This document shows, piece after piece, positions 1 to 64,000 of a stretch of DNA of 64,000 nucleotides. This stretch comes from Clostridiaceae bacterium. GTDB taxonomy: Bacteria; Bacillota; Clostridia; Tissierellales; Sporanaerobacteraceae. Location: positions 156,367-220,366 of the forward strand of contig JAHXQP010000020.1 of NCBI GenBank assembly GCA_019391515.1, in the 5' to 3' direction. Position numbers and translations under genes: made by a program. Under the pieces are notes generated by a model. The model worked only from the letters and a program-made list of their open reading frames with translations. It had not been told where the DNA came from and did no database searches. The stretch's first letter is position 1, and every line of letters begins with the position of its first letter.

Positions 1-89
1 TTTTAAATTTATATAATAAAGGACTTATCTCTAAAGAAATAGCTTTAAGTGGATCTATAAATAAAGATATGCTGAGCAAATATCTTTAG
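1..89 (+). CDS. pilT: 3' end of type IV pilus retraction ATPase PilT (partial)
   Basis: Frame from nt 3 reads LNLYNKGLISKEIALSGSINKDMLSKYL* (TAG 87-89), resembling the PilT C-terminus (LY.KG.IS.E.AL); lies directly upstream of pilC. Confidence 0.6.
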   Translation, partial: LNLYNKGLISKEIALSGSINKDMLSKYL

Positions 90-104
90 TAAGGTGGTGA
101 TAGG

Positions 105-1313
105 TTGATTTATAATTATAAAGCTGTTTCAAATAAAGGGGAAATAATTGAGGGAAGTTGTGAAGGGGAAAATTTAGATGAAGTTCTAGAAAAAATAAGA
201 ACTAATAAGTATCTTCCTATATCTGTTGAAAAATCTAAGAATAATAGGATAAGAACTAATATATCTTTTAAAACAAAAGTGGGTAAAAAGGATATGTCCA
301 TCTTTTGTAGACAATTTTATACGATGGTTGATTCAGGAATAAGTATTATAAATTGTTTAGAAGTTCTTAAAAAACAGACGGAAAATAAAATTCTTAAAGA
401 AGCCATTGGACAAGTCTATAATGGAGTACAAAGAGGAATGACCCTTTCAGAAGCTATGACAAAAGATAAAGCTGTTTTTCGAGAACTTTTTATCAATATG
501 GTAGAAGCAGGAGAAGTCAGTGGAACTTTAGACATAATCTTATATAGGATGTCTATTTATTATGAAAAGGAAAATAATATTGAAAGCAAAGTAAAAGCAG
601 CATTAATATATCCAATTATTTTAATTATAGTATCTATATTTGTAATTATATTTTTACTTACTATGATACTACCTACCTTTATAAGTATATTTGAAAGCAA
701 TGGTGTAGCATTGCCAGTACCTACAAGGATACTGCTAAATATTAGTAATAGTTTAAAAAACCATTGGTATTTATACTCAATCTTACTCTCAATTCTTATA
801 TTGACAATAAGCTCTTATAAGCAGACCCAATCCGGTAGAATATTTGTTGATAGATTAAAAATTGGATTGCCAGGTATAGAGAAAATCAATTCTAAAATTA
901 TAACTTCCAAATTTACTAGAACACTTTCTACATTATTATTCAGCGGAATTCCCCTTATTCAGTCTTTAAAAGTAGTAAATAAAATCATAGGAAATGAAGT
1001 GGTAGTAGAAGAGCTTGAAGAAGCTATTGAAAGTATAGAAAAAGGTTTACCACTTTGGAAAAGTATTGAAGGGATAAATGTATTTCCACCAATGGTTAAA
1101 TCTATGATAAATGTTGGGGAAGAATCGGGTTCTCTTGATAAGCTTCTTGATAAAACTGCAGACTTTTATGAAGGTGAGGTAGATATGTTATTTCAAAGAA
1201 TGAACACTGTAATAGAGCCTGTACTTATAATAATCATGGCTTTCATTATTGGATTTATAGTAATTGCTATGGCAATACCAATGTTTGATATGGTAAATAT
1301 TATTCAAATGTAA
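105..1313 (+). CDS. pilC: Type IV pilus/T2SS platform protein (GspF/PilC family)
   Basis: Two T2SSF repeats (FCRQFYTMVDSGISI; GE.SG.LD twice), YPII motif, three TM segments. Confidence 0.92.
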   Translation: MIYNYKAVSNKGEIIEGSCEGENLDEVLEKIRTNKYLPISVEKSKNNRIRTNISFKTKVGKKDMSIFCRQFYTMVDSGISIINCLEVLKKQTENKILKEAIGQVYNGVQRGMTLSEAMTKDKAVFRELFINMVEAGEVSGTLDIILYRMSIYYEKENNIESKVKAALIYPIILIIVSIFVIIFLLTMILPTFISIFESNGVALPVPTRILLNISNSLKNHWYLYSILLSILILTISSYKQTQSGRIFVDRLKIGLPGIEKINSKIITSKFTRTLSTLLFSGIPLIQSLKVVNKIIGNEVVVEELEEAIESIEKGLPLWKSIEGINVFPPMVKSMINVGEESGSLDKLLDKTADFYEGEVDMLFQRMNTVIEPVLIIIMAFIIGFIVIAMAIPMFDMVNIIQM

Positions 1314-1338
1314 TTAAATTTTATATGGGGGTAGGGGA

Positions 1339-1725
1339 ATGATTAAAAGTTTGAAAACAGAGATTAAGAATAATAGCGGTTTTACTTTAATTGAAATGGT
1401 ATTAGTTATTGCTATCCTAGCAATACTTTCGGCAATTGCAATACCAAAAGTAGGAAAGACTAAAGAAGCTGCAGAGATTGTTGCCCATAATACCAATGTG
1501 AGAACATTAGAAAGTGTGGCTAATACATATGTTTTAGATAAAGGTTTGCCATCTAACGAAAAAACAATAATTTTAGATAATAATAAAAACAATGAGTTAA
1601 AAGAATATATTCAAGAGGTACCAAAGGTTCCTGATTTTATAAAAAAGAACAATTCAAATAGTGAATATTATAAAGTTACAATTGATAAGGATGGAAAAAT
1701 AGAAGTAAGTCCAGGTAAGCAATAA
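1339..1725 (+). CDS. Short major type IV pilin (ComGC/PilA-like)
   Basis: Class III signal NNSG|FTLIEMVLVIAILAILSAIAIP; 128 aa. Confidence 0.88.
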   Translation: MIKSLKTEIKNNSGFTLIEMVLVIAILAILSAIAIPKVGKTKEAAEIVAHNTNVRTLESVANTYVLDKGLPSNEKTIILDNNKNNELKEYIQEVPKVPDFIKKNNSNSEYYKVTIDKDGKIEVSPGKQ

Positions 1726-1734
1726 AATCAAGGG

Positions 1735-2502
1735 ATGTTAAAAATGAAGATAATTATATTAATTTTAGGTTTAATTGTAGGCTATTTTTTAAATTTGTAT
1801 ATATGCAGATTACTAAGGGAAGAGGGTTTGGTTATTCCCTCTCCCCATTGTTTAAAATGTCTTACGCATTTTAAATACTATAAATCCATACTAAGTCTAA
1901 GTTTTAATTGTCAAGGTGGTAAGTGTAGATACTGTAAAGAAAGGGTGGTATTACAGTATCTACTTGTTGAAGTATTGAATGGGTTTACGTATTTGGCTTT
2001 ATATGGTTATCTTGGTGTTGGTTTACAATTTGTATTTTATGCTGTAGTAGTAGATATTTTAATAATTGTTAGCGTTGTAGACTATTATTTTCAAGTTATT
2101 CCAGATAGATGCCACATATTTCTACTTATTTCAACTTTTACATACAAATTGCTTCAATTACTATTGTATGATATTTCTCCACATTTTCTCAATAGTATTA
2201 TTGGACTAATTGTATCTAGTGGTATATTCCTACTTATAGCTATTTTATCTAAAGGAGGAATAGGTGGAGGGGACATAAAACTTATAGGTGTACTGGGATT
2301 TATATTAGGTTTTAAATTATCTCTTTTAAATACATTGATATCTTTTTTTGTTGGAGCTGTTGTATCTGTTTTTTTAATACTTTTTAAAATAAAAGATAAA
2401 AAAGATTCAATAGCCTTTGGTCCTTTTATTTCAATAGCTTTTCTTATTACTATTTTAGAGGGTGAAAATATTATCTTTTGGTATTTTAATAGTTTATTTT
2501 AA
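1735..2502 (+). CDS. pilD: Prepilin peptidase (A24)
   Basis: N-terminal CxxC pairs (PSPHCLKC, GKCRYC), D..Y.IIPD and GGGDIKL aspartate motifs. Confidence 0.9.
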   Translation: MLKMKIIILILGLIVGYFLNLYICRLLREEGLVIPSPHCLKCLTHFKYYKSILSLSFNCQGGKCRYCKERVVLQYLLVEVLNGFTYLALYGYLGVGLQFVFYAVVVDILIIVSVVDYYFQVIPDRCHIFLLISTFTYKLLQLLLYDISPHFLNSIIGLIVSSGIFLLIAILSKGGIGGGDIKLIGVLGFILGFKLSLLNTLISFFVGAVVSVFLILFKIKDKKDSIAFGPFISIAFLITILEGENIIFWYFNSLF

Positions 2503-2531
2503 CTAGTAGTAAATATAAGGGGGAAGAACCG

Positions 2532-3503
2532 TTGAATATTAAAAGATTTTTCTTACCTAAAAAAGTATTATCTATTGATATTGGTACTTATGAAACCAAG
2601 GTAGTAGAGGGGAAAAGGACTAATGAAGGATTAGATATAAATAAAAGTTTTTCTTTTTTAACCCCTGAAGGTGCGTATGAGGATGGATACATATTAGAAA
2701 ATGAACTTTTGCATTATGTTTTTAAAAAGAAATTTAGTAAAAACAAACTGTCTTCAAATATAGCTTATATTACAATAAAAAGTAATTCTATTATTAAAAA
2801 AGAAATTGAATTACCATCAGTAAGTCATAATGAAATTAAAGGAATATTAAAATACGAAACGAAAGAATATTTACCTATAGAAATAGATAATTTTATAATA
2901 CAATACAAAATTATTAATAAAATAAAGAAAGGAGATATAGAAAAGCTTAATGTATTATTAGTTGCTGTTCCTAAAAAAATCGTAGAAAGTCATTTTATAT
3001 TTTTAAAAGATCTGGGATTGAAGCCTACTGTATTAGATTTGCAGCTAAATAGTTCTAGTAAGTTATTTAAATACAATAGTGTTGTTAATGGAGAATATAA
3101 TATTGAAAATAATACTTTTGCAATTATAGATTTAAGTTATTTAAGTACTGGTGTAATTATAATTAAAAATCGAGACATTTTGTTAAATGAAAATATCCCA
3201 GATTCTATTCAATTACCTAAACAAGTTCTAAATAGAGGAAGAAGGAATATACCAGATATTAATAATTTGATAGAAGAAATAAGTTTGGTTTTTCAAAATT
3301 ACAAAACAAAATATGTAGAAGATCAAATTGAAATGATTTTTTTGTATGGAGGTCTTTCTAATATAGAAGATATAGATTTGATATTTGAGAATAATTTTAA
3401 TATACCTTCAGTTATAGTAAAAAGTATGGATAAAACTTATTTAAGCGAAGATTTAAATAAGTATATAAACTGTATAGGATCTATTATTAGAGTTGAGGGG
3501 TAG
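2532..3503 (+). CDS. pilM: Pilus assembly protein PilM (actin-like)
   Basis: LSIDIG motif, LLVAVPK, FLYGGLS; position between pilD and pilN. Confidence 0.82.
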   Translation: MNIKRFFLPKKVLSIDIGTYETKVVEGKRTNEGLDINKSFSFLTPEGAYEDGYILENELLHYVFKKKFSKNKLSSNIAYITIKSNSIIKKEIELPSVSHNEIKGILKYETKEYLPIEIDNFIIQYKIINKIKKGDIEKLNVLLVAVPKKIVESHFIFLKDLGLKPTVLDLQLNSSSKLFKYNSVVNGEYNIENNTFAIIDLSYLSTGVIIIKNRDILLNENIPDSIQLPKQVLNRGRRNIPDINNLIEEISLVFQNYKTKYVEDQIEMIFLYGGLSNIEDIDLIFENNFNIPSVIVKSMDKTYLSEDLNKYINCIGSIIRVEG

Positions 3504-3507
3504 CTGT

Positions 3508-4083
3508 ATGAAAGATTTAAATTTTTTTAATCACTATACGGAAAGTAAGAAATTTAAAATTGAAAATATATACTACTTGTTTATATTATTTCTTTTAATA
3601 TCAATATTTTTTTATAGTTTTATAAACCAAATAAAGATAAATAATCTTTCTAAAAAGGTAAGTAATTTAAAAACACAAGTAGAGAATGAAGAAATTAAGA
3701 CTAAAGTTAATAAGCTAAAAAAAGAAAAAGATGAGATTAATAAAGTTGAAAATAATATTAAACAGTTAAATTTATTAGATGAGTTTATTAAAAAAGAAGA
3801 TAAAATTAATGAAGAATTAATAAAGGATATAAATTTAAGAATACCAGAAAATGTTTTTCTAATCTCAATAGAATTTAACCTATCTTCTATTGAGATTAAA
3901 GGAATTAGTGGGGACAAACTGTCTATTGCTCAATTAGAACATAATTTGAATGAAATAAAAAGCTTTAAGAATGTCTTCATTTCAAATATATATTTTGAAG
4001 AAAACCATTATAGTTTTTCTTTAAGTGTAAGCTTAAAAGATAAGGATGTGAAGGATGATGGAGAAAAAGATGAGATTAAATAA
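3508..4083 (+). CDS. pilN: Pilus assembly protein PilN
   Basis: Start at ATG 3508 gives the PilM-binding N-terminus MKDLNFF, then TM, coiled coil and IP..V.L ferredoxin-like domain. Confidence 0.8.
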   Translation: MKDLNFFNHYTESKKFKIENIYYLFILFLLISIFFYSFINQIKINNLSKKVSNLKTQVENEEIKTKVNKLKKEKDEINKVENNIKQLNLLDEFIKKEDKINEELIKDINLRIPENVFLISIEFNLSSIEIKGISGDKLSIAQLEHNLNEIKSFKNVFISNIYFEENHYSFSLSVSLKDKDVKDDGEKDEIK

Positions 4084-5281
4084 AAGGGAAAAAGATCTTT
4101 TAATATTATTAGGAATTATAATAACCTTTTGTTTTTTTCAAAGAAAGATTTTTCCGCACCAAACTCAAGAGATATTAAAATTAGAAGAGCAGAAGCTTAA
4201 GTATGAGAAAGAAATTATAAATATGCTTAATATACTAGATGAAAAAGAAAAAATCAAAGCGAACTCTATTAGAATGAATAGGGAAAAAGATAGGGCTGGT
4301 CTTCAATACTTTTCCAACTTAGAACAATCTCAAATTATATACTTATTAGACAGTGTTTTAAATGAATGCAAACTTAAAATATTAGATATAAATTTTTCTC
4401 AACCAGAGATTGAAGAATTATCTAATAATATATCTATTAGAGCCATGAACTTATCTATTTCTTATAGGGGAAGTTATGAAGAACTTTTAGAGTGCTTAAA
4501 TAAAATAAAAAATAGTCCTAAAAAATTTTTGATAACCAATCTTATTATAGATAGAGAAGATAAGTATATCTTAATGGGGGAGATCCAATTAAAGGTATAT
4601 AGCATAGAAAATATTTTTGATGAAAAAGATAATATAAGCGTTATGAATGCAACTTTAAATTCAGATAGAAAAAGCCCTTTTGAGTCCTTACAAGAATTTG
4701 ATGATAATAAAGATGAAAATATAGAAGATGGCCTAGATAATATTATAAATAAAGAAGTTCATACAGATGAAGATACTATAACTTTTGACAATGATAAAAC
4801 TAATAATACTGATAGAAATGAAATCATTCAAAGGAGGGATTTACCAGAAGGAAGAAATGAAGTTTCAGATGATAAAAGTAAGAAAGATAATGGAAAAAAT
4901 AAAGAAAAACCGAAAGAGAAAGAAAAGCCTTCTAAAACGAAGGAAGAATCTAAGGAAAAAAACAATTTGTATTTAGATTTTAGTAATAAAGATATAAAAG
5001 TTGATTCTCCAAAGTCTGACGTAGGATTTTGGTTATATTCTCATAATATTTCGACTATAAAATTGAAATTAAGTTTTATAGATCAAGAAAAAAAGAAAGC
5101 TTATATTGAAAAATCCTGTGTAGTTAGTGAAAATGGATGGAATTATTTAGAAGTTGAAGTTTTAGAAAGTACATTTTCTTATCCTTTAAAATTGGACAAG
5201 ATGTATTTTGAATGTGAAAGTAATGATAAAAATTTTAGATTCATATTTATTGATGATATAAATATTCAAATGAAAGATTAG
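4070..5281 (+). CDS. pilO: PilO-family protein with charged linker and extra C-terminal beta-sandwich domain
   Basis: MRLNKREK-TM-coiled coil-PilO core (ISYRGSYEELLECL); start 4070 chosen from GGAG spacing (ORF track start 4055). Confidence 0.72.
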   Translation: MRLNKREKDLLILLGIIITFCFFQRKIFPHQTQEILKLEEQKLKYEKEIINMLNILDEKEKIKANSIRMNREKDRAGLQYFSNLEQSQIIYLLDSVLNECKLKILDINFSQPEIEELSNNISIRAMNLSISYRGSYEELLECLNKIKNSPKKFLITNLIIDREDKYILMGEIQLKVYSIENIFDEKDNISVMNATLNSDRKSPFESLQEFDDNKDENIEDGLDNIINKEVHTDEDTITFDNDKTNNTDRNEIIQRRDLPEGRNEVSDDKSKKDNGKNKEKPKEKEKPSKTKEESKEKNNLYLDFSNKDIKVDSPKSDVGFWLYSHNISTIKLKLSFIDQEKKKAYIEKSCVVSENGWNYLEVEVLESTFSYPLKLDKMYFECESNDKNFRFIFIDDINIQMKD

Positions 5282-5314
5282 ATGTATTGATTATTTTAAA
5301 AGGAGAGAATAAGA

Positions 5315-5803
5315 TTGAACAAGCTTATACTACTATTAAAAAATAAAAAAGGAATGACTTTAATTGAAATAATTTTAAGTATTACAATTTTATCTATGTT
5401 ATTACTAATAGTAGTGCCAGAAAGTAATATTATATTAAAAATTAAAGAAAGAAAAGAATTATTGGAATTTAAAACTGATTTAAACTATGCAAGAAATAGA
5501 GCTATATGTGATGGAATAAGGTACAGTATAAAACTATTTCCTAGAAATAATTTTTATTATATCTATAAATATGAGAGGTTTCCAGAGCTTGTTGCTAAAA
5601 AGGAATTTAAGAGTGGAATAAGAATTGAGAATACGAATTTTAATGGTAGTTTGAATAATAAGCCATCTGAAGTTATGTTTACATCAACAGGAGCACCAAG
5701 CATAGGTGGAAGAATAATCATTAGAAATAAGAAAAATGAAAAAAATTTAATAACTGTAGAGCCTGCGACTGGAAAAGTTAATTTATATTTTAATGGGGAG
5801 TAA
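5315..5803 (+). CDS. Minor pilin (GspH/FimT/ComGD-like)
   Basis: KKG|MTLIEIILSITIL; ARNRAI and VMFTSTGAP..GG.I motifs. Confidence 0.8.
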   Translation: MNKLILLLKNKKGMTLIEIILSITILSMLLLIVVPESNIILKIKERKELLEFKTDLNYARNRAICDGIRYSIKLFPRNNFYYIYKYERFPELVAKKEFKSGIRIENTNFNGSLNNKPSEVMFTSTGAPSIGGRIIIRNKKNEKNLITVEPATGKVNLYFNGE

Positions 5804-5807
5804 AAAC

Positions 5808-6242
5808 ATGAATAGAAAAGGTTTTCTTTTGATAGAAGTTCTAATTGGAATTTTTCTTTTAGGCTTAATTACAATTACCTTTTTTCCTGTATTTACTTTA
5901 ATGAACAATCAATTTAAGAATGTAGAAATTAAAAACGATATGAAATATTATGGAGAAACTGTCATAGAAAAAATAAAAGCCTTTGATTTTAATAAAAGTA
6001 GTGAAGAATATATACTTGATATGGAATTAGAAAAACTAATTAATATTTTTTATGAAAAGGATGAAGTTGAGATAGATTTACCTTTAAGTTCTAATGAAAA
6101 CTTTAGATATAGAGTTAATATATGTAAAAATGACAAGGGAAATAACTTATGGAAAATTTATGTAGGGGTGTTTTCTAAAAATAACAAAGAAGATATGGAA
6201 GGTGTATCCTTTGAAATTATTTTACAGAAACCAGAGAGATAG
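5808..6242 (+). CDS. Minor pilin
   Basis: GGGGAG RBS then MNRKG|FLLIEVLIGIFLL. Confidence 0.8.
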   Translation: MNRKGFLLIEVLIGIFLLGLITITFFPVFTLMNNQFKNVEIKNDMKYYGETVIEKIKAFDFNKSSEEYILDMELEKLINIFYEKDEVEIDLPLSSNENFRYRVNICKNDKGNNLWKIYVGVFSKNNKEDMEGVSFEIILQKPER

Positions 6243-6798
6243 TAAAAAAGATATTATTTTACTTGAAAATAGAGGCTTTACTTTGATAGAATTGCCTATA
6301 GGCATATGTATAATTGGAATAATAGTATTATCTTTATATTTTATGTTTAATTATTCCGTTAAAGTTGCTCAAATAGGAGAAGAAAAAGAAGAGATTCTTT
6401 TGAATGGAAGATATGCTATTGAATACATAAAAAAAGAGATTAGGCAATCAGAAGAAATAATATCTACAAGTAAATTTGGCGGATTTAATGAAAAGTTTAA
6501 AGAAAACTTTGGGTTTGTACTTAAGATTAATAAAGATAATGAGAACAAATATGTATCCTATTACTTTAAAAACAGAAGTATATATAGAATAATATCTACT
6601 AATACAAATACAAGATATCCCTCTGTAGGAAGTTTTCATGGCTATAATAGAATTGTTGAAAATGTGATTTCTATAGAAGGATCCAGGGCAAATTTTCAAA
6701 ATGATAAAATAATTTTAAACCTATTAATGGGCGGTGAATGGAATAAAAATATAGAATTGAAAACGGAAGTCTTTATGAGATGTCCTACAGATTATTAA
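6211..6798 (+). CDS. Minor pilin (PilW/ComGF-like)
   Basis: NRG|FTLIELPIGICII; TTG 6211 after GAAGGTG taken as start. Confidence 0.75.
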   Translation: MKLFYRNQRDSKKDIILLENRGFTLIELPIGICIIGIIVLSLYFMFNYSVKVAQIGEEKEEILLNGRYAIEYIKKEIRQSEEIISTSKFGGFNEKFKENFGFVLKINKDNENKYVSYYFKNRSIYRIISTNTNTRYPSVGSFHGYNRIVENVISIEGSRANFQNDKIILNLLMGGEWNKNIELKTEVFMRCPTDY

Positions 6799-6812
6799 GC
6801 GGGGGGATAACA

Positions 6813-7871
6813 TTGGACAGCAATAAGGGTTCTATAGTCATTCTATCTATTATAGTTGGAGCCATTATGTTTTTATTATCTAGTTTTTTATTATATTCTA
6901 TTTATCTAGACCATCAAATCGTTAATTCGAGTATAGATCATGTTCAATCTTATTATTTAGCAGAAGATAAAATATACCTTTGTTTTGACGAAGAAAGTAG
7001 TTATTATGATGAATTGATTTTAGGTTTAAAACACTATTTGAAATACAAACAATTTGGAAATTCTCCAGATAGAAATATAATAACAATAGATGAAGAAGAT
7101 TTAAATCCTAAAGATACTAAGAATGAGATTAGATTAGATACATTTATGAAGGATAATATTTTGATTGGAGGTATTTTAGCACAGTCTGATTATAACGCTA
7201 TAAATAAAAGGGTTTATGGAGTATTTACCTTCATTAATCCGTTCTATAGTACAGGTAAACCTATACTTTCTAAAAACACAGTGGAAGACTTGGAAGGGGT
7301 AAGCATAGATGAATTTATGAGGCAGCTTTTTAATGATTTTAAATTGGAAACATTTGAAAATGATATTGAAATAATTGAAGTAAATGATTTTCAAAAAATA
7401 GATATATATTTTTATGATGAAAAAACTAGAAGAATAAGATTAGATTTTTTTAGGTATAAAGATGAAGAGGTAGCTGTAGATAAAAAATATTTATCTATAG
7501 ATGAAATTTACTTAATTTCAAAGGATAAAATGAAAAATTCCGAGATAAATATATATGCAAATGATGTAAGAATCACAGATATTTTAAAAGGAATTATATA
7601 TGTGGATGGAAAATTGAATCTATATGGCAAGTTAAATTTTAATGGAATTGTAGCTATCAATTCTGGAGAAGTGAATGTCTATTCTACAGATAAACCCAAA
7701 ATGAGAGGAATGTTTATATTAAATGACTATAAAGATGCTGAGGAAACAATAGAAGAAAAAATAGATTTAGAATATCGCCAAGTAGTGGTTGATAGGTTTG
7801 GATTGTATATACCTGATTATATAAAACCAAATCTATATTTAGTAAAAGAAGGGGGAACAATAGAAAAATGA
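6813..7871 (+). CDS. Large minor pilin (PilX/PilK-like)
   Basis: GCGGGGGG RBS, TTG 6813, MDSNKG|SIVILSIIVG prepilin-like leader lacking Glu5, QSYYLAE helix. Confidence 0.65.
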   Translation: MDSNKGSIVILSIIVGAIMFLLSSFLLYSIYLDHQIVNSSIDHVQSYYLAEDKIYLCFDEESSYYDELILGLKHYLKYKQFGNSPDRNIITIDEEDLNPKDTKNEIRLDTFMKDNILIGGILAQSDYNAINKRVYGVFTFINPFYSTGKPILSKNTVEDLEGVSIDEFMRQLFNDFKLETFENDIEIIEVNDFQKIDIYFYDEKTRRIRLDFFRYKDEEVAVDKKYLSIDEIYLISKDKMKNSEINIYANDVRITDILKGIIYVDGKLNLYGKLNFNGIVAINSGEVNVYSTDKPKMRGMFILNDYKDAEETIEEKIDLEYRQVVVDRFGLYIPDYIKPNLYLVKEGGTIEK

Positions 7872-8143
7872 AATTACATAATTTAATGGAAGATGAAGTC
7901 ATACATATAGTAAATAAATTATTAAAAAATGAGAAAGATATTTGTACTTGTGAAAAGTGTAAATTAGATATAGCTGCAATAACATTAAATAATTTATTGC
8001 CTCAATATGTAGTTACAAAAAAAGGAGAGTTATATAAAAGAGTTAATAATATGGGTATTCAGTTTGAGGCGGACATAACTAAAGAAGTGATTAAGGCTAT
8101 AGATATAGTAAGAAAAAGCCCTAAACATGAAATAAAGTTGTAG
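7868..8143 (+). CDS. comFB: ComFB-family protein
   Basis: NLMED.V, CTCEKC..DI.A..LN.L.PQYVV, C-terminal P.H. Confidence 0.9.
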   Translation: MKLHNLMEDEVIHIVNKLLKNEKDICTCEKCKLDIAAITLNNLLPQYVVTKKGELYKRVNNMGIQFEADITKEVIKAIDIVRKSPKHEIKL

Positions 8144-8152
8144 GTGACAATA

Positions 8153-8674
8153 ATGAAAAATATAGTTTTAATAGGTCCTAGTGGTGTAGGAAAAACTACT
8201 ATAGGAAAGTATATATCTAGTAAATTAAAGATTGAACATATTGATACGGATTTTCTGATAGAAAGAAAGTTTGCTATGAGTATTGAAGATATATTTGGAA
8301 AACACGGTGAGAATTGGTTTAGGGTAGAAGAATCAAATATAGTAAAAGAAGTGTCAAACAAGAATAATATAGTCATATCTACCGGTGGTGGAGTAGTAAT
8401 AAATGAAAAAAACATAGAAAATCTTAAATCTACTGGTATATTATTTTTGTTAGTAGCAAGCATAGATACTCTAACTAGAAATTTAATAAAATCTAATAAA
8501 AAAAGGCCATTGATTGGTAATTATGGATATGCTGAAATATATAAAAAGGTAAAAAATATATTTTTTCAAAGAGAAAAATTATATTTAAAATCTGCAGATT
8601 ATTTAATAAGTGTAGATAATAGAACTATAGAAGGAATTGGAGAAGAAATTATTTATTTTTATAAAAAACATTAA
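8153..8674 (+). CDS. aroK: Shikimate kinase
   Basis: P-loop GPSGVGKTT, DTD..IE, FR..E, STGGG, RPL. Confidence 0.92.
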   Translation: MKNIVLIGPSGVGKTTIGKYISSKLKIEHIDTDFLIERKFAMSIEDIFGKHGENWFRVEESNIVKEVSNKNNIVISTGGGVVINEKNIENLKSTGILFLLVASIDTLTRNLIKSNKKRPLIGNYGYAEIYKKVKNIFFQREKLYLKSADYLISVDNRTIEGIGEEIIYFYKKH

Positions 8675-8676
8675 AC

Positions 8677-8705
8677 TTGTAGTAATAGGAAAGGATTGCT
8701 ATAAT
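8677..8705 (+). promoter_or_regulatory. sigmaA promoter for aroQ-efp
   Basis: TTGTAG-N17-TATAAT with extended -10 TG. Confidence 0.7.
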
Positions 8706-8739
8706 TAAAGAGGTAAAAGAGAATAGAGAGGATAAAAAA

Positions 8740-9171
8740 ATGAAGATATTAGTTATTCATGGTCCAAATTTAAAAATTTTAGGAAATAGGAAAAAAGAAT
8801 ATTATGGTGAAAAAAACATAGAAGAAGTAAATAGAATGATTCAATCTAAAGCTAAAAATTTAGGATTTGAGGTAGATATTTTTCAATATAATTGCGAAGG
8901 GGATATTGTATCTAAATTAAACTCTACGTTGGAAGATGATTATAATGGAATTGTTATAAATGCAGGGGCTTATACGCATTACAGTATAGCTATAAGGGAT
9001 GCTATTGAAAGTGTAAGAGTCCCTACAATAGAGGTTCATTTATCCAATATATATAGGAGAGAAGAGTTTAGAAGAATTTCTATGATTGCACCGGTATGTA
9101 ATGGTCAGGTAACAGGATTTGGACCATATAGTTATCTTTTAGCTTTAGAAGCAATTAAATATTTAATATAA
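8740..9171 (+). CDS. aroQ: Type II 3-dehydroquinate dehydratase
   Basis: HGPNL, NAGAYTHYSIAIRDA, EVHLSNIYRRE. Confidence 0.93.
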   Translation: MKILVIHGPNLKILGNRKKEYYGEKNIEEVNRMIQSKAKNLGFEVDIFQYNCEGDIVSKLNSTLEDDYNGIVINAGAYTHYSIAIRDAIESVRVPTIEVHLSNIYRREEFRRISMIAPVCNGQVTGFGPYSYLLALEAIKYLI

Positions 9172-9196
9172 TAATTTTAGTGGGAGGTATTTATAA

Positions 9197-9754
9197 ATGA
9201 TTTCAGCAAATGATATAAGAAAAGGAATAACTTTTAAAATGGATGGAGAGGTGTACCAAGTAATAGATTTCCAACATGTTAAACCAGGAAAAGGAGCTGC
9301 ATTTGTTAGAACTAAAATTAAAAATGTTATGACTGGAACGATAAAAGAAGTTACTTTAAATCCAAATGAAAAATTCCCTAGAGTTCATATTGAAAGCAAG
9401 GAAATGCAATACCTATATAATGATGGTGAACTGTATTATTTTATGGATACTGAGACATTTGAACAGTTGCCTTTAACTAAAGAAAATGTAGAAGAGGCAA
9501 TTATATATATTAAAGAGAATGATACAGCTATAGTAAGATTTTATGAAGGTAATCCTTTTGAGTTAATAGCACCAAATTTTGTTGAACTTGAAGTTACAAA
9601 TACGGAACCTGGTGTCAAAGGAGATACAGCTACTGGGGCAACCAAACCAGCAACTGTTGAAACAGGAGCTACTGTTCAAGTACCTCTTTTTGTTAATATT
9701 GGGGACAAGATTAAAATAGATACTAGAACAGGTGATTATTTATCAAGAGTTTAG
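9197..9754 (+). CDS. efp: Elongation factor P
   Basis: [25 protein letters not shown]. Confidence 0.97.
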
Positions 9755-9796
9755 GGAATAATTAAAGTATATATATATAGTATGAGGAGGGATAGT

Positions 9797-10111
9797 ATGG
9801 ATTATTTATACCAAAAAGTTTCTTATTTAAGAGGTTTAGCTGAAGGTTTAGGAATTGAAGAATCTACTAAAGAGGGGAAATTGCTTCTACATATAGTAGA
9901 TACTCTTGAAGATTTTGCTGACGCTATCGAGGATTTAGATGAGTATGTAGGTTATATGGATGAGGACCTAGCCGATGTAGAGGAAGAAGTATATGACTTA
10001 TTTGATGAAGATTATGAATATGAAGATTTTGATGATGAATGTGGTTGTATAGAAATTGAATGTCCAGATTGTGATGAGGATTCTATAGAATCTTTAGATA
10101 GAATAGATTAA
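9797..10111 (+). CDS. CD1247 N-terminal-domain acidic protein with a single CxxC
   Basis: MDYLYQKVSYLRGLAEGL.I...TKEGKLL signature; start ATG 9797 after GAGGAGGG. Confidence 0.8.
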   Translation: MDYLYQKVSYLRGLAEGLGIEESTKEGKLLLHIVDTLEDFADAIEDLDEYVGYMDEDLADVEEEVYDLFDEDYEYEDFDDECGCIEIECPDCDEDSIESLDRID

Positions 10112-10129
10112 GTCTTGTAAAAGTAATGG

Positions 10130-10181
10130 AAAGAACTGATTTTAAATCATTAATGATTTAAAATCAGTTCTTTATTTTTTT
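10130..10181 (+). terminator. 44-bp perfect palindrome plus T-tract; terminator of aroQ-efp-CD1247
   Basis: AAAGAACTGATTTTAAATCATT|AATGATTTAAAATCAGTTCTTT (10130-10173) followed by ATTTTTTT. Confidence 0.8.
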
Positions 10182-10193
10182 GAAAAATTTTTA

Positions 10194-10221
10194 GCATATT
10201 ATTTATTTTGGGACATACTTA
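10194..10221 (+). promoter_or_regulatory. sigmaE-type promoter of spoIIIA operon
   Basis: GCATATT-N13-CATACTTA (B. subtilis consensus spacing is 14); spoIIIA is sigmaE-dependent in other spore formers. Confidence 0.55.
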
Positions 10222-10242
10222 TGTATAAAGGAGGGACAGGTT

Positions 10243-11220
10243 ATGGAGAAGGATGAAGCACTAATATTTGATTATTTACTCCAATACATAGCTCCCGAAA
10301 TTAGTAATATCTTATTTAAGGTTTCTAAGGAGAAAAAAAGAAATATAGAAGAGATACGACTTAGAAATAATTTTCCTTTAATGGTCTATTGTGAAGGAGG
10401 AGATTACTATGTTTCGAAAAATGGAGAACTAACACAAAATGAAAAAGATGTTTTTATTGTAAATAAAAAGCTTTTATTTAAAACTTTTCAACTGGTAAGT
10501 AATTATTCGGTATATGCATTTGAAGAGGAAATAAGAAGTGGATTTATAACTTTAAAAGGAGGACATAGGGTAGGAATAGCAGGCAAGACTATTTATGGCT
10601 CTAATGGTGTAGAAACAATAAAAGATATTTCCTCATTGAATATAAGGGTTGCTAGGGAAAAGATTGGTGTTTCAGATAAGATTATGAAATATTTAATTAA
10701 ACAACCAGATTCTATATATCATACCCTTATTGTCTCTCCACCTCAATGCGGGAAAACAACACTTTTAAGAGATATTGCTAGAAATATAAGTGATGGAATA
10801 CCAGAAATGAATTTTAAAGGTAAAAAAGTAGGAATAGTAGATGAGAGATCAGAAATTGCTGGAGTATATAGTGGGATTCCACAAAAATCTATAGGTAAAA
10901 GAACAGATATATTAGATGGTTGTCTTAAAAAAGATGGGATTATAATGTTAATTCGAGCTATGTCTCCCGAAATAATTGTAACAGATGAATTAGGAGGCGA
11001 GGAAGATATAAAGGCAATATATGAAGCATTAAAAGCGGGAGTAATATTAATATCAACAGTTCATGGAAAAGATTTAGAAGATATAATGACTAAAAATAAT
11101 TTAGGTGAGTTAATAGAAAGGAAAGTGTTTGAGAGAATAATTATACTTGATAATTCAAAAGGTGTGGGAACAATTCGAAACATATTGGACGGGCATGCTT
11201 TTACTTCTGTTATACATTAA
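10243..11220 (+). CDS. spoIIIAA: Stage III sporulation ATPase AA
   Basis: EEIRLR, GGHRVGIAG, SPPQCGKTTLLRD, VDERSEIAG, DELG. Confidence 0.96.
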   Translation: MEKDEALIFDYLLQYIAPEISNILFKVSKEKKRNIEEIRLRNNFPLMVYCEGGDYYVSKNGELTQNEKDVFIVNKKLLFKTFQLVSNYSVYAFEEEIRSGFITLKGGHRVGIAGKTIYGSNGVETIKDISSLNIRVAREKIGVSDKIMKYLIKQPDSIYHTLIVSPPQCGKTTLLRDIARNISDGIPEMNFKGKKVGIVDERSEIAGVYSGIPQKSIGKRTDILDGCLKKDGIIMLIRAMSPEIIVTDELGGEEDIKAIYEALKAGVILISTVHGKDLEDIMTKNNLGELIERKVFERIIILDNSKGVGTIRNILDGHAFTSVIH

Positions 11221-11232
11221 GGAAGGTGTAAT

Positions 11233-11757
11233 ATGATAATTTTAAAGATAATAGGCTGTACTTTAATAGTTCTATCTTCTAGCTTAATAGGATATATATA
11301 TGGAAAAAGCTATAAAGAAAGATTGGAAAACCTTATTTATCTAGAAAATTGTATAAAAATACTAGAGACAGAGATTATGTATGGTGCCAATCCATTACCT
11401 GAAGCATTAGAAAACGTATATAAAAAAGGTAATAAAAAAGTTTCATTTATTTTTAATAGAATTTCTCAAGCATTAAAAGAACATAAAAGTGGTGAAGTTT
11501 TAGAATGTTTTTTAATGGTATCAGATACTATGAAAAAGAATTTAAATTTTAAAAAAGAAGATATAGAAGTTTTTACAAATTTAGGCCGAACCATTGGTTC
11601 CTCAAATAGGAAGGATCAAGAAAAAAGCTTTAAATTAATTCTAGCTCAAATAAAAGCACTGCAAAAAGAAGCTAGACTAGAGAAAGAGAAAAATGAAAAA
11701 ATGTTTAAAAATTTAGGCTTTTTATCAGGTCTAGCTATAGTAATTATTTTATTATAA
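11233..11757 (+). CDS. spoIIIAB: Stage III sporulation protein AB
   Basis: N- and C-terminal TMs, LETEIMYG..PL, operon position. Confidence 0.93.
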   Translation: MIILKIIGCTLIVLSSSLIGYIYGKSYKERLENLIYLENCIKILETEIMYGANPLPEALENVYKKGNKKVSFIFNRISQALKEHKSGEVLECFLMVSDTMKKNLNFKKEDIEVFTNLGRTIGSSNRKDQEKSFKLILAQIKALQKEARLEKEKNEKMFKNLGFLSGLAIVIILL

Positions 11758-11770
11758 GGGAGAGAATAAA

Positions 11771-11968
11771 ATGGATGTAGAGCTAATATTTAAAATTGCT
11801 AGTATAGGTATATTGTCGGCAGTTTTACATACTGTCCTTGCTAGATCTGGAAAAGAAGAATACGCTTATTTAGCATCATTAGCAGGAGTGATAATAGTAC
11901 TTGGAGTAGTTATAAATTTAATAAGCAAATTGTTTGACAATGTAAAATCATTGTTCCAGCTTTATTAA
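11771..11968 (+). CDS. spoIIIAC: Stage III sporulation protein AC
   Basis: MDVELIFKIASIGIL...SGKEEYA. Confidence 0.93.
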   Translation: MDVELIFKIASIGILSAVLHTVLARSGKEEYAYLASLAGVIIVLGVVINLISKLFDNVKSLFQLY

Positions 11969-11983
11969 ATAGGAAGTGATAAA

Positions 11984-12370
11984 GTGGAAATATTTCAGAT
12001 AGTAGGAATAGGGTTGGTTGCTACCATGATGATTGTATTTTTAAAAGATCAAAAACCAGAATTTGCATTACTAATTAGTGTAGCAACAAGTATAATAATA
12101 TTTTATTTTGTAATAAATAAATTTCAAGTTATTGTACAGGTTCTAACTAATCTAGCTGAAAATGCAAATGTAGATTTTATATACTTTACAACTATTCTAA
12201 AGATTATTGGAATAGCTTATGTTGTTGAGTTTGGTGCTCAAATCTCTAGAGATGCAGGAGAAGAGTCTATTGCTTCTAAGATTGAGTTAGGAGGAAAGGT
12301 AATAATAATGGTGTTGGGCTTACCTATTTTGATGGCACTTATGGATTTGATAATAAAAATATTACCATAA
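11984..12370 (+). CDS. spoIIIAD: Stage III sporulation protein AD
   Basis: KIIGIAY..EFGAQI.RDAGE..IASKIELGGK. Confidence 0.95.
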   Translation: MEIFQIVGIGLVATMMIVFLKDQKPEFALLISVATSIIIFYFVINKFQVIVQVLTNLAENANVDFIYFTTILKIIGIAYVVEFGAQISRDAGEESIASKIELGGKVIIMVLGLPILMALMDLIIKILP

Positions 12371-12383
12371 AGGTGAATTAAAA

Positions 12384-13562
12384 ATGATAAAAACGAAAAA
12401 AACGGTTATAATATTTTTTTTTATACTTCTATTGCCTACTTGTATATATAGTAACGAATATGAGGATGAAGACAATATAGATCTTATTATGGAACAACTT
12501 GAAATTTTAAATTTAGATGAAATAGAAGATGCGATTAAGAATATAGATGATATAACATATCAGTATTTTCCTAAATTAAATTTAAAGGATTTTATTTCAT
12601 CCATTATTAAAGGCGATAGTACAATTAGAACTAAAGATATATTAAAAGGTATGGGAGAGTTTTTCTTAAAAGAAGTTCTTGAAAATATAAATCTTTTAAT
12701 AGAAATTTTAGCTATAACTATAATATGTGCTGTTTTAACCAATTTACAATCTAGCTTTGAAAATGATACTGTTGGAGAATTAGCTTACTATATATGTTAT
12801 ATATTACTAACTACTATTGTAATAAAAAGTTTTACTATAATAATGTTTTTAGGAAAAAACACAGTGGACAACATGGTAAACTTTATGCAAATAATACTTC
12901 CAATTTTATTAACACTTTTAGTAGCTGTAGGTGGAGTTACAGCAAATGCTCTTTTTCATCCAATAGTATTAGGTTCTATAAACATAGTTGGAATACTTGT
13001 AAAAGATATGATTTTTCCATTTATATATTTTTCTTTTATTATTGGATTAATAAGTAGAATTTCGCAAAAAATACAGTTTACTAAATTATCTGAACTTTTA
13101 AGACAAGTAGTTATTACAGTAATAGGTGCTTCTTTAACTATATTTATAGGGATTATGTCAATGTATGGAATAGCTTCAAAAGTTGATGGCGTTACAGTAA
13201 GAACTGCAAAATTTGCAGTTGATAAGTTTGTACCTATAGTTGGAAAATTTCTATCAGATGCAATGGATACAGTGGTAGGGTGTTCTGCTGTGTTAAAAAA
13301 TGCAGTAGGAGTAATAGGGTTATTTACATTATTTCTCATATGTATTATACCAATTATAAAAATAGTTGCACTAATCTTTATTTATAAAGTAGTAATAGCG
13401 GTTATTGAACCAGTTTCTACTATAGAAATTGGAGAATGTCTTAATGAAGTAAGTAAATCTTTATTGCTAGTACTAGCTAGTTTATTATCTATATCAATTA
13501 TGTTTTTCATAACTATTACAATAATTGTAGAAGCAGGAAATGTAACTATGATGTTAAGGTAG
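12384..13562 (+). CDS. spoIIIAE: Stage III sporulation protein AE
   Basis: Polytopic membrane protein; RTAKF....VPIVG..LSDA. Confidence 0.95.
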   Translation: MIKTKKTVIIFFFILLLPTCIYSNEYEDEDNIDLIMEQLEILNLDEIEDAIKNIDDITYQYFPKLNLKDFISSIIKGDSTIRTKDILKGMGEFFLKEVLENINLLIEILAITIICAVLTNLQSSFENDTVGELAYYICYILLTTIVIKSFTIIMFLGKNTVDNMVNFMQIILPILLTLLVAVGGVTANALFHPIVLGSINIVGILVKDMIFPFIYFSFIIGLISRISQKIQFTKLSELLRQVVITVIGASLTIFIGIMSMYGIASKVDGVTVRTAKFAVDKFVPIVGKFLSDAMDTVVGCSAVLKNAVGVIGLFTLFLICIIPIIKIVALIFIYKVVIAVIEPVSTIEIGECLNEVSKSLLLVLASLLSISIMFFITITIIVEAGNVTMMLR

Positions 13563-13570
13563 GTGAGAAG

Positions 13571-14209
13571 ATTGGGATCACAAGTTTTTTAAAAAGCTGG
13601 GTCATTGATATAGTTACTATGGTTATATTTATATCGTTTTTAGAAATAGTTTTGCCAAATAGTAATATGAAAAGGTTTATAGATATGATTGTAGGTTTTT
13701 TAATTATAGTTGTTATTATAACTCCATTCATAAAAATTATTTCTAAAGATATAGATATAGAAAAGAATTTTTTATTAAATAGCAATAAATTAAATGCCGA
13801 ATTTAAAAACAATTACTCTGAAGAAAAAGAAGAAGTTTTAGCGTTACAAGAAAAACAAATAATTGAATCCTATGAGAAGGGTATTGAAAGAAAAATAGGA
13901 AACTTAATAAAAGAAAAAACAAATTATGAAGTAAAGAATATAGATATGGAAATAAACAGGGATTTGGAAGATAAAAGTTATGGAGAAATTAAAGGACTAA
14001 ACATAGTTTTAAGAGAAAAGGTTGATGAAAATTCAGAAAATGACAAATCAATAAAAATAGAGAATATAGAAGAAGTGTGGATAAAAAAGAGTAAAGAAAA
14101 TAAATCTGATGAAAAATTTGAGGAAAGCGGTAAGATAAAAAAAATGATTTCAAAGGAATATGGATTATCTGAAGAAAAAATTTCTACTTCTTTAAGTAGA
14201 GAACGGTAG
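13571..14209 (+). CDS. spoIIIAF: Stage III sporulation protein AF (probable start upstream of annotated ATG 13619)
   Basis: LE..LP.S.MKRF....VG motif; in-frame upstream residues GITSFLKSWVIDIVT match the family N-terminus; start uncertain. Confidence 0.88.
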   Translation: MGITSFLKSWVIDIVTMVIFISFLEIVLPNSNMKRFIDMIVGFLIIVVIITPFIKIISKDIDIEKNFLLNSNKLNAEFKNNYSEEKEEVLALQEKQIIESYEKGIERKIGNLIKEKTNYEVKNIDMEINRDLEDKSYGEIKGLNIVLREKVDENSENDKSIKIENIEEVWIKKSKENKSDEKFEESGKIKKMISKEYGLSEEKISTSLSRER

Positions 14210-14220
14210 GTGACCAGAAG

Positions 14221-14799
14221 ATGAATTTTAAATTTAATTTTAAGGAATTTTTAAATAAGATAACTAATAAAAAATATATAAATAAACTATTAATAATACT
14301 AATAGTAGGTATAATGCTTTTAATCACAGCTAGTCTATTTAAAGATAATGCAAAAGAAGAAACAACTAAAAAAGATAATATAGAAAAGGAAATAAAAGAA
14401 AATAATATGGAGGACTATGCCTATGTTTTAGAGAGAAAGTTAGAAAAAATTTTAAGTCAAATTAAAGGAGCTGGAAATGTAGATGTAATGATAACATTAG
14501 ATGAAACTACAGAAAAGATTCCTGCAGTGAATAAAACAGAAAACCAGGAAAAAACTAGTGAAGAAGATTCTCAAGGAGGTGTTCGAGAAATAAATAGAGA
14601 AGACTCTACACTTCAAGTTGTAACGAAAGGGAGTGAAGGCTCTATCCTAGTGCTGAAAGAAATTAAACCAAAGATAAAAGGTGTAATAATTGTTGCAGAG
14701 GGAGCTTATGATATTGAAGTAAAGGAACAATTATATGAGGCTGTAAAAACGGTTTTAGATGTATCGGGAAATAAAGTGGAAGTATATTCTAGTAATTAA
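14221..14799 (+). CDS. spoIIIAG: Stage III sporulation protein AG
   Basis: LE.ILSQIKGAG.V.VMIT; P.IKGVIIVAEGA. Confidence 0.95.
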   Translation: MNFKFNFKEFLNKITNKKYINKLLIILIVGIMLLITASLFKDNAKEETTKKDNIEKEIKENNMEDYAYVLERKLEKILSQIKGAGNVDVMITLDETTEKIPAVNKTENQEKTSEEDSQGGVREINREDSTLQVVTKGSEGSILVLKEIKPKIKGVIIVAEGAYDIEVKEQLYEAVKTVLDVSGNKVEVYSSN

Positions 14800-14816
14800 A
14801 TAAAGGGGGGCTTTAC

Positions 14817-15473
14817 ATGTTTACTATAAAAAAACCAGCTATTATAACAATATTAGTCGCACTATTAGTTTTAACAGGATATATTAATCATCAAATGACA
14901 CAAAATTCAGTTTCTAAAATTTCAAATGATTATCAAAATCATGAAGAAAAGGAGCTAGCTAAGACTCGGCAAGAAAATAATAAAGATTCAATAGAAACTA
15001 TATCTAAAGAGAAAGATAGTAAAAAAGAGAATATTGGGAAAGAAGGAGAAAATCTTTCTAACTTGACTGAAGAGATAAATACCAATATAGAAAAAAACAT
15101 ATCAAAAGAAGAAAATCTAAAGAGTAGAAATTATTTTGTAGAACACAGACTTTCTAGAGATAAGATGAGAGCAAATTTAGTTGATGATCTAAAGGATATA
15201 GTAGATGATGAAAAAACTAATAATGAAGTAAGAGCGAAAGCCCAAAGTGAGATTATTAAAATGGGTGAAATATCTGAACAAGAATTGCATATAGAAGGGC
15301 TTATAAAAGCTAAAGGATTTGATGAAGCTCTTGTATTTTTAAAGGAAGATGGGGCAAAAATAGTAGTATCTTCAGATGAACTTACAGAACAAGATGTAAT
15401 AAAAATATTGGATATAGTAAAGGGTGAAACTGAGTTAGATTCTTCTAATATTAAGATAATGAAAAAACAATAG
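14817..15473 (+). CDS. spoIIIAH: Stage III sporulation protein AH
   Basis: TM plus YF...RL.RD..R and E.LIKAKGF.EA.V. Confidence 0.93.
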   Translation: MFTIKKPAIITILVALLVLTGYINHQMTQNSVSKISNDYQNHEEKELAKTRQENNKDSIETISKEKDSKKENIGKEGENLSNLTEEINTNIEKNISKEENLKSRNYFVEHRLSRDKMRANLVDDLKDIVDDEKTNNEVRAKAQSEIIKMGEISEQELHIEGLIKAKGFDEALVFLKEDGAKIVVSSDELTEQDVIKILDIVKGETELDSSNIKIMKKQ

Positions 15474-15479
15474 ATTTGT

Positions 15480-15508
15480 TTGTAAAACACCATCTATTCT
15501 GGTATAAT
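15480..15508 (+). promoter_or_regulatory. sigmaA promoter for asp23-amaP-nusB operon
   Basis: TTGTAA-N17-TATAAT with extended -10 TG. Confidence 0.75.
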
Positions 15509-15545
15509 ATGCTTATAAGATTTTAGATAGGTGGAGGTGGCTAAC

Positions 15546-15941
15546 TTGGCAGATACTATAAATAATGAAGGGGTAGACTATGGCACTGTAAAAATTGCTA
15601 ATGAAGTAGTAGCAATAATTGCAGGTTTATCAGCTACTGAGATTGAAGGCGTTGCAGGGATGAGTGGCGGCATTACCGGTGGCATAAGTGATATGTTAGG
15701 TATGAAAAATTTATCAAAAGGGGTTAAAGTAGAGGTTGGAGAAAAAGAATGTGCCATCGATATCTTTGTAATAGTTGAATATGGTTCTAGAATTTCTGAA
15801 GTTGCTTTAAAGGTTCAAGAAAATGTTAAAGAAGCTGTAGAAACAATGACTGGTTTAAATGTTATAGAAGTAAATGTTAATGTTCAAGGTGTAAATATAC
15901 CTAAAGAGCCTGAAGTAGAAGAGGAACCTAGAGTAAAATAA
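15546..15941 (+). CDS. Asp23/Gls24 (YqhY-like) envelope stress protein
   Basis: G.VKIANEVVAIIAG; GVKVEV; VQENVKEAVE.MTGL.V..VNV; start TTG 15546 after GGAGG. Confidence 0.92.
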   Translation: MADTINNEGVDYGTVKIANEVVAIIAGLSATEIEGVAGMSGGITGGISDMLGMKNLSKGVKVEVGEKECAIDIFVIVEYGSRISEVALKVQENVKEAVETMTGLNVIEVNVNVQGVNIPKEPEVEEEPRVK

Positions 15942-15944
15942 AAT

Positions 15945-15974
15945 ATTTACCCTCTGATTTATCAGAGGGTAAAT
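15945..15974 (+). other. Intra-operon stem-loop (14 bp)
   Basis: ATTTACCCTCTGAT-TT-ATCAGAGGGTAAAT with only a weak U-tract. Confidence 0.6.
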
Positions 15975-16003
15975 TTAGTACTATTAGGAGGTAGAGATAT
16001 TCT

Positions 16004-16552
16004 ATGAATATTATTGATAGGATTATATTGACCATATATACTTTTTGCCTTGCGATACTTTCCATAGCACTTGTACTATTCCCTTTTGAACAGCTTGATT
16101 TTTTATCCATAAATAATATTGAAGATTATTTAATAAAAATAAAAGGTAATTATGTATATTCTATAATAGGAATAGCTTTTTTATTGGTCAGCATTAGGTT
16201 TTTAATATCTGGTTTAACTGGAAATAAGGATAAAAATAAAGGAACTTTTCTTATTAAACATACTGATTATGGGGAATTAAAAATTTCGACTCAAACAATC
16301 GAAGGACTTGCACAAAGTATAGCAAATAAATTTACAGGTATTAGAGATATTAGAACAAAAGTATATATCTTTGAAGGTACAATAACTTTGCATATGAGAG
16401 GAGAAGTTTCTCCGGAGATAAATATTCCTGAAACTACAATACAGTTACAAAATAAAGTAAAAGAACATGTAGAAAAATGTACGGGAGTTGAAGTGAGCGA
16501 AGTGAAAGTTGAGATAAGCAATGTAACTGCGCCAACTAGAACAGTAAAATAA
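16004..16552 (+). CDS. amaP: Alkaline shock response membrane anchor AmaP
   Basis: Two TMs then G.LKIS..TIE and IP.....LQ..VKE.VE..TG.EV; next to asp23. Confidence 0.82.
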   Translation: MNIIDRIILTIYTFCLAILSIALVLFPFEQLDFLSINNIEDYLIKIKGNYVYSIIGIAFLLVSIRFLISGLTGNKDKNKGTFLIKHTDYGELKISTQTIEGLAQSIANKFTGIRDIRTKVYIFEGTITLHMRGEVSPEINIPETTIQLQNKVKEHVEKCTGVEVSEVKVEISNVTAPTRTVK

Positions 16553-16567
16553 ATTATAGAGGTGTTT

Positions 16568-16807
16568 ATGGTGGCTAAGGAAATTTTTTCGAGGTTTATT
16601 CAATTGTTAGGTAATAATAAGGGAAGAACTATAGGTGCAATAATAGGTTTTATAGTGTCAATACTTATACTTACTATTGGCTTTTTTAAAACTTTATTTA
16701 TTGCTATTTGTACGGGATTAGGATATTTTTTTGGAAAAAAATCTGATAACCAGGAAGATTTAAAAGAATTTTTGAATAAAATACTTCCTCCAGGGAAAAC
16801 AAATTAA
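16568..16807 (+). CDS. DUF2273 small membrane protein
   Basis: G.IIG..V..L....GFFKT.F......GY..G. Confidence 0.8.
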   Translation: MVAKEIFSRFIQLLGNNKGRTIGAIIGFIVSILILTIGFFKTLFIAICTGLGYFFGKKSDNQEDLKEFLNKILPPGKTN

Positions 16808-16853
16808 GTAGAACATTATATAGAATTTATATATAGTTACAAGGAGGACAAAG

Positions 16854-17258
16854 ATGGGTAGAAAGTTAGCAAGAGAAGAGACAATGAAATTATTATTTCA
16901 GATGGAAATGAATAATGATTATTCGGATGGTATAGTAGAATTATATATCGATGAAAATGAATTTACTCATGATGAAGAAGAGTACATTAGGGATGCTGTA
17001 GAAATGATAAAAAGAAATTTAAAAGATATTGATGAATCTATTCAGAAATATATAAAGGGTTGGAAAATCCATAGACTTGCAAGAGTAGATTTATCTGTTT
17101 TAAGAATAGCTGTTTATGAGCTTACTTATAGAAAAGATATACCTATAGAAGTGGCTATTAATGAGGCTATAGAAATATGTAAGAAATATAGTACAGATGA
17201 ATCATCAAAGTTTATTAATGGTGTATTAGGAAGTTTTGTACGCGAAAAGGATGAATAG
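16854..17258 (+). CDS. nusB: Transcription antitermination factor NusB
   Basis: R..ARE, W...[26 protein letters not shown]. Confidence 0.97.
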
Positions 17259-17261
17259 GAA

Positions 17262-18218
17262 ATGAATAAGTATTATTTGGGAATAGATACAAGCGCTTAT
17301 ACTACGTCGATTGGAATTGTTAATGAAGAAGGACAGGTGATTTTGGATCTAAGAAAGAGGTTAAAGGTTGCAAAGAATAAAAGGGGACTAAGACAACAAG
17401 AAGCAGTTTTTCAGCATATTAAAAATTTACCTGAAATGTTTGCTAAAGTGTCTGAAACTATAGATATAAATGATTTAATGGTTGTAAGTGCTAGTACTAA
17501 GCCAAGAAATATAGAAAAGTCGTACATGCCTGTTTTTGTTGTGGGAAAAGAACAGGCTTTCATTATATCTAAGTTGCTTAATATACCTTATAAAGAATTT
17601 AGTCATCAGGAAGGACATATATCGGCTGGAATTATAGGTACTGCTCTTGAAAGGGAAGAAAATTTTTTAGCTTTTCATATATCAGGAGGCACTACAGAAT
17701 TACTCTTTGTAAATAATAAAAGAGAAAAATTTGATATTGAAAGAATAGGTGGGACATTGGACATAAGTGTTGGACAACTAGTAGATAGAATCGGAGTAAA
17801 ACGAGGATTAGACTTCCCATGTGGAGAAAAAATGGATTATTTATCTCAAAATGGAAGTATAATAAATAAAAAAATACCAATTAGCGTAAAAGATACTTGG
17901 GCAAATTTTTCTGGATATGAGAATCTTTTTAATGATTCAATAGATAATAAAAAGTATTTAACTGAAGATATAATTAAAACTTTATTTTATACAATATATC
18001 TATGTTTAGAGGAGATAATAGTTAATTCATGTATGAATTTTAATATAGGGAAAGTACTACTAATAGGTGGAGTAGCTTCTAATATTTTTATTAGAAAAAA
18101 TCTTAGTGAAAGTTTAAGTAAAAGGGGTATAGATTTATATATACCTCCTATAGAATATTGTTCAGATAATGGAATAGGAACTGCTTATTTAGGAAATGTA
18201 AAGAATGACCATAGGTGA
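17262..18218 (+). CDS. TsaD/Kae1-like ASKHA protein (O-sialoglycoprotein endopeptidase family paralog)
   Basis: LGIDTSAYTTS, SHQEGH, ISGGTTE, GGTLD...GQLVDR, GGVASN, CSDNG. Confidence 0.82.
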   Translation: MNKYYLGIDTSAYTTSIGIVNEEGQVILDLRKRLKVAKNKRGLRQQEAVFQHIKNLPEMFAKVSETIDINDLMVVSASTKPRNIEKSYMPVFVVGKEQAFIISKLLNIPYKEFSHQEGHISAGIIGTALEREENFLAFHISGGTTELLFVNNKREKFDIERIGGTLDISVGQLVDRIGVKRGLDFPCGEKMDYLSQNGSIINKKIPISVKDTWANFSGYENLFNDSIDNKKYLTEDIIKTLFYTIYLCLEEIIVNSCMNFNIGKVLLIGGVASNIFIRKNLSESLSKRGIDLYIPPIEYCSDNGIGTAYLGNVKNDHR

Positions 18219-18229
18219 GGGATTTAAAT

Positions 18230-19456
18230 ATGTCAATTAAACCTTTAAGAGTAAGTGAAGTTAATCAATATATAAAAAGAACTTTTGCAGGAGACCCAAT
18301 TTTATCGAACATATCAGTCGAAGGAGAAGTATCAAATTTTAAACATCATTATAGTGGGCATATGTATTTTTCATTAAAGGATGACAAAGGAAAAATCAAG
18401 TGTGTTATGTTTAAAAATGATAATAGTTCCATATCAATGGAATTAAAAGATGGTATGAAGGTAGTAGTTAAAGGATATATTTCAGTTTTTGAAAGAAATG
18501 GCAATTATCAATTATATGTGAAGAGTATAAAAAAAGAGGGTCTAGGAGAATTATATATAGCTTTTGAAAAATTAAAAACTAAGCTAGAACAAGAAGGACT
18601 TTTTGATGAAGAATATAAAAAAACTATACCTTGTTTTCCTAAAAAAATAGGTATAGTTACTTCATCTACTGGAGCAGCTATTAGGGATATAATTACGGTT
18701 ATAAAAAGGAGATTTCCAATAGTTGAACTTATAATATATCCTGTCTTAGTTCAAGGAGAATCTGCACCTTTAGAAATTTCTAGAGGGTTGAAATACTTTG
18801 ATAGTAGAGACGATATAGATTTAATAATTACTGGTAGGGGCGGGGGTTCAATAGAAGAATTGTTTGCTTTTAATGATGAAGGGTTAGCGAGAACTATTTA
18901 TGCAATGGGCAAGCCAGTTATTTCGGCTGTAGGTCATGAAACAGACTATACAATATCAGATTTTGTTGCAGATTTAAGAGCACCAACGCCATCAGCTGCC
19001 GCAGAACTAGCAGTACCAGAATTAAACTTTATGAAAAAAGAATTAAAAGATAATTTTTTAAATTTGGTAGATAGTTTTAACTATATAAAAGATAATAAAT
19101 TAAAAGAAATAGGTTATCAAAAAAATAAATTGAATTATAACAATCCGATTTCTAAACTTAATGACGATAAACAATATTTGGATACTTTGTTTAAAAAGTT
19201 GATTACAGTATATAATTTTAAAGTAAGTGAATTACACAGTAAAGTCGATAAACTTGGAGATAAGCTAAATATTTTAAGCCCCTTATCTTCAATAAACAGA
19301 GGATATGGATTGGTATTAGATAATAAAGGACATGTAATTAAAACTGTTAATGATATAAAAGAAGAAGAAAAATTAAGCATTTTACTAAAAGGTGGTATAG
19401 TTGAGAGTAAAGTGGTAAAAGTTAATAAAGGAGAGTTTAAAAATGGATTTAACTAA
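18230..19456 (+). CDS. xseA: Exodeoxyribonuclease VII large subunit
   Basis: SGH.YFSLKD, GRGGGSIEEL.AFNDE, VGHETD, APTPSAAAE; start ATG 18230. Confidence 0.97.
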   Translation: MSIKPLRVSEVNQYIKRTFAGDPILSNISVEGEVSNFKHHYSGHMYFSLKDDKGKIKCVMFKNDNSSISMELKDGMKVVVKGYISVFERNGNYQLYVKSIKKEGLGELYIAFEKLKTKLEQEGLFDEEYKKTIPCFPKKIGIVTSSTGAAIRDIITVIKRRFPIVELIIYPVLVQGESAPLEISRGLKYFDSRDDIDLIITGRGGGSIEELFAFNDEGLARTIYAMGKPVISAVGHETDYTISDFVADLRAPTPSAAAELAVPELNFMKKELKDNFLNLVDSFNYIKDNKLKEIGYQKNKLNYNNPISKLNDDKQYLDTLFKKLITVYNFKVSELHSKVDKLGDKLNILSPLSSINRGYGLVLDNKGHVIKTVNDIKEEEKLSILLKGGIVESKVVKVNKGEFKNGFN

Positions 19457-19664
19457 TTTGTCATATGAAGAGGGTTTAAAAGAATTAGAATCTATAATAG
19501 ACGGCCTAGAAACCGGAGAATTAACTTTAGAAGAGTCTTTTAATAAATTTAAAAAAGGCGTAGATTTATATAAACATCTATATGAAATACTCAACAAAGT
19601 AGAGGGAGAAATAAAAATTATAATGGAAGAAGAAATAGAAGAAGATTTCCAGTTGGAGGGTTAG
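19443..19664 (+). CDS. xseB: Exodeoxyribonuclease VII small subunit
   Basis: SYEE....LE.II..LE.GEL.LEES...F..GV.L. Confidence 0.95.
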   Translation: MDLTNLSYEEGLKELESIIDGLETGELTLEESFNKFKKGVDLYKHLYEILNKVEGEIKIIMEEEIEEDFQLEG

Positions 19665-19668
19665 CTAT

Positions 19669-20538
19669 ATGAGCGTAATGGATGAAATTGATCATTTGAA
19701 AGAAGTTATAGATGATGAATTAAATAGAATTTTTGTTAACAAAACAGGATATCAAGAAAAAATATTTCAAGCTATGAAATATAGTCTTTTTACGGGAGGA
19801 AAGCGAATTAGACCTGTACTTTTGCTAAAGAGCTGTGAAATGATTAGTGGAAGTTATGATGAAGCTATTCCTTTTGCATTGGCTTTAGAGATGATTCATA
19901 CTTATTCCCTTATTCATGATGATTTACCATCTATGGATGATGATGATTTTAGAAGAGGAAAGCCAACAAATCATAAAGTGTTTGGGGAAGCTATTGCAAT
20001 ACTTTCAGGAGATGGACTTCTTAATTTAGCATATGAGATAATGATAGAAAATACAATTTTATTTTCAAAAAATGGAGAAGATTACTATAAGTTTTTATTA
20101 GCTTCTAAAGAAATTAGTAGAGCTAGTGGTGTAGATGGGATGATTGGGGGACAAGTGGTTGATATTTTATCGGATAATGAGTCTATAGATAGTTTAGAAT
20201 TAGAATTTATGTATAGATGTAAGACAGCAGCATTAATTGAGGCAGCAGTAGTTTCAGGAGGAATTATTGGAGGGGCTAATGAAATAGAAATAGATAATTT
20301 ACGAAAATATGGACGTTGTATTGGTTTAGGTTACCAAATAAGGGATGATATATTGGATATGGATGAAGATAGGGCAATAAATAAAACAACCTATTTGTCT
20401 TTTAATTCTCTTGAAATGGCAAAGAAAAAAGTAAAATCTTTAAGCAAGGAAGCAAAACTATCTTTAGAAATTTTCAAGGATAATAATATTAGCTTTTTAG
20501 AAGAAATTGCATATTATTTAATTAATAGGAATAAATAG
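19669..20538 (+). CDS. ispA: Farnesyl-diphosphate synthase (geranyltranstransferase)
   Basis: GGKRIRP, HDDLPSMDDDDFRRG, GQ..D, KTA.L, Q.RDDILD. Confidence 0.95.
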   Translation: MSVMDEIDHLKEVIDDELNRIFVNKTGYQEKIFQAMKYSLFTGGKRIRPVLLLKSCEMISGSYDEAIPFALALEMIHTYSLIHDDLPSMDDDDFRRGKPTNHKVFGEAIAILSGDGLLNLAYEIMIENTILFSKNGEDYYKFLLASKEISRASGVDGMIGGQVVDILSDNESIDSLELEFMYRCKTAALIEAAVVSGGIIGGANEIEIDNLRKYGRCIGLGYQIRDDILDMDEDRAINKTTYLSFNSLEMAKKKVKSLSKEAKLSLEIFKDNNISFLEEIAYYLINRNK

Positions 20539-20550
20539 ATTTTTGTATCA

Positions 20551-20579
20551 TTGAAATAAGAAATATTCTATGCTATAAT
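20551..20579 (+). promoter_or_regulatory. sigmaA promoter of OLE RNA
   Basis: TTGAAA-N17-TATAAT with extended -10 (TGCTATAAT); predicted start about 20586-20587, at the RNA 5' end. Confidence 0.8.
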
Positions 20580-20586
20580 TATGATT

Positions 20587-21161
20587 AGCTTAGAGTGGTG
20601 CAGTATTCTAGTCAGCACAGCTATTCTCGAAGGCGGGGCTAAAAATCCGTCGAAGGGCATATCGATGAAGTTCCTAATCTCGGCTTTCGACGCCCAGTTG
20701 GGGGCCGTTATTGGGAGTAAGAGAGATGGGGCGATCTGCAATGGCATGCAGGCGTTGACCCTACTCTCGTGGAGACTTATCCTATAATACGGAAGGATAA
20801 GATAAACCTGCAAAGTAAATTCTATTACTAGCAGTGTAGCCTGCCTTGAGTGAAGTGGGCAGAAGATAATGGAAAACTAAACTTTTCAAAGGGCCCAGGA
20901 AAGTTAGGTTTTGTTATCGAAACCCATTTTGCAAAAGAGGCTAAGGAATAGACTGGCTGTTTGAGGAAAACTCCTAGACTGTTCTATTTAGGAGGTATAC
21001 TAGGGATTACAGTGCGGTCTAAGTGGTAATCTAGTTTCACTATTTGGCGACAAAGTGAAGATAAGATTGAAGGGAAACCGCTAATATGGCGACATGGAGT
21101 TCTTATCTGGGAAATCCTGCTAGACCTTAAGCCGTAAGATTTACTTAGTATATCACCACTC
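20587..21161 (+). ncRNA. ole: OLE (Ornate Large Extremophilic) RNA
   Basis: About 575 nt, visibly GC-richer than flanks, between ispA and oapA; closing helix GAGTGGTG(20593-20600)/CACCACTC(21154-21161); blocks recalled from the OLE consensus: GTGCAGTATTCTAGTCAG, GAAGGCGGG.CTAAAAATCCG, ATCGATGAAGTTCC, AGCAGTGTAGCCTGCCTTGAGTG, GAGGAAAACTCCTAGACTG, GGGAAATCCTGCTAGACCTTAAGCCG; several GNRA-capped hairpins (e.g. TTTG-GCGA-CAAA 21043-21054). Confidence 0.93.
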
Positions 21162-21193
21162 AAAAAGCTGATAGCATTTGCTATCAGCTTTTT
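21162..21193 (+). terminator. Intrinsic terminator immediately 3' of OLE RNA
   Basis: AAAAAGCTGATAGC-ATTT-GCTATCAGCTTTTT then ATTCTT. Confidence 0.8.
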
Positions 21194-21244
21194 ATTCTTA
21201 TAGGACTTTTCAAACCAATAAAATAATCTGGAGGTTATCATTAA

Positions 21245-21832
21245 ATGAGAAGAAAAGGTGATGATGGTATATCACATAAACAAAATAAAAAATGGGTTAT
21301 TATTATTTCTGTGTGGACATTTGTAATGGCCATTTTTTTTAGCTTAATAACCGAAAAACTTATGAAAAATTTAGATGTATTTTTTGCATTCATAATATTA
21401 ATTATTATTATACTATTAGGTATTCTATTTGATATAATAGGAATTGCGGTAACAGCCTCAGATGAAAAACCTTTTCATTCTATGGCTGCAAATAAAGTAG
21501 AAGAAGCAAAATATGCTATAAAACTTATTAAAAACGCAGGGCAAGTATCAAACTTTTGTAATGATGTTATTGGAGATATAAGTGGTATTGTAAGTGGTTC
21601 TGCCGGAACAATTATTATTTATAATATTATAAATAGATATAACATTAAAGATGGTACTATATTAAGTATAATAATAACAGCTTTGATTGCCTCTTTTACC
21701 GTAGGTGGAAAAGCCGTAGGAAAAGAAATAGCTATAAATAATTCTGAAAAGATTATATTTAGAATGGCTAAAGTACTAAATTTTCTAGAAAATAATTTTA
21801 AAATAAAATTATTTAAAAATCAAGCAAAATAA
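21245..21832 (+). CDS. oapA: OLE-associated membrane protein A
   Basis: Four TMs, FD.IGIA.TA....PFHSMAA.KV and SNFCNDVIGDISGIVSG (DxxGDxxGxxxG); directly after OLE. Confidence 0.9.
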   Translation: MRRKGDDGISHKQNKKWVIIISVWTFVMAIFFSLITEKLMKNLDVFFAFIILIIIILLGILFDIIGIAVTASDEKPFHSMAANKVEEAKYAIKLIKNAGQVSNFCNDVIGDISGIVSGSAGTIIIYNIINRYNIKDGTILSIIITALIASFTVGGKAVGKEIAINNSEKIIFRMAKVLNFLENNFKIKLFKNQAK

Positions 21833-21848
21833 ATATAGGAGAGATTAT

Positions 21849-22652
21849 ATGAAGAAAGAAAGAATAGATATTTTATTAGTTGAAAAAAATCTTGTCAAAT
21901 CACGAGAAAGAGCAAAAAGAATTGTTATGGAAGGAATAGTATTTGTAGATGGACAAAGGATTGATAAGCCTGGAGAAAAAGTAGCTATAGATAAAGAAAT
22001 ATTAATAAAAGGAAATCCAATTCCCTATGTAAGTAGGGGAGGACTAAAATTAGAAAAAGCTATTGGCAGTTTTAATATAGATTTAAAAGATAAAATAGCT
22101 ATAGATGTTGGAGCTTCTACAGGAGGATTTACAGATTGTATGCTTAAAAACGGTGCAAAAAAAGTATATGCAATAGATGTAGGTTATGGACAAATAGACT
22201 GGAAGCTAAGACAAGATGATAGGGTAGTTGTGAAGGAAAGGACTAATATAAGATATGTTACAAAAGATGATATGGGTGAATTAGCAGATTTTGCTTCTAT
22301 AGATGTTTCTTTTATTTCTTTAAAATTAGTATTACCCGTAGTTAAGGAGCTTATAAATAGTGATGGAAAAATTATTTGTTTAGTTAAGCCACAATTTGAG
22401 GCTGGCAAAGAAAAAGTGGGAAAGAAAGGTATAATAAGAGATAGCAAAATTCATGAAGAAGTATTAAATAGTATTTATGAGTTTTGCGAAGAAATAAGTC
22501 TTCAAGTTAAAGATGCGACATATTCTCCAGTAAAAGGAACTACTGGAAATATAGAATATTTATTTTATTTAACAAAAGGACTAGATAAAACGGATAATGA
22601 AATTAAAGAAAAACTCAAAGGAATTGTTGAAAAATCTCATATAATGTTATAA
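21849..22652 (+). CDS. tlyA: TlyA rRNA 2'-O-methyltransferase
   Basis: S4 domain, YVSRGGLKL, DVGASTGGFTD, DVSFISL, VKPQFE, GNIEYL. Confidence 0.96.
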   Translation: MKKERIDILLVEKNLVKSRERAKRIVMEGIVFVDGQRIDKPGEKVAIDKEILIKGNPIPYVSRGGLKLEKAIGSFNIDLKDKIAIDVGASTGGFTDCMLKNGAKKVYAIDVGYGQIDWKLRQDDRVVVKERTNIRYVTKDDMGELADFASIDVSFISLKLVLPVVKELINSDGKIICLVKPQFEAGKEKVGKKGIIRDSKIHEEVLNSIYEFCEEISLQVKDATYSPVKGTTGNIEYLFYLTKGLDKTDNEIKEKLKGIVEKSHIML

Positions 22653-22653
22653 T
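22645..22653 (+). promoter_or_regulatory. Extended -10 promoter for argR-recN overlapping tlyA stop
   Basis: TGTTATAAT; -35 poorly spaced. Confidence 0.45.
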
Positions 22654-22727
22654 CAATATAGAATAATTAAGGTTTTAGTTGGGTTAAGAACTCTTCCTAA
22701 ATAGTCTTACTTTAAAGGAGGCAAAAT

Positions 22728-23180
22728 ATGAAGAAATATGGAAGGCAGAGAAAAATTTTAGAACTGATAGAGACCTATGAAATAGAGACTCAAGAAGAAT
22801 TAGCAGATCATCTAAAAAGGACTGGTATTGATATTACTCAAGCTACTATTTCTAGAGATATAAAGGAATTAAGATTGGTTAAAGTCTTATCTAAGAGTGG
22901 TAAATATAAATATGCTGTTATGGATGATAGTACTGAAGGAGCTACAGATAGACTTATAAAAATATTTAAAAGTTCCATTACAAGCTATGATGTAGCTGGC
23001 CATATTTTAGTTATTAAGACTTTACCTGGTGCGGCACAAGTTTGTGCTTCGGCTATAGATACATTAAAAATTGAATCTGTTGTAGGCAGTATTGCTGGGG
23101 ACGATACTATATTTGTTGCTATTAGTGATATAGAGCATATTGATTCGGTAGTAAAAACTTTCCAAAGTTTACTCAATTAG
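22728..23180 (+). CDS. argR: Arginine repressor
   Basis: TQEEL, TQATISRDIKEL, T.PG.A, G.IAGDDT. Confidence 0.97.
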   Translation: MKKYGRQRKILELIETYEIETQEELADHLKRTGIDITQATISRDIKELRLVKVLSKSGKYKYAVMDDSTEGATDRLIKIFKSSITSYDVAGHILVIKTLPGAAQVCASAIDTLKIESVVGSIAGDDTIFVAISDIEHIDSVVKTFQSLLN

Positions 23181-23194
23181 TTGGAGGGAGTTTT

Positions 23195-24910
23195 ATGATT
23201 GTAGAACTAAATATTGAGAATTTTGCTATAGTGGAAAGATTGAATATAAATTTTACTAAGGGGCTCAATGTATTAACAGGAGAAACAGGTGCAGGAAAGT
23301 CAATAATTGTAGAAGCAATTAGCTTGATTTTAGGAGGAAGAGCTAATAAAGATTTAATAAGGACAGGTTATGATAAAGCTATTTTAGAAGGACTTTTTTT
23401 TCTTGAAAAACCTAAAAAAATAGAAAAAATTTTAAATCAATATGGTATTGAAAAAGATCGTAGTAACTACATACTTATAACTAGGGAATTACACGCAACA
23501 GGCAGGAGTGTTTCAAGAATTAATGGGAGAACAGTAACAGTTAATATGTTAAATAATATTACAAAGCATCTAGTCGATATTCATGGACAACATGAGCATC
23601 AATCTCTTTTAAATGTAGAAAGCCATATTAATATTATTGATTCTTTTGGAGATGGCTCTTTTAATGAGTTAAAAGAAAAAATAAAATCTGATTATATTAG
23701 GATTTTAAATTTAAAGAAAAAATTAAAGAGTTTGTCTTTAGAAGAAATGGAAAGAGATAGGGAGATTGATATTTTAAAATATCAAATAGAAGAAATAGAT
23801 AGTTCAAATTTATCTGTGGAAGAGGATGAAAATATTTTAATAGAGTATAATAAATTAAATAATGCACAAAATATTGAATCCAATCTAGGTAAATCTATAA
23901 ATATTCTTCAATCAAAAGAATATGATAGTTTTTCTACAATAGATAGTTTGAATGAGGCTATTAATCTAATTGAAGAGATAAAAGATAATGATATAGAATT
24001 AGAAAAAAGCTATAAAGAACTTATTGATATTAATTTTGAATTACAGGATATTACAAGAAATTTAAATAATTATATGGAAAATCTAGTTATAGATAAAGAG
24101 CAATTAGATTTTTTAGAAGACAGAATTAATACCATAAATAAATTAAAAAAGAAATATGGAAATAGCATCCAGGAAATTTTTATATATAGAGATAACATAT
24201 ATTCAAAACTTCAGCTTCTTTTAAATATAGAAGAGGAAATTCAAGATATTAATAAAAAAATCAAAAAAGTTGAAGAGGTTTTAAAAGTTAATTGTGCACT
24301 ATTATCTGAGGACAGGAAACTAATTGGTTCAAACCTTGAAAAAGAGGTTTTTAGAGAATTACAAGAACTCAATATGAAAGATGTAGTTTTTAAGATAAGT
24401 TTTGATGAATATGATTATTTTACAATTAATGGGCTTGATAAGGTTGAATTTTTAATATCTACAAACCCAGGTGAAAAATTAAAACCTCTTTCTAAAATTG
24501 TTTCAGGAGGAGAAATGTCTAGGATAATGTTAGCTTTTAAGTCGATTTTAGCTGAATATGATTATATACCCTGTCTTATTTTTGATGAGATAGATACGGG
24601 AATTAGCGGAAGAACTGCTCAGATTGTAGGAGAGAAGATCAATAATATTTCAAAAAAACATCAAGTGATTTGCATTTCTCATTTGCCTCAAATTGCTGCA
24701 CTTGCAGATACTCATTTTTCAATATCAAAAAAAATAACAGAAGATAAAACTATTGTTAAAGTAAAAAAGTTAAATTATGAAGAGAGAATTAATGAATTAG
24801 CAAGATTATTAGGTGGAGTAGATTTAACAAACACAACAAAACTACATGCAAAAGAAATGTTAGAATTGACTAAAAAAATAAAAAAAGTTTCTAAAAACAC
24901 TTTATACTAA
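23195..24910 (+). CDS. recN: DNA repair protein RecN
   Basis: TGETGAGKS, HGQHE, SGGE.SR.MLA, IFDEID.G.SG, SHLPQIAA. Confidence 0.97.
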   Translation: MIVELNIENFAIVERLNINFTKGLNVLTGETGAGKSIIVEAISLILGGRANKDLIRTGYDKAILEGLFFLEKPKKIEKILNQYGIEKDRSNYILITRELHATGRSVSRINGRTVTVNMLNNITKHLVDIHGQHEHQSLLNVESHINIIDSFGDGSFNELKEKIKSDYIRILNLKKKLKSLSLEEMERDREIDILKYQIEEIDSSNLSVEEDENILIEYNKLNNAQNIESNLGKSINILQSKEYDSFSTIDSLNEAINLIEEIKDNDIELEKSYKELIDINFELQDITRNLNNYMENLVIDKEQLDFLEDRINTINKLKKKYGNSIQEIFIYRDNIYSKLQLLLNIEEEIQDINKKIKKVEEVLKVNCALLSEDRKLIGSNLEKEVFRELQELNMKDVVFKISFDEYDYFTINGLDKVEFLISTNPGEKLKPLSKIVSGGEMSRIMLAFKSILAEYDYIPCLIFDEIDTGISGRTAQIVGEKINNISKKHQVICISHLPQIAALADTHFSISKKITEDKTIVKVKKLNYEERINELARLLGGVDLTNTTKLHAKEMLELTKKIKKVSKNTLY

Positions 24911-24926
24911 ATTATAAAGTGTTTTT
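24893..24926 (+). terminator. Terminator after recN
   Basis: AAAAACACTTTATA-CTAAAT-TATAAAGTGTTTTT. Confidence 0.7.
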
Positions 24927-24979
24927 TCATTTTAAAACCATAGTTGAATGTACTTTACATATGTATAAAAAATTACAGA

Positions 24980-25009
24980 GAATAAATAAGAGCAAAAAAG
25001 GCTACATTA
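24980..25009 (+). promoter_or_regulatory. sigmaF/G-type promoter of spoIVB
   Basis: GAATA-N15-GGCTACATTA fits GYWTA-N15-GGnnAnAnTR. Confidence 0.7.
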
Positions 25010-25075
25010 TAGTTGCAAATAATATTTCTTTGGAGGTGAATATGAAAAGGGGAATTTTGGGGAGAGTGATTATAC

Positions 25076-26395
25076 TTGCCAAATCGTCTCAAATATAGAA
25101 AACGAATATCTATTTTATTCTTAATCTTTATATTTTTTTACTTCATCCAAGCATGGAGTGTTTTTTATTATCCTCAAGAAATAAATATTATTAAAGGAGA
25201 AAAAAAAGATTTTCAAGTATTTTTTCCGTTTACTTTAAAAGTATCGCAAGACAGTAATGATATTGTAAATATAAGAGATTATCAAAAACTTGGGTTATCC
25301 TTAAAAAAATCCTATACTTTTGATACTTTAGAATCTGGTATAGCTAAATTGCAATTTAAATTATTTGGGATAATACCAGTTAAAACCGTAGAAGTAAATG
25401 TAGTGGAAAGGGTACATTTAGTACCTGGAGGTAATTCTATTGGGGTTAGATTAAATACAAAAGGAGTTCTTGTAGTGTCTATAACAGATATTGTAGGAAT
25501 AGATGGGAAAAAATATAATCCAGCAAAAGAATCAGGAATAAGACCAGGAGATAATATTATTGAAATAGATGGTAAACAAGTAAAAGATGCTGAACATGTA
25601 GTTGAATTATTAAATAATGTACAGAGTAATAAAGTGTCTATTACAATTGAGAGAAATAATATTAAGTTTACTACAGATGTAGTGCCTGTAAAAAGCATAC
25701 AGGATAATTGCTATAGATTAGGAATATGGGTACGAGATAAGACTGCAGGAATAGGCACACTTACTTTTTATAATAAAGATAATAATATGTTTGGAGCTCT
25801 AGGTCATGGCATAACAGATATGGATACAGGAAAACTATTAAATGTTAAAAATGGTAAGATAATGGGTGCAAAAATTTCAGAAATAGAACAAGGCAAAAAA
25901 GGAAATCCTGGTGAAATCCGCGGAATATTTTATGAAACGGAAAATGTTTTAGGGGATATAACTAGAAATACCCCTTTTGGGATATACGGTAATATTGATA
26001 GTACTTCTATAGAAACAAATAAAACAAAATCAATACCTGTAGGCTTTAAAGAAGAAGTTAGAGAAGGGAAGGCCTATATATTAACTACTTTAAATAATAA
26101 TAAAATTGAAAAATTTGAAGTAGAAATAATCAAAGCTCAAAATCAATCAAGTCCTGAACAAAAAAGTATGGTTTTGAAAGTTACGGATAAAAAATTATTA
26201 CAACAAACTGGAGGAATTGTTCAAGGAATGAGCGGAAGTCCTATAATACAGGATGGAAAAATAATTGGAGCTGTTACCCATGTTTTTGTAAATGATCCTA
26301 CTAAAGGCTATGGATTATATATAGAATGGATGTTAGAGCAAACAGATATAGGTATTAAAAATAAGAAGAATTTTGCAGAAAATGGGAAAAGGTAG
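25076..26395 (+). CDS. spoIVB: SpoIVB serine peptidase (PDZ + S55)
   Basis: PGG.SIGV, GIWVRD.TAGIGTLTF, ALGHGI.D, GIVQGMSGSPIIQ.GK.IGAVTHVFVNDP..GYG. Confidence 0.97.
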   Translation: MPNRLKYRKRISILFLIFIFFYFIQAWSVFYYPQEINIIKGEKKDFQVFFPFTLKVSQDSNDIVNIRDYQKLGLSLKKSYTFDTLESGIAKLQFKLFGIIPVKTVEVNVVERVHLVPGGNSIGVRLNTKGVLVVSITDIVGIDGKKYNPAKESGIRPGDNIIEIDGKQVKDAEHVVELLNNVQSNKVSITIERNNIKFTTDVVPVKSIQDNCYRLGIWVRDKTAGIGTLTFYNKDNNMFGALGHGITDMDTGKLLNVKNGKIMGAKISEIEQGKKGNPGEIRGIFYETENVLGDITRNTPFGIYGNIDSTSIETNKTKSIPVGFKEEVREGKAYILTTLNNNKIEKFEVEIIKAQNQSSPEQKSMVLKVTDKKLLQQTGGIVQGMSGSPIIQDGKIIGAVTHVFVNDPTKGYGLYIEWMLEQTDIGIKNKKNFAENGKR

Positions 26396-26425
26396 GTTTG
26401 CATTCTATCTTTTCCCATTTTTATT
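26379..26425 (+). terminator. Terminator after spoIVB
   Basis: AAAATGGGAAAAG...CTTTTCCCATTTT followed by TATT. Confidence 0.65.
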
Positions 26426-26450
26426 AAATAATATTTTTAAAAGAATTAGA

Positions 26451-26475
26451 AGGAATTAACATTTGTTTGTCGAAT
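26451..26475 (+). promoter_or_regulatory. sigmaH promoter of spo0A overlapping a 0A box
   Basis: AGGAATT-N11-GTCGAAT; consensus 0A box TGTCGAA at 26468-26474. Confidence 0.8.
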
Positions 26476-26532
26476 AAATATATGTGCTCAACAGATAATA
26501 TTTTAACTTATATATACAGGGGGGTAATTGTT

Positions 26533-27345
26533 TTGGAAAAAATAAAAATACTTGTCGCTGATGATAACAAGGAGTTTTGCGACATATTGGAAGAGTATTT
26601 AGTACAGCAGGAGGATTTCGAGGTCATAGGTTTTGCTAAGGATGGGTTAGAAGCATTGAATATGATTAGCGAAAAAAAACCAGATGTTTTAATTCTAGAC
26701 ATAATAATGCCACATTTAGATGGCCTAGGGGTTTTAGAACGTTTAAATATGATGAATTTAGAAAAAAAACCTAAAGTAATAGTTCTATCTGCCGTTGGAC
26801 AAGATAAAATAACTCAGAAAACAATTGAATTGGGAGCAGATTATTACGTAGTAAAGCCTTTTGATTTTGAAATATTTATGAAAAGGCTAAGAGAAATATC
26901 TGGCATGCCTAATGATGATGTAAATGTTAAGAGATACATTCATATACCTAAACAGATGTCTGCAAACGTAGATAATATTAAAAGTATGGAAGCAAGAATA
27001 ACAAATATCATCCATGAAATAGGAGTACCAGCCCATATAAAGGGTTACTTATATTTAAGGGAAGCTATAGCAATGGTAGTAGAAGATGTGGAACTATTAG
27101 GTGCAGTAACCAAGGAATTATATCCAAATATAGCTAGAAAATATAATACAACACCCAGTAGAGTAGAAAGAGCTATTAGACATGCTATAGAAGTAGCTTG
27201 GAGTAGAGGAAAAGTAGATACTATAAATAGTATTTTTGGATATACTGTTCATACGGATAAAGGAAAACCTACAAATAGTGAGTTTATAGCAATGGTTGCC
27301 GATAAATTACGATTAGAGCAAGAAATGATGGAAAATAAAGCATAA
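26533..27345 (+). CDS. spo0A: Sporulation master regulator Spo0A
   Basis: Receiver ([14 protein letters not shown]) plus [41 protein letters not shown]; start TTG 26533 after GGGGG, not 26467. Confidence 0.98.
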
Positions 27346-27346
27346 T

Positions 27347-27384
27347 TTAAAGAAATCCCCTAGCATTCTAGGGGATTTCTTTAA
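27347..27384 (+). terminator. Terminator after spo0A
   Basis: 17-bp perfect stem TTAAAGAAATCCCCTAG-CATT-CTAGGGGATTTCTTTAA. Confidence 0.8.
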
Positions 27385-27393
27385 CAACAAACA

Positions 27394-27422
27394 ATCATAG
27401 CCGATCTTATCATAATTGATAA
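27394..27422. repeat. Shared intergenic element, copy 1 (candidate operator)
   Basis: ATCATA-GCCG-ATCTTATCATAATTGATAA; core palindrome TTATCA-N4-TGATAA; near-identical copy at 51178-51206. Confidence 0.65.
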
Positions 27423-27516
27423 TAAAATAAAACATAACTAAAGCCTTAAAAGAAAAGAAATTTTATCAGACTTTAGTTAGAAGTGAATTAAAAAAATTTT
27501 ATATAATCCAATATTA

Positions 27517-27525
27517 TGCTATAAT
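27517..27525 (+). promoter_or_regulatory. Extended -10 sigmaA promoter for steA operon
   Basis: TGCTATAAT; -35 weak (TTTTAT). Confidence 0.55.
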
Positions 27526-27601
27526 AAGTTGAAGAGTTATATATTAGTTATAAAATGTTTATTAATAAATATTTTATGTATAGTAGATTTGGAGGATTAT
27601 T

Positions 27602-28723
27602 ATGTACATTAAAGGAAAAATAAAAAAAGATAAAAAGACTAAGAATTTAACTAAAAGATTAAGATCAGGAGACATAGCTATGATTTGTCACAAGGATTTA
27701 GATGAAATTGCAGCTACATCCTTAGTTGAAAAAAAAATCAGATGTGTTATTAACACAGAAAAAACTATAAGTGGTCGATATCCTAATAGAGGACCTACTA
27801 TATTGCTAGAGGCAGGTATACCTATATTTGAATCAATAGGCACAGACATATTTGATTTAATTACAGAAGGAAAAATAGTTGAAATAAAGGACGATAAATT
27901 GATATGTGATAATAAGACTATTGGAAATTGTCAATTATTAGACGATAAATCAATTGAAAATTTACTTGCAATAGGGTATGAAAATTTAGAAAAAGAATTG
28001 GATCTGTTTATTGAAAACACATTAGATTATGCAAAGAAAGAGAAGGGCCTTGTAACAGGAAAAGTTCCAATTCCAGATATTAAAACAAAAATGAATGGAA
28101 AACATGCATTAATAGTTGTAAGAGGCAAGGATTATAAAAGAGACTTACAAGCTATACAAGCATATATAAATGAAGTTCATCCAATTCTAATAGGTGTAGA
28201 TGGAGGTGGGGATGCATTATTAGAATTTGGCTATACACCAGATATAGTTATAGGCGATATGGATAGTATAAGTGATAGATGTTTAAAGATGAGTAAAGAA
28301 ATAATAGTCCATGCTTATACTAATGGAAAAGCTCCAGGTCTTGAAAGAGTAGAGGAACTTGGCCTAAAAGCTATTATATTCCCATCACCTGGAACAAGTG
28401 AAGATATTGCTTTACTTCTTGCTTATGCAAATAATGCAGATTTAATAGTAGCAGTGGGAACTCATAATAATATGATTGACTTTCTAGAGAAAGGTAGAAG
28501 TGGGATGGCTAGTACCTTTTTAGTAAGAATGAAAGTCGGCTCTAAATTAGTCGATGCAAAAGGAGTAAATAAATTATATAAAAGCCATTTCAAATTAAAA
28601 TACGTTATAGGCTTAAGTCTTGCTGCTTTAATACCTATATTAGTAATTACAATGATGTTTCCTCCTATGCAGGAGCTTATGCAACTTATAAAAATTAGAC
28701 TTAAAATAATGTTTGGAATATAA
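27602..28723 (+). CDS. steA: SteA-family protein (thiamine pyrophosphokinase-like domain, C-terminal TM)
   Basis: DK.TK.L..RL..GDIA.I.H.DLD, SGRYPN.GP, LIVVRG.DYK.DL, IGVDGG.DAL, GDMDS, GTSED.ALLLA, STFL.R.KVG.KLVDAKGV. Confidence 0.88.
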   Translation: MYIKGKIKKDKKTKNLTKRLRSGDIAMICHKDLDEIAATSLVEKKIRCVINTEKTISGRYPNRGPTILLEAGIPIFESIGTDIFDLITEGKIVEIKDDKLICDNKTIGNCQLLDDKSIENLLAIGYENLEKELDLFIENTLDYAKKEKGLVTGKVPIPDIKTKMNGKHALIVVRGKDYKRDLQAIQAYINEVHPILIGVDGGGDALLEFGYTPDIVIGDMDSISDRCLKMSKEIIVHAYTNGKAPGLERVEELGLKAIIFPSPGTSEDIALLLAYANNADLIVAVGTHNNMIDFLEKGRSGMASTFLVRMKVGSKLVDAKGVNKLYKSHFKLKYVIGLSLAALIPILVITMMFPPMQELMQLIKIRLKIMFGI

Positions 28724-28734
28724 GGAGTGATATT

Positions 28735-29622
28735 TTGATACCAAATATGAAATTTTATGTAATATCAATTGTATCAATATTTTTAGCTTTAGCTATCGGT
28801 ATTTATATAGGGTTTACTTTAGATTCCCAAAATTTTTTAGTAGAACAAAAAGAAGATATAGCATCAAAATTAGAGGAAAAATTTGATTATTTACGTAATG
28901 AAAATGAAAATTTAAAAAAAGAAATAGAGAAAATGGAAATTAAAAATTCTCAGTATGAAAAATTTAATGAAACTGTATATCCTGAAATAATCAAGAATAG
29001 ATTATCGGGTACAAAAGTGGCAATAATTGAAACTAACGATGAATATATTTATTCAGGAATAGGTAAAACTTTAGAAATGTCAGGAGCTACTGTTGTCAAT
29101 ATTACAACTATAAAAGATAAATTTTTAAATGAAGATATTTTAAAACAAGCCTATTTAAAAAGTGGTGTAAATGAAGATGAATTAAAAGAAAATGTAATTG
29201 GAAGAGCTATATCTGATCTATCTACAGCTATTATTTCAGATGGAAATGAAGAAGTTATCAAATATTTTAAAGAATATGGATTATTAAATATAATAGGAAA
29301 TATAGATGAGTCGGTTGATTATGTAATTATAGCAGGTGGTAGTGACAGTAAAGATATAGACAGAATAAATATGATAGATAAAACTATTATAGATTCAGTA
29401 AAAAAAATGGAGTTGCCTATAATAGGTGTTGAGAAAGCTACAGTAAAGAATTCTTATATGAAAGAATATAAAGATTATAGAATATCTACTGTAGACAATG
29501 TAGATTCTATAATGGGAAAGGTTGCTTTAATTATGTCTATGGAGGGAAGACCAGGCAATTATGGTGTGAAATCTAGTGCTGAATCTTTACTTCCAGATCC
29601 TAGTTATGCTATTTCAGAATAG
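28735..29622 (+). CDS. steB: SteB/MctB-family protein (DUF3186, often annotated copper transporter)
   Basis: K.YVISIVSIFLALAIGI.IG TM, coiled coil, STVDNVD...G..AL, G.YG. Confidence 0.82.
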   Translation: MIPNMKFYVISIVSIFLALAIGIYIGFTLDSQNFLVEQKEDIASKLEEKFDYLRNENENLKKEIEKMEIKNSQYEKFNETVYPEIIKNRLSGTKVAIIETNDEYIYSGIGKTLEMSGATVVNITTIKDKFLNEDILKQAYLKSGVNEDELKENVIGRAISDLSTAIISDGNEEVIKYFKEYGLLNIIGNIDESVDYVIIAGGSDSKDIDRINMIDKTIIDSVKKMELPIIGVEKATVKNSYMKEYKDYRISTVDNVDSIMGKVALIMSMEGRPGNYGVKSSAESLLPDPSYAISE

Positions 29623-29631
29623 GAGGATTTT

Positions 29632-30309
29632 ATGAAAAAGGGAAAAATAGTTGCAATAATTCCAGCTTATAATGAAGAAGATAGGATAAAAGAAACAATA
29701 GAAGATTTAAAAAAAGTTGACTTAATAGATAATATTGTTGTAATAGATGATGGTTCCACAGATGCTACATCAAGTATTGTAGAAAATATGGGAATAGATT
29801 TAATTAAATTAAATAAAAATAGAGGTAAAGGATTTGCAATAAAAGAAGCTGTAAAAAAAGTAGATTATGATTATTTAGTTTTAGCTGATGGGGATTTGGG
29901 AAAAACTAGTAATGAAATCGAAAAGCTTATTCATCCAGTTTTAAATAATGAAGCGGATGTTGCTATAGCTAAATTTCCTAGGCCTTTAAAAAAAGGTGGG
30001 TTTGGATTTGTTAAGAGATTAGCAAAAAGAGGTGTATATATTCATACGGGTAAAAAAATAGATACTACATTATCAGGACAAAGGGTGTATAAGAAGGAAG
30101 TTATTCAAAAAATTAATTATATACCTGATAGATTTGGAGTAGAAATAGCAATGACAGTAGCTACCTTAAGAAAAGGCTATTCTATTAAAGAAGTAGATGT
30201 AAACATGAGACATAGAGAAACAGGAAGGGATTTTAAAGATTTTATACACAGAGGAAAACAATTTTTTGACATTTTAAAGACTATAATAATACTGTTTTTT
30301 AGAAGGTGA
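29632..30309 (+). CDS. Glycosyltransferase family 2
   Basis: IIPAYNEE, DDGSTD, N.GKG.A, DGD, DTTLSGQR, FGVE. Confidence 0.9.
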   Translation: MKKGKIVAIIPAYNEEDRIKETIEDLKKVDLIDNIVVIDDGSTDATSSIVENMGIDLIKLNKNRGKGFAIKEAVKKVDYDYLVLADGDLGKTSNEIEKLIHPVLNNEADVAIAKFPRPLKKGGFGFVKRLAKRGVYIHTGKKIDTTLSGQRVYKKEVIQKINYIPDRFGVEIAMTVATLRKGYSIKEVDVNMRHRETGRDFKDFIHRGKQFFDILKTIIILFFRR

Positions 30310-30313
30310 GTTT

Positions 30314-31135
30314 ATGAATATATTTAAAATCAATATAATTGGATTATTAATTAGTACTATAATTGCCTTTATAGGTACTCCTTTTATTTTCAATATGTTG
30401 AAAGATGGTAACTGCCTATGTTTGAATTATAAAAAAGAAAGTATTCCTTCTAGTATGGGTTTATTGTTCGTTATTGTGCAAACTATTACAGTTATTTTAA
30501 TAGGGCTTTATGTGAAAAATAATCTTACTATAATAATGCTGTATCTAGTAGGGTTTATATTAATTGGACTTGTAGGATTGTTAGATGATTTAATAGGCGA
30601 TGAAAAGGTAAAAGGTTTTAAAGGACATATTATGTCCTTTTTTAAAGGTACTTTAACAACTGGTGGACTTAAAGCAGGTATTGGATTTCTTATAGCATTG
30701 CTAATGTCTATATATATATCGGATGGTGCAGCAGAGGTAGTAGTTAATGCTTTGGTAATTGCATTATTCACCAACTTGATAAATCTTTTTGATTTGAGGC
30801 CAGGGAGGGCTTCAAAAGTTTTTATTATAATGTCTATTATTCTAATGTTAACATCTATAAACAATTATTTTTCTTTTATACTATTTTCTTTTTTTGGTAT
30901 ACTAATTAGATATTTACCTATGGATTTAAAAGCTAAATGTATGATGGGAGATGTAGGTTCTAATACACTAGGTTTTACCTTAGGTGTTTATTGTGCATAT
31001 ACTCATAGTTTAAATAGTAAAATAATTTATTTGGCAATTTTAATAATGATTCAAATGCTTTCAGAAGCTATTTCTTTTTCTAAGGTCATAGAACAAAATA
31101 AGTTTTTAAGATTTATAGATAATTTGGGTAGATAA
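30314..31135 (+). CDS. Divergent MraY/WecA-family polyprenyl-phosphate phosphoglycosyl transferase
   Basis: Polytopic; GLLDD, NL.NL.DLRPGRA, MMGD.GSN.LG. Confidence 0.78.
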   Translation: MNIFKINIIGLLISTIIAFIGTPFIFNMLKDGNCLCLNYKKESIPSSMGLLFVIVQTITVILIGLYVKNNLTIIMLYLVGFILIGLVGLLDDLIGDEKVKGFKGHIMSFFKGTLTTGGLKAGIGFLIALLMSIYISDGAAEVVVNALVIALFTNLINLFDLRPGRASKVFIIMSIILMLTSINNYFSFILFSFFGILIRYLPMDLKAKCMMGDVGSNTLGFTLGVYCAYTHSLNSKIIYLAILIMIQMLSEAISFSKVIEQNKFLRFIDNLGR

Positions 31136-31149
31136 GGGAGGTCTTGAAA

Positions 31150-32238
31150 CTGATAAGTTATAAAATAGGAATTGTAACTAATATTTTAAAGAGAGATGAA
31201 AGTACTACATGGCTTGAAGTAGAAATGAAAAACAATATATCAAGAGCTATAAATTATAATGATATAACTGGAAAAATTCATATAGGTGATAAAGTTGTTC
31301 TTAACACTACAGCTGTAGAACTATCTTTAGGAACAGGAGGATATCATTATGTTATATATAATTATAGCAATCCTTCTAAGGATATAGAGGGAAAAGGACA
31401 TATAATGAAATTGAGATATACACCTCTTCAGTTTAAGTGTTTAGCTATTGAAGAAGAAGATAGTCCTTATCACCATGTATTTAATAACTTTACTGATTTA
31501 GAAGGCAATGTTTTTATAGTTGGAACATTGCATAGTATGTTAGCACCTATTTCAAGTATGTTGAAATGGCTTAATCCTTCTTTGAAAATTAATTATATAA
31601 TGACAGATGCAGGAGCATTACCTATCCAATTTAGTAATACTGTTAAAAAATTAAAGGAAAAAGAAATTATAGATAATACTATAACTGTAGGTAATGCCTT
31701 TGGTGGAGATATTGAATGTGTTAATATATATTCGGGATTAATAGCTGCGAAAGAAGCGCTTAAAAGTGATGTAACTATTATAACTATGGGACCAGGTATA
31801 GTGGGTACAGGTACTAAATATGGATTTAGCGGAATAGAACAAGGCTATATTATTGATGGCATAAATAATCTTGGTGGAACAGCCTTTATAGTTCCAAGGA
31901 TTAGTTTTAAAGATAAAAGGGAAAGACATATGGGAATAAGTCATCACAGTTTAACAGCATTAAGTCAAATTTGTAATACAGGTGGAAAACTGGTGATCCC
32001 ACATTTAGAAGACAGCAAAAATAAAATAATTGAAAATCAACTACTAAGTAATAAAATAGCAAAAAAATATGAAATAAACTATGAATATGGAGAAGACATA
32101 AATAAAGCGTTAAGTTACTTTAATTTAAATGTAACAACTATGGGAAGAGGTATTGAAGAAGATAGAGAGTACTTTATGACTCTAGGTGCTGTAGGAAAAA
32201 CTGTTTATAAGTACCTTGAAGATAAGGAGGAAATTTAG
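31150..32238 (+). CDS. DUF3866-family protein
   Basis: V.LNTTAV.L.LGTGG, GHIMKLRYTP.Q, LHSML, YIMTDAGALP, AFGGD.E.VN, GPG.VGTGT..GFSG; start CTG 31150 or TTG 31144. Confidence 0.8.
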   Translation: MISYKIGIVTNILKRDESTTWLEVEMKNNISRAINYNDITGKIHIGDKVVLNTTAVELSLGTGGYHYVIYNYSNPSKDIEGKGHIMKLRYTPLQFKCLAIEEEDSPYHHVFNNFTDLEGNVFIVGTLHSMLAPISSMLKWLNPSLKINYIMTDAGALPIQFSNTVKKLKEKEIIDNTITVGNAFGGDIECVNIYSGLIAAKEALKSDVTIITMGPGIVGTGTKYGFSGIEQGYIIDGINNLGGTAFIVPRISFKDKRERHMGISHHSLTALSQICNTGGKLVIPHLEDSKNKIIENQLLSNKIAKKYEINYEYGEDINKALSYFNLNVTTMGRGIEEDREYFMTLGAVGKTVYKYLEDKEEI

Positions 32239-32239
32239 T

Positions 32240-32788
32240 ATGAGTTTTGAAGAAAAAACTATGAAAACAGAAAAGATTTATGAAGGGAAGATGCTTAATT
32301 TAAGAATAGATACAGTTGAATTGCCAGATAAAAAGTATTCAAAACGTGAAATAGTAGAGCATCCTGGTGCAGTAGCTATAGTACCTATAACAGAAGAAGG
32401 AGAAATAATACTTGTAAAGCAATATAGAAAAGCTGTAGAAAAAGAACTATTGGAAATACCTGCTGGAAAACTAGAAATAGGAGAAGAGCCTAGGGAAACT
32501 GCCATAAGAGAATTAAAGGAAGAAACTGGGTTTTCATCTGCTAAAATAGAATACATAACTGAATTTTACACATCGGCAGGATTTACAAATGAAAAAATGT
32601 ATTTGTTTTTGGCTACCGAATTAACAGAAGGTGCTGCTGAACCAGAAAAGGATGAGTATATTGAGGTTATCAAACTAGATTTAGAGACGTTAATAGATAA
32701 GGTATCGAAAGGTGAAATATTAGATAGTAAGACAATAATAGGTGCTTTAATAGCTAAGAATCATTTTGAAAACAAAGAAAATAATTAA
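32240..32788 (+). CDS. nudF: ADP-ribose pyrophosphatase (NUDIX)
   Basis: REIVEHPGAVA, QYR, EIPAG and Nudix box G.LE.GEEP...AIREL.EETG. Confidence 0.9.
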   Translation: MSFEEKTMKTEKIYEGKMLNLRIDTVELPDKKYSKREIVEHPGAVAIVPITEEGEIILVKQYRKAVEKELLEIPAGKLEIGEEPRETAIRELKEETGFSSAKIEYITEFYTSAGFTNEKMYLFLATELTEGAAEPEKDEYIEVIKLDLETLIDKVSKGEILDSKTIIGALIAKNHFENKENN

Positions 32789-32790
32789 TG

Positions 32791-32819
32791 TGATAATATC
32801 CTCCTTTCTAGCATAATAT
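32791..32819 (+). promoter_or_regulatory. sigmaE-type promoter of spoIIM
   Basis: TGATAAT-N14-CATAATAT. Confidence 0.5.
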
Positions 32820-32862
32820 TTTATATGAGGTTTGTATGTATAGATGAAAGGAGGATATATAT

Positions 32863-33498
32863 TTGCAACATAAATTAAAGAATTGGCTATATAGACATTT
32901 CAAGGATAATTTTTTAGTTTATTTTACTATAATAATCTTTTTAATCATTGGTATAATAATAGGAGCAGTATCTATAAAGGTTTTAGATAGTGATCAAAAA
33001 GGACAAGTAATAAGTTTTTTTAACTCTTTTTTCAAATTAATTAGTAATGACGAAGTAGATAGTTTTTTATTGCTAAAAGAATCTATTATGAATAATCTTA
33101 AAACAATATTTTTAATATGGATAACAGGCATTATTATAATTGGCATTCCTATAATACCAATTATAATTTTATTGAGAGGATTTGCAATAGGATTTACAGT
33201 AGGTTTTTTGGTTAGCGAATTTGGAATAAAGGGCTTATTATTTGCATTATTTTCTATACTTCCACAAAATTTATTTGTAATTCCAGGAATTATATCTATA
33301 TCTTCAATAGGAATGGTTAATTCATTGAATAGTGTAAGAAAGAAAAGACTTCAAACAACCTATAACCATAAGTTGACCAATTTTATAAATTATTCTGTAA
33401 TAGTATTTGTATTTTCTATTATTATAATAATTGGTAGTTTAGTAGAGGCCTACATAACTCCTATTTTTATGAGACTTATAACAGATTATATTTATTAA
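32863..33498 (+). CDS. spoIIM: Stage II sporulation protein M
   Basis: Polytopic; RGF..GFTVGFL, PQNL..IP, VEAYI.P. Confidence 0.93.
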   Translation: MQHKLKNWLYRHFKDNFLVYFTIIIFLIIGIIIGAVSIKVLDSDQKGQVISFFNSFFKLISNDEVDSFLLLKESIMNNLKTIFLIWITGIIIIGIPIIPIIILLRGFAIGFTVGFLVSEFGIKGLLFALFSILPQNLFVIPGIISISSIGMVNSLNSVRKKRLQTTYNHKLTNFINYSVIVFVFSIIIIIGSLVEAYITPIFMRLITDYIY

Positions 33499-33520
33499 AC
33501 CAAATATAATAATTATTTAA

Positions 33521-33545
33521 AGGGTTTTAAGGGATTATGTTGAAT
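33521..33545 (+). promoter_or_regulatory. sigmaH-type promoter for xerD-punA-pdp
   Basis: AGGGTTT-N11-GTTGAAT, same geometry as the spo0A sigmaH promoter. Confidence 0.55.
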
Positions 33546-33591
33546 TTATAGATTATAGCTATTTTTTTACAGTTATAAAGGAGAAATTTAT

Positions 33592-34479
33592 ATGGATGTT
33601 TTTATTAATCAATTTTTAGATTATATTAAAAATGAAAAAGAACTATCTAAAAACACACAGGAATCTTATTTACGGGATATTAACCAATTTAATAATTATT
33701 TAAGTAAATATAGTTCCGTAGACTTAATAAATGTAAATAAAACGATTGTAATAACGTATTTAGTTTATTTACAGAAGAATGGGAGATCTACTTCTACTAT
33801 TTCGCGAAATTTAGCTTCATTAAGGTCTCTTTATCAATATTTATTAAATAATGGTATAACTAATATAGATCCAACAAATAATCTTCATTCACCAAAACAA
33901 GAAAAAAAAGCACCTAATATACTAACTCTAAAAGAAGTTGATAAGTTACTATCAATACCTAAACCTAACAATTTTAAAGGAGCTCGAGATAAAGCAATGT
34001 TAGAGCTTTTATATGCAACGGGACTTAGGGTATCAGAAATAATATTATTAGATATAGATGATATCAAATTTAAGTTTAGCAATATCATACTAGAAGAAAA
34101 CTCAGATATAAGAGTAATACCATTAGGGAGAACGGCTTTGAATTATTTAAAGATATATATTAATAAATACAGGAATGAAGTACTAAAAGACACTGAAGAG
34201 AAAGCTCTTTTTATAAACTATCAAGGAAAAAGATTGACAAGACAAGGGCTTTGGAAAATAATAAGGTATTATACTAATAAAACAAATATTAATAAAAAAA
34301 TAACACCTAATACTTTAAGGGATTCTTTTGCAGTGCATCTTTTGCAGAATGGAGCAGATTTAAAATCTGTTCAAAAAATTTTAGGACATTCCGATATATC
34401 TACAACTCAGAAATACTTTTTTGCAGTAAATAATAAAAAACTAGAGGAAGTGTATAATAATACACACCCAAGAGCTTAG
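33592..34479 (+). CDS. xerD: XerD-like tyrosine recombinase with atypical active-site residues
   Basis: RD.AMLELLYATGLRVSE, LGH.DISTTQ.Y; HxxRH box reads NTLRD. Confidence 0.85.
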   Translation: MDVFINQFLDYIKNEKELSKNTQESYLRDINQFNNYLSKYSSVDLINVNKTIVITYLVYLQKNGRSTSTISRNLASLRSLYQYLLNNGITNIDPTNNLHSPKQEKKAPNILTLKEVDKLLSIPKPNNFKGARDKAMLELLYATGLRVSEIILLDIDDIKFKFSNIILEENSDIRVIPLGRTALNYLKIYINKYRNEVLKDTEEKALFINYQGKRLTRQGLWKIIRYYTNKTNINKKITPNTLRDSFAVHLLQNGADLKSVQKILGHSDISTTQKYFFAVNNKKLEEVYNNTHPRA

Positions 34480-34488
34480 GGGGTTAAT

Positions 34489-35307
34489 ATGAATCTATTA
34501 GAAAAAATAAATGAAAGTGCAGACTATATACTATCTAAAGTTGAATTTAAACCAAGTATAGGAATAATACTCGGTTCTGGATTGGGAGATTTAGCTGAAA
34601 AAATAGAGAATTCTGAAGTAATTAAATATGATAATATACCTAATTTCCCTATATCGACTGTAGAAGGTCATAAAGGTAGATTAATATTAGGGGAATTGGA
34701 AAATAAAAAAGTTATTGCTATGCAAGGAAGATTTCATTTCTATGAAGGATATACACTAGAAGATGTTACTTTTCCAATTAGAGTTATGAAGGCTATGGGA
34801 ATAGAAATTATTATAGTTACTAATGCTGCAGGAGGAGTAAATAAAGATTATAAAGCAGGAGATTTAATGCTTATTACAGATCATATTAATTTTACAGGTA
34901 GAAATCCTTTAATGGGGAAAAACATAGATGATTTAGGTCCTAGATTTTTAGATATGACATCTTCTTATGATAAACTCCTAATGGAGATTGCTAAAAACTC
35001 AGCTACATCTATAGATGTAGATTTAAAAGAAGGAGTTTATATGTGGTTTACAGGACCAACATATGAAACACCTTCAGAAGTTAGATTAGCAAGAACTTTA
35101 GGCGCAGATGCAGTTGGCATGTCAACGGTTCCTGAAGTAATTGTTGCAAGACATGGTGGAATGAAAGTTTTAGGGATTTCTTGTATAACAAATATGGCGG
35201 CAGGTATATTAGATAAACCTTTAAATCATGAAGAAGTTGTTGAAACATCTGAAAAAGTTAAAGGAACTTTTGAAAAATTAATAAGGAAAATAATTAAAAA
35301 CATTTAG
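34489..35307 (+). CDS. punA: Purine nucleoside phosphorylase (PNP-I type)
   Basis: ILGSGLG, VEGHKG, QGRFH.YEG, TNAAGG, GP.YET, VGMSTVPE, TNMA. Confidence 0.95.
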   Translation: MNLLEKINESADYILSKVEFKPSIGIILGSGLGDLAEKIENSEVIKYDNIPNFPISTVEGHKGRLILGELENKKVIAMQGRFHFYEGYTLEDVTFPIRVMKAMGIEIIIVTNAAGGVNKDYKAGDLMLITDHINFTGRNPLMGKNIDDLGPRFLDMTSSYDKLLMEIAKNSATSIDVDLKEGVYMWFTGPTYETPSEVRLARTLGADAVGMSTVPEVIVARHGGMKVLGISCITNMAAGILDKPLNHEEVVETSEKVKGTFEKLIRKIIKNI

Positions 35308-35326
35308 TATAGATTGAGGTGATAGT

Positions 35327-36658
35327 ATGCCTATTAGAATGTATGACATAATTAAGAAGAAAAGAGATGGAAAGGAACTAACAAGAGAAGAAATTAATTT
35401 TTTTGTTGAGGGTTATATTGATAATAGAATACCGGATTATCAAGTATCCTCTCTTTTAATGGCTATATATTTTAATAAAATGAATAAGAGAGAAACTTTA
35501 GACTTAACTAAGGCTATGATAAATTCAGGAGAAACTGTTGATTTATCTCAAATCAATGGTATAAAAGTAGACAAACATAGTACAGGTGGAGTAGGCGATA
35601 AAACTACTATAGCATTAGGCCCTATGGTAGCAGCGTGTGGGGTTCCATTTGTTAAAATGTCAGGGAGAGGATTAGGCCACACTGGGGGTACTTTGGACAA
35701 GTTAGAATCAATAAAAGATTTTAAAGTGGAGTTAAGTAAAGAAGATTTTTTTAATATTTCTAATGAAATTAATATTGCTCTCTGTAGTCAAACAGCAAAT
35801 ATTACTCCAGCAGATAAAAAGCTTTATTCTTTAAGGGACGTAACTGCTACGGTAGAAAATATTTCATTAATAGCTAGTAGCATAATGAGTAAGAAATTAG
35901 CTATAGGATCAGATGCGATTATACTAGATGTAAAAGTTGGTAGTGGCGCTTTTATGAAGAATTTAGACAATGCTATTTTATTAGCAGAAGAAATGGTGGA
36001 GATAGGAACAGGCTTTGGAAGAGAAACTATAGCTTTAATTACCAACATGGATGAACCTTTAGGATATGCAATAGGAAATAGTTTAGAGATAAAAGAAGCA
36101 GTTGAAACTTTAAAAGGGAAAGGGCCAAAAGATTTTTATGAATTATGTTTATCTTTAGGGTCAAAGTTATTAGTTTTAGCTAAAAAATGTTCTAATGAGA
36201 AAGAAGCTAGAGAAATGTTAATACAAGCTGTTGAAACAGGAAGTGCTTATGAAAAATTATTAGAACTAGTGAAATATCAACATGGAGATATTAGATATAT
36301 TGAAAATACAGAACTACTTCCTAAGGCAAAGTATATATTAGAGGTTAAAAGTGATAAAGAAGGATATATAAAAAGCATGAATGCTGAAGAAATTGGAAAA
36401 TGTGCATTAATTTTAGGGGCAGGAAGAGAAATAAAAGAATCTGAAATAGATCTATCAGCAGGAATTGTATTGAATAAAAAAGTTGATGAAAGAGTTAGTA
36501 ACGGTGATGTACTTGCATATATACATGGAAATGATAAAGAAAAGGTAGAAGAAGTAAAAGAAATGTTAAAAGATATTATAAAGATTGGTAAGAAGAATGA
36601 AACGTCAAAAAAGTTAATTTATGGAGAAATAACAAAGATAAAAACGAAGATTTATTAA
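35327..36658 (+). CDS. pdp: Pyrimidine-nucleoside phosphorylase
   Basis: DKHSTGGVGDK, KMSGRGLGHTGGTLDKLE, LRDVTATV, SIMSKK. Confidence 0.97.
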   Translation: MPIRMYDIIKKKRDGKELTREEINFFVEGYIDNRIPDYQVSSLLMAIYFNKMNKRETLDLTKAMINSGETVDLSQINGIKVDKHSTGGVGDKTTIALGPMVAACGVPFVKMSGRGLGHTGGTLDKLESIKDFKVELSKEDFFNISNEINIALCSQTANITPADKKLYSLRDVTATVENISLIASSIMSKKLAIGSDAIILDVKVGSGAFMKNLDNAILLAEEMVEIGTGFGRETIALITNMDEPLGYAIGNSLEIKEAVETLKGKGPKDFYELCLSLGSKLLVLAKKCSNEKEAREMLIQAVETGSAYEKLLELVKYQHGDIRYIENTELLPKAKYILEVKSDKEGYIKSMNAEEIGKCALILGAGREIKESEIDLSAGIVLNKKVDERVSNGDVLAYIHGNDKEKVEEVKEMLKDIIKIGKKNETSKKLIYGEITKIKTKIY

Positions 36659-36678
36659 AAGCTTCGTTTTTTATTTTT
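36640..36678 (+). terminator. Terminator after pdp
   Basis: AAAAACGAAG...CTTCGTTTTT then TATTTTT. Confidence 0.65.
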
Positions 36679-36693
36679 GTAAAAAATTAATTT

Positions 36694-36723
36694 GAATAAC
36701 TTAATATTTAATAGGTTAATATA
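36694..36723 (+). promoter_or_regulatory. sigmaF-type promoter of dacF
   Basis: GAATA-N15-GGTTAATATA. Confidence 0.65.
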
Positions 36724-36754
36724 AGTATAAATATTTAAGATTGGAGGTAATAAT

Positions 36755-37924
36755 ATGAACTTTTTTAAAAAAAACAAAAAATATATTAGTTTTTGCCTAA
36801 GTGTATTAATATTTTTATTGCCAATAAGTAAGAGTTTTGCAGAAAGTAAACTTGATATAGATGCTAAGTCAGCTATACTTATAGATTCTTCTTCAGGAGA
36901 GATTATATATGAGAAAAAAGCTCATGAGAGACTTCATCCGGCTAGTATCACTAAGATAATGGTTTTGTTATTAACTATGGAATCTATTGAAAAAAACGAA
37001 ATAAATCTTGAAGATGAGGTAACTATATCTGCTAATGCAGCAGGAATGGGTGGAAGCCAGGTTTATTTAGAGGAGGGAGAGGTTCAGAATGTAGAGGAAC
37101 TTCTTACGGCTATCTGTTTGCGTTCAGCTAATGATGCAAGTGTAGCGATGGCGGAATATATATCAGGTAGCGAAGAATCTTTTATAAATAAGATGAATGA
37201 GAGAGCTAAAGAGCTAGGCATGAAAAATACATCTTTTAAAAATGCAACAGGACTTCCTGCAGAAAACCATTATACATCTGCTTATGATATAAGTATAATG
37301 GCAAGAGAACTTTTAAAATATACTAAAATTCACGAGTGGTTGACAGTCTGGATGAAAGAAATGAAAGTAGGAAAAGATAAAGAAATAGTTCAAGGATTAG
37401 TGAACACTAATAGACTTATAAAAGAATATGAAGGAGCTAATGGTATAAAAACAGGTTCTACTCAAGATGCAGGATTTTGTTTGGCAGCTTCAGCAGAGAG
37501 AGGAAACTTAAAGCTTATTTCAGTAGTATTAGGATGTGAAACCTCAAAGATAAGATTTGATGAAAGCAAAAAGCTTTTAGATTATGGATTTTCAAATTAT
37601 GATTCTGTTACTATAGCTAGAAAAAATGATATTATAGATAAAGTATTGGTCCAAAAAGGGAATGTAGAAAAAGCAGATGTTGTTTTAGAAAAAGATGCAT
37701 ATATACTTTTACCCAAAGATTCTAAAGCGAAAGTAGAAAAAGAAATCATATTACCTAAATCTATTAATGCACCTGTAGATAAAGGTAAAAAAGTAGGAGA
37801 AATGATTTTAAGTGTTGATGGAAAAGAGATTCAGAAAATAAACTTATTGATTAATAATACAATAGATAAAGCAGGATTTAAAAATATGTTTAAGAAAAGT
37901 TTTAATAAACTTTTAACTCAATAG
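36755..37924 (+). CDS. dacF: D-alanyl-D-alanine carboxypeptidase DacF
   Basis: Signal peptide, PASITK, SAN, KTG, C-terminal amphipathic helix; follows punA-pdp. Confidence 0.85.
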   Translation: MNFFKKNKKYISFCLSVLIFLLPISKSFAESKLDIDAKSAILIDSSSGEIIYEKKAHERLHPASITKIMVLLLTMESIEKNEINLEDEVTISANAAGMGGSQVYLEEGEVQNVEELLTAICLRSANDASVAMAEYISGSEESFINKMNERAKELGMKNTSFKNATGLPAENHYTSAYDISIMARELLKYTKIHEWLTVWMKEMKVGKDKEIVQGLVNTNRLIKEYEGANGIKTGSTQDAGFCLAASAERGNLKLISVVLGCETSKIRFDESKKLLDYGFSNYDSVTIARKNDIIDKVLVQKGNVEKADVVLEKDAYILLPKDSKAKVEKEIILPKSINAPVDKGKKVGEMILSVDGKEIQKINLLINNTIDKAGFKNMFKKSFNKLLTQ

Positions 37925-37932
37925 ATATAATT

Positions 37933-37989
37933 AGCTAGATATATTGTATTTTTTTAGAATTAATTATACAATATATCTAGCTTTATTTT
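37933..37989 (+). terminator. 17-bp inverted repeat after dacF
   Basis: AGCTAGATATATTGTAT-N16-ATACAATATATCTAGCT then TTATTTT. Confidence 0.65.
37943..37972. promoter_or_regulatory. Symmetric sigmaA promoter pair within the inverted repeat
   Basis: + strand TTGTAT(37944-49)-N17-TACAAT(37967-72); - strand TTGTAT(37971-66)-N17-TACAAT(37948-43). Confidence 0.6.
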
Positions 37990-37997
37990 GAGGGTGG

Positions 37998-38600
37998 GTG
38001 TTATATATGGTTTTAGAAAAGTTAATTTCTCTACCAGGCCTGTTGATAGCCATAATATTTCATGAGTTAGCTCATGGATATACTGCTTATAAATTAGGAG
38101 ATCCTACTGCAAAGGAATCAGGAAGACTGACAGTTAATCCATTAAAACACATTGATGTAGTAGGATTTTTATTTATGCTGATTTTTAGATTTGGGTGGGC
38201 TAAGCCTGTACCTATTAATCCAAGTTATTTTAAGAATAGAAAAAGAGATACTATATTAGTGTCATTAGCAGGTCCTCTGACAAATTTTATAATAGCTATA
38301 ATATCTGCACTAATAATATCTGCTAATTTTATTGAAAATGCCATTATCATAGATATTTTAGTAATAACTTTGTGGTATAATATTATGTTAGGGGTGTTCA
38401 ACTTATTACCTTTTCCTCCTTTAGACGGTTCAAAAATAATTGCAAGTATTCTTCCTGAAAAGTGGGAATATAAATTTTATAAATATGAAAGGTATTTCTA
38501 TTTAATATTAGTTTTTTTAATTATAAGCGATACTATAGATAAAATACTAGGACCTTTAATAAATATGAGTCTAAATATTTTATTGAAAATAGTTACTTAA
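37998..38600 (+). CDS. Site-2 protease family (M50) membrane metalloprotease
   Basis: HELAHG, GDPTA...GRLT.NPL.HID, GWAKPVP, AGP..N, FNLLP.PPLDG. Confidence 0.93.
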   Translation: MLYMVLEKLISLPGLLIAIIFHELAHGYTAYKLGDPTAKESGRLTVNPLKHIDVVGFLFMLIFRFGWAKPVPINPSYFKNRKRDTILVSLAGPLTNFIIAIISALIISANFIENAIIIDILVITLWYNIMLGVFNLLPFPPLDGSKIIASILPEKWEYKFYKYERYFYLILVFLIISDTIDKILGPLINMSLNILLKIVT

Positions 38601-38612
38601 AGGAGTTTTTAT

Positions 38613-39386
38613 ATGAAATATAAAGTGGTTTTAAATACTTTTGAAGGGCCTTTAGACTTATTATTGCATTTAATAGAAAAAGCTAAAGTTGATATTTATG
38701 ATATACCTATTAGTGAAATAACAGATCAATATATGGAATATTTGAACAAAGCTGAGGAAATTGATATGGAAATAACTAGTGAATTTTTAGTTATGGCCTC
38801 TACTTTATTAGAAATTAAATCTAAAATGTTATTACCTTCTGTTAAGGAAGATGATGAAGGAATTCAGATGGAAATGGAAGAAGTAGATCCTAGAATGGAA
38901 TTGGTAAAAAGATTGGTTGAATATAAAAAATATAAAAAAGCAGCTGAAAAACTTAAAGCCTATGAGCAAAGACAAAATAAAATTTTTTATAAACCTAAGG
39001 AAGAAATTTCTCAATATATAATAGAAGATGTAGAAGAAGACACAATATTGGATGATATTGAACTAGGTCAATTAGCAGATATATTAAATAATATACTAAA
39101 GAAAAGAAAGATAAAAACAGAACCTATAGATATTAACGAGATACAAAGAGATGAAATTACTCTTGAAGAGTGTATGGAAGATTTAAAATTTAGATTAAAA
39201 TTAGAAAGAAAAATTAATTTCAGTCAATTGTTTGATGAGGACACAACAAACTCAGAAATTATAATAACTTTTCTATCAATTTTAGAACTTGCCAAATTAA
39301 GGTATATTAGAATAAAACAAAAGAACAATTTTTCAGATATTGTTTTAATTAAAAAACCACTTGAAGGGGTGGCTAGTAATGGATAA
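38613..39386 (+). CDS. scpA: Segregation and condensation protein A
   Basis: FEGPLDLLL.LI, I..IT.QY, EFLVMA.TL..IKS, FL..LEL. Confidence 0.96.
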   Translation: MKYKVVLNTFEGPLDLLLHLIEKAKVDIYDIPISEITDQYMEYLNKAEEIDMEITSEFLVMASTLLEIKSKMLLPSVKEDDEGIQMEMEEVDPRMELVKRLVEYKKYKKAAEKLKAYEQRQNKIFYKPKEEISQYIIEDVEEDTILDDIELGQLADILNNILKKRKIKTEPIDINEIQRDEITLEECMEDLKFRLKLERKINFSQLFDEDTTNSEIIITFLSILELAKLRYIRIKQKNNFSDIVLIKKPLEGVASNG

Positions 39387-39912
39387 AAAAGAAGTCAAAT
39401 CAATTATTGAAGCACTTTTATTTATTTGGGGGGATCCTTTGTCTTTAAAAGATATTTCTTATGTTTTAGAAATAGATGAAAAAAAAACTAAAGAAATAAT
39501 ACATGAAATGATTGATGAGTTTAATTTTGAAAGAAGAGGAATTAAGATAATTCAAATAGAAAATAATTATCAATTAGGTACTAGAGCTGAACATTTTAAG
39601 TGGATAGAAAAGCTAAACATGCCAAAAACAAAGAAGAATTTATCTAATGCAGCTTTAGAAACATTGTCAATAATTGCTTATAGACAACCTATAACAAAAA
39701 GTGAAATAGAAGCTATTAGAGGTGTGAGATGTGATAAATCTTTAGATACTTTGCTGGAAAAAGAAATTATTGAGGAGAAAGGTAGGCTGGAAAAAACAGG
39801 AAGACCCATAATATATGGTACTACCAAACAATTTTTAAGATATTTTGGTTTAAAAAATTTAAATGAATTACCGCCATTGAATAATTTTAAAACCAATAAT
39901 GAAAGAAAATAA
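39379..39912 (+). CDS. scpB: Segregation and condensation protein B
   Basis: IEALLF, LS.AALETL.IIAY.QP.T..EIE.IRGV, GRP..YGTT..FL..FGL; start ATG 39379. Confidence 0.96.
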   Translation: MDKKEVKSIIEALLFIWGDPLSLKDISYVLEIDEKKTKEIIHEMIDEFNFERRGIKIIQIENNYQLGTRAEHFKWIEKLNMPKTKKNLSNAALETLSIIAYRQPITKSEIEAIRGVRCDKSLDTLLEKEIIEEKGRLEKTGRPIIYGTTKQFLRYFGLKNLNELPPLNNFKTNNERK

Positions 39913-39921
39913 TACATTTTT

Positions 39922-39951
39922 GTGTTATTTTCTTTTTTTATGGAAATAATA
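39922..39951 (+). promoter_or_regulatory. Possible sigmaF promoter of ytfI-gerW
   Basis: -10 GGAAATAATA is consensus; -35 GTGTT is weak. Confidence 0.4.
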
Positions 39952-39986
39952 GTTATTAGCCTTTTATATCATAATGAGGTGAATTT

Positions 39987-40592
39987 ATGAATTGGTTTTT
40001 TATTGTTTTATTAATTATAGTAGCAATAATAATATTATTATTATTTTGGCCTTTATACATAGTTATTGACTTTAAGAAAAAAGAAAATAATAAATTTAAT
40101 ATCCACTTAATAGCATTAAAAGGACTAATTAAATATAAAATTTATAATGAAAAAAAAATGTTAAGACGTAAGAAACAAAACAAGGATGTTAAAAACAACA
40201 GATTACAAATAAAAAAGTACTTAGTATATTATGATCAATATAAAAAAGTAATTTCTTTTTTTTTGAGAAAGGGACATTTAAAGAAATTATATTGGGTAAC
40301 TAGTGTGGGAACAGAAGATGCAGCTTTAACTGGTATATATACGGGAATTCTTTGGGCCATAAAAAACTCCATTATTTCTATTTTTATAAACAAAACAGAA
40401 GTTGATGAAATTTATATAGATGTACATCCAGATTTTAATGAAAAGAAATTTGAAATTATATTTAATTGTATAATTAAATGTAATTTGGTTTATATTATTA
40501 TTGTAAGTTTATATGGATTTAGTATAAAAAAGGTGGTGAATAAAGATGCCAGAACATCCAATAGAAGGATTAATGAAAACTACAATGAATAG
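39987..40592 (+). CDS. ytfI: DUF2953 (YtfI-like) membrane protein
   Basis: N-terminal TM, GTEDAA.TGI.TG..WA, P.F; upstream of gerW. Confidence 0.82.
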   Translation: MNWFFIVLLIIVAIIILLLFWPLYIVIDFKKKENNKFNIHLIALKGLIKYKIYNEKKMLRRKKQNKDVKNNRLQIKKYLVYYDQYKKVISFFLRKGHLKKLYWVTSVGTEDAALTGIYTGILWAIKNSIISIFINKTEVDEIYIDVHPDFNEKKFEIIFNCIIKCNLVYIIIVSLYGFSIKKVVNKDARTSNRRINENYNE

Positions 40593-40974
40593 TATAAAGG
40601 AAATGGTAGATGTAAATACAATAGTTGGAGATCCTGTTCAATCACCAGATGGATTAGTTATTATACCTATTTCAAAGGTATCTTTCGGCTTTGCATCTGG
40701 TGGAACTGAATTTAACGATATGACTAGAAGAAACAAGAAAGATGATTATAGTACTGAAGAAAAGCAATTGCCTTTTGGAGGAGGAGCTGGGGCTGGAGTA
40801 TCGATTCAACCAATAGCTTTCATGGTAGTAGGAAATGAACAGATAAAAATGTTACCAGTAGATGAAGGAAGTAATGCAATAAACAATGTTCTTGATTTAG
40901 CAGGAAAACTTGCTACTGATCTTATGAACAAAAATAACACTAATAGTGAAGTTAATAATATTGAAACTAGTTAA
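40546..40974 (+). CDS. gerW: GerW/YtfJ sporulation protein
   Basis: HPIEGLM.TTM..IKEMVDVNTIVGDP, IP.SKVSFGF..GG, PFGGG.GAGVSI.P.AF. Confidence 0.93.
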   Translation: MPEHPIEGLMKTTMNSIKEMVDVNTIVGDPVQSPDGLVIIPISKVSFGFASGGTEFNDMTRRNKKDDYSTEEKQLPFGGGAGAGVSIQPIAFMVVGNEQIKMLPVDEGSNAINNVLDLAGKLATDLMNKNNTNSEVNNIETS

Positions 40975-40996
40975 GAAGCAGAAAACATCTGCTTCT
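40974..40996 (+). terminator. Hairpin after gerW
   Basis: AGAAGCAGA-AAACA-TCTGCTTCT. Confidence 0.5.
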
Positions 40997-41044
40997 ATTA
41001 TTTAATATGAAAGAATAAAAAAACATATGATTGGAGGGTGAAAT

Positions 41045-42133
41045 TTGAAATTTAAAACTGTTATTATATCTCTTATAATTTTATTTTTAATAAATTCCAT
41101 ATCATATAGTAGTCCTGAAATAGATGCAGAAAGTGGTCTACTTATAGATGTAAAATCTGGTAGGATACTTTATACTTTAAACCCTCATAAAAAGCTACCA
41201 ATGGCTAGTACAACAAAGATAATGACAGCTTTAGTTGCATTAGAAAATGGAAAATTAGATGAAAAAATTAAAGTAAAGAAAAAATTTGTAGGAGTAGAAG
41301 GGTCAAGTATATATATATATGAAGGCGAAGAAATAAGCCTAAAAGATCTATTGTATGGTTTAATGCTTAGATCTGGTAATGATGCCGCTATGGTAATTGC
41401 AGATCATGTTGCTGGAGATACAGATAAGTTTATTGAATTAATGAATAGCAAAGCAAAAGAAATAGGAGCTTTGAATACAAACTTTACTAATCCTCATGGC
41501 TTAGAAGATGAAAACCACTATACAACTGCTCATGATTTAGGACTTATTACAAGAGAAGCATTAAAACATGATGTTTTTAAGGAAATAGTAAGTAGTAAAT
41601 CATGGACAGCAGATAGAGATAAGAATAATTATTTCTATAATAAAAATAAAACTTTATGGCAATATGAAGGTGGTGATGGAGTTAAAACTGGGTATACAAA
41701 ACGAGCTGGAAGATGTTTAGTTTCAAGTGCTACTAAAAATGGTATGCAATTGGTTTCTGTAGTTTTAAACGATGGAAATTGGTTTAACGATTGTTATGAA
41801 TTATTAGATTATGGCTTTGATAATTATAAGCCTTATTTTTTGTATGATGAAGGACAATTTATAAAGAATATAAAAGTAGAAGATGGTAGTAAAGAATATT
41901 TGCCAGTAGTTACAAATACATCTTGTATTTTGCCACTTAAGGAGAAAGAAAAAGAAAACATTAAAATAACTATAGATTTACCTAAAAAAATAACCCCTCC
42001 TATAAAAGAAGGAAAGGTACTTGGAAAGATATCTGTATATTTAGATGGAGAACTAATATATACGAGTAATTTAGTTTCAAAAGAAGAGATAAAGGAATTA
42101 AATTTCTTTACAAAGCTAAAAAAGAGCCTATAG
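41045..42133 (+). CDS. dacB: D-alanyl-D-alanine carboxypeptidase (DacB-like)
   Basis: MASTTK, RSGND, KTG.T..AGR; position after ytfI-gerW. Confidence 0.82.
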   Translation: MKFKTVIISLIILFLINSISYSSPEIDAESGLLIDVKSGRILYTLNPHKKLPMASTTKIMTALVALENGKLDEKIKVKKKFVGVEGSSIYIYEGEEISLKDLLYGLMLRSGNDAAMVIADHVAGDTDKFIELMNSKAKEIGALNTNFTNPHGLEDENHYTTAHDLGLITREALKHDVFKEIVSSKSWTADRDKNNYFYNKNKTLWQYEGGDGVKTGYTKRAGRCLVSSATKNGMQLVSVVLNDGNWFNDCYELLDYGFDNYKPYFLYDEGQFIKNIKVEDGSKEYLPVVTNTSCILPLKEKEKENIKITIDLPKKITPPIKEGKVLGKISVYLDGELIYTSNLVSKEEIKELNFFTKLKKSL

Positions 42134-42144
42134 GCTCTTTTTTA
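42117..42144 (+). terminator. 28-bp perfect palindrome over dacB stop
   Basis: TAAAAAAGAGCCTA|TAGGCTCTTTTTTA. Confidence 0.75.
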
Positions 42145-42217
42145 TTGCATTAAAATAGTAACAAAATATCTTTAAATTAATATTTTATTAATAAGTGATG
42201 AAAGAGGGGGAGGTTTT

Positions 42218-43141
42218 ATGGCTAATCTTTTCAAATGTATAGATGCAGGAACAAAATATTGTCCTTGTATTCTGGCAGAGACTATGGATTGTGTGTCTTG
42301 TTCGCAATTACAAGGAAGAGAATTTTGTGATTGTGAATGGAATGGATTGTGTATTTTGAATGAGTATTATATGAACAATAAAAAAGCAAAAAAAAATAGG
42401 ATGAATTATAAAGGGGTTTTAGTTAAGAAGAAAAAAATAGCTGACAAATTATATTTGTTAAAAATTGAAACGGATAAAGATCTTGTACAAGAATTAAATA
42501 GATCAGGTTCTTATGTATTTATAAGAGGGGAAGGAGAAGAAAGTCATTTTGATGTACCTATGTCTATACTAGATACTGAAGAAAATAAGTATATAAGAAT
42601 ATTATATAAGCTTAGAGGATGTAAGACAAAAACTTTGAACAATAGTAGTGAATATATAATAAGGGGACCTTATTGGAATGGTGTATTAGGGATTAAATAT
42701 TTAAAAGAAATTAAAAATTCTAATTGTCTAGTAATAGCAAAAGGTATGGGGCAAGCATCTGTAGGTTTAGTAATTAAGGAGATGCTTAGAAATAACAATA
42801 AAGTGATATTTATTTTGGATAAAGGTGATTTAGATAAAGTTTATATAGACAATAAAAGAATAAAGATATTGAAATGTGATATAGATCATGAAAAAGAAAA
42901 AATTTTAAAGTTAATTGAAGAAAAAAATATAAAATTATTATTTAGTGCTGGTTCAGACTTATTACATGAATCAGTACATGAAATGCTGAAATATGCTAAC
43001 AAAGATATTAAACTTATGACAACAAACAATTCTAAACTCTGTTGTGGTGAAGGTATATGTGGTTCTTGCACCAACAGGACTAAAGAAGGACAAAGAGTAA
43101 AGCTTTGTAAAGGGAAGGTTAATCAAAAAATATTTTATTGA
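42218..43141 (+). CDS. PyrK/sulfide dehydrogenase beta-like FAD/NAD/[2Fe-2S] protein with Cys-rich N-terminal extension
   Basis: 8 Cys in first 45 aa; P.SI FAD motif; RGPY.NG; C-terminal CCGEGICGSC...LC. Confidence 0.75.
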   Translation: MANLFKCIDAGTKYCPCILAETMDCVSCSQLQGREFCDCEWNGLCILNEYYMNNKKAKKNRMNYKGVLVKKKKIADKLYLLKIETDKDLVQELNRSGSYVFIRGEGEESHFDVPMSILDTEENKYIRILYKLRGCKTKTLNNSSEYIIRGPYWNGVLGIKYLKEIKNSNCLVIAKGMGQASVGLVIKEMLRNNNKVIFILDKGDLDKVYIDNKRIKILKCDIDHEKEKILKLIEEKNIKLLFSAGSDLLHESVHEMLKYANKDIKLMTTNNSKLCCGEGICGSCTNRTKEGQRVKLCKGKVNQKIFY

Positions 43142-43155
43142 TAGAGGTGATTTAA

Positions 43156-44436
43156 TTGGATACTGTAGTTATAATAGGTGGGGGATGGGCAGGATGTGCA
43201 GCAAGTATATCTGCTAGAAAAGCAGGAGCAAAAGTAGTTTTAATAGAGAGAACAGACATGCTTCTTGGATTGGGAAATGTTGGAGGAATAATGAGAAACA
43301 ATGGTAGATTTACTGCTACAGAGGAAAATATATACTTAGGAGCAAATGAATTATTCGAAATAACAGATAAACTATCAAGACATAAAAATATAGAGTTTCC
43401 AGGTCACAAACATGGAAGTCTTTATGATGTAACAAAAGTTGAGCCGGAAGTAAAGAAACTTTTGGATTCTTTAGATATAGAAGTTATTACTAGAAAAAGG
43501 GTTGTAGATGTTATAATGGATAAGAACACTATTAAAAGTATAATACTTGATGATGAGAGTATTATTGATGGAGATGCATTTATAGATACTACAGGTTCAA
43601 CAGGGCCTATGGGAAATTGTCTCAAATATGGCAATGGATGTTCTATGTGTATACTTAGATGTCCTACTTTTGGACCTAGAATAAGTATTAGCCAAAAAGC
43701 AGGAGTTAAAGATCTAATAGGGAAAAAAAGTGATGGTAGTTGTGGAGCTTTTAGTGGTTCTTGTAAATTGAATAAAGACTCACTAAGTAAAAATATTAAA
43801 AAAGAATTAAATGAAAAGGGAGTAGTCATAGTTCCAGTACCTATAGAAAGAATAGATATGAGCAAATTATCTAAAAAAGTATGCCAACAGTATGCCTTAA
43901 AAGAATATGCAGAGAATTTAATTTTATTAGATACTGGTCATGCTAAACTTATGACATCTTTTTATCCGCTAGAGGATTTAAGAAAAATTAAAGGGTTTGA
44001 GAATGCTCGGTATGAAGATCCTTATTCTGGCGGGGTAGGAAATTCTGTAAGATACTTATCTATGGCACCTAGAGACAATACTATGAAAGTAATAGGGGTA
44101 GACAATCTATTTTGTGGAGGAGAAAAGTCGGGTTTATTTGTAGGGCATACTGAAGCAATCTCAACGGGAAGTTTAGCAGGACATAATAGTGTTAGATTTA
44201 TTAAAGAAAATAAACTTTTAGAAATCCCTAGAAGTATAGCTGTAGGAGATATTATTGCATATGCCAATGAAATGATTAGGGATAAAGAAGGCCTTACAAA
44301 AAGATATACTTTTGCTGGGGACAATTATTTTGAAAGAATGAAAAGATTGAGTTTATATACTACTGATAAAGAGATAATAAGAAAAAGAATAGAAGATAGT
44401 GGATTACTTAATATTTATGATAGATCTTTTATTTAA
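43156..44436 (+). CDS. GidA/TrmFO-like FAD-dependent oxidoreductase of unknown function
   Basis: IIGGGWAGC.A...A, DTTG, NCLKYGNGCSMCILRCP, GEKSGLFVGHTEA..TG.LAGHN. Confidence 0.75.
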   Translation: MDTVVIIGGGWAGCAASISARKAGAKVVLIERTDMLLGLGNVGGIMRNNGRFTATEENIYLGANELFEITDKLSRHKNIEFPGHKHGSLYDVTKVEPEVKKLLDSLDIEVITRKRVVDVIMDKNTIKSIILDDESIIDGDAFIDTTGSTGPMGNCLKYGNGCSMCILRCPTFGPRISISQKAGVKDLIGKKSDGSCGAFSGSCKLNKDSLSKNIKKELNEKGVVIVPVPIERIDMSKLSKKVCQQYALKEYAENLILLDTGHAKLMTSFYPLEDLRKIKGFENARYEDPYSGGVGNSVRYLSMAPRDNTMKVIGVDNLFCGGEKSGLFVGHTEAISTGSLAGHNSVRFIKENKLLEIPRSIAVGDIIAYANEMIRDKEGLTKRYTFAGDNYFERMKRLSLYTTDKEIIRKRIEDSGLLNIYDRSFI

Positions 44437-44438
44437 AT

Positions 44439-44466
44439 TTGAAAATATACAATAAAGTATTAGAAT
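44439..44466 (+). promoter_or_regulatory. sigmaA promoter for rluB
   Basis: TTGAAA-N16-TAGAAT. Confidence 0.5.
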
Positions 44467-44499
44467 ATAGATAGGCTTTAGATAAGAAAGGAGTTTAAA

Positions 44500-45207
44500 A
44501 TGAGATTACAAAAGTACATGGCTCTTTGTGGTATAGCTTCAAGGAGAAAATCAGAGGAAATTATTTTGGAGGGAAGAGTAAAGGTAAATGGGAAAGTTAT
44601 AAATGAATTAGGAGTGAAGATACAGCCAGGGAGAGATATAGTAATTGTTGATGGTAAAGATATTAAAATGGAAGAGAAAAAAGTGTATATAATGCTAAAT
44701 AAACCTATTGGATATGTAACTACTGTTAAAGATGAGTTTAATAGAAATAAGGTTATAGATTTAATTGATGGAGTTGAAGAAAGAATATATCCAGTGGGAA
44801 GATTAGATTATGATACATCTGGATTGTTGCTTTTAACAAATGATGGAGAAATAACTTATAAATTAACCCATCCAAGTAATGAAGTTAAAAAAACATATAT
44901 TGGAAAAGTTAGAGGGGCTCCTACTGAAGCGGAACTTGAAAAGTTTAGAAATGGATTGAAGATTGATAATTATATTACCACAAAGGCAGAAATTAAGATT
45001 CTAAAAAAGAGTAAAGGCTGCTCATTATTAGTTATGGAAATACATGAAGGAAGAAACAGGCAGATAAGAAAGATGTGTGCTGCTATAAATCATCCTATAA
45101 TTAAATTAAAAAGGGTAGCTATTGGTAAGCTGAAATTAGGGGATTTAAAATTAGGAGACTGGAGATATTTAAAAAACAAAGAAGTAGAATATTTAAAAAA
45201 ACTTTAA
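44500..45207 (+). CDS. rluB: rRNA pseudouridine synthase (RluB/RsuA family)
   Basis: S4 domain, NKP.GY, PVGRLDYDTSGLLLLTNDG, EGRNRQIRKM. Confidence 0.93.
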   Translation: MRLQKYMALCGIASRRKSEEIILEGRVKVNGKVINELGVKIQPGRDIVIVDGKDIKMEEKKVYIMLNKPIGYVTTVKDEFNRNKVIDLIDGVEERIYPVGRLDYDTSGLLLLTNDGEITYKLTHPSNEVKKTYIGKVRGAPTEAELEKFRNGLKIDNYITTKAEIKILKKSKGCSLLVMEIHEGRNRQIRKMCAAINHPIIKLKRVAIGKLKLGDLKLGDWRYLKNKEVEYLKKL

Positions 45208-45260
45208 TATTTTAACTTCGGTAAATATTTAAAACCGAAGTTAAAATATTAAACATTTTT
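45203..45260 (+). terminator. Terminator after rluB
   Basis: 20-bp perfect stem TTTAATATTTTAACTTCGGT-N11-ACCGAAGTTAAAATATTAAA. Confidence 0.75.
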
Positions 45261-45367
45261 CATAATTATGATTTTGTATTTAAAAGCATCTTATTTCTAA
45301 TATAATGAAAATAGACAAAACTATATTTTTTAAAAAAATACTATATATAATATGGAGTTGACATTAA

Positions 45368-45940
45368 ATGGGTTATAGATATTTTATAAATGCTGTAGAG
45401 TTGGCAAAAAAAATAATGAAAGATACTATTTTACCAGGAGATATTGCCATAGATTGCACTGTAGGAAAAGGGAATGATACTCTATTATTAGCTAAATTAG
45501 TAGGACCTTTGGGTAAGGTTTATGGGTTTGATATTCAATTAAATGCCTTAGATTATACTAAAGGGAAGCTTAAAGAAGAAAATTTAATAGATAGGGTTAA
45601 ACTTATTTACGATGGTCATGAAAATGTTTTGAATTACATAGAAGATAAAAAAGTTAAACTTGTAATATTTAATTTAGGTTACTTACCAACAGGAGATCAT
45701 AATGTTGTTACAAAGCCTAAAACAACTATTAAGGGAATAAAGGGTTCTTTAAAGTTATTGTGCAAGAATGGTATTCTTCTTATAGCTAGTTATATAGGCC
45801 ATAATGGAGGTTTAGAAGAAAAAGAAAGAATAGAAGAATTTTTAAATAATCTTGACCAAAAAACTTACAGTGTTTTAAAGTTTCAATTTGTCAACCAGAT
45901 TAACAATCCGCCAATACTATATGGCGTAGAAAAACTTTAA
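45368..45940 (+). CDS. mnmM: YtqB/MnmM-family SAM methyltransferase (tRNA mnm5U34 pathway)
   Basis: D.T.G.G.DT, FDIQ, FNLGYLP.GD, TT, Y.GH.GG.EE. Confidence 0.75.
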   Translation: MGYRYFINAVELAKKIMKDTILPGDIAIDCTVGKGNDTLLLAKLVGPLGKVYGFDIQLNALDYTKGKLKEENLIDRVKLIYDGHENVLNYIEDKKVKLVIFNLGYLPTGDHNVVTKPKTTIKGIKGSLKLLCKNGILLIASYIGHNGGLEEKERIEEFLNNLDQKTYSVLKFQFVNQINNPPILYGVEKL

Positions 45941-45955
45941 ATAGGAGGGGTAAAG

Positions 45956-47353
45956 TTGTCAGGTGTAAAAATAACAGAAACTATATTAAGAGATGCTCAT
46001 CAATCATTGATAGCTACTAGAATGAAAACAGAAGAAATGCTGCCTATTCTTGAAAAATTGGATCAAGTTGGATATTATTCTTTAGAAGTATGGGGTGGGG
46101 CTACTTTTGATTCTTGCTTGAGATTTTTAAAAGAAGATCCATGGGAACGACTTAGAGTTTTAAGAAAAAACTTTAAAAATACTAAACTACAAATGTTACT
46201 CAGAGGTCAAAATTTGTTGGGGTACAAGCATTATTCTGATGATGTTGTAGAAGAGTTTGTAAAAAAGTCTATAGGAAACGGTATAGATATAATAAGAATA
46301 TTTGATGCATTAAATGACACTAGAAATTTAAGAACTGCTGTAGAAACAACTAAGAAATCAGGAGGACATGCTCAAACAGCAATATCTTATACAGTAAGTC
46401 CAGTTCACAATATTGATTATTATGTAAACTTAGCTATAGAAATGGAAAATATGGGGGCTGATTCAATATGTATAAAGGATATGTCTGGCATATTACTTCC
46501 ATATGTTGCAGAGAAATTGATTAAACAGATAAAAGAAGAGATTCTCATACCTGTGCAAGTTCATTCACACTTCACTAGTGGAATAGCAAATCAAACCTAT
46601 ATGAAATCAATAGAAGCTGGTGCAGATATAATAGATACTGCAATTTCTCCATTTGGAATGGGTACAAGCCAACCTGCAACTGAACCTATGGTAGCTTCTT
46701 TAAAAAATTCTCCTTATGATCCGGGATTAGATATGGATCTATTATTAGAAATCTCCGAGTATTTTAAAGATATAAAAGAAAAATATATAAATGATGGAGT
46801 ATTAGATCCTAAAGTGCTTGAAGTAAATGTGAAGACTTTGAAATATCAAGTGCCAGGAGGAATGTTGTCTAATTTAGTATCTCAATTAAAAGCTCAAGGT
46901 GCTTTAGATAGATTTGAAGATGTTTTGGAAGAAGTTCCAAGGGTGAGAGAAGATTTAGGTTATCCTCCATTAGTGACCCCTATGAGTCAAATGGTAGGGA
47001 CTCAATCTGTATTTAATGTTGTTTTAGGTGAGAGATATAAAATGATACCTAAAGAAGTTAAAAACTATGTTAAAGGATTGTATGGAAAACCTACTGTTCC
47101 CATAAAAGATCATATTAAAAAAATAATAATTGGAAATGAAAAAGTTTTTACAGGACGTCCTGCAGATTTATTGGAACCTGAATTAGATGCTTTAAAAGAA
47201 AATATTAAAGAGTACATAGAACAAGATGAAGATGTATTATCTTATGCACTATTTCCTCAAGTTGCATTAGATTATTTTAAGTATAGAGAAGCTAAAAAAT
47301 ATAAAATAGATACAAATTTATTGAATGAAGAGTTTAAAACTTATCCTATATAA
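45956..47353 (+). CDS. oadA: Oxaloacetate decarboxylase alpha/pyruvate carboxylase B carboxyltransferase domain (no biotinyl domain)
   Basis: LRDAHQSL.ATRM, WGGATFD, MLLRGQN, IKDM.G, H.H.T.G, VPGGMLSN, YPPLVTP.SQ.VG. Confidence 0.9.
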   Translation: MSGVKITETILRDAHQSLIATRMKTEEMLPILEKLDQVGYYSLEVWGGATFDSCLRFLKEDPWERLRVLRKNFKNTKLQMLLRGQNLLGYKHYSDDVVEEFVKKSIGNGIDIIRIFDALNDTRNLRTAVETTKKSGGHAQTAISYTVSPVHNIDYYVNLAIEMENMGADSICIKDMSGILLPYVAEKLIKQIKEEILIPVQVHSHFTSGIANQTYMKSIEAGADIIDTAISPFGMGTSQPATEPMVASLKNSPYDPGLDMDLLLEISEYFKDIKEKYINDGVLDPKVLEVNVKTLKYQVPGGMLSNLVSQLKAQGALDRFEDVLEEVPRVREDLGYPPLVTPMSQMVGTQSVFNVVLGERYKMIPKEVKNYVKGLYGKPTVPIKDHIKKIIIGNEKVFTGRPADLLEPELDALKENIKEYIEQDEDVLSYALFPQVALDYFKYREAKKYKIDTNLLNEEFKTYPI

Positions 47354-47392
47354 AGAATTAAAAAGCCCATATGGGCTTTTTAATTCTTTATA
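47349..47392 (+). terminator. 44-bp perfect palindrome over oadA stop
   Basis: TATAAAGAATTAAAAAGCCCAT|ATGGGCTTTTTAATTCTTTATA. Confidence 0.8.
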
Positions 47393-47463
47393 ACAATAAA
47401 ACATTATTACATGAAGTAAAACTTGCAAAACAATAATAAAAAGTAATAAAAATGAAATAAATC

Positions 47464-47492
47464 TTGCAAATATTTATTCAATTTGTTATTAT
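47464..47492 (+). promoter_or_regulatory. sigmaA promoter of kor operon
   Basis: TTGCAA-N17-TATTAT with extended -10 TG. Confidence 0.65.
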
Positions 47493-47530
47493 TTAAGTAA
47501 AGAAATATTTATGATAAGGGGGAAAGTAAT

Positions 47531-47743
47531 GTGCCTGAGAAAACGTTTAAAATGCTACAAATAAATGAAAAGTGGTGTAAGGGTTGTGGTATATGTGTAG
47601 CATTTTGTCCTAAAGATGTTCTTGATATCAAAAGTGGAAAAGTAATAATCAAAGATATAGATGCATGTATTAAATGTGGTCAATGTGAGTTAAGATGTCC
47701 AGATTATGCTATTTATTTAGGAGGTGAAGATAATGAAAAATAA
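47531..47743 (+). CDS. korD: 2-oxoacid:ferredoxin oxidoreductase delta subunit (2x[4Fe-4S])
   Basis: CKGCGICVAFCP and CIKCGQCELRCP. Confidence 0.88.
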   Translation: MPEKTFKMLQINEKWCKGCGICVAFCPKDVLDIKSGKVIIKDIDACIKCGQCELRCPDYAIYLGGEDNEK

Positions 47744-48869
47744 AACTGTAAAATTGATGCAAGGGAATGAAGCATGTGTAGAAGGAGCTCTTGCAGCAGG
47801 TATGAGATTTTATGCAGGATATCCTATAACTCCATCTACAGAAATAGCTGAAATTTCTGCAGCTAAACTTCCTAGAATTGGTGGAAAGTTTATTCAAATG
47901 GAAGATGAAATAGCAAGTATGGGAGCAGTAATAGGTGCTTCTTTAACTGGATTAAAATCTATGACTGCAACTAGTGGACCAGGTTTTTCATTAAAACAAG
48001 AAAATATAGGATATGCTGCAATGGCAGAAATCCCCTGTGTTATAGCAGATGTTCAAAGAGGAGGACCTAGTACTGGACTTCCTACGTCACCTGCCCAAGG
48101 AGATGTAATGCAAGCTAAATGGGGAACCCATGGAGATCATCCAATGATAGCTTTAAGTCCATCTTCTGTTAAAGAAACTTATGAAGTTACTATTAAAGCT
48201 TTCAATTTAGCAGAAAAGTATAGAACTCCAGTTATAATATTAATGGATGAAGTAATTGCTCATATGAGAGAAAAAATAGAAATACCTGATAAAGATGAAT
48301 TGGAAATAATCAATAGGACAAAACCTGAAAATAACTTTGAAAACTATAATCCTTATGAAGTCAAAGAAGGGGAGCTGGTTCCTCCAATGGCAAGTTTTGG
48401 TGAGGGTTATAAATTTCATATAACTGGATTAGTTCATGATAAAACAGGTTTTCCAACTAATAAATCAGATGTAGCAGAAGATTTAATAAATAGACTAGTT
48501 AAAAAGGTGGAAAAAAATACTGAAGATATAGTAGAATATGAAGAATATTTTTTAGAAGATGCAGATATAGCGATATTAGCCTATGGTGGAACTGCTAGAG
48601 CAGTTAAAAGTGCTATAGATATGGCGAGAGAAGAAAATATGAAAGTTGGAATGTTCAGACCTATTACAATTTGGCCTTCTCCTGAAGAACAAATTCGTAA
48701 ACTAGCTGAAAAGGTTAGAAAAATAATAGTAATAGAAATGAATTTAGGTCAATATTATCTTGAAGTTGATAGAATTGCTAATAAATTAACAGAAGTACAT
48801 AAATATGGTAGAGTTAATGGAGAATTGATAACTCCTGATGAAATTATATCATATATTAAGGAGGTTTAG
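47733..48869 (+). CDS. korA: 2-oxoacid:ferredoxin oxidoreductase alpha subunit
   Basis: GNEA, YPITPSTE, QMEDE, TATSGPG.SL.QE, QRGGPSTGLPT; start ATG 47733. Confidence 0.92.
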   Translation: MKNKTVKLMQGNEACVEGALAAGMRFYAGYPITPSTEIAEISAAKLPRIGGKFIQMEDEIASMGAVIGASLTGLKSMTATSGPGFSLKQENIGYAAMAEIPCVIADVQRGGPSTGLPTSPAQGDVMQAKWGTHGDHPMIALSPSSVKETYEVTIKAFNLAEKYRTPVIILMDEVIAHMREKIEIPDKDELEIINRTKPENNFENYNPYEVKEGELVPPMASFGEGYKFHITGLVHDKTGFPTNKSDVAEDLINRLVKKVEKNTEDIVEYEEYFLEDADIAILAYGGTARAVKSAIDMAREENMKVGMFRPITIWPSPEEQIRKLAEKVRKIIVIEMNLGQYYLEVDRIANKLTEVHKYGRVNGELITPDEIISYIKEV

Positions 48870-48872
48870 AAA

Positions 48873-49682
48873 TTGCCTAGTCAATTAATAAATAATTATT
48901 TTAGAACTAATAGTTTACCACATATATGGTGTCCGGGTTGTGGAAATGGCATAGTTACACGTTCAATTGTTGAAGCAATAGATAATTTAAATTTGGATAG
49001 AGATAAAGTTTGTATTGTTTCTGGAATAGGTTGTTCATCAAGAGCTTCAGGTTATCTGGATTTTAATACATTGCATACAACTCATGGAAGAGCTCTAACA
49101 TTTGCTACTGGAATAAAGATGGCTAAGCCTGGTTTAGAAGTTATAGTGATTACTGGAGATGGAGATTGTTCCGCAATTGGAGGAAACCATTTAATACATG
49201 CTTCAAGAAGAAATATAAATATTACTACTATAGTTTATAATAATAATATATATGGAATGACGGGAGGACAATACTCTCCTACAACTCCTAAAGGAGATAA
49301 GGGCACTACAGCACCTTATGGAAGTATTGACACTGATTTTGATCTTTGCAATTTAACTGCTGGAGCTGGTGCAACTTATGTAGGAAGAGCTACGGTATTT
49401 AATCCAAAACTAATTGTGAAATTAATAGAAAATGGTATAAAGAATAAAGGATTTTCTTTTATAGAAGCTGTAACAACATGCCCAACTTATTATGGAAGGA
49501 AAAATAAGAAAGGCAGTGCTGTAGATATGATGAGATACTTAAAAGATAATTCTATTAATATAGAGACAGCTAAAAAATTAGAAGATAATAAATTAAAGGA
49601 TAAAATTATAGTTGGAGAATTATATAAAAACATTAGACCTGAATATACAGATGAATATAATAAAATAGTAGATTCTTTTTAA
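48873..49682 (+). CDS. korB: 2-oxoacid:ferredoxin oxidoreductase beta subunit
   Basis: WCPGCG, SGIGCS, HGRA, GDGD..AIGGNH, NN.IYGMTGGQ. Confidence 0.92.
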   Translation: MPSQLINNYFRTNSLPHIWCPGCGNGIVTRSIVEAIDNLNLDRDKVCIVSGIGCSSRASGYLDFNTLHTTHGRALTFATGIKMAKPGLEVIVITGDGDCSAIGGNHLIHASRRNINITTIVYNNNIYGMTGGQYSPTTPKGDKGTTAPYGSIDTDFDLCNLTAGAGATYVGRATVFNPKLIVKLIENGIKNKGFSFIEAVTTCPTYYGRKNKKGSAVDMMRYLKDNSINIETAKKLEDNKLKDKIIVGELYKNIRPEYTDEYNKIVDSF

Positions 49683-49697
49683 AAGGAGGGTAATTTC

Positions 49698-50303
49698 ATG
49701 GTGCAAAAAGAATTAAGATTAAGTGGTTCAGGAGGACAAGGATTAATATTGGCAGGTATTATTCTAGCAGAGGCAGCCCTTTTAGATGAAAAAAATGTGG
49801 TTCAATCCCAATCCTACGGTCCAGAAGCTAGAGGTGGAGCAAGTAAAGCAGAAGTCATTATTAGTGAGAAAGAAATAAATTATCCTAAGGTAAGAAATTG
49901 CGATGTTTTATTAGCATTGACTCAAGTTGCTTGTGATAAATATATAGATTCTTTAAAAGAAGGTGGATCATTAATTTTAGATAGTAGTGTAAAAAATAAG
50001 CCTGATAGGAAAGATATAGATATTTATAATGTGCCAATATTAGAGACTGCAGAAAAAAAACTGCATAAACCAATGGTTGCAAATATGATAGCATTAGGAA
50101 GTTTAAATGGACTTATTAGAATTGTAAGCGATAATTCACTAGAGAAGGCTGTATTAAATAGGGTTCCAAAAGGTACTGAAACAATAAATAAAACTGCATT
50201 GAAAGAAGGTTTAAATCTAATAAGAAAATATAAGGGAGAATATTATGAAAGACAATACAGATCTAATGAAATTAATGCAACAGAACTTTGCCAGGCTAAG
50301 TAA
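49698..50303 (+). CDS. korC: 2-oxoacid:ferredoxin oxidoreductase gamma subunit
   Basis: G.GGQG.IL.G, QSYGPEARGG.S..EV, N.I.LG. Confidence 0.9.
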   Translation: MVQKELRLSGSGGQGLILAGIILAEAALLDEKNVVQSQSYGPEARGGASKAEVIISEKEINYPKVRNCDVLLALTQVACDKYIDSLKEGGSLILDSSVKNKPDRKDIDIYNVPILETAEKKLHKPMVANMIALGSLNGLIRIVSDNSLEKAVLNRVPKGTETINKTALKEGLNLIRKYKGEYYERQYRSNEINATELCQAK

Positions 50304-51135
50304 GGGGCAAAAACTAATTGCTGAATATATTATGGAGAATTATGATAAAGCAGCTTTCATGACAGCAGCAAAACTAGGTGAAACAGTAGGAGTAAGTGAA
50401 TCAACTGTAGTAAGATTTGCAGATACTTTAGGTTATAATGGGTATAGAGAATTGCAAAATGAATTACAAGAGGTTATTAAAAATAAATTGACTACAGTCC
50501 AAAGAATATCTTTGGTTGATGACTATTCCAATAAAGAAAATTTATTGAAAAAAGTTTTTAAGAAGGATATGTCTAATATAAATAAAACTATAGATGAAAT
50601 TGATTATGAAATTTTTCAAGAGGCAGTAAATGAAATTTTAAATAGTGAAAAAGTGTATGTACTAGGATTAAGGAGTTCATCTTTTTTAGCAGGTTATTTA
50701 GGATTCTATTTAAATTTTATATTAGAAAATGTAACTGTTGTAACTGCAGGACCTAGCGATATTTTTGAACAATTATTAAAAGTTACTAACAAAGATATAG
50801 TTATTGGAATTAGTTATCCTAGATATTCAACTAGAACCTTAGAGGCTTTGAACTATGTTAAAGAAAAAGGTTGTAAAGTTGTAGGAATAACAGATAGTTT
50901 GATTTCACCTGCTGCTCAAATATCTGATATAACACTTCTTGCTAGCAGCAATATGGTTTCTTTTGTTGATTCATTAGTAGCGCCAATGAGTTTGATAAAC
51001 GCATTGGTAATTGCAATTGGAATGGAAAAGAAAGATGATATAACTAGGTATTTTGGAAGTTTGGAAGATATTTGGAAAAAACATAGTGTATATAATTTTA
51101 GCAATAAAAATAAGGGAAATATAAAAAACAGATAG
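50245..51135 (+). CDS. MurR/RpiR-family transcriptional regulator
   Basis: HTH (LS..Q..IA.YI, VSESTVVRFA..LGY.GY) plus SIS domain (G.RSS, S.PRYS, ITDS..SP). Confidence 0.93.
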   Translation: MKDNTDLMKLMQQNFARLSKGQKLIAEYIMENYDKAAFMTAAKLGETVGVSESTVVRFADTLGYNGYRELQNELQEVIKNKLTTVQRISLVDDYSNKENLLKKVFKKDMSNINKTIDEIDYEIFQEAVNEILNSEKVYVLGLRSSSFLAGYLGFYLNFILENVTVVTAGPSDIFEQLLKVTNKDIVIGISYPRYSTRTLEALNYVKEKGCKVVGITDSLISPAAQISDITLLASSNMVSFVDSLVAPMSLINALVIAIGMEKKDDITRYFGSLEDIWKKHSVYNFSNKNKGNIKNR

Positions 51136-51170
51136 AGTAGGTAAAAAATTTAACTCTATCTGTTTTTTAT
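51121..51170 (+). terminator. Terminator after rpiR
   Basis: 18-bp stem ATAAAAAACAGATAGAGT-N14-ACTCTATCTGTTTTTTAT. Confidence 0.75.
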
Positions 51171-51177
51171 ATTTAAT

Positions 51178-51206
51178 ATCATAATAAATCTTATCATAAT
51201 TGATAA
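51178..51206. repeat. Shared intergenic element, copy 2 (candidate operator)
   Basis: ATCATA-ATAA-ATCTTATCATAATTGATAA; 25/29 identical to 27394-27422. Confidence 0.65.
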
Positions 51207-51274
51207 ATTAACATTATCTAAATTTCTAAAAATATATTATAATAATAGTATCATATTAAAAAGGAGAATATAAA

Positions 51275-51889
51275 ATGAGAAAACTATATTTAGTAAGACA
51301 TGGTGAATCCGAATGGAATATTTTAAAAAAAGTTCAAGGCCAGAAAGATGTTAATTTGACTAAAAAAGGGGAAAAGCAGGCTGAAAAAATTGCAAATAGA
51401 TTAGATAGTGAAAATATAGATATAATATATTCTAGTGATTTAAAAAGAGCATTTGAAACTGCGAAAACAATAGGAAATAAACTGAAATTAGATGTGAACC
51501 TTGATAAAAGTTTTAGGGAAATTAATTTTGGAATTTGGGAAGGTATTCCAACAAAAGAGCTTTCTGATAAATACTGTGAAGAACATCTTTTATGGATGAA
51601 AGAACCTCATAAATTAAAACTAGAAGGAGCAGAAACTTTAGGAGAACTACAAAATAGAACCATTAAAGGAATTAATAGAATCTCCAAACTAAATCCGAGC
51701 AAAAACATTTTAATAGTATCTCATAGTGCTGCAATTAAAACTATTATCTTAGGATTATTAGATATGGATATTAGATATTATAGTAAAATGTCTTTAAATA
51801 ATGTTAGTTTAAGTATTATTGAATTTAGGGATTATAATAATGTATTAAAATTATTTAATGATACTTGTCACCTTAGGGAGGAAAAGTAA
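51275..51889 (+). CDS. Histidine phosphatase (GpmB/CobC/PspA-like)
   Basis: VRHGESEWN, SSDL.RA, E..FG.WEG, SH. Confidence 0.9.
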   Translation: MRKLYLVRHGESEWNILKKVQGQKDVNLTKKGEKQAEKIANRLDSENIDIIYSSDLKRAFETAKTIGNKLKLDVNLDKSFREINFGIWEGIPTKELSDKYCEEHLLWMKEPHKLKLEGAETLGELQNRTIKGINRISKLNPSKNILIVSHSAAIKTIILGLLDMDIRYYSKMSLNNVSLSIIEFRDYNNVLKLFNDTCHLREEK

Positions 51890-53118
51890 TGGAAGAAAAG
51901 ATAGCGGTAATAGGCGGAGGTCCATCTGGAATGGTGGCTGCTGGATTCGCAAGTTCAAAGCATAAAAATGTGAAATTATTTGAGAAAAATAATAAACTAG
52001 GCAAAAAACTTTTCATAACAGGAAAAGGACGTTGTAATATTACAAATAATATGGATATAGAAAATTTTTTAGATAATGTCACAACTAATAAGGACTTTTT
52101 ATACAGTGCATTGTACAGCTTTACTAATACAGATATATTATCACTCTTATCTAATTATAATCTTAAAACCAAAGCTGAAAGAGGAGGTAGGGTATTTCCA
52201 GTATCAAATAAATCGAGTGATGTTATAAAAGCTTTTAAAAAATTTTTAATAGAAAAAAATGTAAATGTAATTTTAAATAAGGAAGTCAATAAAATTATAT
52301 GCAAAAACAGTTTTTTTGTATTAGAATTTAAAGATGGTTCTAATGAAAAGTTTGATAAAGTAATAGTTGCAACAGGAGGTAAGTCTTATCCTGTAACTGG
52401 TTCTACTGGGGATGGGTATAGGTTTGCAAAACACTTAGGACATTCAATTATAGATTTAAAACCTGCATTGGTACCTTGTGAGGTTCGAGAGAATTGGGTT
52501 AAAGATATACAGGGTTTAACTTTAAAAAATGTTAGCATTTCTGCTTTTATTGATAATAGAAAAGTTTATGAAAATTTTGGAGAAATGCTATTTACTCATT
52601 TTGGAATAACAGGACCAATAGTTTTAACTATGAGCAATATAATAAATAAATATGTAGAACAAAAAAGAAAAATAAACTTTTTTATAGATTTAAAACCTGC
52701 TCTTTCATTAGAAAAACTTGATAATCGCATTTTAAGAGATTTTGATAAATATAATAATAAGCAAGTTAAAAATGGATTAAAGGATCTATTGCCTCAAAAT
52801 CTCATACCAATTGTATTAAAACTATCAGGTATTGCTGAAGAAAAAAGCATTAATCAAATAACTAAAGAAGAAAGAAATAGGCTTACAAAAACTATTAAAA
52901 ATATGAAACTAAGTTTTTTAAAATTTAGGCCATTAGATGAGGCCATTGTTACATCTGGAGGAGTTTCTACTCTAGAAATAGATCCTTCCACTATGGAATC
53001 TAAACTAGTTTCCGGATTGTTTTTTGCAGGTGAAGTTATTGATGTAGAAGCATTAACAGGAGGATATAATTTGCAAATTGCATATTCAACTGGTTATTTA
53101 GCAGGCATTAACTGTTAG
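51889..53118 (+). CDS. HI0933/BaiN-family flavoprotein (YhiN/RdsA-like)
   Basis: GGGPSG, GKKL.ITGKGRCN.TN, GR.FP, TGG.SYP.TGSTGDG, FTHFGITGP, TSGGV, TGGYNLQ. Confidence 0.9.
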   Translation: MEEKIAVIGGGPSGMVAAGFASSKHKNVKLFEKNNKLGKKLFITGKGRCNITNNMDIENFLDNVTTNKDFLYSALYSFTNTDILSLLSNYNLKTKAERGGRVFPVSNKSSDVIKAFKKFLIEKNVNVILNKEVNKIICKNSFFVLEFKDGSNEKFDKVIVATGGKSYPVTGSTGDGYRFAKHLGHSIIDLKPALVPCEVRENWVKDIQGLTLKNVSISAFIDNRKVYENFGEMLFTHFGITGPIVLTMSNIINKYVEQKRKINFFIDLKPALSLEKLDNRILRDFDKYNNKQVKNGLKDLLPQNLIPIVLKLSGIAEEKSINQITKEERNRLTKTIKNMKLSFLKFRPLDEAIVTSGGVSTLEIDPSTMESKLVSGLFFAGEVIDVEALTGGYNLQIAYSTGYLAGINC

Positions 53119-53204
53119 TATAATATCTAATTTTATATCTATACATTATTTATATATATATTACATAAACTTATAATATATAAATTAATGTATAGGAGGC
53201 TACT

Positions 53205-53651
53205 ATGGATAACCTATTTAAAAAGATTGAATTATTTATTCTAACTTTAGCTATAATGAGTTTAATATTTTTAGTATGTATACAATTTATAAATATAAAA
53301 GATGACAATATAATAAATACAACTAAATTTAATGATGGTATCAAATATGTTTCATTAAATGATATAAAAGAAATGGATAGTGGTATTTTAGTATTAAAGC
53401 TTATAGATAATAAACAAGAAGACATTAAAGTGTTAATAAATGGAGAAGAAGTAAGTGATTTTTCCAAAAAAGATGAAATTGAAATAAGTGTTTCAAATAA
53501 AGATTTAGTTGAAATAGATGGAACAAGGTATATAGAAAAAAACACAATAAAAGTAATTGGTGTCAGTAAAAACATTGAAAGCCCCAAACTAAATACAACT
53601 GTGTCTACATCTCAAAGCATAGAAATATTAGGTAAAGTAAAATTAAAATAG
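53205..53651 (+). CDS. Membrane-anchored hypothetical protein
   Basis: GGAGG RBS, N-terminal TM, beta-rich C-terminal domain. Confidence 0.75.
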   Translation: MDNLFKKIELFILTLAIMSLIFLVCIQFINIKDDNIINTTKFNDGIKYVSLNDIKEMDSGILVLKLIDNKQEDIKVLINGEEVSDFSKKDEIEISVSNKDLVEIDGTRYIEKNTIKVIGVSKNIESPKLNTTVSTSQSIEILGKVKLK

Positions 53652-53652
53652 C

Positions 53653-53681
53653 TTGAGAGATTGATATTTTTAATATATAAT
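53653..53681 (+). promoter_or_regulatory. sigmaA promoter for aroH-cmk-plsC-ispH/rpsA
   Basis: TTGAGA-N17-TATAAT. Confidence 0.7.
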
Positions 53682-53702
53682 AAAAAAAGGATAGTGGTAT
53701 AA

Positions 53703-54065
53703 ATGAGTGTTATTGCTATAAGAGGTGCGATAACTGTAGAAAATAATGATTCTGAAGATATAATGATAAATACAGTAATTTTATTAAAGGAAATAGAGAA
53801 GAGAAATCATTTAAATAAAGATAAAGTAATTAGTATTTTATTTTCTTCTACTAGTGATTTAAATAAGGAGTATCCTGCAAAAGCTGCAAGAAATATTGGA
53901 TATAAAGATTCTGCATTGATGTGTTTTAATGAAATGGAAGTTGAAGGAAGTTTAAAAAAATGTATAAGAGTGATGTTATTATATAGTTCTAATATAGATC
54001 AAAAAGACGTAAAACATGTTTATTTGAAAGGAGCAAAATCTTTAAGACCTGATTTGAATAAATAA
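53703..54065 (+). CDS. aroH: Chorismate mutase, AroH class
   Basis: AIRGAITV, FS.T.DL...YPA..AR, L.KCIRV, V.HVYL.GA..LRPDL. Confidence 0.93.
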   Translation: MSVIAIRGAITVENNDSEDIMINTVILLKEIEKRNHLNKDKVISILFSSTSDLNKEYPAKAARNIGYKDSALMCFNEMEVEGSLKKCIRVMLLYSSNIDQKDVKHVYLKGAKSLRPDLNK

Positions 54066-54121
54066 AGAGCAGCAAAACCACCAAATGGTGGTTATAGTTT
54101 TACATAAGGAGGATTTAAACT

Positions 54122-54790
54122 ATGGATAATAAATGTGACAATATTTCTATTGCTATAGATGGACCAGCGGGAGCAGGGAAAAGTACAATATCTAAATTGG
54201 TTGCTAAAAAACTAAATATAGAATATGTTGATACGGGAGCAATATATAGAGCTTTTACTTTAAAATTATTAGAAGAAAAAATAGATTTAACTGATGAATT
54301 TAAAGTTTTAAAAGAGTTGAAAAATACTTCTATAAATTTTATGGATGGACATATTTATTTAGATTCCAAAATTGTAGACAAGCAGATTAGGGATAATATT
54401 GTTAGTCAAAATGTATCAAATATAGCAAAGATCAAAGAAGTAAGGGAAGAAATGATAAAATTACAGAGAAAAATTTCTGAAGGTAAAAACATTATAATGG
54501 ATGGCAGAGATATAGGTACTGTAGTATTACCAAATGCAAAATTTAAGTTTTTTATTATTGCTTCTGTTGAAGAAAGGGCTAAAAGAAGATATAAAGATTT
54601 AATTAAAAAAGAAGAAAAAAATATTTCTTTGGAACAAGTTAAGAAAGAAATAGAAAAACGTGATAAAATAGATAGCACTAGAGCTATTGCCCCCCTAAAA
54701 AAATCTGTAGATGCTATTGAAATAGATACAACTAATAAATCAGTAAATGAATGCGTTAAATTAATAGTTGATATAGTTGAAGGGAGGTAA
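54122..54790 (+). CDS. cmk: Cytidylate kinase
   Basis: IAIDGPAGAGKST, DTGA.YRA, DGRDIGTVV.P.A, RD..DS.R. Confidence 0.97.
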   Translation: MDNKCDNISIAIDGPAGAGKSTISKLVAKKLNIEYVDTGAIYRAFTLKLLEEKIDLTDEFKVLKELKNTSINFMDGHIYLDSKIVDKQIRDNIVSQNVSNIAKIKEVREEMIKLQRKISEGKNIIMDGRDIGTVVLPNAKFKFFIIASVEERAKRRYKDLIKKEEKNISLEQVKKEIEKRDKIDSTRAIAPLKKSVDAIEIDTTNKSVNECVKLIVDIVEGR

Positions 54791-54793
54791 GAA

Positions 54794-55375
54794 ATGCCAT
54801 TTTTTTATAGACTTTGTTATTTTATTGGTAATATTATTTTTAGAATTATATTTAGATTTAAAGTAACGGGAAAACATAATATTCCTAAAGAAGGAAAAGT
54901 TATTTTATGTTCTAACCATATTAGTGATCTGGATCCTCTAATATTAGGTTTAGTTATTCCTAGAAATATACGATTTATGGCTAAAAAAGAGTTATTTGAA
55001 AATAAATTTCTTGGTGGACTAGTAAATGGTTTGGGTGCTTTTCCAGTAGATAGAAAATCAGCAGATTTGTCTGCGATTAGAAACTCTCTAAGTGTTCTAA
55101 AAAATGGCGAAGTACTAGGAATATTTCCTGAAGGAACAAGAGTAAATGAAGAAAATATCGAAAATGCTAAACCTGGCATTGCTTTAATAAGTATAAAAGC
55201 TAAAGCACCGGTGATTCCCATATATATTGAATCTAAATATAAACCTTTTAGCAAAATCAAAATAAATATAGGTGAACCTATATATTTTAATGAATATTAT
55301 GGAAAAAAACTTAAAACAGAAGATTATAGAGTTCTTAGTCAAGAAATAATGAAATCAATTTACTCTTTAAAATAA
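54794..55375 (+). CDS. plsC: 1-acyl-sn-glycerol-3-phosphate acyltransferase
   Basis: NH.S.LD, FMAKKELF, FPEGTR. Confidence 0.93.
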   Translation: MPFFYRLCYFIGNIIFRIIFRFKVTGKHNIPKEGKVILCSNHISDLDPLILGLVIPRNIRFMAKKELFENKFLGGLVNGLGAFPVDRKSADLSAIRNSLSVLKNGEVLGIFPEGTRVNEENIENAKPGIALISIKAKAPVIPIYIESKYKPFSKIKINIGEPIYFNEYYGKKLKTEDYRVLSQEIMKSIYSLK

Positions 55376-55396
55376 TTATTTTAGGAGGATATAGAA

Positions 55397-57355
55397 TTGA
55401 AAATTATTATAGCCGATAATGCAGGGTTTTGTTTTGGTGTAAAAAGAGCTATGGAGATGAGTATGGAGATATTGAATAAAAACAATGGTTCTATTCATTC
55501 TTTAGGACCCCTTATACACAATAGACAAGCGGTTGATAAACTAAATAAGTTAGGCCTTAAAGTAGCTAATTCAATTGATGAGATAAAAAATGGTAAAGTT
55601 ATTGTAAGATCCCATGGGATTCCTTATGAAATATATGAAAAAATCAGTAAAAGGGATTTAGAATTAATTGACTGTACATGTCCTTATGTTAAAAGTATTC
55701 ATAAAAAAGTAAATGAATATTGGAAAAAGGGTTATAAGATTGCTATTATTGGAGATAAAGATCATCCGGAAGTTATAGGTATAAATGGATGGTGTAATAA
55801 TGAAGGTATAGTTATTAATGCTGAGGATGAAGCAAAAAACTTACCTAATTTAAATAAAATATGTATAGTTTCTCAAACAACAAATACTTTGGATAAATTC
55901 AATACATTATCAAAAATAGTTTCACAGAAATCGAGTAATGTAGAGATATTTAATACTATATGCAACGCTACTAATTTAAGACAAAGTTCTTGCAAAGAAG
56001 TTGCAAAAAAAGTTGAAGCAATGATCGTAATTGGTGGATATCATAGTTCAAATACAAATAAATTAGTAGAAATCAGCAAAAAATACTGTCAAAATGTATA
56101 CCATATTGAAACGGTTAATAATTTATCTTTTAAAGAACTTTCAAAATATGAAACAATAGGATTAACAGCAGGTGCTTCAACACCTGATTGGATTATTAAG
56201 GAGGTAATTAAAAAAATGGAAAATATAAATAACGATGAAATGATGAAAGCCATAGAGAATTCAATGGTTTATTTACAACGCGGAAGTATTGTTAAGGGAA
56301 ATGTTATTCTTGTTACAGACAATGAAGTAATGGTGAATGTAGGCTATAAATCTGATGGTATTATAGAAAGAACAGAGCTTTCAAGTGACCCTAATATCTC
56401 TCCTAAAGAGCTTTTTAAAGAAGGAGATGAAATTGACGTGTATGTAATTAAATTAGATGATGGCGAAGGAAATGTTGTATTATCAAGTAAAAGAGTAGAA
56501 AATGTTAAAAATTGGGATGAAGTTGAAAAAATCTATGAAAACCAAGAAAAAGTAGAATGTAAAGCTATAGAAGTAGTTAAAGGTGGTGTTATAGCATTAG
56601 TTAATGGATTAAGAGGCTTTATACCTGCTTCCTTATTATCTGTAAATTATGTTAGGAATTTAGAGGAATATAAAGGAAAAACTCTTTTAGTAAAGATAAT
56701 AGATTTTAATAGAAATAAAAATAAAATAATTCTATCTAGAAAAGAAATAGAAAAAGAAGAAATAGACGAAATAAAAAATAAAGTATGGGATAGTCTTGAA
56801 ATAGGGAAAGTTATAGAAGGGGAAGTAAAACGAATTACAAACTTTGGAGCTTTTGTAGATATAGGTGGTATTGATGGCTTAGTTCATATTTCAGATTTGT
56901 CTTGGAATAAGATTAAACATCCTTCCGAAGTAGTAAGTGAAGGAGAAAAAATTAAAGTTGAAATTTTAGATTTCAATAAAGAAAATGATAGGATTTCTTT
57001 AGGTTTAAAACAAATTTTACCTAAACCTTGGGATCTATTTATAGATAATTGTAAAGTTGGAGATATTGTTGAAGGTAAGATTGTCAATTTATTAGATTTT
57101 GGTGCATTTGTAAGATTAGATTCAGGCGTAGATGGTTTAGTTCATATCTCTCAAATTTCTAATGAACATGTAAACAGACCTTCTGACAAATTAAAAATTG
57201 GAGAAAAAGTTAAAGTTAAAATTATGGACATAGATGAAGAAAAAGAACGTATTAGCCTTAGCATTAAAGAAGTGTTGGAAGAAGATAAAGAAGAATACAT
57301 TATAGAAAATAAAGAAATTGATAGTACAATAGAGGAAAGAATAAAAAATAAATAA
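55397..57355 (+). CDS. ispH: Fused HMBPP reductase (IspH) / ribosomal protein S1
   Basis: AGFCFGVKRA, RSHG, DCTCP.V, HPEV, ICNAT..RQ, SSNT, TAGASTP, then S1 repeats (FGAFVD.G..DGLVHIS). Confidence 0.95.
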   Translation: MKIIIADNAGFCFGVKRAMEMSMEILNKNNGSIHSLGPLIHNRQAVDKLNKLGLKVANSIDEIKNGKVIVRSHGIPYEIYEKISKRDLELIDCTCPYVKSIHKKVNEYWKKGYKIAIIGDKDHPEVIGINGWCNNEGIVINAEDEAKNLPNLNKICIVSQTTNTLDKFNTLSKIVSQKSSNVEIFNTICNATNLRQSSCKEVAKKVEAMIVIGGYHSSNTNKLVEISKKYCQNVYHIETVNNLSFKELSKYETIGLTAGASTPDWIIKEVIKKMENINNDEMMKAIENSMVYLQRGSIVKGNVILVTDNEVMVNVGYKSDGIIERTELSSDPNISPKELFKEGDEIDVYVIKLDDGEGNVVLSSKRVENVKNWDEVEKIYENQEKVECKAIEVVKGGVIALVNGLRGFIPASLLSVNYVRNLEEYKGKTLLVKIIDFNRNKNKIILSRKEIEKEEIDEIKNKVWDSLEIGKVIEGEVKRITNFGAFVDIGGIDGLVHISDLSWNKIKHPSEVVSEGEKIKVEILDFNKENDRISLGLKQILPKPWDLFIDNCKVGDIVEGKIVNLLDFGAFVRLDSGVDGLVHISQISNEHVNRPSDKLKIGEKVKVKIMDIDEEKERISLSIKEVLEEDKEEYIIENKEIDSTIEERIKNK

Positions 57356-57444
57356 AAAGTTTGGGGAAAATGTATAAAAAAAATTAATTTGTCAAAGATA
57401 TTAAATGACCTCACAAAATACATCAAGACCCCCTTTACATTAAT

Positions 57445-57476
57445 CTGTGGCTTTTATTTGCCACAGTTCTTTTTTA
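57445..57476 (+). terminator. Terminator about 90 nt after ispH/rpsA
   Basis: CTGTGGC-N8-GCCACAG then TTCTTTTTT. Confidence 0.7.
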
Positions 57477-57521
57477 TTGCTAAAATATTAAATATACACA
57501 ATACTGGAAAGGGGTTTATCT

Positions 57522-58307
57522 ATGGATAAATATGAAATATTTAAACAAGAAGTAGAGAAATTAATAGGCATTAATTTAAATTTATATAAGGAAAAGCAAA
57601 TGAAAAGAAGAATAACCTCTTTGCTTACTAGAAATGATTTTAAAGATTTTGATGATTATTTAACAGGATTAAAAAAAGACGAAAATTTATTAAATGAATT
57701 TGTAAATTATCTAACTATAAATGTTTCAGAATTTTATAGAAATCCAAATCAATGGAAAGTTTTAGAGGAAGATATTCTTCCAACTTTTATAAAAAAATGG
57801 GACAACCCTCCTAGAATATGGAGTAGTGCTTGTTCTACAGGAGAAGAACCATATTCAATAGTAATGTTATTGAGCAAGTTTTTTGATTTAAAAGATATAA
57901 ATGTTTTAGCAACAGATATAGACTTAGAAGCCATAAATAAAGCTAAAATCGGTATCTATAATGAAAAATCATTAGAAAATCTACCTAAAGAATTTAAAAT
58001 AAAATATTTTTCTCCTTTGAAAAATGCATATAAAATTAAAGATGAAATAAAACAATGTGTAACATTTAAAAGAATAGATTTATTAAAAGATTCCTTTGCT
58101 AAAAATATAGACTTAATTATGTGTAGAAATGTAATGATATATTTTACTGAAACTGGGAAGGAGTTGTTATATAAAAAGTTTCATAATAGCCTATCAGATA
58201 AAGGCATATTGTTTGTTGGTAGCACTGAACAAATAATATTACCTAATAAGCATAATTTTGAACCTGTTAAAACCTTTTTTTATAAAAAAATTAGGGAGTC
58301 TAATTAA
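57522..58307 (+). CDS. cheR: Chemotaxis methyltransferase CheR
   Basis: TINVSEFYR, WSSACSTGEEPYS, ATDID, CRNVMIYF, G.TE. Confidence 0.95.
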   Translation: MDKYEIFKQEVEKLIGINLNLYKEKQMKRRITSLLTRNDFKDFDDYLTGLKKDENLLNEFVNYLTINVSEFYRNPNQWKVLEEDILPTFIKKWDNPPRIWSSACSTGEEPYSIVMLLSKFFDLKDINVLATDIDLEAINKAKIGIYNEKSLENLPKEFKIKYFSPLKNAYKIKDEIKQCVTFKRIDLLKDSFAKNIDLIMCRNVMIYFTETGKELLYKKFHNSLSDKGILFVGSTEQIILPNKHNFEPVKTFFYKKIRESN

Positions 58308-58316
58308 TTTAAATTG

Positions 58317-58325
58317 TGATATAAT
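58317..58325 (+). promoter_or_regulatory. Extended -10 promoter for M42 cluster
   Basis: TGATATAAT. Confidence 0.5.
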
Positions 58326-58349
58326 ATTATCAAAAAGGGGGTATGCTTA

Positions 58350-59411
58350 ATGAATTCAAAAGAATTTCTTGAAATTTTATCTAATTCTAGTGGGGTTTCT
58401 GGTTATGAATACAGAATTAAAGATAAAATTATTTCCGAGTTCAATAAATATTCTGATGAAATAAAAACTGATAACCTTGGTAATGTGATAGCTGTAAAAA
58501 AAGGCAATTTAAACAAAAATAAAGATAGAATTAAAATAATGCTTGCAGCACATATGGATGAAATTGGTTTAGTAATTACGGCTATTGAAGAAGATGGTTT
58601 TTTAAGATTTGCAACAATTGGAGGAATAGATCCTAGAACCCTTTTAGGACAAGAAGTCTTAGTCCATGGAAAAAAAGACTTATTTGGTATAATAGGTGCA
58701 AAACCTCCACATTTACAAGAAGAATCCGAAAGAAATAATCCAGTTAAATTAGAAGATATGTATATCGATTTAGGTTTGAAAAAAGAAGATATTCTGGATC
58801 TTATAAAAATAGGAGATAGTATCACTATCAAAAGAAATTTAATTAAATTACAAGGTAATAGAGTAGCAGGTAAAGCTTTAGATGATAGAGCTGGAATAGT
58901 TACATTATATGAATGCATTAAAAAATTACATAAACTTAACCATTACTCTGATATATATTTTGTCTCTACTGTTCAAGAAGAAGTAGGTTGTAGAGGAGCT
59001 ACTACAAGTGCATATAGTATTAACCCAGATATAGGGATTGCAATAGATGTAGGTTTTGCTTCTACGCCTGAACTTCCAAAAGAAGACACTTTAAACATGG
59101 GAAAAGGTCCAGGAATTACTTTGGGAGGCAATATTCATCCAGGCCTTAGGAAGAAATTAGTAGAAATAGGTAAGGAATATAATATACCATTTCAATTAGA
59201 AGTAGAACCTGGACCAACAGGAACAGACGCAAGAGCTATCCAAATTACTAGACAAGGAATACCTACTTTATGCATTTCTATTCCTTTAAGGTATATGCAT
59301 ACTTCAGTTGAGGTTATAGATTTAAAAGACATAGAAAATACAGCAAAGTTACTTGCTTTCTTTGTAACTTCAATTTCAAATGAAAATTTGGAGGGGTTAT
59401 TATGCTATTAA
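58350..59411 (+). CDS. M42 (TET) aminopeptidase 1
   Basis: AHMDE, ALDDR, QEEVG, AIDV, RYMH. Confidence 0.92.
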   Translation: MNSKEFLEILSNSSGVSGYEYRIKDKIISEFNKYSDEIKTDNLGNVIAVKKGNLNKNKDRIKIMLAAHMDEIGLVITAIEEDGFLRFATIGGIDPRTLLGQEVLVHGKKDLFGIIGAKPPHLQEESERNNPVKLEDMYIDLGLKKEDILDLIKIGDSITIKRNLIKLQGNRVAGKALDDRAGIVTLYECIKKLHKLNHYSDIYFVSTVQEEVGCRGATTSAYSINPDIGIAIDVGFASTPELPKEDTLNMGKGPGITLGGNIHPGLRKKLVEIGKEYNIPFQLEVEPGPTGTDARAIQITRQGIPTLCISIPLRYMHTSVEVIDLKDIENTAKLLAFFVTSISNENLEGLLCY

Positions 59412-60421
59412 AAAGATTAACCGAAGCTTCTGGCGTTTCAGGGAACGAAAAAGAAGTTAGAGATATAATAATTGAAGAAATAAAGGAATATGTAGATAAT
59501 ATACAAGTAGATAAAATAGGTAATGTTATTGCTTATAAAAGAGGAAAGAAAGACTCACCGAGATTAATGATAACTGCCCATATGGACGAAGTAGGTTTTA
59601 TTATAACCGATATAAATGATTCTGGTCTTTTAAAGTTTACAACTGTTGGGGGAATTGATCATAGAATTCTTGTATCTAAATCTGTAAAAGTAGGTAAGAA
59701 ACAAATACCAGGCGTTATAGGAGCTAAACCAATACATTTGCAAAAAAAAGGGGAGCGTCTAAAAACATTAAGTTTAGACCAACTTTATATTGATATAGGC
59801 GTTAACAGTAAAGAAGAAGCAGAAGATTTAGTTTCTATAGGAGATTATATAACATTTTATAGTGAATATGTAGGGTTTGGAAATGACTTGATAAAAGCAA
59901 AAGCTCTGGATAATAGGGTAGGATGTAATCTTCTTATAGATTTGCTCAAATCTAATACAGATTTAAGTTTTTATGCTGTATTTACTGTAATGGAGGAAAT
60001 TGGTTTAGTAGGAGCTGGTCCAGCTGCTTATACTGTAGAGCCTGACATTAGTATAATTTTAGAAGGAACTCTTTGTTCAGATGGTCCAGATACTGAGGAA
60101 CATTTAATTCCTACTAAGTTAAAACAAGGACCTGCTATATCTTTATTGGATAGAACCACACTATTTAATATTGATTTCAGAAAATATATAGTTAATATTG
60201 CAGAAAAAAATGGCATACCTTATCAATTTAGAAAAACTAGCTTTGGAGGAAATGATTCGGGAAAAATACACCAGGCTAAAAGTGGTTCTACTACAGCAAC
60301 TATATCAGTACCATGTAGATACATACACTCACCTATATCAGTTATGGCTAAAGAAGACTATAAAAATACCTGCAAGCTGTTAAAATCTATATTAAGTGAA
60401 ATTGAAAAGGGGGATTTTTAA
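59402..60421 (+). CDS. M42 (TET) aminopeptidase 2
   Basis: AHMDE, ALDNR, MEEIG, ILEG, RYIH. Confidence 0.92.
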   Translation: MLLKRLTEASGVSGNEKEVRDIIIEEIKEYVDNIQVDKIGNVIAYKRGKKDSPRLMITAHMDEVGFIITDINDSGLLKFTTVGGIDHRILVSKSVKVGKKQIPGVIGAKPIHLQKKGERLKTLSLDQLYIDIGVNSKEEAEDLVSIGDYITFYSEYVGFGNDLIKAKALDNRVGCNLLIDLLKSNTDLSFYAVFTVMEEIGLVGAGPAAYTVEPDISIILEGTLCSDGPDTEEHLIPTKLKQGPAISLLDRTTLFNIDFRKYIVNIAEKNGIPYQFRKTSFGGNDSGKIHQAKSGSTTATISVPCRYIHSPISVMAKEDYKNTCKLLKSILSEIEKGDF

Positions 60422-61414
60422 ATGAACTTTAATAGTGAATTAGTTGAAAAGCTAGTAAATATATATTCACCATCAGGTGATGAAAACAAGATTAGAGAAT
60501 TTATAAAAGATGAAATTAAAGATTTTGTAGATGAAGTTGAAATAGATTCATTGGGAAATTTAATAGCTAGAAAAAAAGGAAAAGGTAAAAAAATAATGCT
60601 TGCAGCTCATATGGATCAAATAGGCCTTATGGTAACAGATATTGATGATAAAGGATTTTTAAGATTTACAAATATAGGAGGAATTTCCCCTATACTATCT
60701 CTTGGACAAAAGGTTATTTTTAAAAACGGAACTATTGGAGTAATATTTGCAGAGCCTGTAGATAATATGGGCAAATTAAAACTTGAAAATATGTTCATAG
60801 ATATTGGAGTATTAAACAAAGAAGAAGCAGAGGAAAAAGTAAGCATAGGAGATATTTGCGTTTATGAAATAGGCTTTTCTGAAAATGATAATGTGATTTT
60901 TTCGAAATGCTTAGATGATAGAATAGGATGTTTTGTTCTTATAGAAACTCTAAAGAGAGTAAAAAATAGTGATAATGATTTATATTTTGTATTCACTGTT
61001 CAAGAAGAGGTTGGTCTTAGAGGAGCTAGAACTTCTTCTTATAAGATAAATCCAGATTTAGGTATTGCAATCGATGTTACTTCAAGTGGTGATACTCCAA
61101 AAGCCAAAAGATTTGCTGTTTCATTAGATAAAGGCACAGCTATTAAAGTGAAAGATAATTCTATACTTACTCATCCTAAGGTAAGAGAACTTATGGTTCA
61201 AGTTGCAGAAGAAAATAATATACCTTACCAAATGGAAGTTTTAGAGTTTGGAGGTACAGATTCCGGAGCTATTCATTTAACTAGAGAAGGAGTTCCTACT
61301 GGTGCAATTTCTATACCTACTAGATACGTCCATTCAACTGTAGAAATGTCTTCTAAAAAAGATATTAATTATTCTGTAGATTTATTAGTAAAATTGTTGG
61401 AAAAAACTATTTAA
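60422..61414 (+). CDS. M42 (TET) aminopeptidase 3
   Basis: AHMDQ, LDDR, QEEVG, AIDV, RYVH. Confidence 0.92.
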   Translation: MNFNSELVEKLVNIYSPSGDENKIREFIKDEIKDFVDEVEIDSLGNLIARKKGKGKKIMLAAHMDQIGLMVTDIDDKGFLRFTNIGGISPILSLGQKVIFKNGTIGVIFAEPVDNMGKLKLENMFIDIGVLNKEEAEEKVSIGDICVYEIGFSENDNVIFSKCLDDRIGCFVLIETLKRVKNSDNDLYFVFTVQEEVGLRGARTSSYKINPDLGIAIDVTSSGDTPKAKRFAVSLDKGTAIKVKDNSILTHPKVRELMVQVAEENNIPYQMEVLEFGGTDSGAIHLTREGVPTGAISIPTRYVHSTVEMSSKKDINYSVDLLVKLLEKTI

Positions 61415-61448
61415 AAATAGGGACTGATGATTCAGTCCCTATTTTTTT
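61413..61448 (+). terminator. Terminator after M42 cluster
   Basis: AAAAATAGGGACTGA-TGAT-TCAGTCCCTATTTTT. Confidence 0.8.
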
Positions 61449-61535
61449 ATCCTATTTGACAAAATAGCTAAGTTAGACGCATTTACATAATTTATTATGT
61501 CAATAAATGAATTAAAAAACATCTCTTATATAAAA

Positions 61536-61560
61536 AGGAAATAAGAACTTTTTAAAGAAT
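61536..61560 (+). promoter_or_regulatory. sigmaH-type promoter
   Basis: AGGAAAT-N11-AAAGAAT, same AGGA-to-GAAT distance as the spo0A promoter. Confidence 0.65.
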
Positions 61561-61600
61561 AGTATTATATAAAGGTAATAATATTAAGGGGGCGGAATAT

Positions 61601-62221
61601 ATGCCAGATATAGATTTAGAAAAAGAACATACTATTTCTGAAGTATCTAAAATAACTGATTATCCTCCGCATGTTTTAAGATATTATGAAAAAGAGTTTG
61701 AACTTGATATTCCAAGAAACGATTCTAATCACAGATATTATACTTACAAAGAAATAGAATTACTTCAATATATAAAGTCATTACAAGAAAAAGGTTTTAG
61801 CAATAAACAAATTAAATTAATAATAAAATCTCCTGAAATTCTTGCTAATAATCAAGAAGAGGCAGTAACTACAACAACATACGGATTACAAAAAATGGAT
61901 GTTACTAATTTATCCCAAGAAATTAGTAATGAGTTAAGTCAAGTAATTACTTCAAAACTTACTGAAGAAATAAAAGTTATTTTAAATTTTAATCAAGAAA
62001 ATGGAGATAAATTAATTATGGAACTAAAAGATGAGATTGAACAATTGAGAAAAGAATTAACTAGTAAGGAAAGAGACGTTCTAATTTGTGAAAATGCTAA
62101 ACTAAAATTGAAGGTAAAAGAAAAATCTTATGAAGCAGCAGGATTAAAAGAAAAAGTTAAGAGAATGGAATCTTCTAATAAAGGTTTTTTCAAAAAAATA
62201 TTTGGATCTAAAAAAATATAA
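61601..62221 (+). CDS. MerR-type HTH + coiled-coil protein with C-terminal amphipathic helix (RacA-like architecture)
   Basis: TISEVSK.T....HVLRYYE..F....PR....HRYY; coiled coil; ends KGFFKKIFGSKKI. Confidence 0.8.
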   Translation: MPDIDLEKEHTISEVSKITDYPPHVLRYYEKEFELDIPRNDSNHRYYTYKEIELLQYIKSLQEKGFSNKQIKLIIKSPEILANNQEEAVTTTTYGLQKMDVTNLSQEISNELSQVITSKLTEEIKVILNFNQENGDKLIMELKDEIEQLRKELTSKERDVLICENAKLKLKVKEKSYEAAGLKEKVKRMESSNKGFFKKIFGSKKI

Positions 62222-62327
62222 TTTATTAAACATATAATAATTACTTTATAATCCTTATTGTGTTTATACATCAAAATAGGAAAATGCAATAATTTGTACG
62301 ACAAGTTGCAAAATTCTGAAAATACTA

Positions 62328-62356
62328 TTGAGTTTTTATTAAATACATGATATGAT
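62328..62356 (+). promoter_or_regulatory. sigmaA promoter of small Cys-rich ORF
   Basis: TTGAGT-N17-TATGAT with extended -10 TG. Confidence 0.65.
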
Positions 62357-62386
62357 TTTATAAAAGGAAAAAAGGGGAAGAGTTAG

Positions 62387-62536
62387 ATGGGTAAAAATCC
62401 AAATAAAAATTCTAAATTAAAATCTAATATAGTGTTAAAAAAATGTGGAGCGGTAAGTTGTATAAACAATATTCAAGGATTATGTGATTTCGCTAAATGT
62501 GAGCTATATGAACGATCATTGGCTCAGGAATATTAA
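62387..62536 (+). CDS. 49-aa Cys4 microprotein (not in ORF track)
   Basis: RBS AAAGGGGAAG; MGKNPNKNSKLKSNIVLKKCGAVSCINNIQGLCDFAKCELYERSLAQEY*; own promoter and terminator. Confidence 0.7.
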   Translation: MGKNPNKNSKLKSNIVLKKCGAVSCINNIQGLCDFAKCELYERSLAQEY

Positions 62537-62581
62537 GTATATAAAAATGAGTAGGTATATACCTACTCATTTTTATATACT
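62536..62581. terminator. 46-bp perfect palindrome; bidirectional terminator between convergent genes
   Basis: AGTATATAAAAATGAGTAGGTAT|ATACCTACTCATTTTTATATACT. Confidence 0.8.
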
Positions 62582-63753
62582 ATTAATGCTTCTTTTAGTA
62601 TTCCCATAGCTTTTTTAAGATCTTCTACATTCAAACAATAAGATATTCTTACTTCATCTCTCCCTAAACCTTCAGTTGCATAAAATCCTTCAGCAGGTGC
62701 TAACATAACAGTTTCATTATCAATATCAAACTCTCTTAATAACCATATAACAAACTTTTCAGCATCCTTTACTGGTAATTTAGCAATATTATAAAAAGCA
62801 CCATGAGGTTGTTCACAAACCACTCCGTCCATTTCTTTTAATGCACCATAGACAACATCTCTTCTTTTTCTATACTCTTCTTTTGTTTCTTTAATATATT
62901 CATCAGCCACATTAATAAAGTTAGCGGCTCCAACTTGTTCAATAGTAGCTACACAAAGTCTGCCTTGGCATAACTTCAATATTTGCTTCATTAAATCTTT
63001 GTTTTTAGAAGCGATACAACCAATCCTAGCACCGCATGCACTAAATCGTTTTGAAACACTATCGGTTAGAATAACCCTATCAGAAATATCTTTTAAATTA
63101 GCAAAACTCATATATTCTAAGCCATCATAAACAAACTCTCTATAAACTTCATCTGCAATTATAAATAAATTATGTTCTTTAGCTACTTCCCCTAGCATGT
63201 ACATTTCTTCTTTTGTATAAATTGTTCCAGTTGGGTTTCCAGGATTTGAGAACATTATTGCTTTAGTTTTTGGAGTAATAAGTTTTTCTATTTCAGTCTT
63301 TTTAGGCAAATGGAAACCGTTTTCCGCTTTTGTTGTAATAGGAACAACATTGACACCAGTCATATTGCCAAAGCCGTTATAATTTGTGTAGAAAGGTTCT
63401 GGTACTAAAACTTCTTCACCATGATCACACACAGCTAAGAGAGAAAATATTAGAGCTTCACTACCACCATTTGTTACAAGAATTTCATCTTTATCAAAGC
63501 TAATATTGTATTTTTCATAATATCTTCTAATGGAATCTATAAGTTCTGGAGTACCTTGAGATGGAGCGTATGCTAAAACTTCTTCATCAAACTCTTTAAT
63601 AGCTTCAAAAAATTCTACAGGAGTTTTAATATCAGGTTGTCCTATGTTTAAATGATAGACTTTTTTCCCTTTAGATTTAGCCTCTTGTGCTATAGGCACT
63701 AATTTTCTAATAGGGGATTCTTGCATAGCCTCAATTCTTTTAGAAAAATTCAT
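62563..63753 (-). CDS. PLP-dependent aminotransferase class I/II
   Basis: LNIGQPD, TNGGSEA, SNPGNPTG, ADEVY, DSVSKRFSACGARIG; RBS AAGGAGG. Confidence 0.93.
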   Translation of the reverse strand: MNFSKRIEAMQESPIRKLVPIAQEAKSKGKKVYHLNIGQPDIKTPVEFFEAIKEFDEEVLAYAPSQGTPELIDSIRRYYEKYNISFDKDEILVTNGGSEALIFSLLAVCDHGEEVLVPEPFYTNYNGFGNMTGVNVVPITTKAENGFHLPKKTEIEKLITPKTKAIMFSNPGNPTGTIYTKEEMYMLGEVAKEHNLFIIADEVYREFVYDGLEYMSFANLKDISDRVILTDSVSKRFSACGARIGCIASKNKDLMKQILKLCQGRLCVATIEQVGAANFINVADEYIKETKEEYRKRRDVVYGALKEMDGVVCEQPHGAFYNIAKLPVKDAEKFVIWLLREFDIDNETVMLAPAEGFYATEGLGRDEVRISYCLNVEDLKKAMGILKEALIVYKNE

Positions 63754-63937
63754 AAAAAATCTCCTCCTTAAAATTGATTATTGTAGAATTAGTTATTATA
63801 TATAGCCAATCCTTTTGACTTATAATATTTGAGCTTAACTTTTATCTATATAATATCATAAAGTAAAAGCAAATAATAGCGTGGTATTATTACTTTTATT
63901 AATATTAATAAGAAAATTTATAATGACTCTATAAATA

Positions 63938-64000
63938 TGATATAATAATGTGGATAAAATCAAAAGAAGAGAAGAAAGAAATTTGGAGGTATTTAAAATG
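63938..64000 (+). promoter_or_regulatory. Extended -10, RBS and start codon of next gene (truncated by window end)
   Basis: TGATATAAT at 63938-63946; GGAGGT then ATG at 63998-64000. Confidence 0.55.

Follow-up and report, generated by a model that had tools for sequence, protein, structure and literature searches.

A conserved terminator-like hairpin between the OLE RNA gene and oapA in Tissierellales

The locus analyzed here raises the question of how oapA is expressed when a hairpin with the appearance of an intrinsic terminator separates it from the ole gene and the ole promoter. The balance between OLE RNA and OapA, i.e., between a very abundant RNA and its membrane partner, is not addressed in the literature searched. 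The window (the whole stretch of 64,000 nucleotides that was analyzed) belongs to an Anaerosalibacter genome of the order Tissierellales, and at the locus oapA and tlyA follow a canonical full-length ole gene.

A full-length OLE RNA gene with a proximal promoter

Within the window, cmscan returned RF01071 as the single match above the gathering score (489.4 bits against a threshold of 50, E 1.5e-140), with an alignment spanning the complete model from position 1 to 616. The score also exceeds the 390 bits or more by which the 'full-length' OLE type is defined (Fernando & Breaker 2024; PMC11332333), and the RNA is single-copy in the source genome. The features of the upstream part of the locus are as follows.

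19669-20538, + strand: ispA, farnesyl diphosphate synthase (Pfam polyprenyl_synt 5e-47; NCBIfam FPPsyn 297.8 bits)
20551-20579, + strand: ole promoter, TTGAAA (20551-56), 17 nt, TG (20571-72), TATAAT (20574-79)
20587-20592, + strand: predicted transcription start A20587 and 6-nt leader AGCUUA before P1, placed from the position of the -10 element
20579-21175, + strand: OLE RNA (Rfam match), with a P1-to-P1 core at 20593-21161 of 569 nt
20593-20600, + strand: 5' arm of P1, GAGUGGUG, pairing with 21154-21161
21154-21161, + strand: 3' arm of P1, CACCACUC, pairing with 20593-20600

The closing helix P1 is supported by covariation among 26 distinct relatives: both-side, compensatory changes were found at four of its eight pairs, and 96.6% of the cells are paired. 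The fold of the whole predicted transcript of 614 nt gave a z-score of -9.3.

The ole promoter scores 11/12 and carries an extended -10 element (TGcTATAAT). Of 30 relatives, 27 keep it at an equal distance from P1 (11-13 nt, counted from the -10 element), and comparable extended -10 promoters precede ole in most sampled Clostridia. This AT-rich region shows no general enrichment of promoter-like sites (31 observed, 42 expected), so the call stands on the quality of the site and its conservation in relatives and not on the scan. A proximal ole promoter is not new. In H. halodurans it was reported in 2012, with a more than 100-fold effect on expression and 5' ends at P1 (PMC3413148; PMC9723947); the 5' end predicted in the window lies at the same place (PMC3413148). 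Promoter function is experimentally supported in H. halodurans only (PMC3413148), the promoter of the window being a prediction. The ole-oapA locus of H. halodurans C-125, the genetic model of the OLE RNP, resembles the present one in further respects: the RNA family is the same, ispA lies upstream and oapA directly downstream, and ole forms part of a larger operon (PMC9723947). The initial annotation cited OLE as part of a longer ispA-ole-oapA transcript that undergoes processing, a view that is outdated given the proximal promoter reported in 2012 (PMC3413148; PMC9723947).

In the window, ispA closes an upstream block in the order nusB-tsaD-like-xseA-xseB-ispA. No terminator-like site was found on the + strand between the ispA stop (20538) and ole, and transcription of the upstream operon can therefore enter ole too.

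A terminator-like hairpin abutting P1

Directly after P1, the + strand encodes a second, smaller structure, followed by oapA and tlyA.

21162-21193, + strand: terminator hairpin, AAAAA-GCUGAUAGC (core 21167-21175), loop AUUU, GCUAUCAGC (core 21180-21188), -UUUUU
21189-21199, + strand: U-tract UUUUUAUUCUU, directly after the stem; terminated OLE is predicted to have its 3' end inside it
21200-21244, + strand: promoter-less spacer with the oapA ribosome-binding site GGAGG (21230-21234)
21245-21832, + strand: oapA, membrane protein of 195 aa with DVIGD as the DxxxD motif; ATG at 21245
21849-22652, + strand: tlyA, rRNA 2'-O-methyltransferase (TIGR00478, 285 bits; Pfam FtsJ and S4)

The hairpin comprises 14 bp, including five G-C pairs, closed by a loop of 4 nt. 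Its folding energy is -19.8 kcal/mol (z -6.6), and none of 200 shuffled sequences was equally stable. It also forms, stacked on P1, in the predicted fold of the whole 614-nt transcript. A stable G-C-containing stem-loop with an adjoining U-tract is the make-up of an intrinsic (Rho-independent) terminator. A permissive Rfam scan of the hairpin region returned only noise.

The 195-aa ORF directly downstream of OLE encodes a small CNNM-like protein with four transmembrane segments and a DxxxD motif, as expected of OapA. Its Pfam CNNM match is weak (29.6 bits), and such weak similarity has been described for OapA (PMC11332333). An ORF homologous to oapA was found downstream of OLE in all relatives. 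The tlyA gene begins 16 nt after oapA and is presumably co-transcribed with it.

Between 20783 and 21277, the + strand holds no promoter-like site of 9/12 or better. Among the 26 Tissierellales loci in which the oapA start could be placed, 25 have only 24-59 nt between the end of the hairpin and this start, and the best promoter scores in the spacers of relatives are 10 or less, compared with 11-13 for the ole promoters. Such a gap leaves no room for a promoter, which makes read-through the only evident route to oapA and tlyA. Judged from these data, oapA is probably made only by polymerases that read through the hairpin.

The initial annotation had called an OLE RNA, a near-consensus sigma-A promoter at its 5' end, an intrinsic terminator right after the closing helix and a spacer with no convincing oapA promoter. 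All four calls agree with the covariance match over the full model, the conserved 11/12 promoter, the hairpin and U-tract that start at 21162 next to the P1 end at 21161, and the short gaps described above; the dependence of oapA-tlyA on read-through that it proposed is likewise well supported by the sequence. Its RNA of ~575 nt is indeed structured, but the size needs correction, the core measuring 569 nt and the primary transcript being predicted at ~610 nt. Similarly, the unit has its own promoter and terminator-like hairpin but is not exclusively self-contained, as no terminator closes the upstream operon ahead of ole.

Distribution of the hairpin across OLE loci

To place the hairpin in a wider context, we compared 30 Tissierellales OLE loci (~20 families), 70 loci from other orders of Clostridia (~58 of them scorable) and 30 Bacilli loci. 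The shared hairpin, GCUGAUAG(C)/(G)CUAUCAGC-UUU, was detected in 27 of the 30 Tissierellales loci, in each case 4-7 nt after P1. The three exceptions (L004, L026 and L028) represent one lineage with a replacement and one family with a loss. In L004, a different hairpin, CCCCCAC...GUGGGGG followed by UUAAUUU, occupies the same place; it was spotted by eye, having failed the U-tract rule of the scan. Outside the order, the shared hairpin was found in 3 of the ~58 scorable Clostridia loci, all of family f51, and unrelated terminator-like hairpins in ~3 more. The remaining loci of other Clostridia have no hairpin, and the distance from P1 to oapA is 23-35 nt. Among Bacilli, the shared hairpin is present in none of the 30 loci, and unrelated terminators in ~4.

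Most of the sampled loci from other Clostridia likewise carry an extended -10 promoter, ole, oapA and the conserved OLE core. Unlike the window, they lack a hairpin between P1 and oapA, the start codon following 23-35 nt after P1. This arrangement implies that in most other lineages ole and oapA are co-transcribed and OLE is released by processing. The published structural example from Clostridia, outside the loci sampled here, is the 577-nt OLE RNA of Clostridium acetobutylicum (PMC12286853).

In f51, a sister family, a new extended -10 promoter, TGCTATAAT, lies behind the hairpin and is followed by a leader of 93-98 nt before oapA. The gain of an oapA promoter at this position is the compensation expected if the hairpin really terminates transcription. 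A predicted terminator between ole and a promoter-less oapA is a conserved trait of Tissierellales and not a peculiarity of a single genome; a survey of ole-oapA spacers had been proposed earlier, and it recovered a clade-wide feature that the initial annotation had missed.

Conservation and specificity of the stem sequence

In the alignment of relatives, six of the nine core stem pairs are invariant and two vary by wobble only, with 100% of the cells paired. All substitutions keep the pairing of the + strand RNA: A-to-G changes giving G.U were found in six sequences, in addition to one compensatory change of C-G to U-A. Invariant positions make up 15 of 18 in the stem (83%). For the OLE core columns of these 30 sequences the proportion is 40%, and the average identity of the cores is just 78%. 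The stem is also more conserved than P1 of OLE, with its compensatory changes at half of the pairs. The loop (3-16 nt), linker and tail vary freely among relatives, and UUU directly follows the stem in 29 of 30.

Only one copy of the hairpin exists in the genome of the window, at OLE, and its 7-bp core is found roughly once in each OLE-positive related genome, again at OLE; other matches appear at the rate of a reversed-pattern control. A generic repeated element was considered and rejected, given one OLE-specific copy per genome. In the OLE-negative genome G021, a match lies inside an ABC-ATPase gene and was attributed to chance. A scan for the exact hairpin in 185,579 species genomes gave at least 119 stretches of DNA. 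Among the matches listed, ~31 are OLE 3' ends of Tissierellales genera, and the others include a family of AGCT-rich repeats from a single Gemmatales MAG as well as scattered terminators. Matches in Bacillaceae are unrelated because their genomes are without OLE. These sequence features, their conservation across the clade, their specificity for OLE and the lack of a promoter downstream were computed directly. Termination alone does not explain the near-invariant stem sequence.

Pairings that could compete with the hairpin were sought as well. An extension of P1 (AGCUU/AAGCU) was rejected as a conserved antiterminator: the native leader/linker duplex has an energy of -4.8 compared with -3.8 for mismatched combinations, and a helix of at least 5 bp is found in 8 of 30 relatives. 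Alternative partners for the hairpin arms inside OLE were limited to G.U-rich matches at inconsistent positions. The 5' segment CUAGUCAGC resembles a hairpin arm, but it overlaps a conserved P2 strand and lacks covariation. As no conserved antiterminator or alternative pairing was found, the hairpin is not classed as a regulated attenuator. No BoxA match with three or fewer mismatches to TGCTCTTTAACAA is present on the + strand at 20400-21300, and the count over the whole window equals that expected by chance.

Proposed function of the hairpin

We propose that RNA polymerase would start at the extended -10 sigma-A promoter, ~6 nt before P1, and that the hairpin of 9-14 bp with its U-tract, forming right after the P1 3' arm, would act as a Rho-independent terminator. 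Most transcripts would stop there, yielding a discrete OLE RNA of ~610 nt with little or no end-processing, which the 3' hairpin should also protect against 3' exonucleases. Only polymerases reading through, either from the ole promoter or from the upstream nusB...ispA operon, would make oapA and tlyA, and as a fixed partial terminator (attenuator) the hairpin may set the ratio of OLE RNA to oapA mRNA at a high value. We consider this account, with terminated OLE, oapA-tlyA supplied by read-through and a fixed-ratio attenuator, to be reasonably probable on the whole; termination itself, its partial nature and its role in stoichiometry are what we infer from the DNA. With 14 bp and five U, the hairpin of the window looks strong, and read-through could be very low or factor-dependent.

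Parallels exist in known systems. The OLE RNA of H. halodurans has been described as 'presumably post-transcriptionally processed', in contrast to the window, where a conserved terminator hairpin abuts P1; no ole-oapA terminator is mentioned for H. halodurans in the OLE literature searched, which did not include the original 2006 paper. In Escherichia coli, the rplL-rpoB attenuator is a partial intrinsic terminator within an operon that sets the ratio of the products. The window is similar in placing a hairpin and U-tract between an abundant product and a promoter-less gene, with a ratio proposed to be set by read-through. Unlike in rplL-rpoB, the product made upstream is a large non-coding RNA whose 3' end the terminator would become, and the stem sequence, not merely its structure, is conserved across an order. 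The expression platforms of riboswitches and leaders likewise place a terminator between a large structured RNA and a gene; here, no conserved antiterminator was found.

The constraint on the stem could also point to a different function, in which the hairpin would chiefly serve mature OLE as a clade-specific structural module, read by a particle protein or another factor, with termination secondary or factor-dependent and oapA-tlyA responsive to the state of the particle. The invariance of six of nine pairs, with two varying by wobble only while loop, linker and tail are free, agrees with this, as do the 83% invariant stem positions against 40% in the OLE core, the presence of one hairpin per genome, always at OLE, its direct stacking on P1 in the predicted fold, and the retention of an identical stem in f51 despite its own oapA promoter. 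Still, the partner is putative only and a plain Watson-Crick stem would be an unusual target for sequence-specific reading; the invariant UUU after the stem resembles a plain terminator, replacement or loss in L004, L026 and L028 indicates that the specific sequence is dispensable, and no conserved alternative pairing was found. We regard such a module as unlikely, if the most serious of the competing explanations. A related idea, that the near-invariant 8-bp stem GCUGAUAG/CUAUCAGC is read sequence-specifically by an OLE particle component or a termination factor, would let OapA/TlyA synthesis track the free or assembled particle and make the hairpin an autoregulatory attenuator in a large non-coding RNA; we hold it to be doubtful, more so than the structural module. 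If the terminator were instead complete, oapA-tlyA would depend on an unrecognized promoter in the 3' domain of ole or overlapping the hairpin, or on one for an alternative sigma factor, and ole and oapA would be uncoupled as in f51. The strong hairpin and U-tract of the window fit this, and full uncoupling does exist in f51, where a promoter lies behind the hairpin. It is nevertheless improbable, given that 20783-21277 holds no + strand sigma-A-like site of 9/12 or better, that relatives have as little as 24-35 nt between hairpin and start, with best scores of 10 or less, and that the strong RNA-level constraint on the OLE 3' domain leaves little freedom for promoter elements.

The initial annotation had favored read-through tuned by OLE folding, in which the 5' AGCU would pair with the left arm of the terminator, or by NusB-dependent antitermination. 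AGCUU at 20587-91 is able to pair with AAGCU at 21165-69, the relatives that form at least 5 bp (8/30) include one apparent compensatory change (U-A to C-G), a permutation test that ignores relatedness gave P ~0.04, and nusB lies within the same gene block. The pairing is thus possible in the window, but 22 of 30 relatives lack it and it is not conserved; a 5-bp helix is thermodynamically no competitor for the 14-bp hairpin, and the arms have no conserved alternative partner, so that tuning by OLE folding is not upheld. Nor is tuning by the adjacent NusB, as no BoxA-like sequence is present on the + strand near ole and nusB lies 3.3 kb upstream of it, within the usual nusB...xseAB-ispA order. 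This position is the standard Firmicute gene order. Tuned read-through in either form appears very improbable to us. Lowest of all, we place the inverted repeat as a DNA operator for a dimeric DNA-binding protein controlling oapA: the palindrome is perfect and its half-sites are conserved, but these are spaced variably, by 3 to 16 nt, the pairing-preserving G.U substitutions would be mismatches in a DNA palindrome, and an invariant U-tract follows the repeat.

Nature provides a three-way comparison between no terminator (most lineages), a terminator with promoter-less oapA (Tissierellales) and a terminator with a new promoter (f51), which makes the stoichiometry of OLE and oapA testable by simple transcription assays. 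The terminated form would also fix the mature 3' end of OLE exactly and could help to design constructs for structural studies of the 3' domain. The stem invariance, which termination alone leaves unexplained, gives a tangible starting point in the search for a possible additional binding partner; should the hairpin be a terminator only, the finding is a modest point of gene organization.

OLE partner proteins

OapB (YbzG) and OapC (YbxF) are further partner proteins of OLE. A search of PF09953, an uncertain stand-in for the OapB family, gave no match. PF01248 is absent from the assembly of the window, but a missing OapC was rejected as an explanation because the whole rpoC-ybxF-rpsL-fusA region lies in an assembly gap. 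An L7Ae-family gene is present in 76 of 77 related genomes, and in the same-genus relative L250, the one relative whose surroundings were inspected, it is located between rpoC and rpsL.

The OLE locus and its promoter

In the whole window, the sole above-threshold covariance-model match was OLE RNA (RF01071, 489.4 bits, complete model covered), which bears out the identification made in the initial annotation. The 2.84-Mb genome, from the order Tissierellales (class Clostridia) and with a G+C content of 29.8%, carries one copy. The ole gene is preceded by nusB, a TsaD-like gene, xseA, xseB and ispA, and followed by oapA, encoding a 195-aa CNNM-like membrane protein, tlyA, argR and recN. The locus combines a known RNA with a gene order specific to its clade. 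Its features are as follows:

20551-20579, + strand: predicted ole promoter, TTGAAA (20551-56), 17 nt, TG, TATAAT (20574-79)
20579-21175, + strand: OLE RNA (RF01071), from the covariance-model scan
20593-20600 (GAGUGGUG) with 21154-21161 (CACCACUC), + strand: P1, the helix closing the OLE 5' and 3' ends
21162-21193, + strand: hairpin of 14 bp, loop AUUU, then UUUUUAUUCUU, beginning on the base after P1
21245, + strand: oapA start codon

The promoter was found as initially described. The accompanying background, which placed ole in a longer, processed transcript, is outdated as regards the promoter, since a proximal promoter of H. halodurans ole had already been demonstrated, giving >100-fold expression with 5' RACE ends at P1 (Wallace et al. 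2012, PMC3413148). A TGnTATAAT promoter lies 11-13 nt 5' of P1 in 27 of the 30 Tissierellales loci, and most of the other Clostridia sampled have a similar promoter ahead of OLE; the predicted ole promoter thus characterizes the family rather than this genome in particular. The view of ole as a self-contained unit holds only in part: promoter and hairpin bound the gene, but no terminator separates it from the upstream operon. Likewise, the structured RNA proposed at ~575 nt is present, but the predicted transcript measures 614 nt (about 610), with P1 and the hairpin adjacent to each other in its fold.

Two further observations concern the neighboring genes. The TsaD/Kae1-like gene (17262-18218), between nusB and xseA, occupies the place of folD in B. 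subtilis and scores below the NCBIfam cut-off (141 bits vs 208). Within tlyA, an antisense promoter-like match (21898-21870, - strand; TTGACA, 17 nt, TAAAAT) is aimed at oapA and ole; at 11/12 it is level with the ole promoter and among the two best in a 7.5-kb scan.

A conserved hairpin at the 3' end of OLE

The terminator-like hairpin reported directly after P1 was recovered, with a dG of -19.8 kcal/mol and a z-score of -6.6. Its sequence is unique in the genome, and a permissive Rfam scan of the region returned only noise. The OLE papers that were searched do not describe a terminator separating ole from oapA. The hairpin would locate the 3' end of OLE.

Of 41 relatives, 32 have OLE, as do 179 of 399 genomes across the class and 92 of 401 Bacilli. 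The ole-oapA spacers were surveyed for terminators, as proposed in the initial annotation, in 30 Tissierellales loci (about 20 families), 70 loci from elsewhere in the class, of which about 58 could be scored, and 30 Bacilli loci. A common hairpin, with the consensus GCUG(A/G)UAG(C/U), loop of 3-16 nt, (G/A)CU(A/G)UCAGC, then UUU, was present 4-7 nt 3' of P1 in 27 of the 30 Tissierellales loci. The exceptions are two f2-family genomes without a hairpin and L004, where a different hairpin occupies the identical place; it was recognized by eye only and does not satisfy the U-tract criterion of the scan. In the other Clostridia orders, this type was confined to three loci of family f51 and unrelated terminator-like hairpins to about three loci; the remaining scorable loci have no hairpin, and oapA starts 23-35 nt 3' of P1. 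None of the Bacilli loci carries the Tissierellales type, and about four have unrelated terminators. Terminators in the ole-oapA spacer thus arose several times, and only the Tissierellales type keeps its sequence across an order. These arrangements form a natural experiment on RNA-to-protein balance.

In the window's genus, AAAAA and UUUUU flank the hairpin, so antisense transcripts would be expected to terminate as well; this bidirectional form is restricted to L001, L018 and L022. In many Bacilli OLE loci (L220-L249), a UACAUA motif (often CAUACAUA) lies a few nt 3' of the P1 3' arm; the region of the 3' primer published for H. halodurans OLE contains it too, and it is absent from the Clostridia loci examined.

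Conservation of the stem sequence

Base pairs were counted after aligning 30 sequences, of which 26 are distinct, across P1 and the hairpin together. P1 shows changes on both sides at four of eight pairs. In the hairpin, six of nine pairs are invariant, two vary by A-to-G only (G.U wobble) and one apical pair is compensatory; 15 of 18 stem positions are invariant and 100% of alignment cells are paired. The OLE core has a mean identity of 78% (minimum 66%), with 40% invariant columns. Variation is free in the loop, the linker and the distal tail. Every stem substitution preserves pairing on the + strand RNA only, which argues for constraint at the RNA level and against a DNA palindrome.

Relatives with OLE have about one such hairpin per genome, located at OLE; a match in one OLE-negative genome falls inside coding sequence and was dismissed as chance. 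When 185,579 species genomes were scanned for the exact hairpin, about 31 of the 119 stretches among the matches listed were Tissierellales OLE 3' ends (Gudongella, Tissierella, Caloranaerobacter, Sporosalibacterium, Anaeromonas, Dethiothermospora), the others being unrelated. In the planctomycete Gemmatales MAG JBBQPD01, the matches belong to a dispersed repeat family of AGCU-rich units, GCTGATAGCTGTTAGCTGACAGCTATCAGC, with conserved flanking sequence on many contigs (L061, L064, L067, L077, L091 and about 15 more). In Geobacillus, Parageobacillus and Anoxybacteroides (Bacillaceae; L086, L101, L116, L125, L143, L161, L165), an identical stem forms a terminator after the end of a lysine-rich ORF; this resemblance seems coincidental, because the three genomes searched gave no OLE match.

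Expression of oapA

In the window, the spacer separating the hairpin from oapA has no promoter-like site. The start codon lies 24-59 nt from the stem end in 25 of 26 Tissierellales loci with a placeable start, a stretch holding the U-tract and the ribosome-binding site, and the best promoter-like score there is at most 10, vs 11-13 for ole promoters. The outlier is L027 (G022), which with L030 (G036) represents family f18: its 264-nt spacer holds a TTGACA, 18 nt, CAAAAT site from which oapA may be transcribed independently. In f51 (L195, L199, L209), the same GCUGAUAG hairpin lies 9-13 nt after P1, and behind it stands a new promoter of the extended -10 type, TGCTATAAT, with 93-98 nt between stem end and oapA start; ole and oapA would thus be fully uncoupled. 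Such a promoter gain behind a kept hairpin is the outcome expected if the hairpin stops transcription. From the short, promoter-poor spacers and the added f51 promoter, we conclude that oapA-tlyA in the window probably depend on read-through from the ole promoter or the upstream operon, in agreement with the initial proposal. The hairpin would then be a partial terminator, favoring OLE RNA over oapA mRNA.

Why the stem sequence is near-invariant is the question posed by the locus. The suggested tuning of read-through by OLE folding or NusB is not supported: the pairing of 5' AGCU with 3' AGCU can form in the window, but a comparable helix of at least 5 bp occurs in only 8 of 30 relatives (permutation P about 0.04, shared ancestry ignored), no conserved complement to either hairpin arm was found elsewhere in OLE among the relatives compared, no BoxA-like element was found, and nusB stands in the standard gene order. 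The conserved stem could also be read by a partner that recognizes its sequence, which we consider unlikely, and a truly autoregulatory version of it less likely still.

Partner proteins

No L7Ae-family gene (the OapC/YbxF family) was matched in the window's assembly. Loss of OapC was rejected, as the whole rpoC (3' part)-ybxF-rpsL-rpsG-fusA region is missing from that assembly; queried with proteins of the same-genus relative L250, it yielded no closer match than distant EF-G paralogues. It is therefore unsafe to call genes absent in this genome. An L7Ae-family gene is present in 76 of 77 related genomes and lies between rpoC and rpsL in L250, the one same-genus relative in which its surroundings were read.

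What the first reader, a model, noticed from the sequence alone, without database searches (positions are those of the whole stretch)
61536..62221. sigmaH-type promoter driving a MerR-HTH/coiled-coil protein with a MinD-like membrane-targeting helix: candidate chromosome-membrane tether
Seen: monocistronic gene behind AGGAAAT-N11-AAAGAAT (same geometry as the spo0A sigmaH promoter). The protein has an N-terminal MerR-type HTH, no effector domain or Cys, a long coiled coil, and ends KGFFKKIFG (62180-62206). Knowledge: E. coli MinD ends KKGFLKRLFGG, its membrane-targeting sequence; B. subtilis RacA (HTH plus coiled coil, sigmaH/Spo0A-controlled) anchors origins to the poles via DivIVA, and many clostridia lack a recognised RacA. 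Inference: a RacA analogue that binds membrane directly, providing axial-filament anchoring or nucleoid occlusion in this lineage.
Basis: partly seen in the sequence, partly recalled or inferred. Interest (0 to 1): 0.7.

Follow-up and report, generated by a model that had tools for sequence, protein, structure and literature searches.

The report
Sporulation-linked DNA-to-membrane tether candidate
This small gene of a spore-forming anaerobe (Anaerosalibacter) most likely makes a protein that holds DNA with one end and the cell membrane with the other. It is built like the known chromosome anchors RacA, RocS and RicO, is probably switched on as sporulation starts, and so is a candidate for the missing chromosome anchor of clostridial spore formers.

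Summary
The gene is window 61601..62221 (+) and encodes 206 aa. The protein has a MerR-type winged helix (residues 11-76), a disordered linker (80-98), one 92-residue helix (101-192) and the tail K194-GFFKKIFG (62180-62206). The tail is as amphipathic and basic as the MinD membrane-targeting sequence. Two side claims fail. There is one Cys (C163), and "monocistronic" is unproven because no terminator precedes the next small gene.

The AGGAAAT-N11-AAAGAAT motif is not rare on its own, with 4 matches in the window against about 2 expected. But it is kept at the same place in 61 of 78 orthologous promoters, against 0.5% of control windows. In this genome the same motif precedes spo0A, spoIIAA, spoVG, spoVS and minC, and sigH is present.

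Orthologs are single-copy. They occur in 80 of 123 SpoIVA-positive Tissierellales genomes and in 0 of 78 SpoIVA-negative ones.

The layout equals RacA plus the membrane tail of RocS/RicO, a published kind of chromosome-membrane tether. It is not a RocS (DUF536) or RacA member by curated models. I read it as a new variant of a known kind. Function is inferred, not shown.

The parts
61413..61449 (+). Stem-loop plus T-run that ends the upstream M42 peptidase gene and separates it from this gene
   Evidence: Terminator scan; inverted repeat I1
61490..61519 (+). Conserved A/T-rich block upstream of the -35 (consensus ATTTGT..AAAA). It contains TGTCAAT (61498-61504), a 5/7 match to the Spo0A box TGTCGAA. 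Its role is unexplained.
   Evidence: Alignment of 79 orthologous upstream regions
61536..61560 (+). SigmaH-type promoter: -35 AGGAAAT (61536-61542), 11-nt spacer, AAAGAAT containing the -10 GAAT (61554-61560). The predicted start of transcription is near 61567.
   Evidence: Exact match. Conserved in 39/78 (strict) and 61/78 (relaxed) orthologous promoters, and in Geosporobacter in another genomic context. The same motif precedes spo0A, spoIIAA, spoVG, spoVS and minC in this genome.
61587..61593 (+). Ribosome-binding site AAGGGGG, 7 nt before the ATG
   Evidence: Sequence; AGGGGG is conserved in the orthologs
61601..62221 (+). Coding sequence, 206 aa: MerR-type winged helix, linker, coiled coil, amphipathic tail
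61631..61828 (+). Winged helix-turn-helix, residues 11-76 (GlnR/TnrA/RacA-like branch of the MerR superfamily). R27, R39 and R45 are invariant.
   Evidence: Pfam MerR_1 E 3.7e-22. Foldseek: GlnR 7tea 39% identity, rmsd 2.3; RacA 5i44 rmsd 1.2-1.5. hhalign to RacA 1-49: probability 63%, E 6.8e-5. Invariant columns.
61838..61894 (+). Flexible linker, residues 80-98, variable in length and sequence
   Evidence: pLDDT below 50; gappy, unconserved alignment columns
61901..62176 (+). Long helix, residues 101-192, predicted coiled coil (oligomerisation)
   Evidence: AlphaFold2 helix 101-192, pLDDT 81-93; heptad scan
62063..62134 (+). Near-invariant block SKERDVLICENAKLKLKVKEKSYE (residues 155-178) inside the coiled coil. 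It is a candidate partner-docking surface and contains C163.
   Evidence: Invariant columns. Present in 24 of 101 representative clusters of at least 160 aa. No Pfam match.
62180..62206 (+). Tail KGFFKKIFG (residues 194-202) after a helix break at N193: a MinD/RocS-type membrane-targeting amphipathic helix
Evidence: Conserved in all 80 loci. Helix 194-201 in the model.
62387..62536 (+). 49-aa Cys4 microprotein gene. It may be reached by read-through and is a conserved neighbour in part of the family. It is not shown to belong to the system.
   Evidence: Directly downstream in 19/77 loci and in Geosporobacter; no terminator in between
62537..62580 (.). Perfect 46-bp palindrome, a two-way terminator shared with the convergent aminotransferase gene

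Best explanation
The gene encodes a chromosome-to-membrane tether of the RacA/RocS/RicO kind.

Proposed mechanism:
- A coiled-coil dimer or higher oligomer (helix 101-192) presents two or more GlnR/RacA-like winged helices on flexible linkers to DNA.
- The same oligomer presents two or more short amphipathic tails (K194-GFFKKIF) to the inner face of the membrane, so DNA is pinned to the membrane.
- The gene is transcribed from a sigmaH-dependent promoter, so the protein accumulates at the transition to stationary phase and the onset of sporulation.
- There it would do what RacA-DivIVA does in Bacillus: hold the chromosome at the membrane or pole while the asymmetric septum forms. It would do so with a built-in anchor, as in RocS and RicO.
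- The near-invariant block ERDVLICENAKLKxKVKEKSYE in the coiled coil is probably a docking site for a partner.

Shown by computation: the domain layout, the conservation of the tail and the promoter motif, and the phyletic link to sporulation genes.

Inferred: DNA binding, membrane binding, oligomeric state, timing of expression and the cellular role.
For: Architecture:
- MerR_1 winged helix, disordered linker, 92-residue helix, a break, then a short helix.
- This is the layout reported for RacA: DNA-binding domain 1-70, protease-sensitive linker, coiled coil about 100-160 (PMC4914108).
- RocS and RicO have the same layout plus a C-terminal amphipathic helix (10.1101/2024.07.25.605149; 10.64898/2026.03.06.710092).

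DNA-binding domain:
- It superposes on RacA 5i44 at rmsd 1.2-1.5 A (TM 0.82-0.84) and on GlnR.
- hhalign to RacA 1-49 gives E 6.8e-5.
- 15 of 29 family members give sub-threshold hits to the RacA model NF009647, best E 6e-6.

Tail:
- Hydrophobic moment 0.43-0.46 and net charge +3/+4, like the MinD tail.
- This genome's own MinD ends GKFTRIMKILFGK.
- The motif is kept in all 80 orthologous loci.
- K-G directly before the helix recalls the Lys-Lys-Gly155 kink described for RocS (PMC13042908).

Promoter:
- Conserved in 61/78 orthologous promoters against 0.5% of controls.
- Retained in Geosporobacter inside the 3' end of ispH.
- The same motif lies upstream of spo0A, spoIIAA, spoVG, spoVS and minC.
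- sigH is present.

Distribution and genome content:
- Single-copy orthologs in 80/123 SpoIVA-positive and 0/78 SpoIVA-negative Tissierellales genomes. This includes two within-family co-absences, f8:g10 and f17:g19.
- The genome has no other RacA-like gene and no DUF536 protein.
Against:
- By sequence the winged helix is closer to true transcription regulators (GlnR 39%; HspR, CueR, ZntR at E 1e-9 to 1e-11) than to RacA (16-19%).
- No centromere-like site array was found, either beside the gene or as an over-represented palindrome in the genome.
- A whole sporulating family (f20, most of the 43 SpoIVA-positive genomes without an ortholog) and most other Clostridia lack the core family. It cannot be a universal part of clostridial sporulation.
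- SigmaH regulons also hold vegetative division genes, so a sigmaH promoter does not prove a sporulation-specific role.
- The tail region has low model confidence (pLDDT 48-60).
Confidence: 0.5

Rival explanations
1. It is an ordinary sequence-specific transcription regulator of the sigmaH regulon (GlnR/FtsR-like). It controls a few stationary-phase, division or sporulation genes. The basic amphipathic tail would then serve regulation: reversible sequestration at the membrane or sensing of membrane state, not tethering of DNA.
For: - The strongest sequence matches of the DNA-binding domain are to transcription factors: GlnR 39% identity; HspR, ZntR, CueR and CarH in 25-29 of 29 members; FtsR in 13 of 29.
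- All database names are 'MerR family transcriptional regulator'.
- No site array or over-represented palindrome was found.
Against: - It lacks what makes canonical MerR activators work. No dimerisation helix packs directly on the winged helix; a disordered 20-residue linker stands there instead. There is no effector domain.
- A 92-residue coiled coil plus a universally conserved membrane tail is unexplained by simple regulation.
- RacA itself is GlnR/TnrA-like in fold (PMC4914108), so similarity to GlnR does not separate the two readings.
Confidence: 0.25
2. It is a DNA-membrane bridge, but it acts in vegetative division rather than in sporulation. It would be a nucleoid-protection or origin-positioning factor like RocS, RicO or Noc, and sigmaH would merely boost it.
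For: - Same architecture as RocS and RicO, which act in growing cells.
- In this genome the sigmaH motif also precedes minC, a zapA-like gene and an ORF that looks like ftsZ (not checked against a family model).
Against: - The family is absent from every SpoIVA-negative genome of the order (0/78), although these still divide.
- The genome has MinCDE and DivIVA for division-site control.
Confidence: 0.15
3. The tail is not a membrane anchor. It would be a basic peptide that binds a protein partner or nucleic acid, and the protein would be a soluble DNA-bridging or scaffold coiled coil.
For: - Membrane binding is untested.
- Distant relatives have polybasic tails with only a short hydrophobic pair, such as GLFKRK.
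- Model confidence in the tail is low.
Against: - In the core family the tail keeps the spacing of hydrophobic and basic residues of MinD-type targeting sequences.
- Such tails were shown to bind membrane in RocS and RicO (PMC13042908; 10.64898/2026.03.06.710092).
Confidence: 0.1

Closest known systems
RacA (Bacillus subtilis chromosome-anchoring protein; PDB 5i41/5i44; PMC4914108)
   Same: - GlnR/TnrA-like MerR-superfamily winged helix, rmsd 1.2-1.5 A.
- Disordered linker, then a coiled coil, with similar size (184 against 206 aa).
- Expression from a sigmaH-type promoter. For racA this is my own knowledge of the B. subtilis sigmaH regulon.
- Found in spore formers.
   Different: - Sequence identity is only 16-19%.
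- It scores 18 bits against the RacA model, whose cut-off is 165.
- RacA has no membrane tail and reaches the pole through DivIVA, whereas this protein carries its own MinD-like tail.
- No GC-rich ram-like sites were found.
RocS (Streptococcus pneumoniae; Pfam PF04394 RocS-like_C/DUF536; 10.1101/2024.07.25.605149, PMC13042908)
   Same: - MerR-type winged helix, coiled coil and a C-terminal MinD-like amphipathic helix preceded by Lys and Gly.
- Membrane binding is expected to need oligomerisation.
   Different: - No DUF536 domain with its three conserved glutamines. A different invariant block, ERDVLICENAKLK.KVKEKSYE, stands in the coiled coil.
- Its winged helix is recognised strongly by Pfam MerR_1.
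- It occurs in sporulating rods with ParAB-type and Min systems, not in cocci.
- Its promoter is sigmaH-type.
RicO (Staphylococcus aureus; bioRxiv 10.64898/2026.03.06.710092)
   Same: - Winged helix, coiled coil and C-terminal amphipathic helix.
- Anchors origin regions to the membrane.
[quoted passage not shown]
   Different: - RicO appears longer: its deleted tail begins near codon 305.
- It acts in vegetative cocci and binds ricS sites.
- I could not obtain its sequence, so direct homology was not tested.
GlnR/TnrA and canonical MerR regulators (PDB 7tea, 4r4e, 1q05 and others)
   Same: Best sequence matches of the DNA-binding domain: GlnR 39% identity over 75 columns; profile E 4.5e-13.
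   Different: - No dimerisation helix attached to the domain.
- No effector or glutamine-synthetase-binding tail.
- A 92-residue coiled coil and a membrane tail instead.
MinD membrane-targeting sequence
   Same: - Short C-terminal amphipathic helix with a similar hydrophobic moment and charge.
- This genome's own MinD tail, GKFTRIMKILFGK, is of the same type.
   Different: It is attached to a DNA-binding coiled-coil protein, not to a ParA-type ATPase.

Membership tests
RocS family (Pfam PF04394, RocS-like_C / DUF536) | DUF536 domain with three conserved glutamines in the C-terminal half of the coiled coil | tested here: not met
   No PF04394 hit at E <= 1 for the protein, at E <= 0.1 for its C-terminal half or four relatives. 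The only genome hit lies elsewhere, E 0.23.
RocS family (Pfam PF04394, RocS-like_C / DUF536) | [quoted passage not shown] | tested here: met
   MerR_1 E 3.7e-22; fold matches
RocS family (Pfam PF04394, RocS-like_C / DUF536) | C-terminal MinD-like amphipathic helix preceded by Lys/Gly (kink-helix) | tested here: met
   K194-G195-FFKKIF, helix break at N193. Hydrophobic moment 0.43-0.46. Conserved in 80/80 loci. Membrane binding itself is untested.
RacA (NCBIfam NF009647 and sister models) | Score above the curated cut-off of the RacA model | tested here: not met
   17.9-18.4 bits against a cut-off of 165. 15/29 relatives give sub-threshold hits, best E 6.2e-6.
RacA (NCBIfam NF009647 and sister models) | GlnR/TnrA-like winged helix joined by a disordered linker to a coiled coil | tested here: met
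   AlphaFold2 model; RacA 5i44 rmsd 1.2-1.5 A, TM 0.82-0.84; layout as described in PMC4914108
RacA (NCBIfam NF009647 and sister models) | Coiled coil binds DivIVA, which gives polar anchoring | not testable with these tools
RacA (NCBIfam NF009647 and sister models) | Centromere-like GC-rich palindromic sites (ram) clustered near the origin | tested here: inconclusive
   No strongly over-represented palindrome was found (half-site 5-7, gap 0-8). The true motif is unknown and the assembly has 32 contigs.
RicO (S. aureus) | Sequence homology to RicO | not tested
   No model or sequence of RicO was available in the tools. Only the shared architecture is known from 10.64898/2026.03.06.710092.
Canonical MerR transcription activators | Antiparallel dimerisation helix directly following the winged helix, plus a C-terminal effector-binding region | tested here: not met
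   Residues 80-98 are disordered and unconserved. No effector domain was found.
SigmaH-dependent promoters | RnAGGAwWW, 11-12 nt, RnnGAAT at the right distance from the gene, conserved in orthologs and shared with known regulon members | tested here: met
   sigH gene present.

The most novel reading that the evidence does not exclude
This family is the clostridial counterpart of RacA. It is induced by sigmaH (perhaps with Spo0A) at the onset of sporulation. It binds origin-proximal or bulk DNA and inserts its own MinD-like tail into the membrane. Through the invariant ERDVLICENAKLK.KVKEKSYE block it recruits a partner such as DivIVA, MinD, Soj-Spo0J or SpoIIIE. It would thus merge RacA's developmental job with the anchoring mechanism of RocS and RicO, and its loss would give forespores without DNA.
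Probability: 0.3. Interest if true: 0.7.

Novelty: new variant of a known kind. Interest (0 to 1): 0.5.

Why it matters
How spore-forming Clostridia hold a chromosome at the pole during asymmetric division is not known, and RacA is recognised only in Bacilli.

This family gives a concrete, testable candidate. It is a single small gene with three separable modules: DNA head, coiled coil and membrane tail. Its promoter is conserved and sigmaH-type, and its distribution tracks the ability to sporulate.

It would also link the vegetative tethers of cocci (RocS, RicO) with the developmental tether of Bacillus (RacA) in one evolutionary series. And it would correct hundreds of database entries now named 'MerR family transcriptional regulator'.

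Tried and rejected
- Binding sites: I looked for a centromere-like site set. No repeat array lies beside the gene. A genome-wide scan for over-represented palindromes gave only terminator-like stems (a first, slow version timed out).
- Direct profile comparison with RocS, RicO and pSK1 Par: their sequences could not be fetched. pSK1 accession GU565967 is not in the plasmid collection. Only the RacA DNA-binding domain could be compared.
- Plasmid origin: the one full-length 'plasmid' hit, Geosporobacter NZ_CP017270.1, carries mutS, mutL, hfq and ispH. It is evidently a piece of chromosome, so there is no evidence for a plasmid-partition role.
- C163 as a redox or metal site: rejected, because distant orthologs have S/A/T/E there.
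- Operon link with the three upstream M42 peptidases and cheR (syntenic in 56/80 and 45/80 loci): rejected as functional, because a terminator separates them and Geosporobacter has other neighbours.
- Spo0A box upstream: only a 5/7 match here (61498-61504). A conserved A/T-rich block exists but cannot be assigned.

Full report
**1. What is there**

The window comes from a 2.84-Mb genome with 30% G+C. Its closest named relative at this locus is Anaerosalibacter bizertensis, with 97% protein identity.

- The ORF 61601..62221 (+) encodes 206 aa.
- It follows a stem-loop terminator of the upstream M42 peptidase gene (61413-61449).
- It has a strong ribosome-binding site, AAGGGGG.
- The tail KGFFKKIFG is residues 194-202 = 62180-62206.

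Two side claims do not hold.
- The protein has one cysteine, C163. It is invariant among close orthologs but replaced by S/A/T/E in distant ones, so it is not a sensor site.
- No terminator lies between the stop codon and the next small ORF at 62387. The next terminator is the palindrome at 62537-62580. 'Monocistronic' is therefore unproven.

**2. The protein**

Sequence and fold:
- Pfam finds a MerR_1 helix-turn-helix at residues 11-76 (E 3.7e-22) and nothing else of significance. NCBIfam gives only helix-turn-helix matches far below every family cut-off.
- The AlphaFold2 model (mean pLDDT 78) shows a winged helix at 10-76 and a disordered stretch at 80-98 (pLDDT below 50). One continuous helix runs from 101 to 192 (pLDDT 81-93), breaks at N193, and is followed by a short helix at 194-201.
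- Foldseek against the PDB matches only the head. GlnR (7tea) gives 39% identity and rmsd 2.3 A. CarH and canonical MerR proteins also match. RacA (5i44) gives rmsd 1.2-1.5 A and TM 0.82-0.84 at 16-17% identity.
- A family profile aligns to RacA residues 6-47 with E 6.8e-5 and 63% probability. The RacA sequence was verified against PDB 5i41.

The RacA structure paper states that the RacA head is GlnR/TnrA-like. It also states that, unlike canonical MerR proteins, RacA has a disordered linker between the head and a coiled coil at about residues 100-160 (PMC4914108). The present protein has exactly that layout.

The tail:
- It has a hydrophobic moment of 0.43-0.46 and a net charge of +3/+4.
PMC13042908 gives 0.424 for MinD.
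- This genome's own MinD ends GKFTRIMKILFGK.

**3. The family**

- A word-based search found 562 relatives. The best are all full-length, about 200 aa, from Tissierellales, and named at most 'MerR family transcriptional regulator'.
- An exhaustive profile search found 22 clusters (at 50% identity) with E <= 1e-30 and about 35 clusters with E <= 1e-24. Beyond these lies a large outer group of MerR-head proteins, many with polybasic tails such as GLFKRK.
- Alignments show a conserved head with invariant R27, R39 and R45, and a variable linker.
- The coiled coil holds a strikingly invariant block, SKERDVLICENAKLK.KVKEKSYE.
- The tail G-[FLI]-[FL]-x-[KR]-[IL]-F is conserved. It is present in all 80 orthologous loci fetched from named genomes.
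- Members also occur outside the order, in Geosporobacter and Wukongibacter.

**4. The promoter**

The motif by itself is not rare in this A+T-rich DNA: 4 matches in the window against 2.07 expected. Three observations make it credible.

- It is conserved in the orthologs. The strict motif is found in 39 of 78 distinct orthologous upstream regions, at a median of -61 from the ATG, against 0.21% of 12,036 control windows. A relaxed form is found in 61 of 78 against 0.53%.
- It survives a change of context. In Geosporobacter ferrireducens the upstream neighbour is ispH instead of the peptidases. AGGAATT-N12-ACAGAAT is kept there, partly inside the end of ispH.
- It marks the expected regulon. 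A scan of this genome finds the same motif in front of spo0A, spoIIAA, spoVG, spoVS, minC and disA, and of zapA- and ftsL-like genes. Identities were checked. The scan also lists ORFs that look like ftsZ and dnaG, which I did not check against a family model.

From my own knowledge of the B. subtilis sigmaH regulon, spo0A, spoIIA, spoVG, spoVS, ftsAZ, minCD, the sigA operon and racA are all sigmaH-dependent. The genome encodes SigH, scoring 381 bits against a cut-off of 295. No RNA data could be consulted.

A second conserved block (ATTTGT..AAAA) lies 20-25 nt upstream of the -35. In the window it contains a 5/7 match to the Spo0A box. I leave it unexplained.

**5. Distribution**

- In 201 genomes of the order, 80 carry one full-length ortholog.
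- All 80 also carry SpoIVA. Orthologs occur in 80 of 123 SpoIVA-positive genomes and in 0 of 78 SpoIVA-negative ones.
- These counts are not phylogenetically independent. But two families contain a genus that has lost both while sister genera keep both (f8:g10 and f17:g19).
- One large sporulating family (f20) has only generic MerR hits. The protein is therefore not universal among spore formers.
- This genome has no other RacA-like gene and no DUF536 protein. It does have DivIVA and MinCDE.

**6. What it most likely does**

The modules match the published DNA-membrane tethers.
- RocS needs its MerR-type head, a coiled coil for oligomerisation and a C-terminal MinD-like helix. A single helix is not enough for membrane binding (10.1101/2024.07.25.605149). 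The helix begins at a conserved Gly next to two Lys (PMC13042908).
- RicO of S. aureus has the same three parts and anchors origins to the membrane. Its authors propose a RicO/RacA/RocS family spread through Firmicutes, including Clostridia (10.64898/2026.03.06.710092).

I therefore read this protein as an oligomeric bridge between DNA and membrane, made under sigmaH control at the onset of sporulation. In function it is RacA with a built-in anchor. My confidence is about 0.5.

The rivals are:
- a true transcription regulator whose tail serves regulation (0.25);
- a vegetative nucleoid-protection or origin-positioning factor (0.15);
- a tail that is not a membrane anchor (0.1).

**7. Membership and novelty**

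- It is not a RocS-family member in the Pfam sense, because it has no DUF536.
- It is not a RacA by curated models: 18 bits against a cut-off of 165.
- Homology to RicO could not be tested.
- It fails the defining layout of canonical MerR activators.

It works like RocS and RicO and is regulated like RacA. Three library searches found no description of such a clostridial protein. I rate it a new variant of a known kind, with interest 0.5. The kind is published, so a specialist would not be astonished. But it offers a concrete candidate for an open question in clostridial sporulation.

**8. Things that led nowhere**

There is no site array beside the gene and no over-represented palindrome in the genome. 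There is no plasmid link. pSK1 Par could not be fetched.

Noticed in passing
window 62387-62536 (+); L121:13234-13374: A 49-aa Cys4 microprotein (KKCGAvSCINNiqGlC....CELYE..L.QE[DY]) has its own sigmaA-like promoter. It lies 140-200 nt downstream of the gene in 19/77 Tissierellales loci and again in Geosporobacter (another order), each time before a convergent PLP aminotransferase. It has no Pfam or NCBIfam match. It could be a partner of the tether or just a conserved neighbour.
   Followed up: partly
window 61490-61519: A conserved A/T-rich block (ATTTGT..AAAA, or TATC[AG]AATATTTG in some lineages) lies 20-25 nt upstream of the -35 in most orthologous promoters. The window copy holds TGTCAAT, a 5/7 match to the Spo0A box. 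It could be an UP element, a 0A box or an autoregulatory site.
   Followed up: partly
L121 (NZ_CP017270.1, Geosporobacter ferrireducens 'plasmid unnamed1', 24.6 kb): This record, labelled a plasmid, carries cmk, ispH, miaB, mutS, mutL, miaA and hfq. It looks like a chromosomal fragment mislabelled as a plasmid.
   Followed up: no
own genome, e.g. C2:308390(-), C14:5481(+), C18:182815(+) = window 26449, C21:184513(+), C29:37772(+), C23:25426(+): A simple sigmaH-motif scan recovers a coherent candidate regulon: spoVG, spoIIAA, spo0A, spoVS, minC and disA, zapA- and ftsL-like genes, and ORFs resembling mreB, HU, ftsZ and dnaG, plus a group-3-like sigma factor at C30:46237. It could serve as a first map of the sigmaH regulon in Tissierellales.
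   Followed up: partly
proteins P0156-P0270: A much larger outer group of Clostridia proteins (200-350 aa) shares the head motif HVLRYWE[ED]EL. Many end in polybasic tails with a hydrophobic pair (GLFKRK, RRLFGK, GFFRKK). This may be a second, uncharacterised family of membrane-associated MerR-head proteins.
   Followed up: no
window 57522-61414: cheR followed by three tandem M42-family peptidase paralogs is syntenic upstream of the gene: the peptidases in 56/80 loci and cheR in 45/80. A terminator separates them from the gene.
   Followed up: partly
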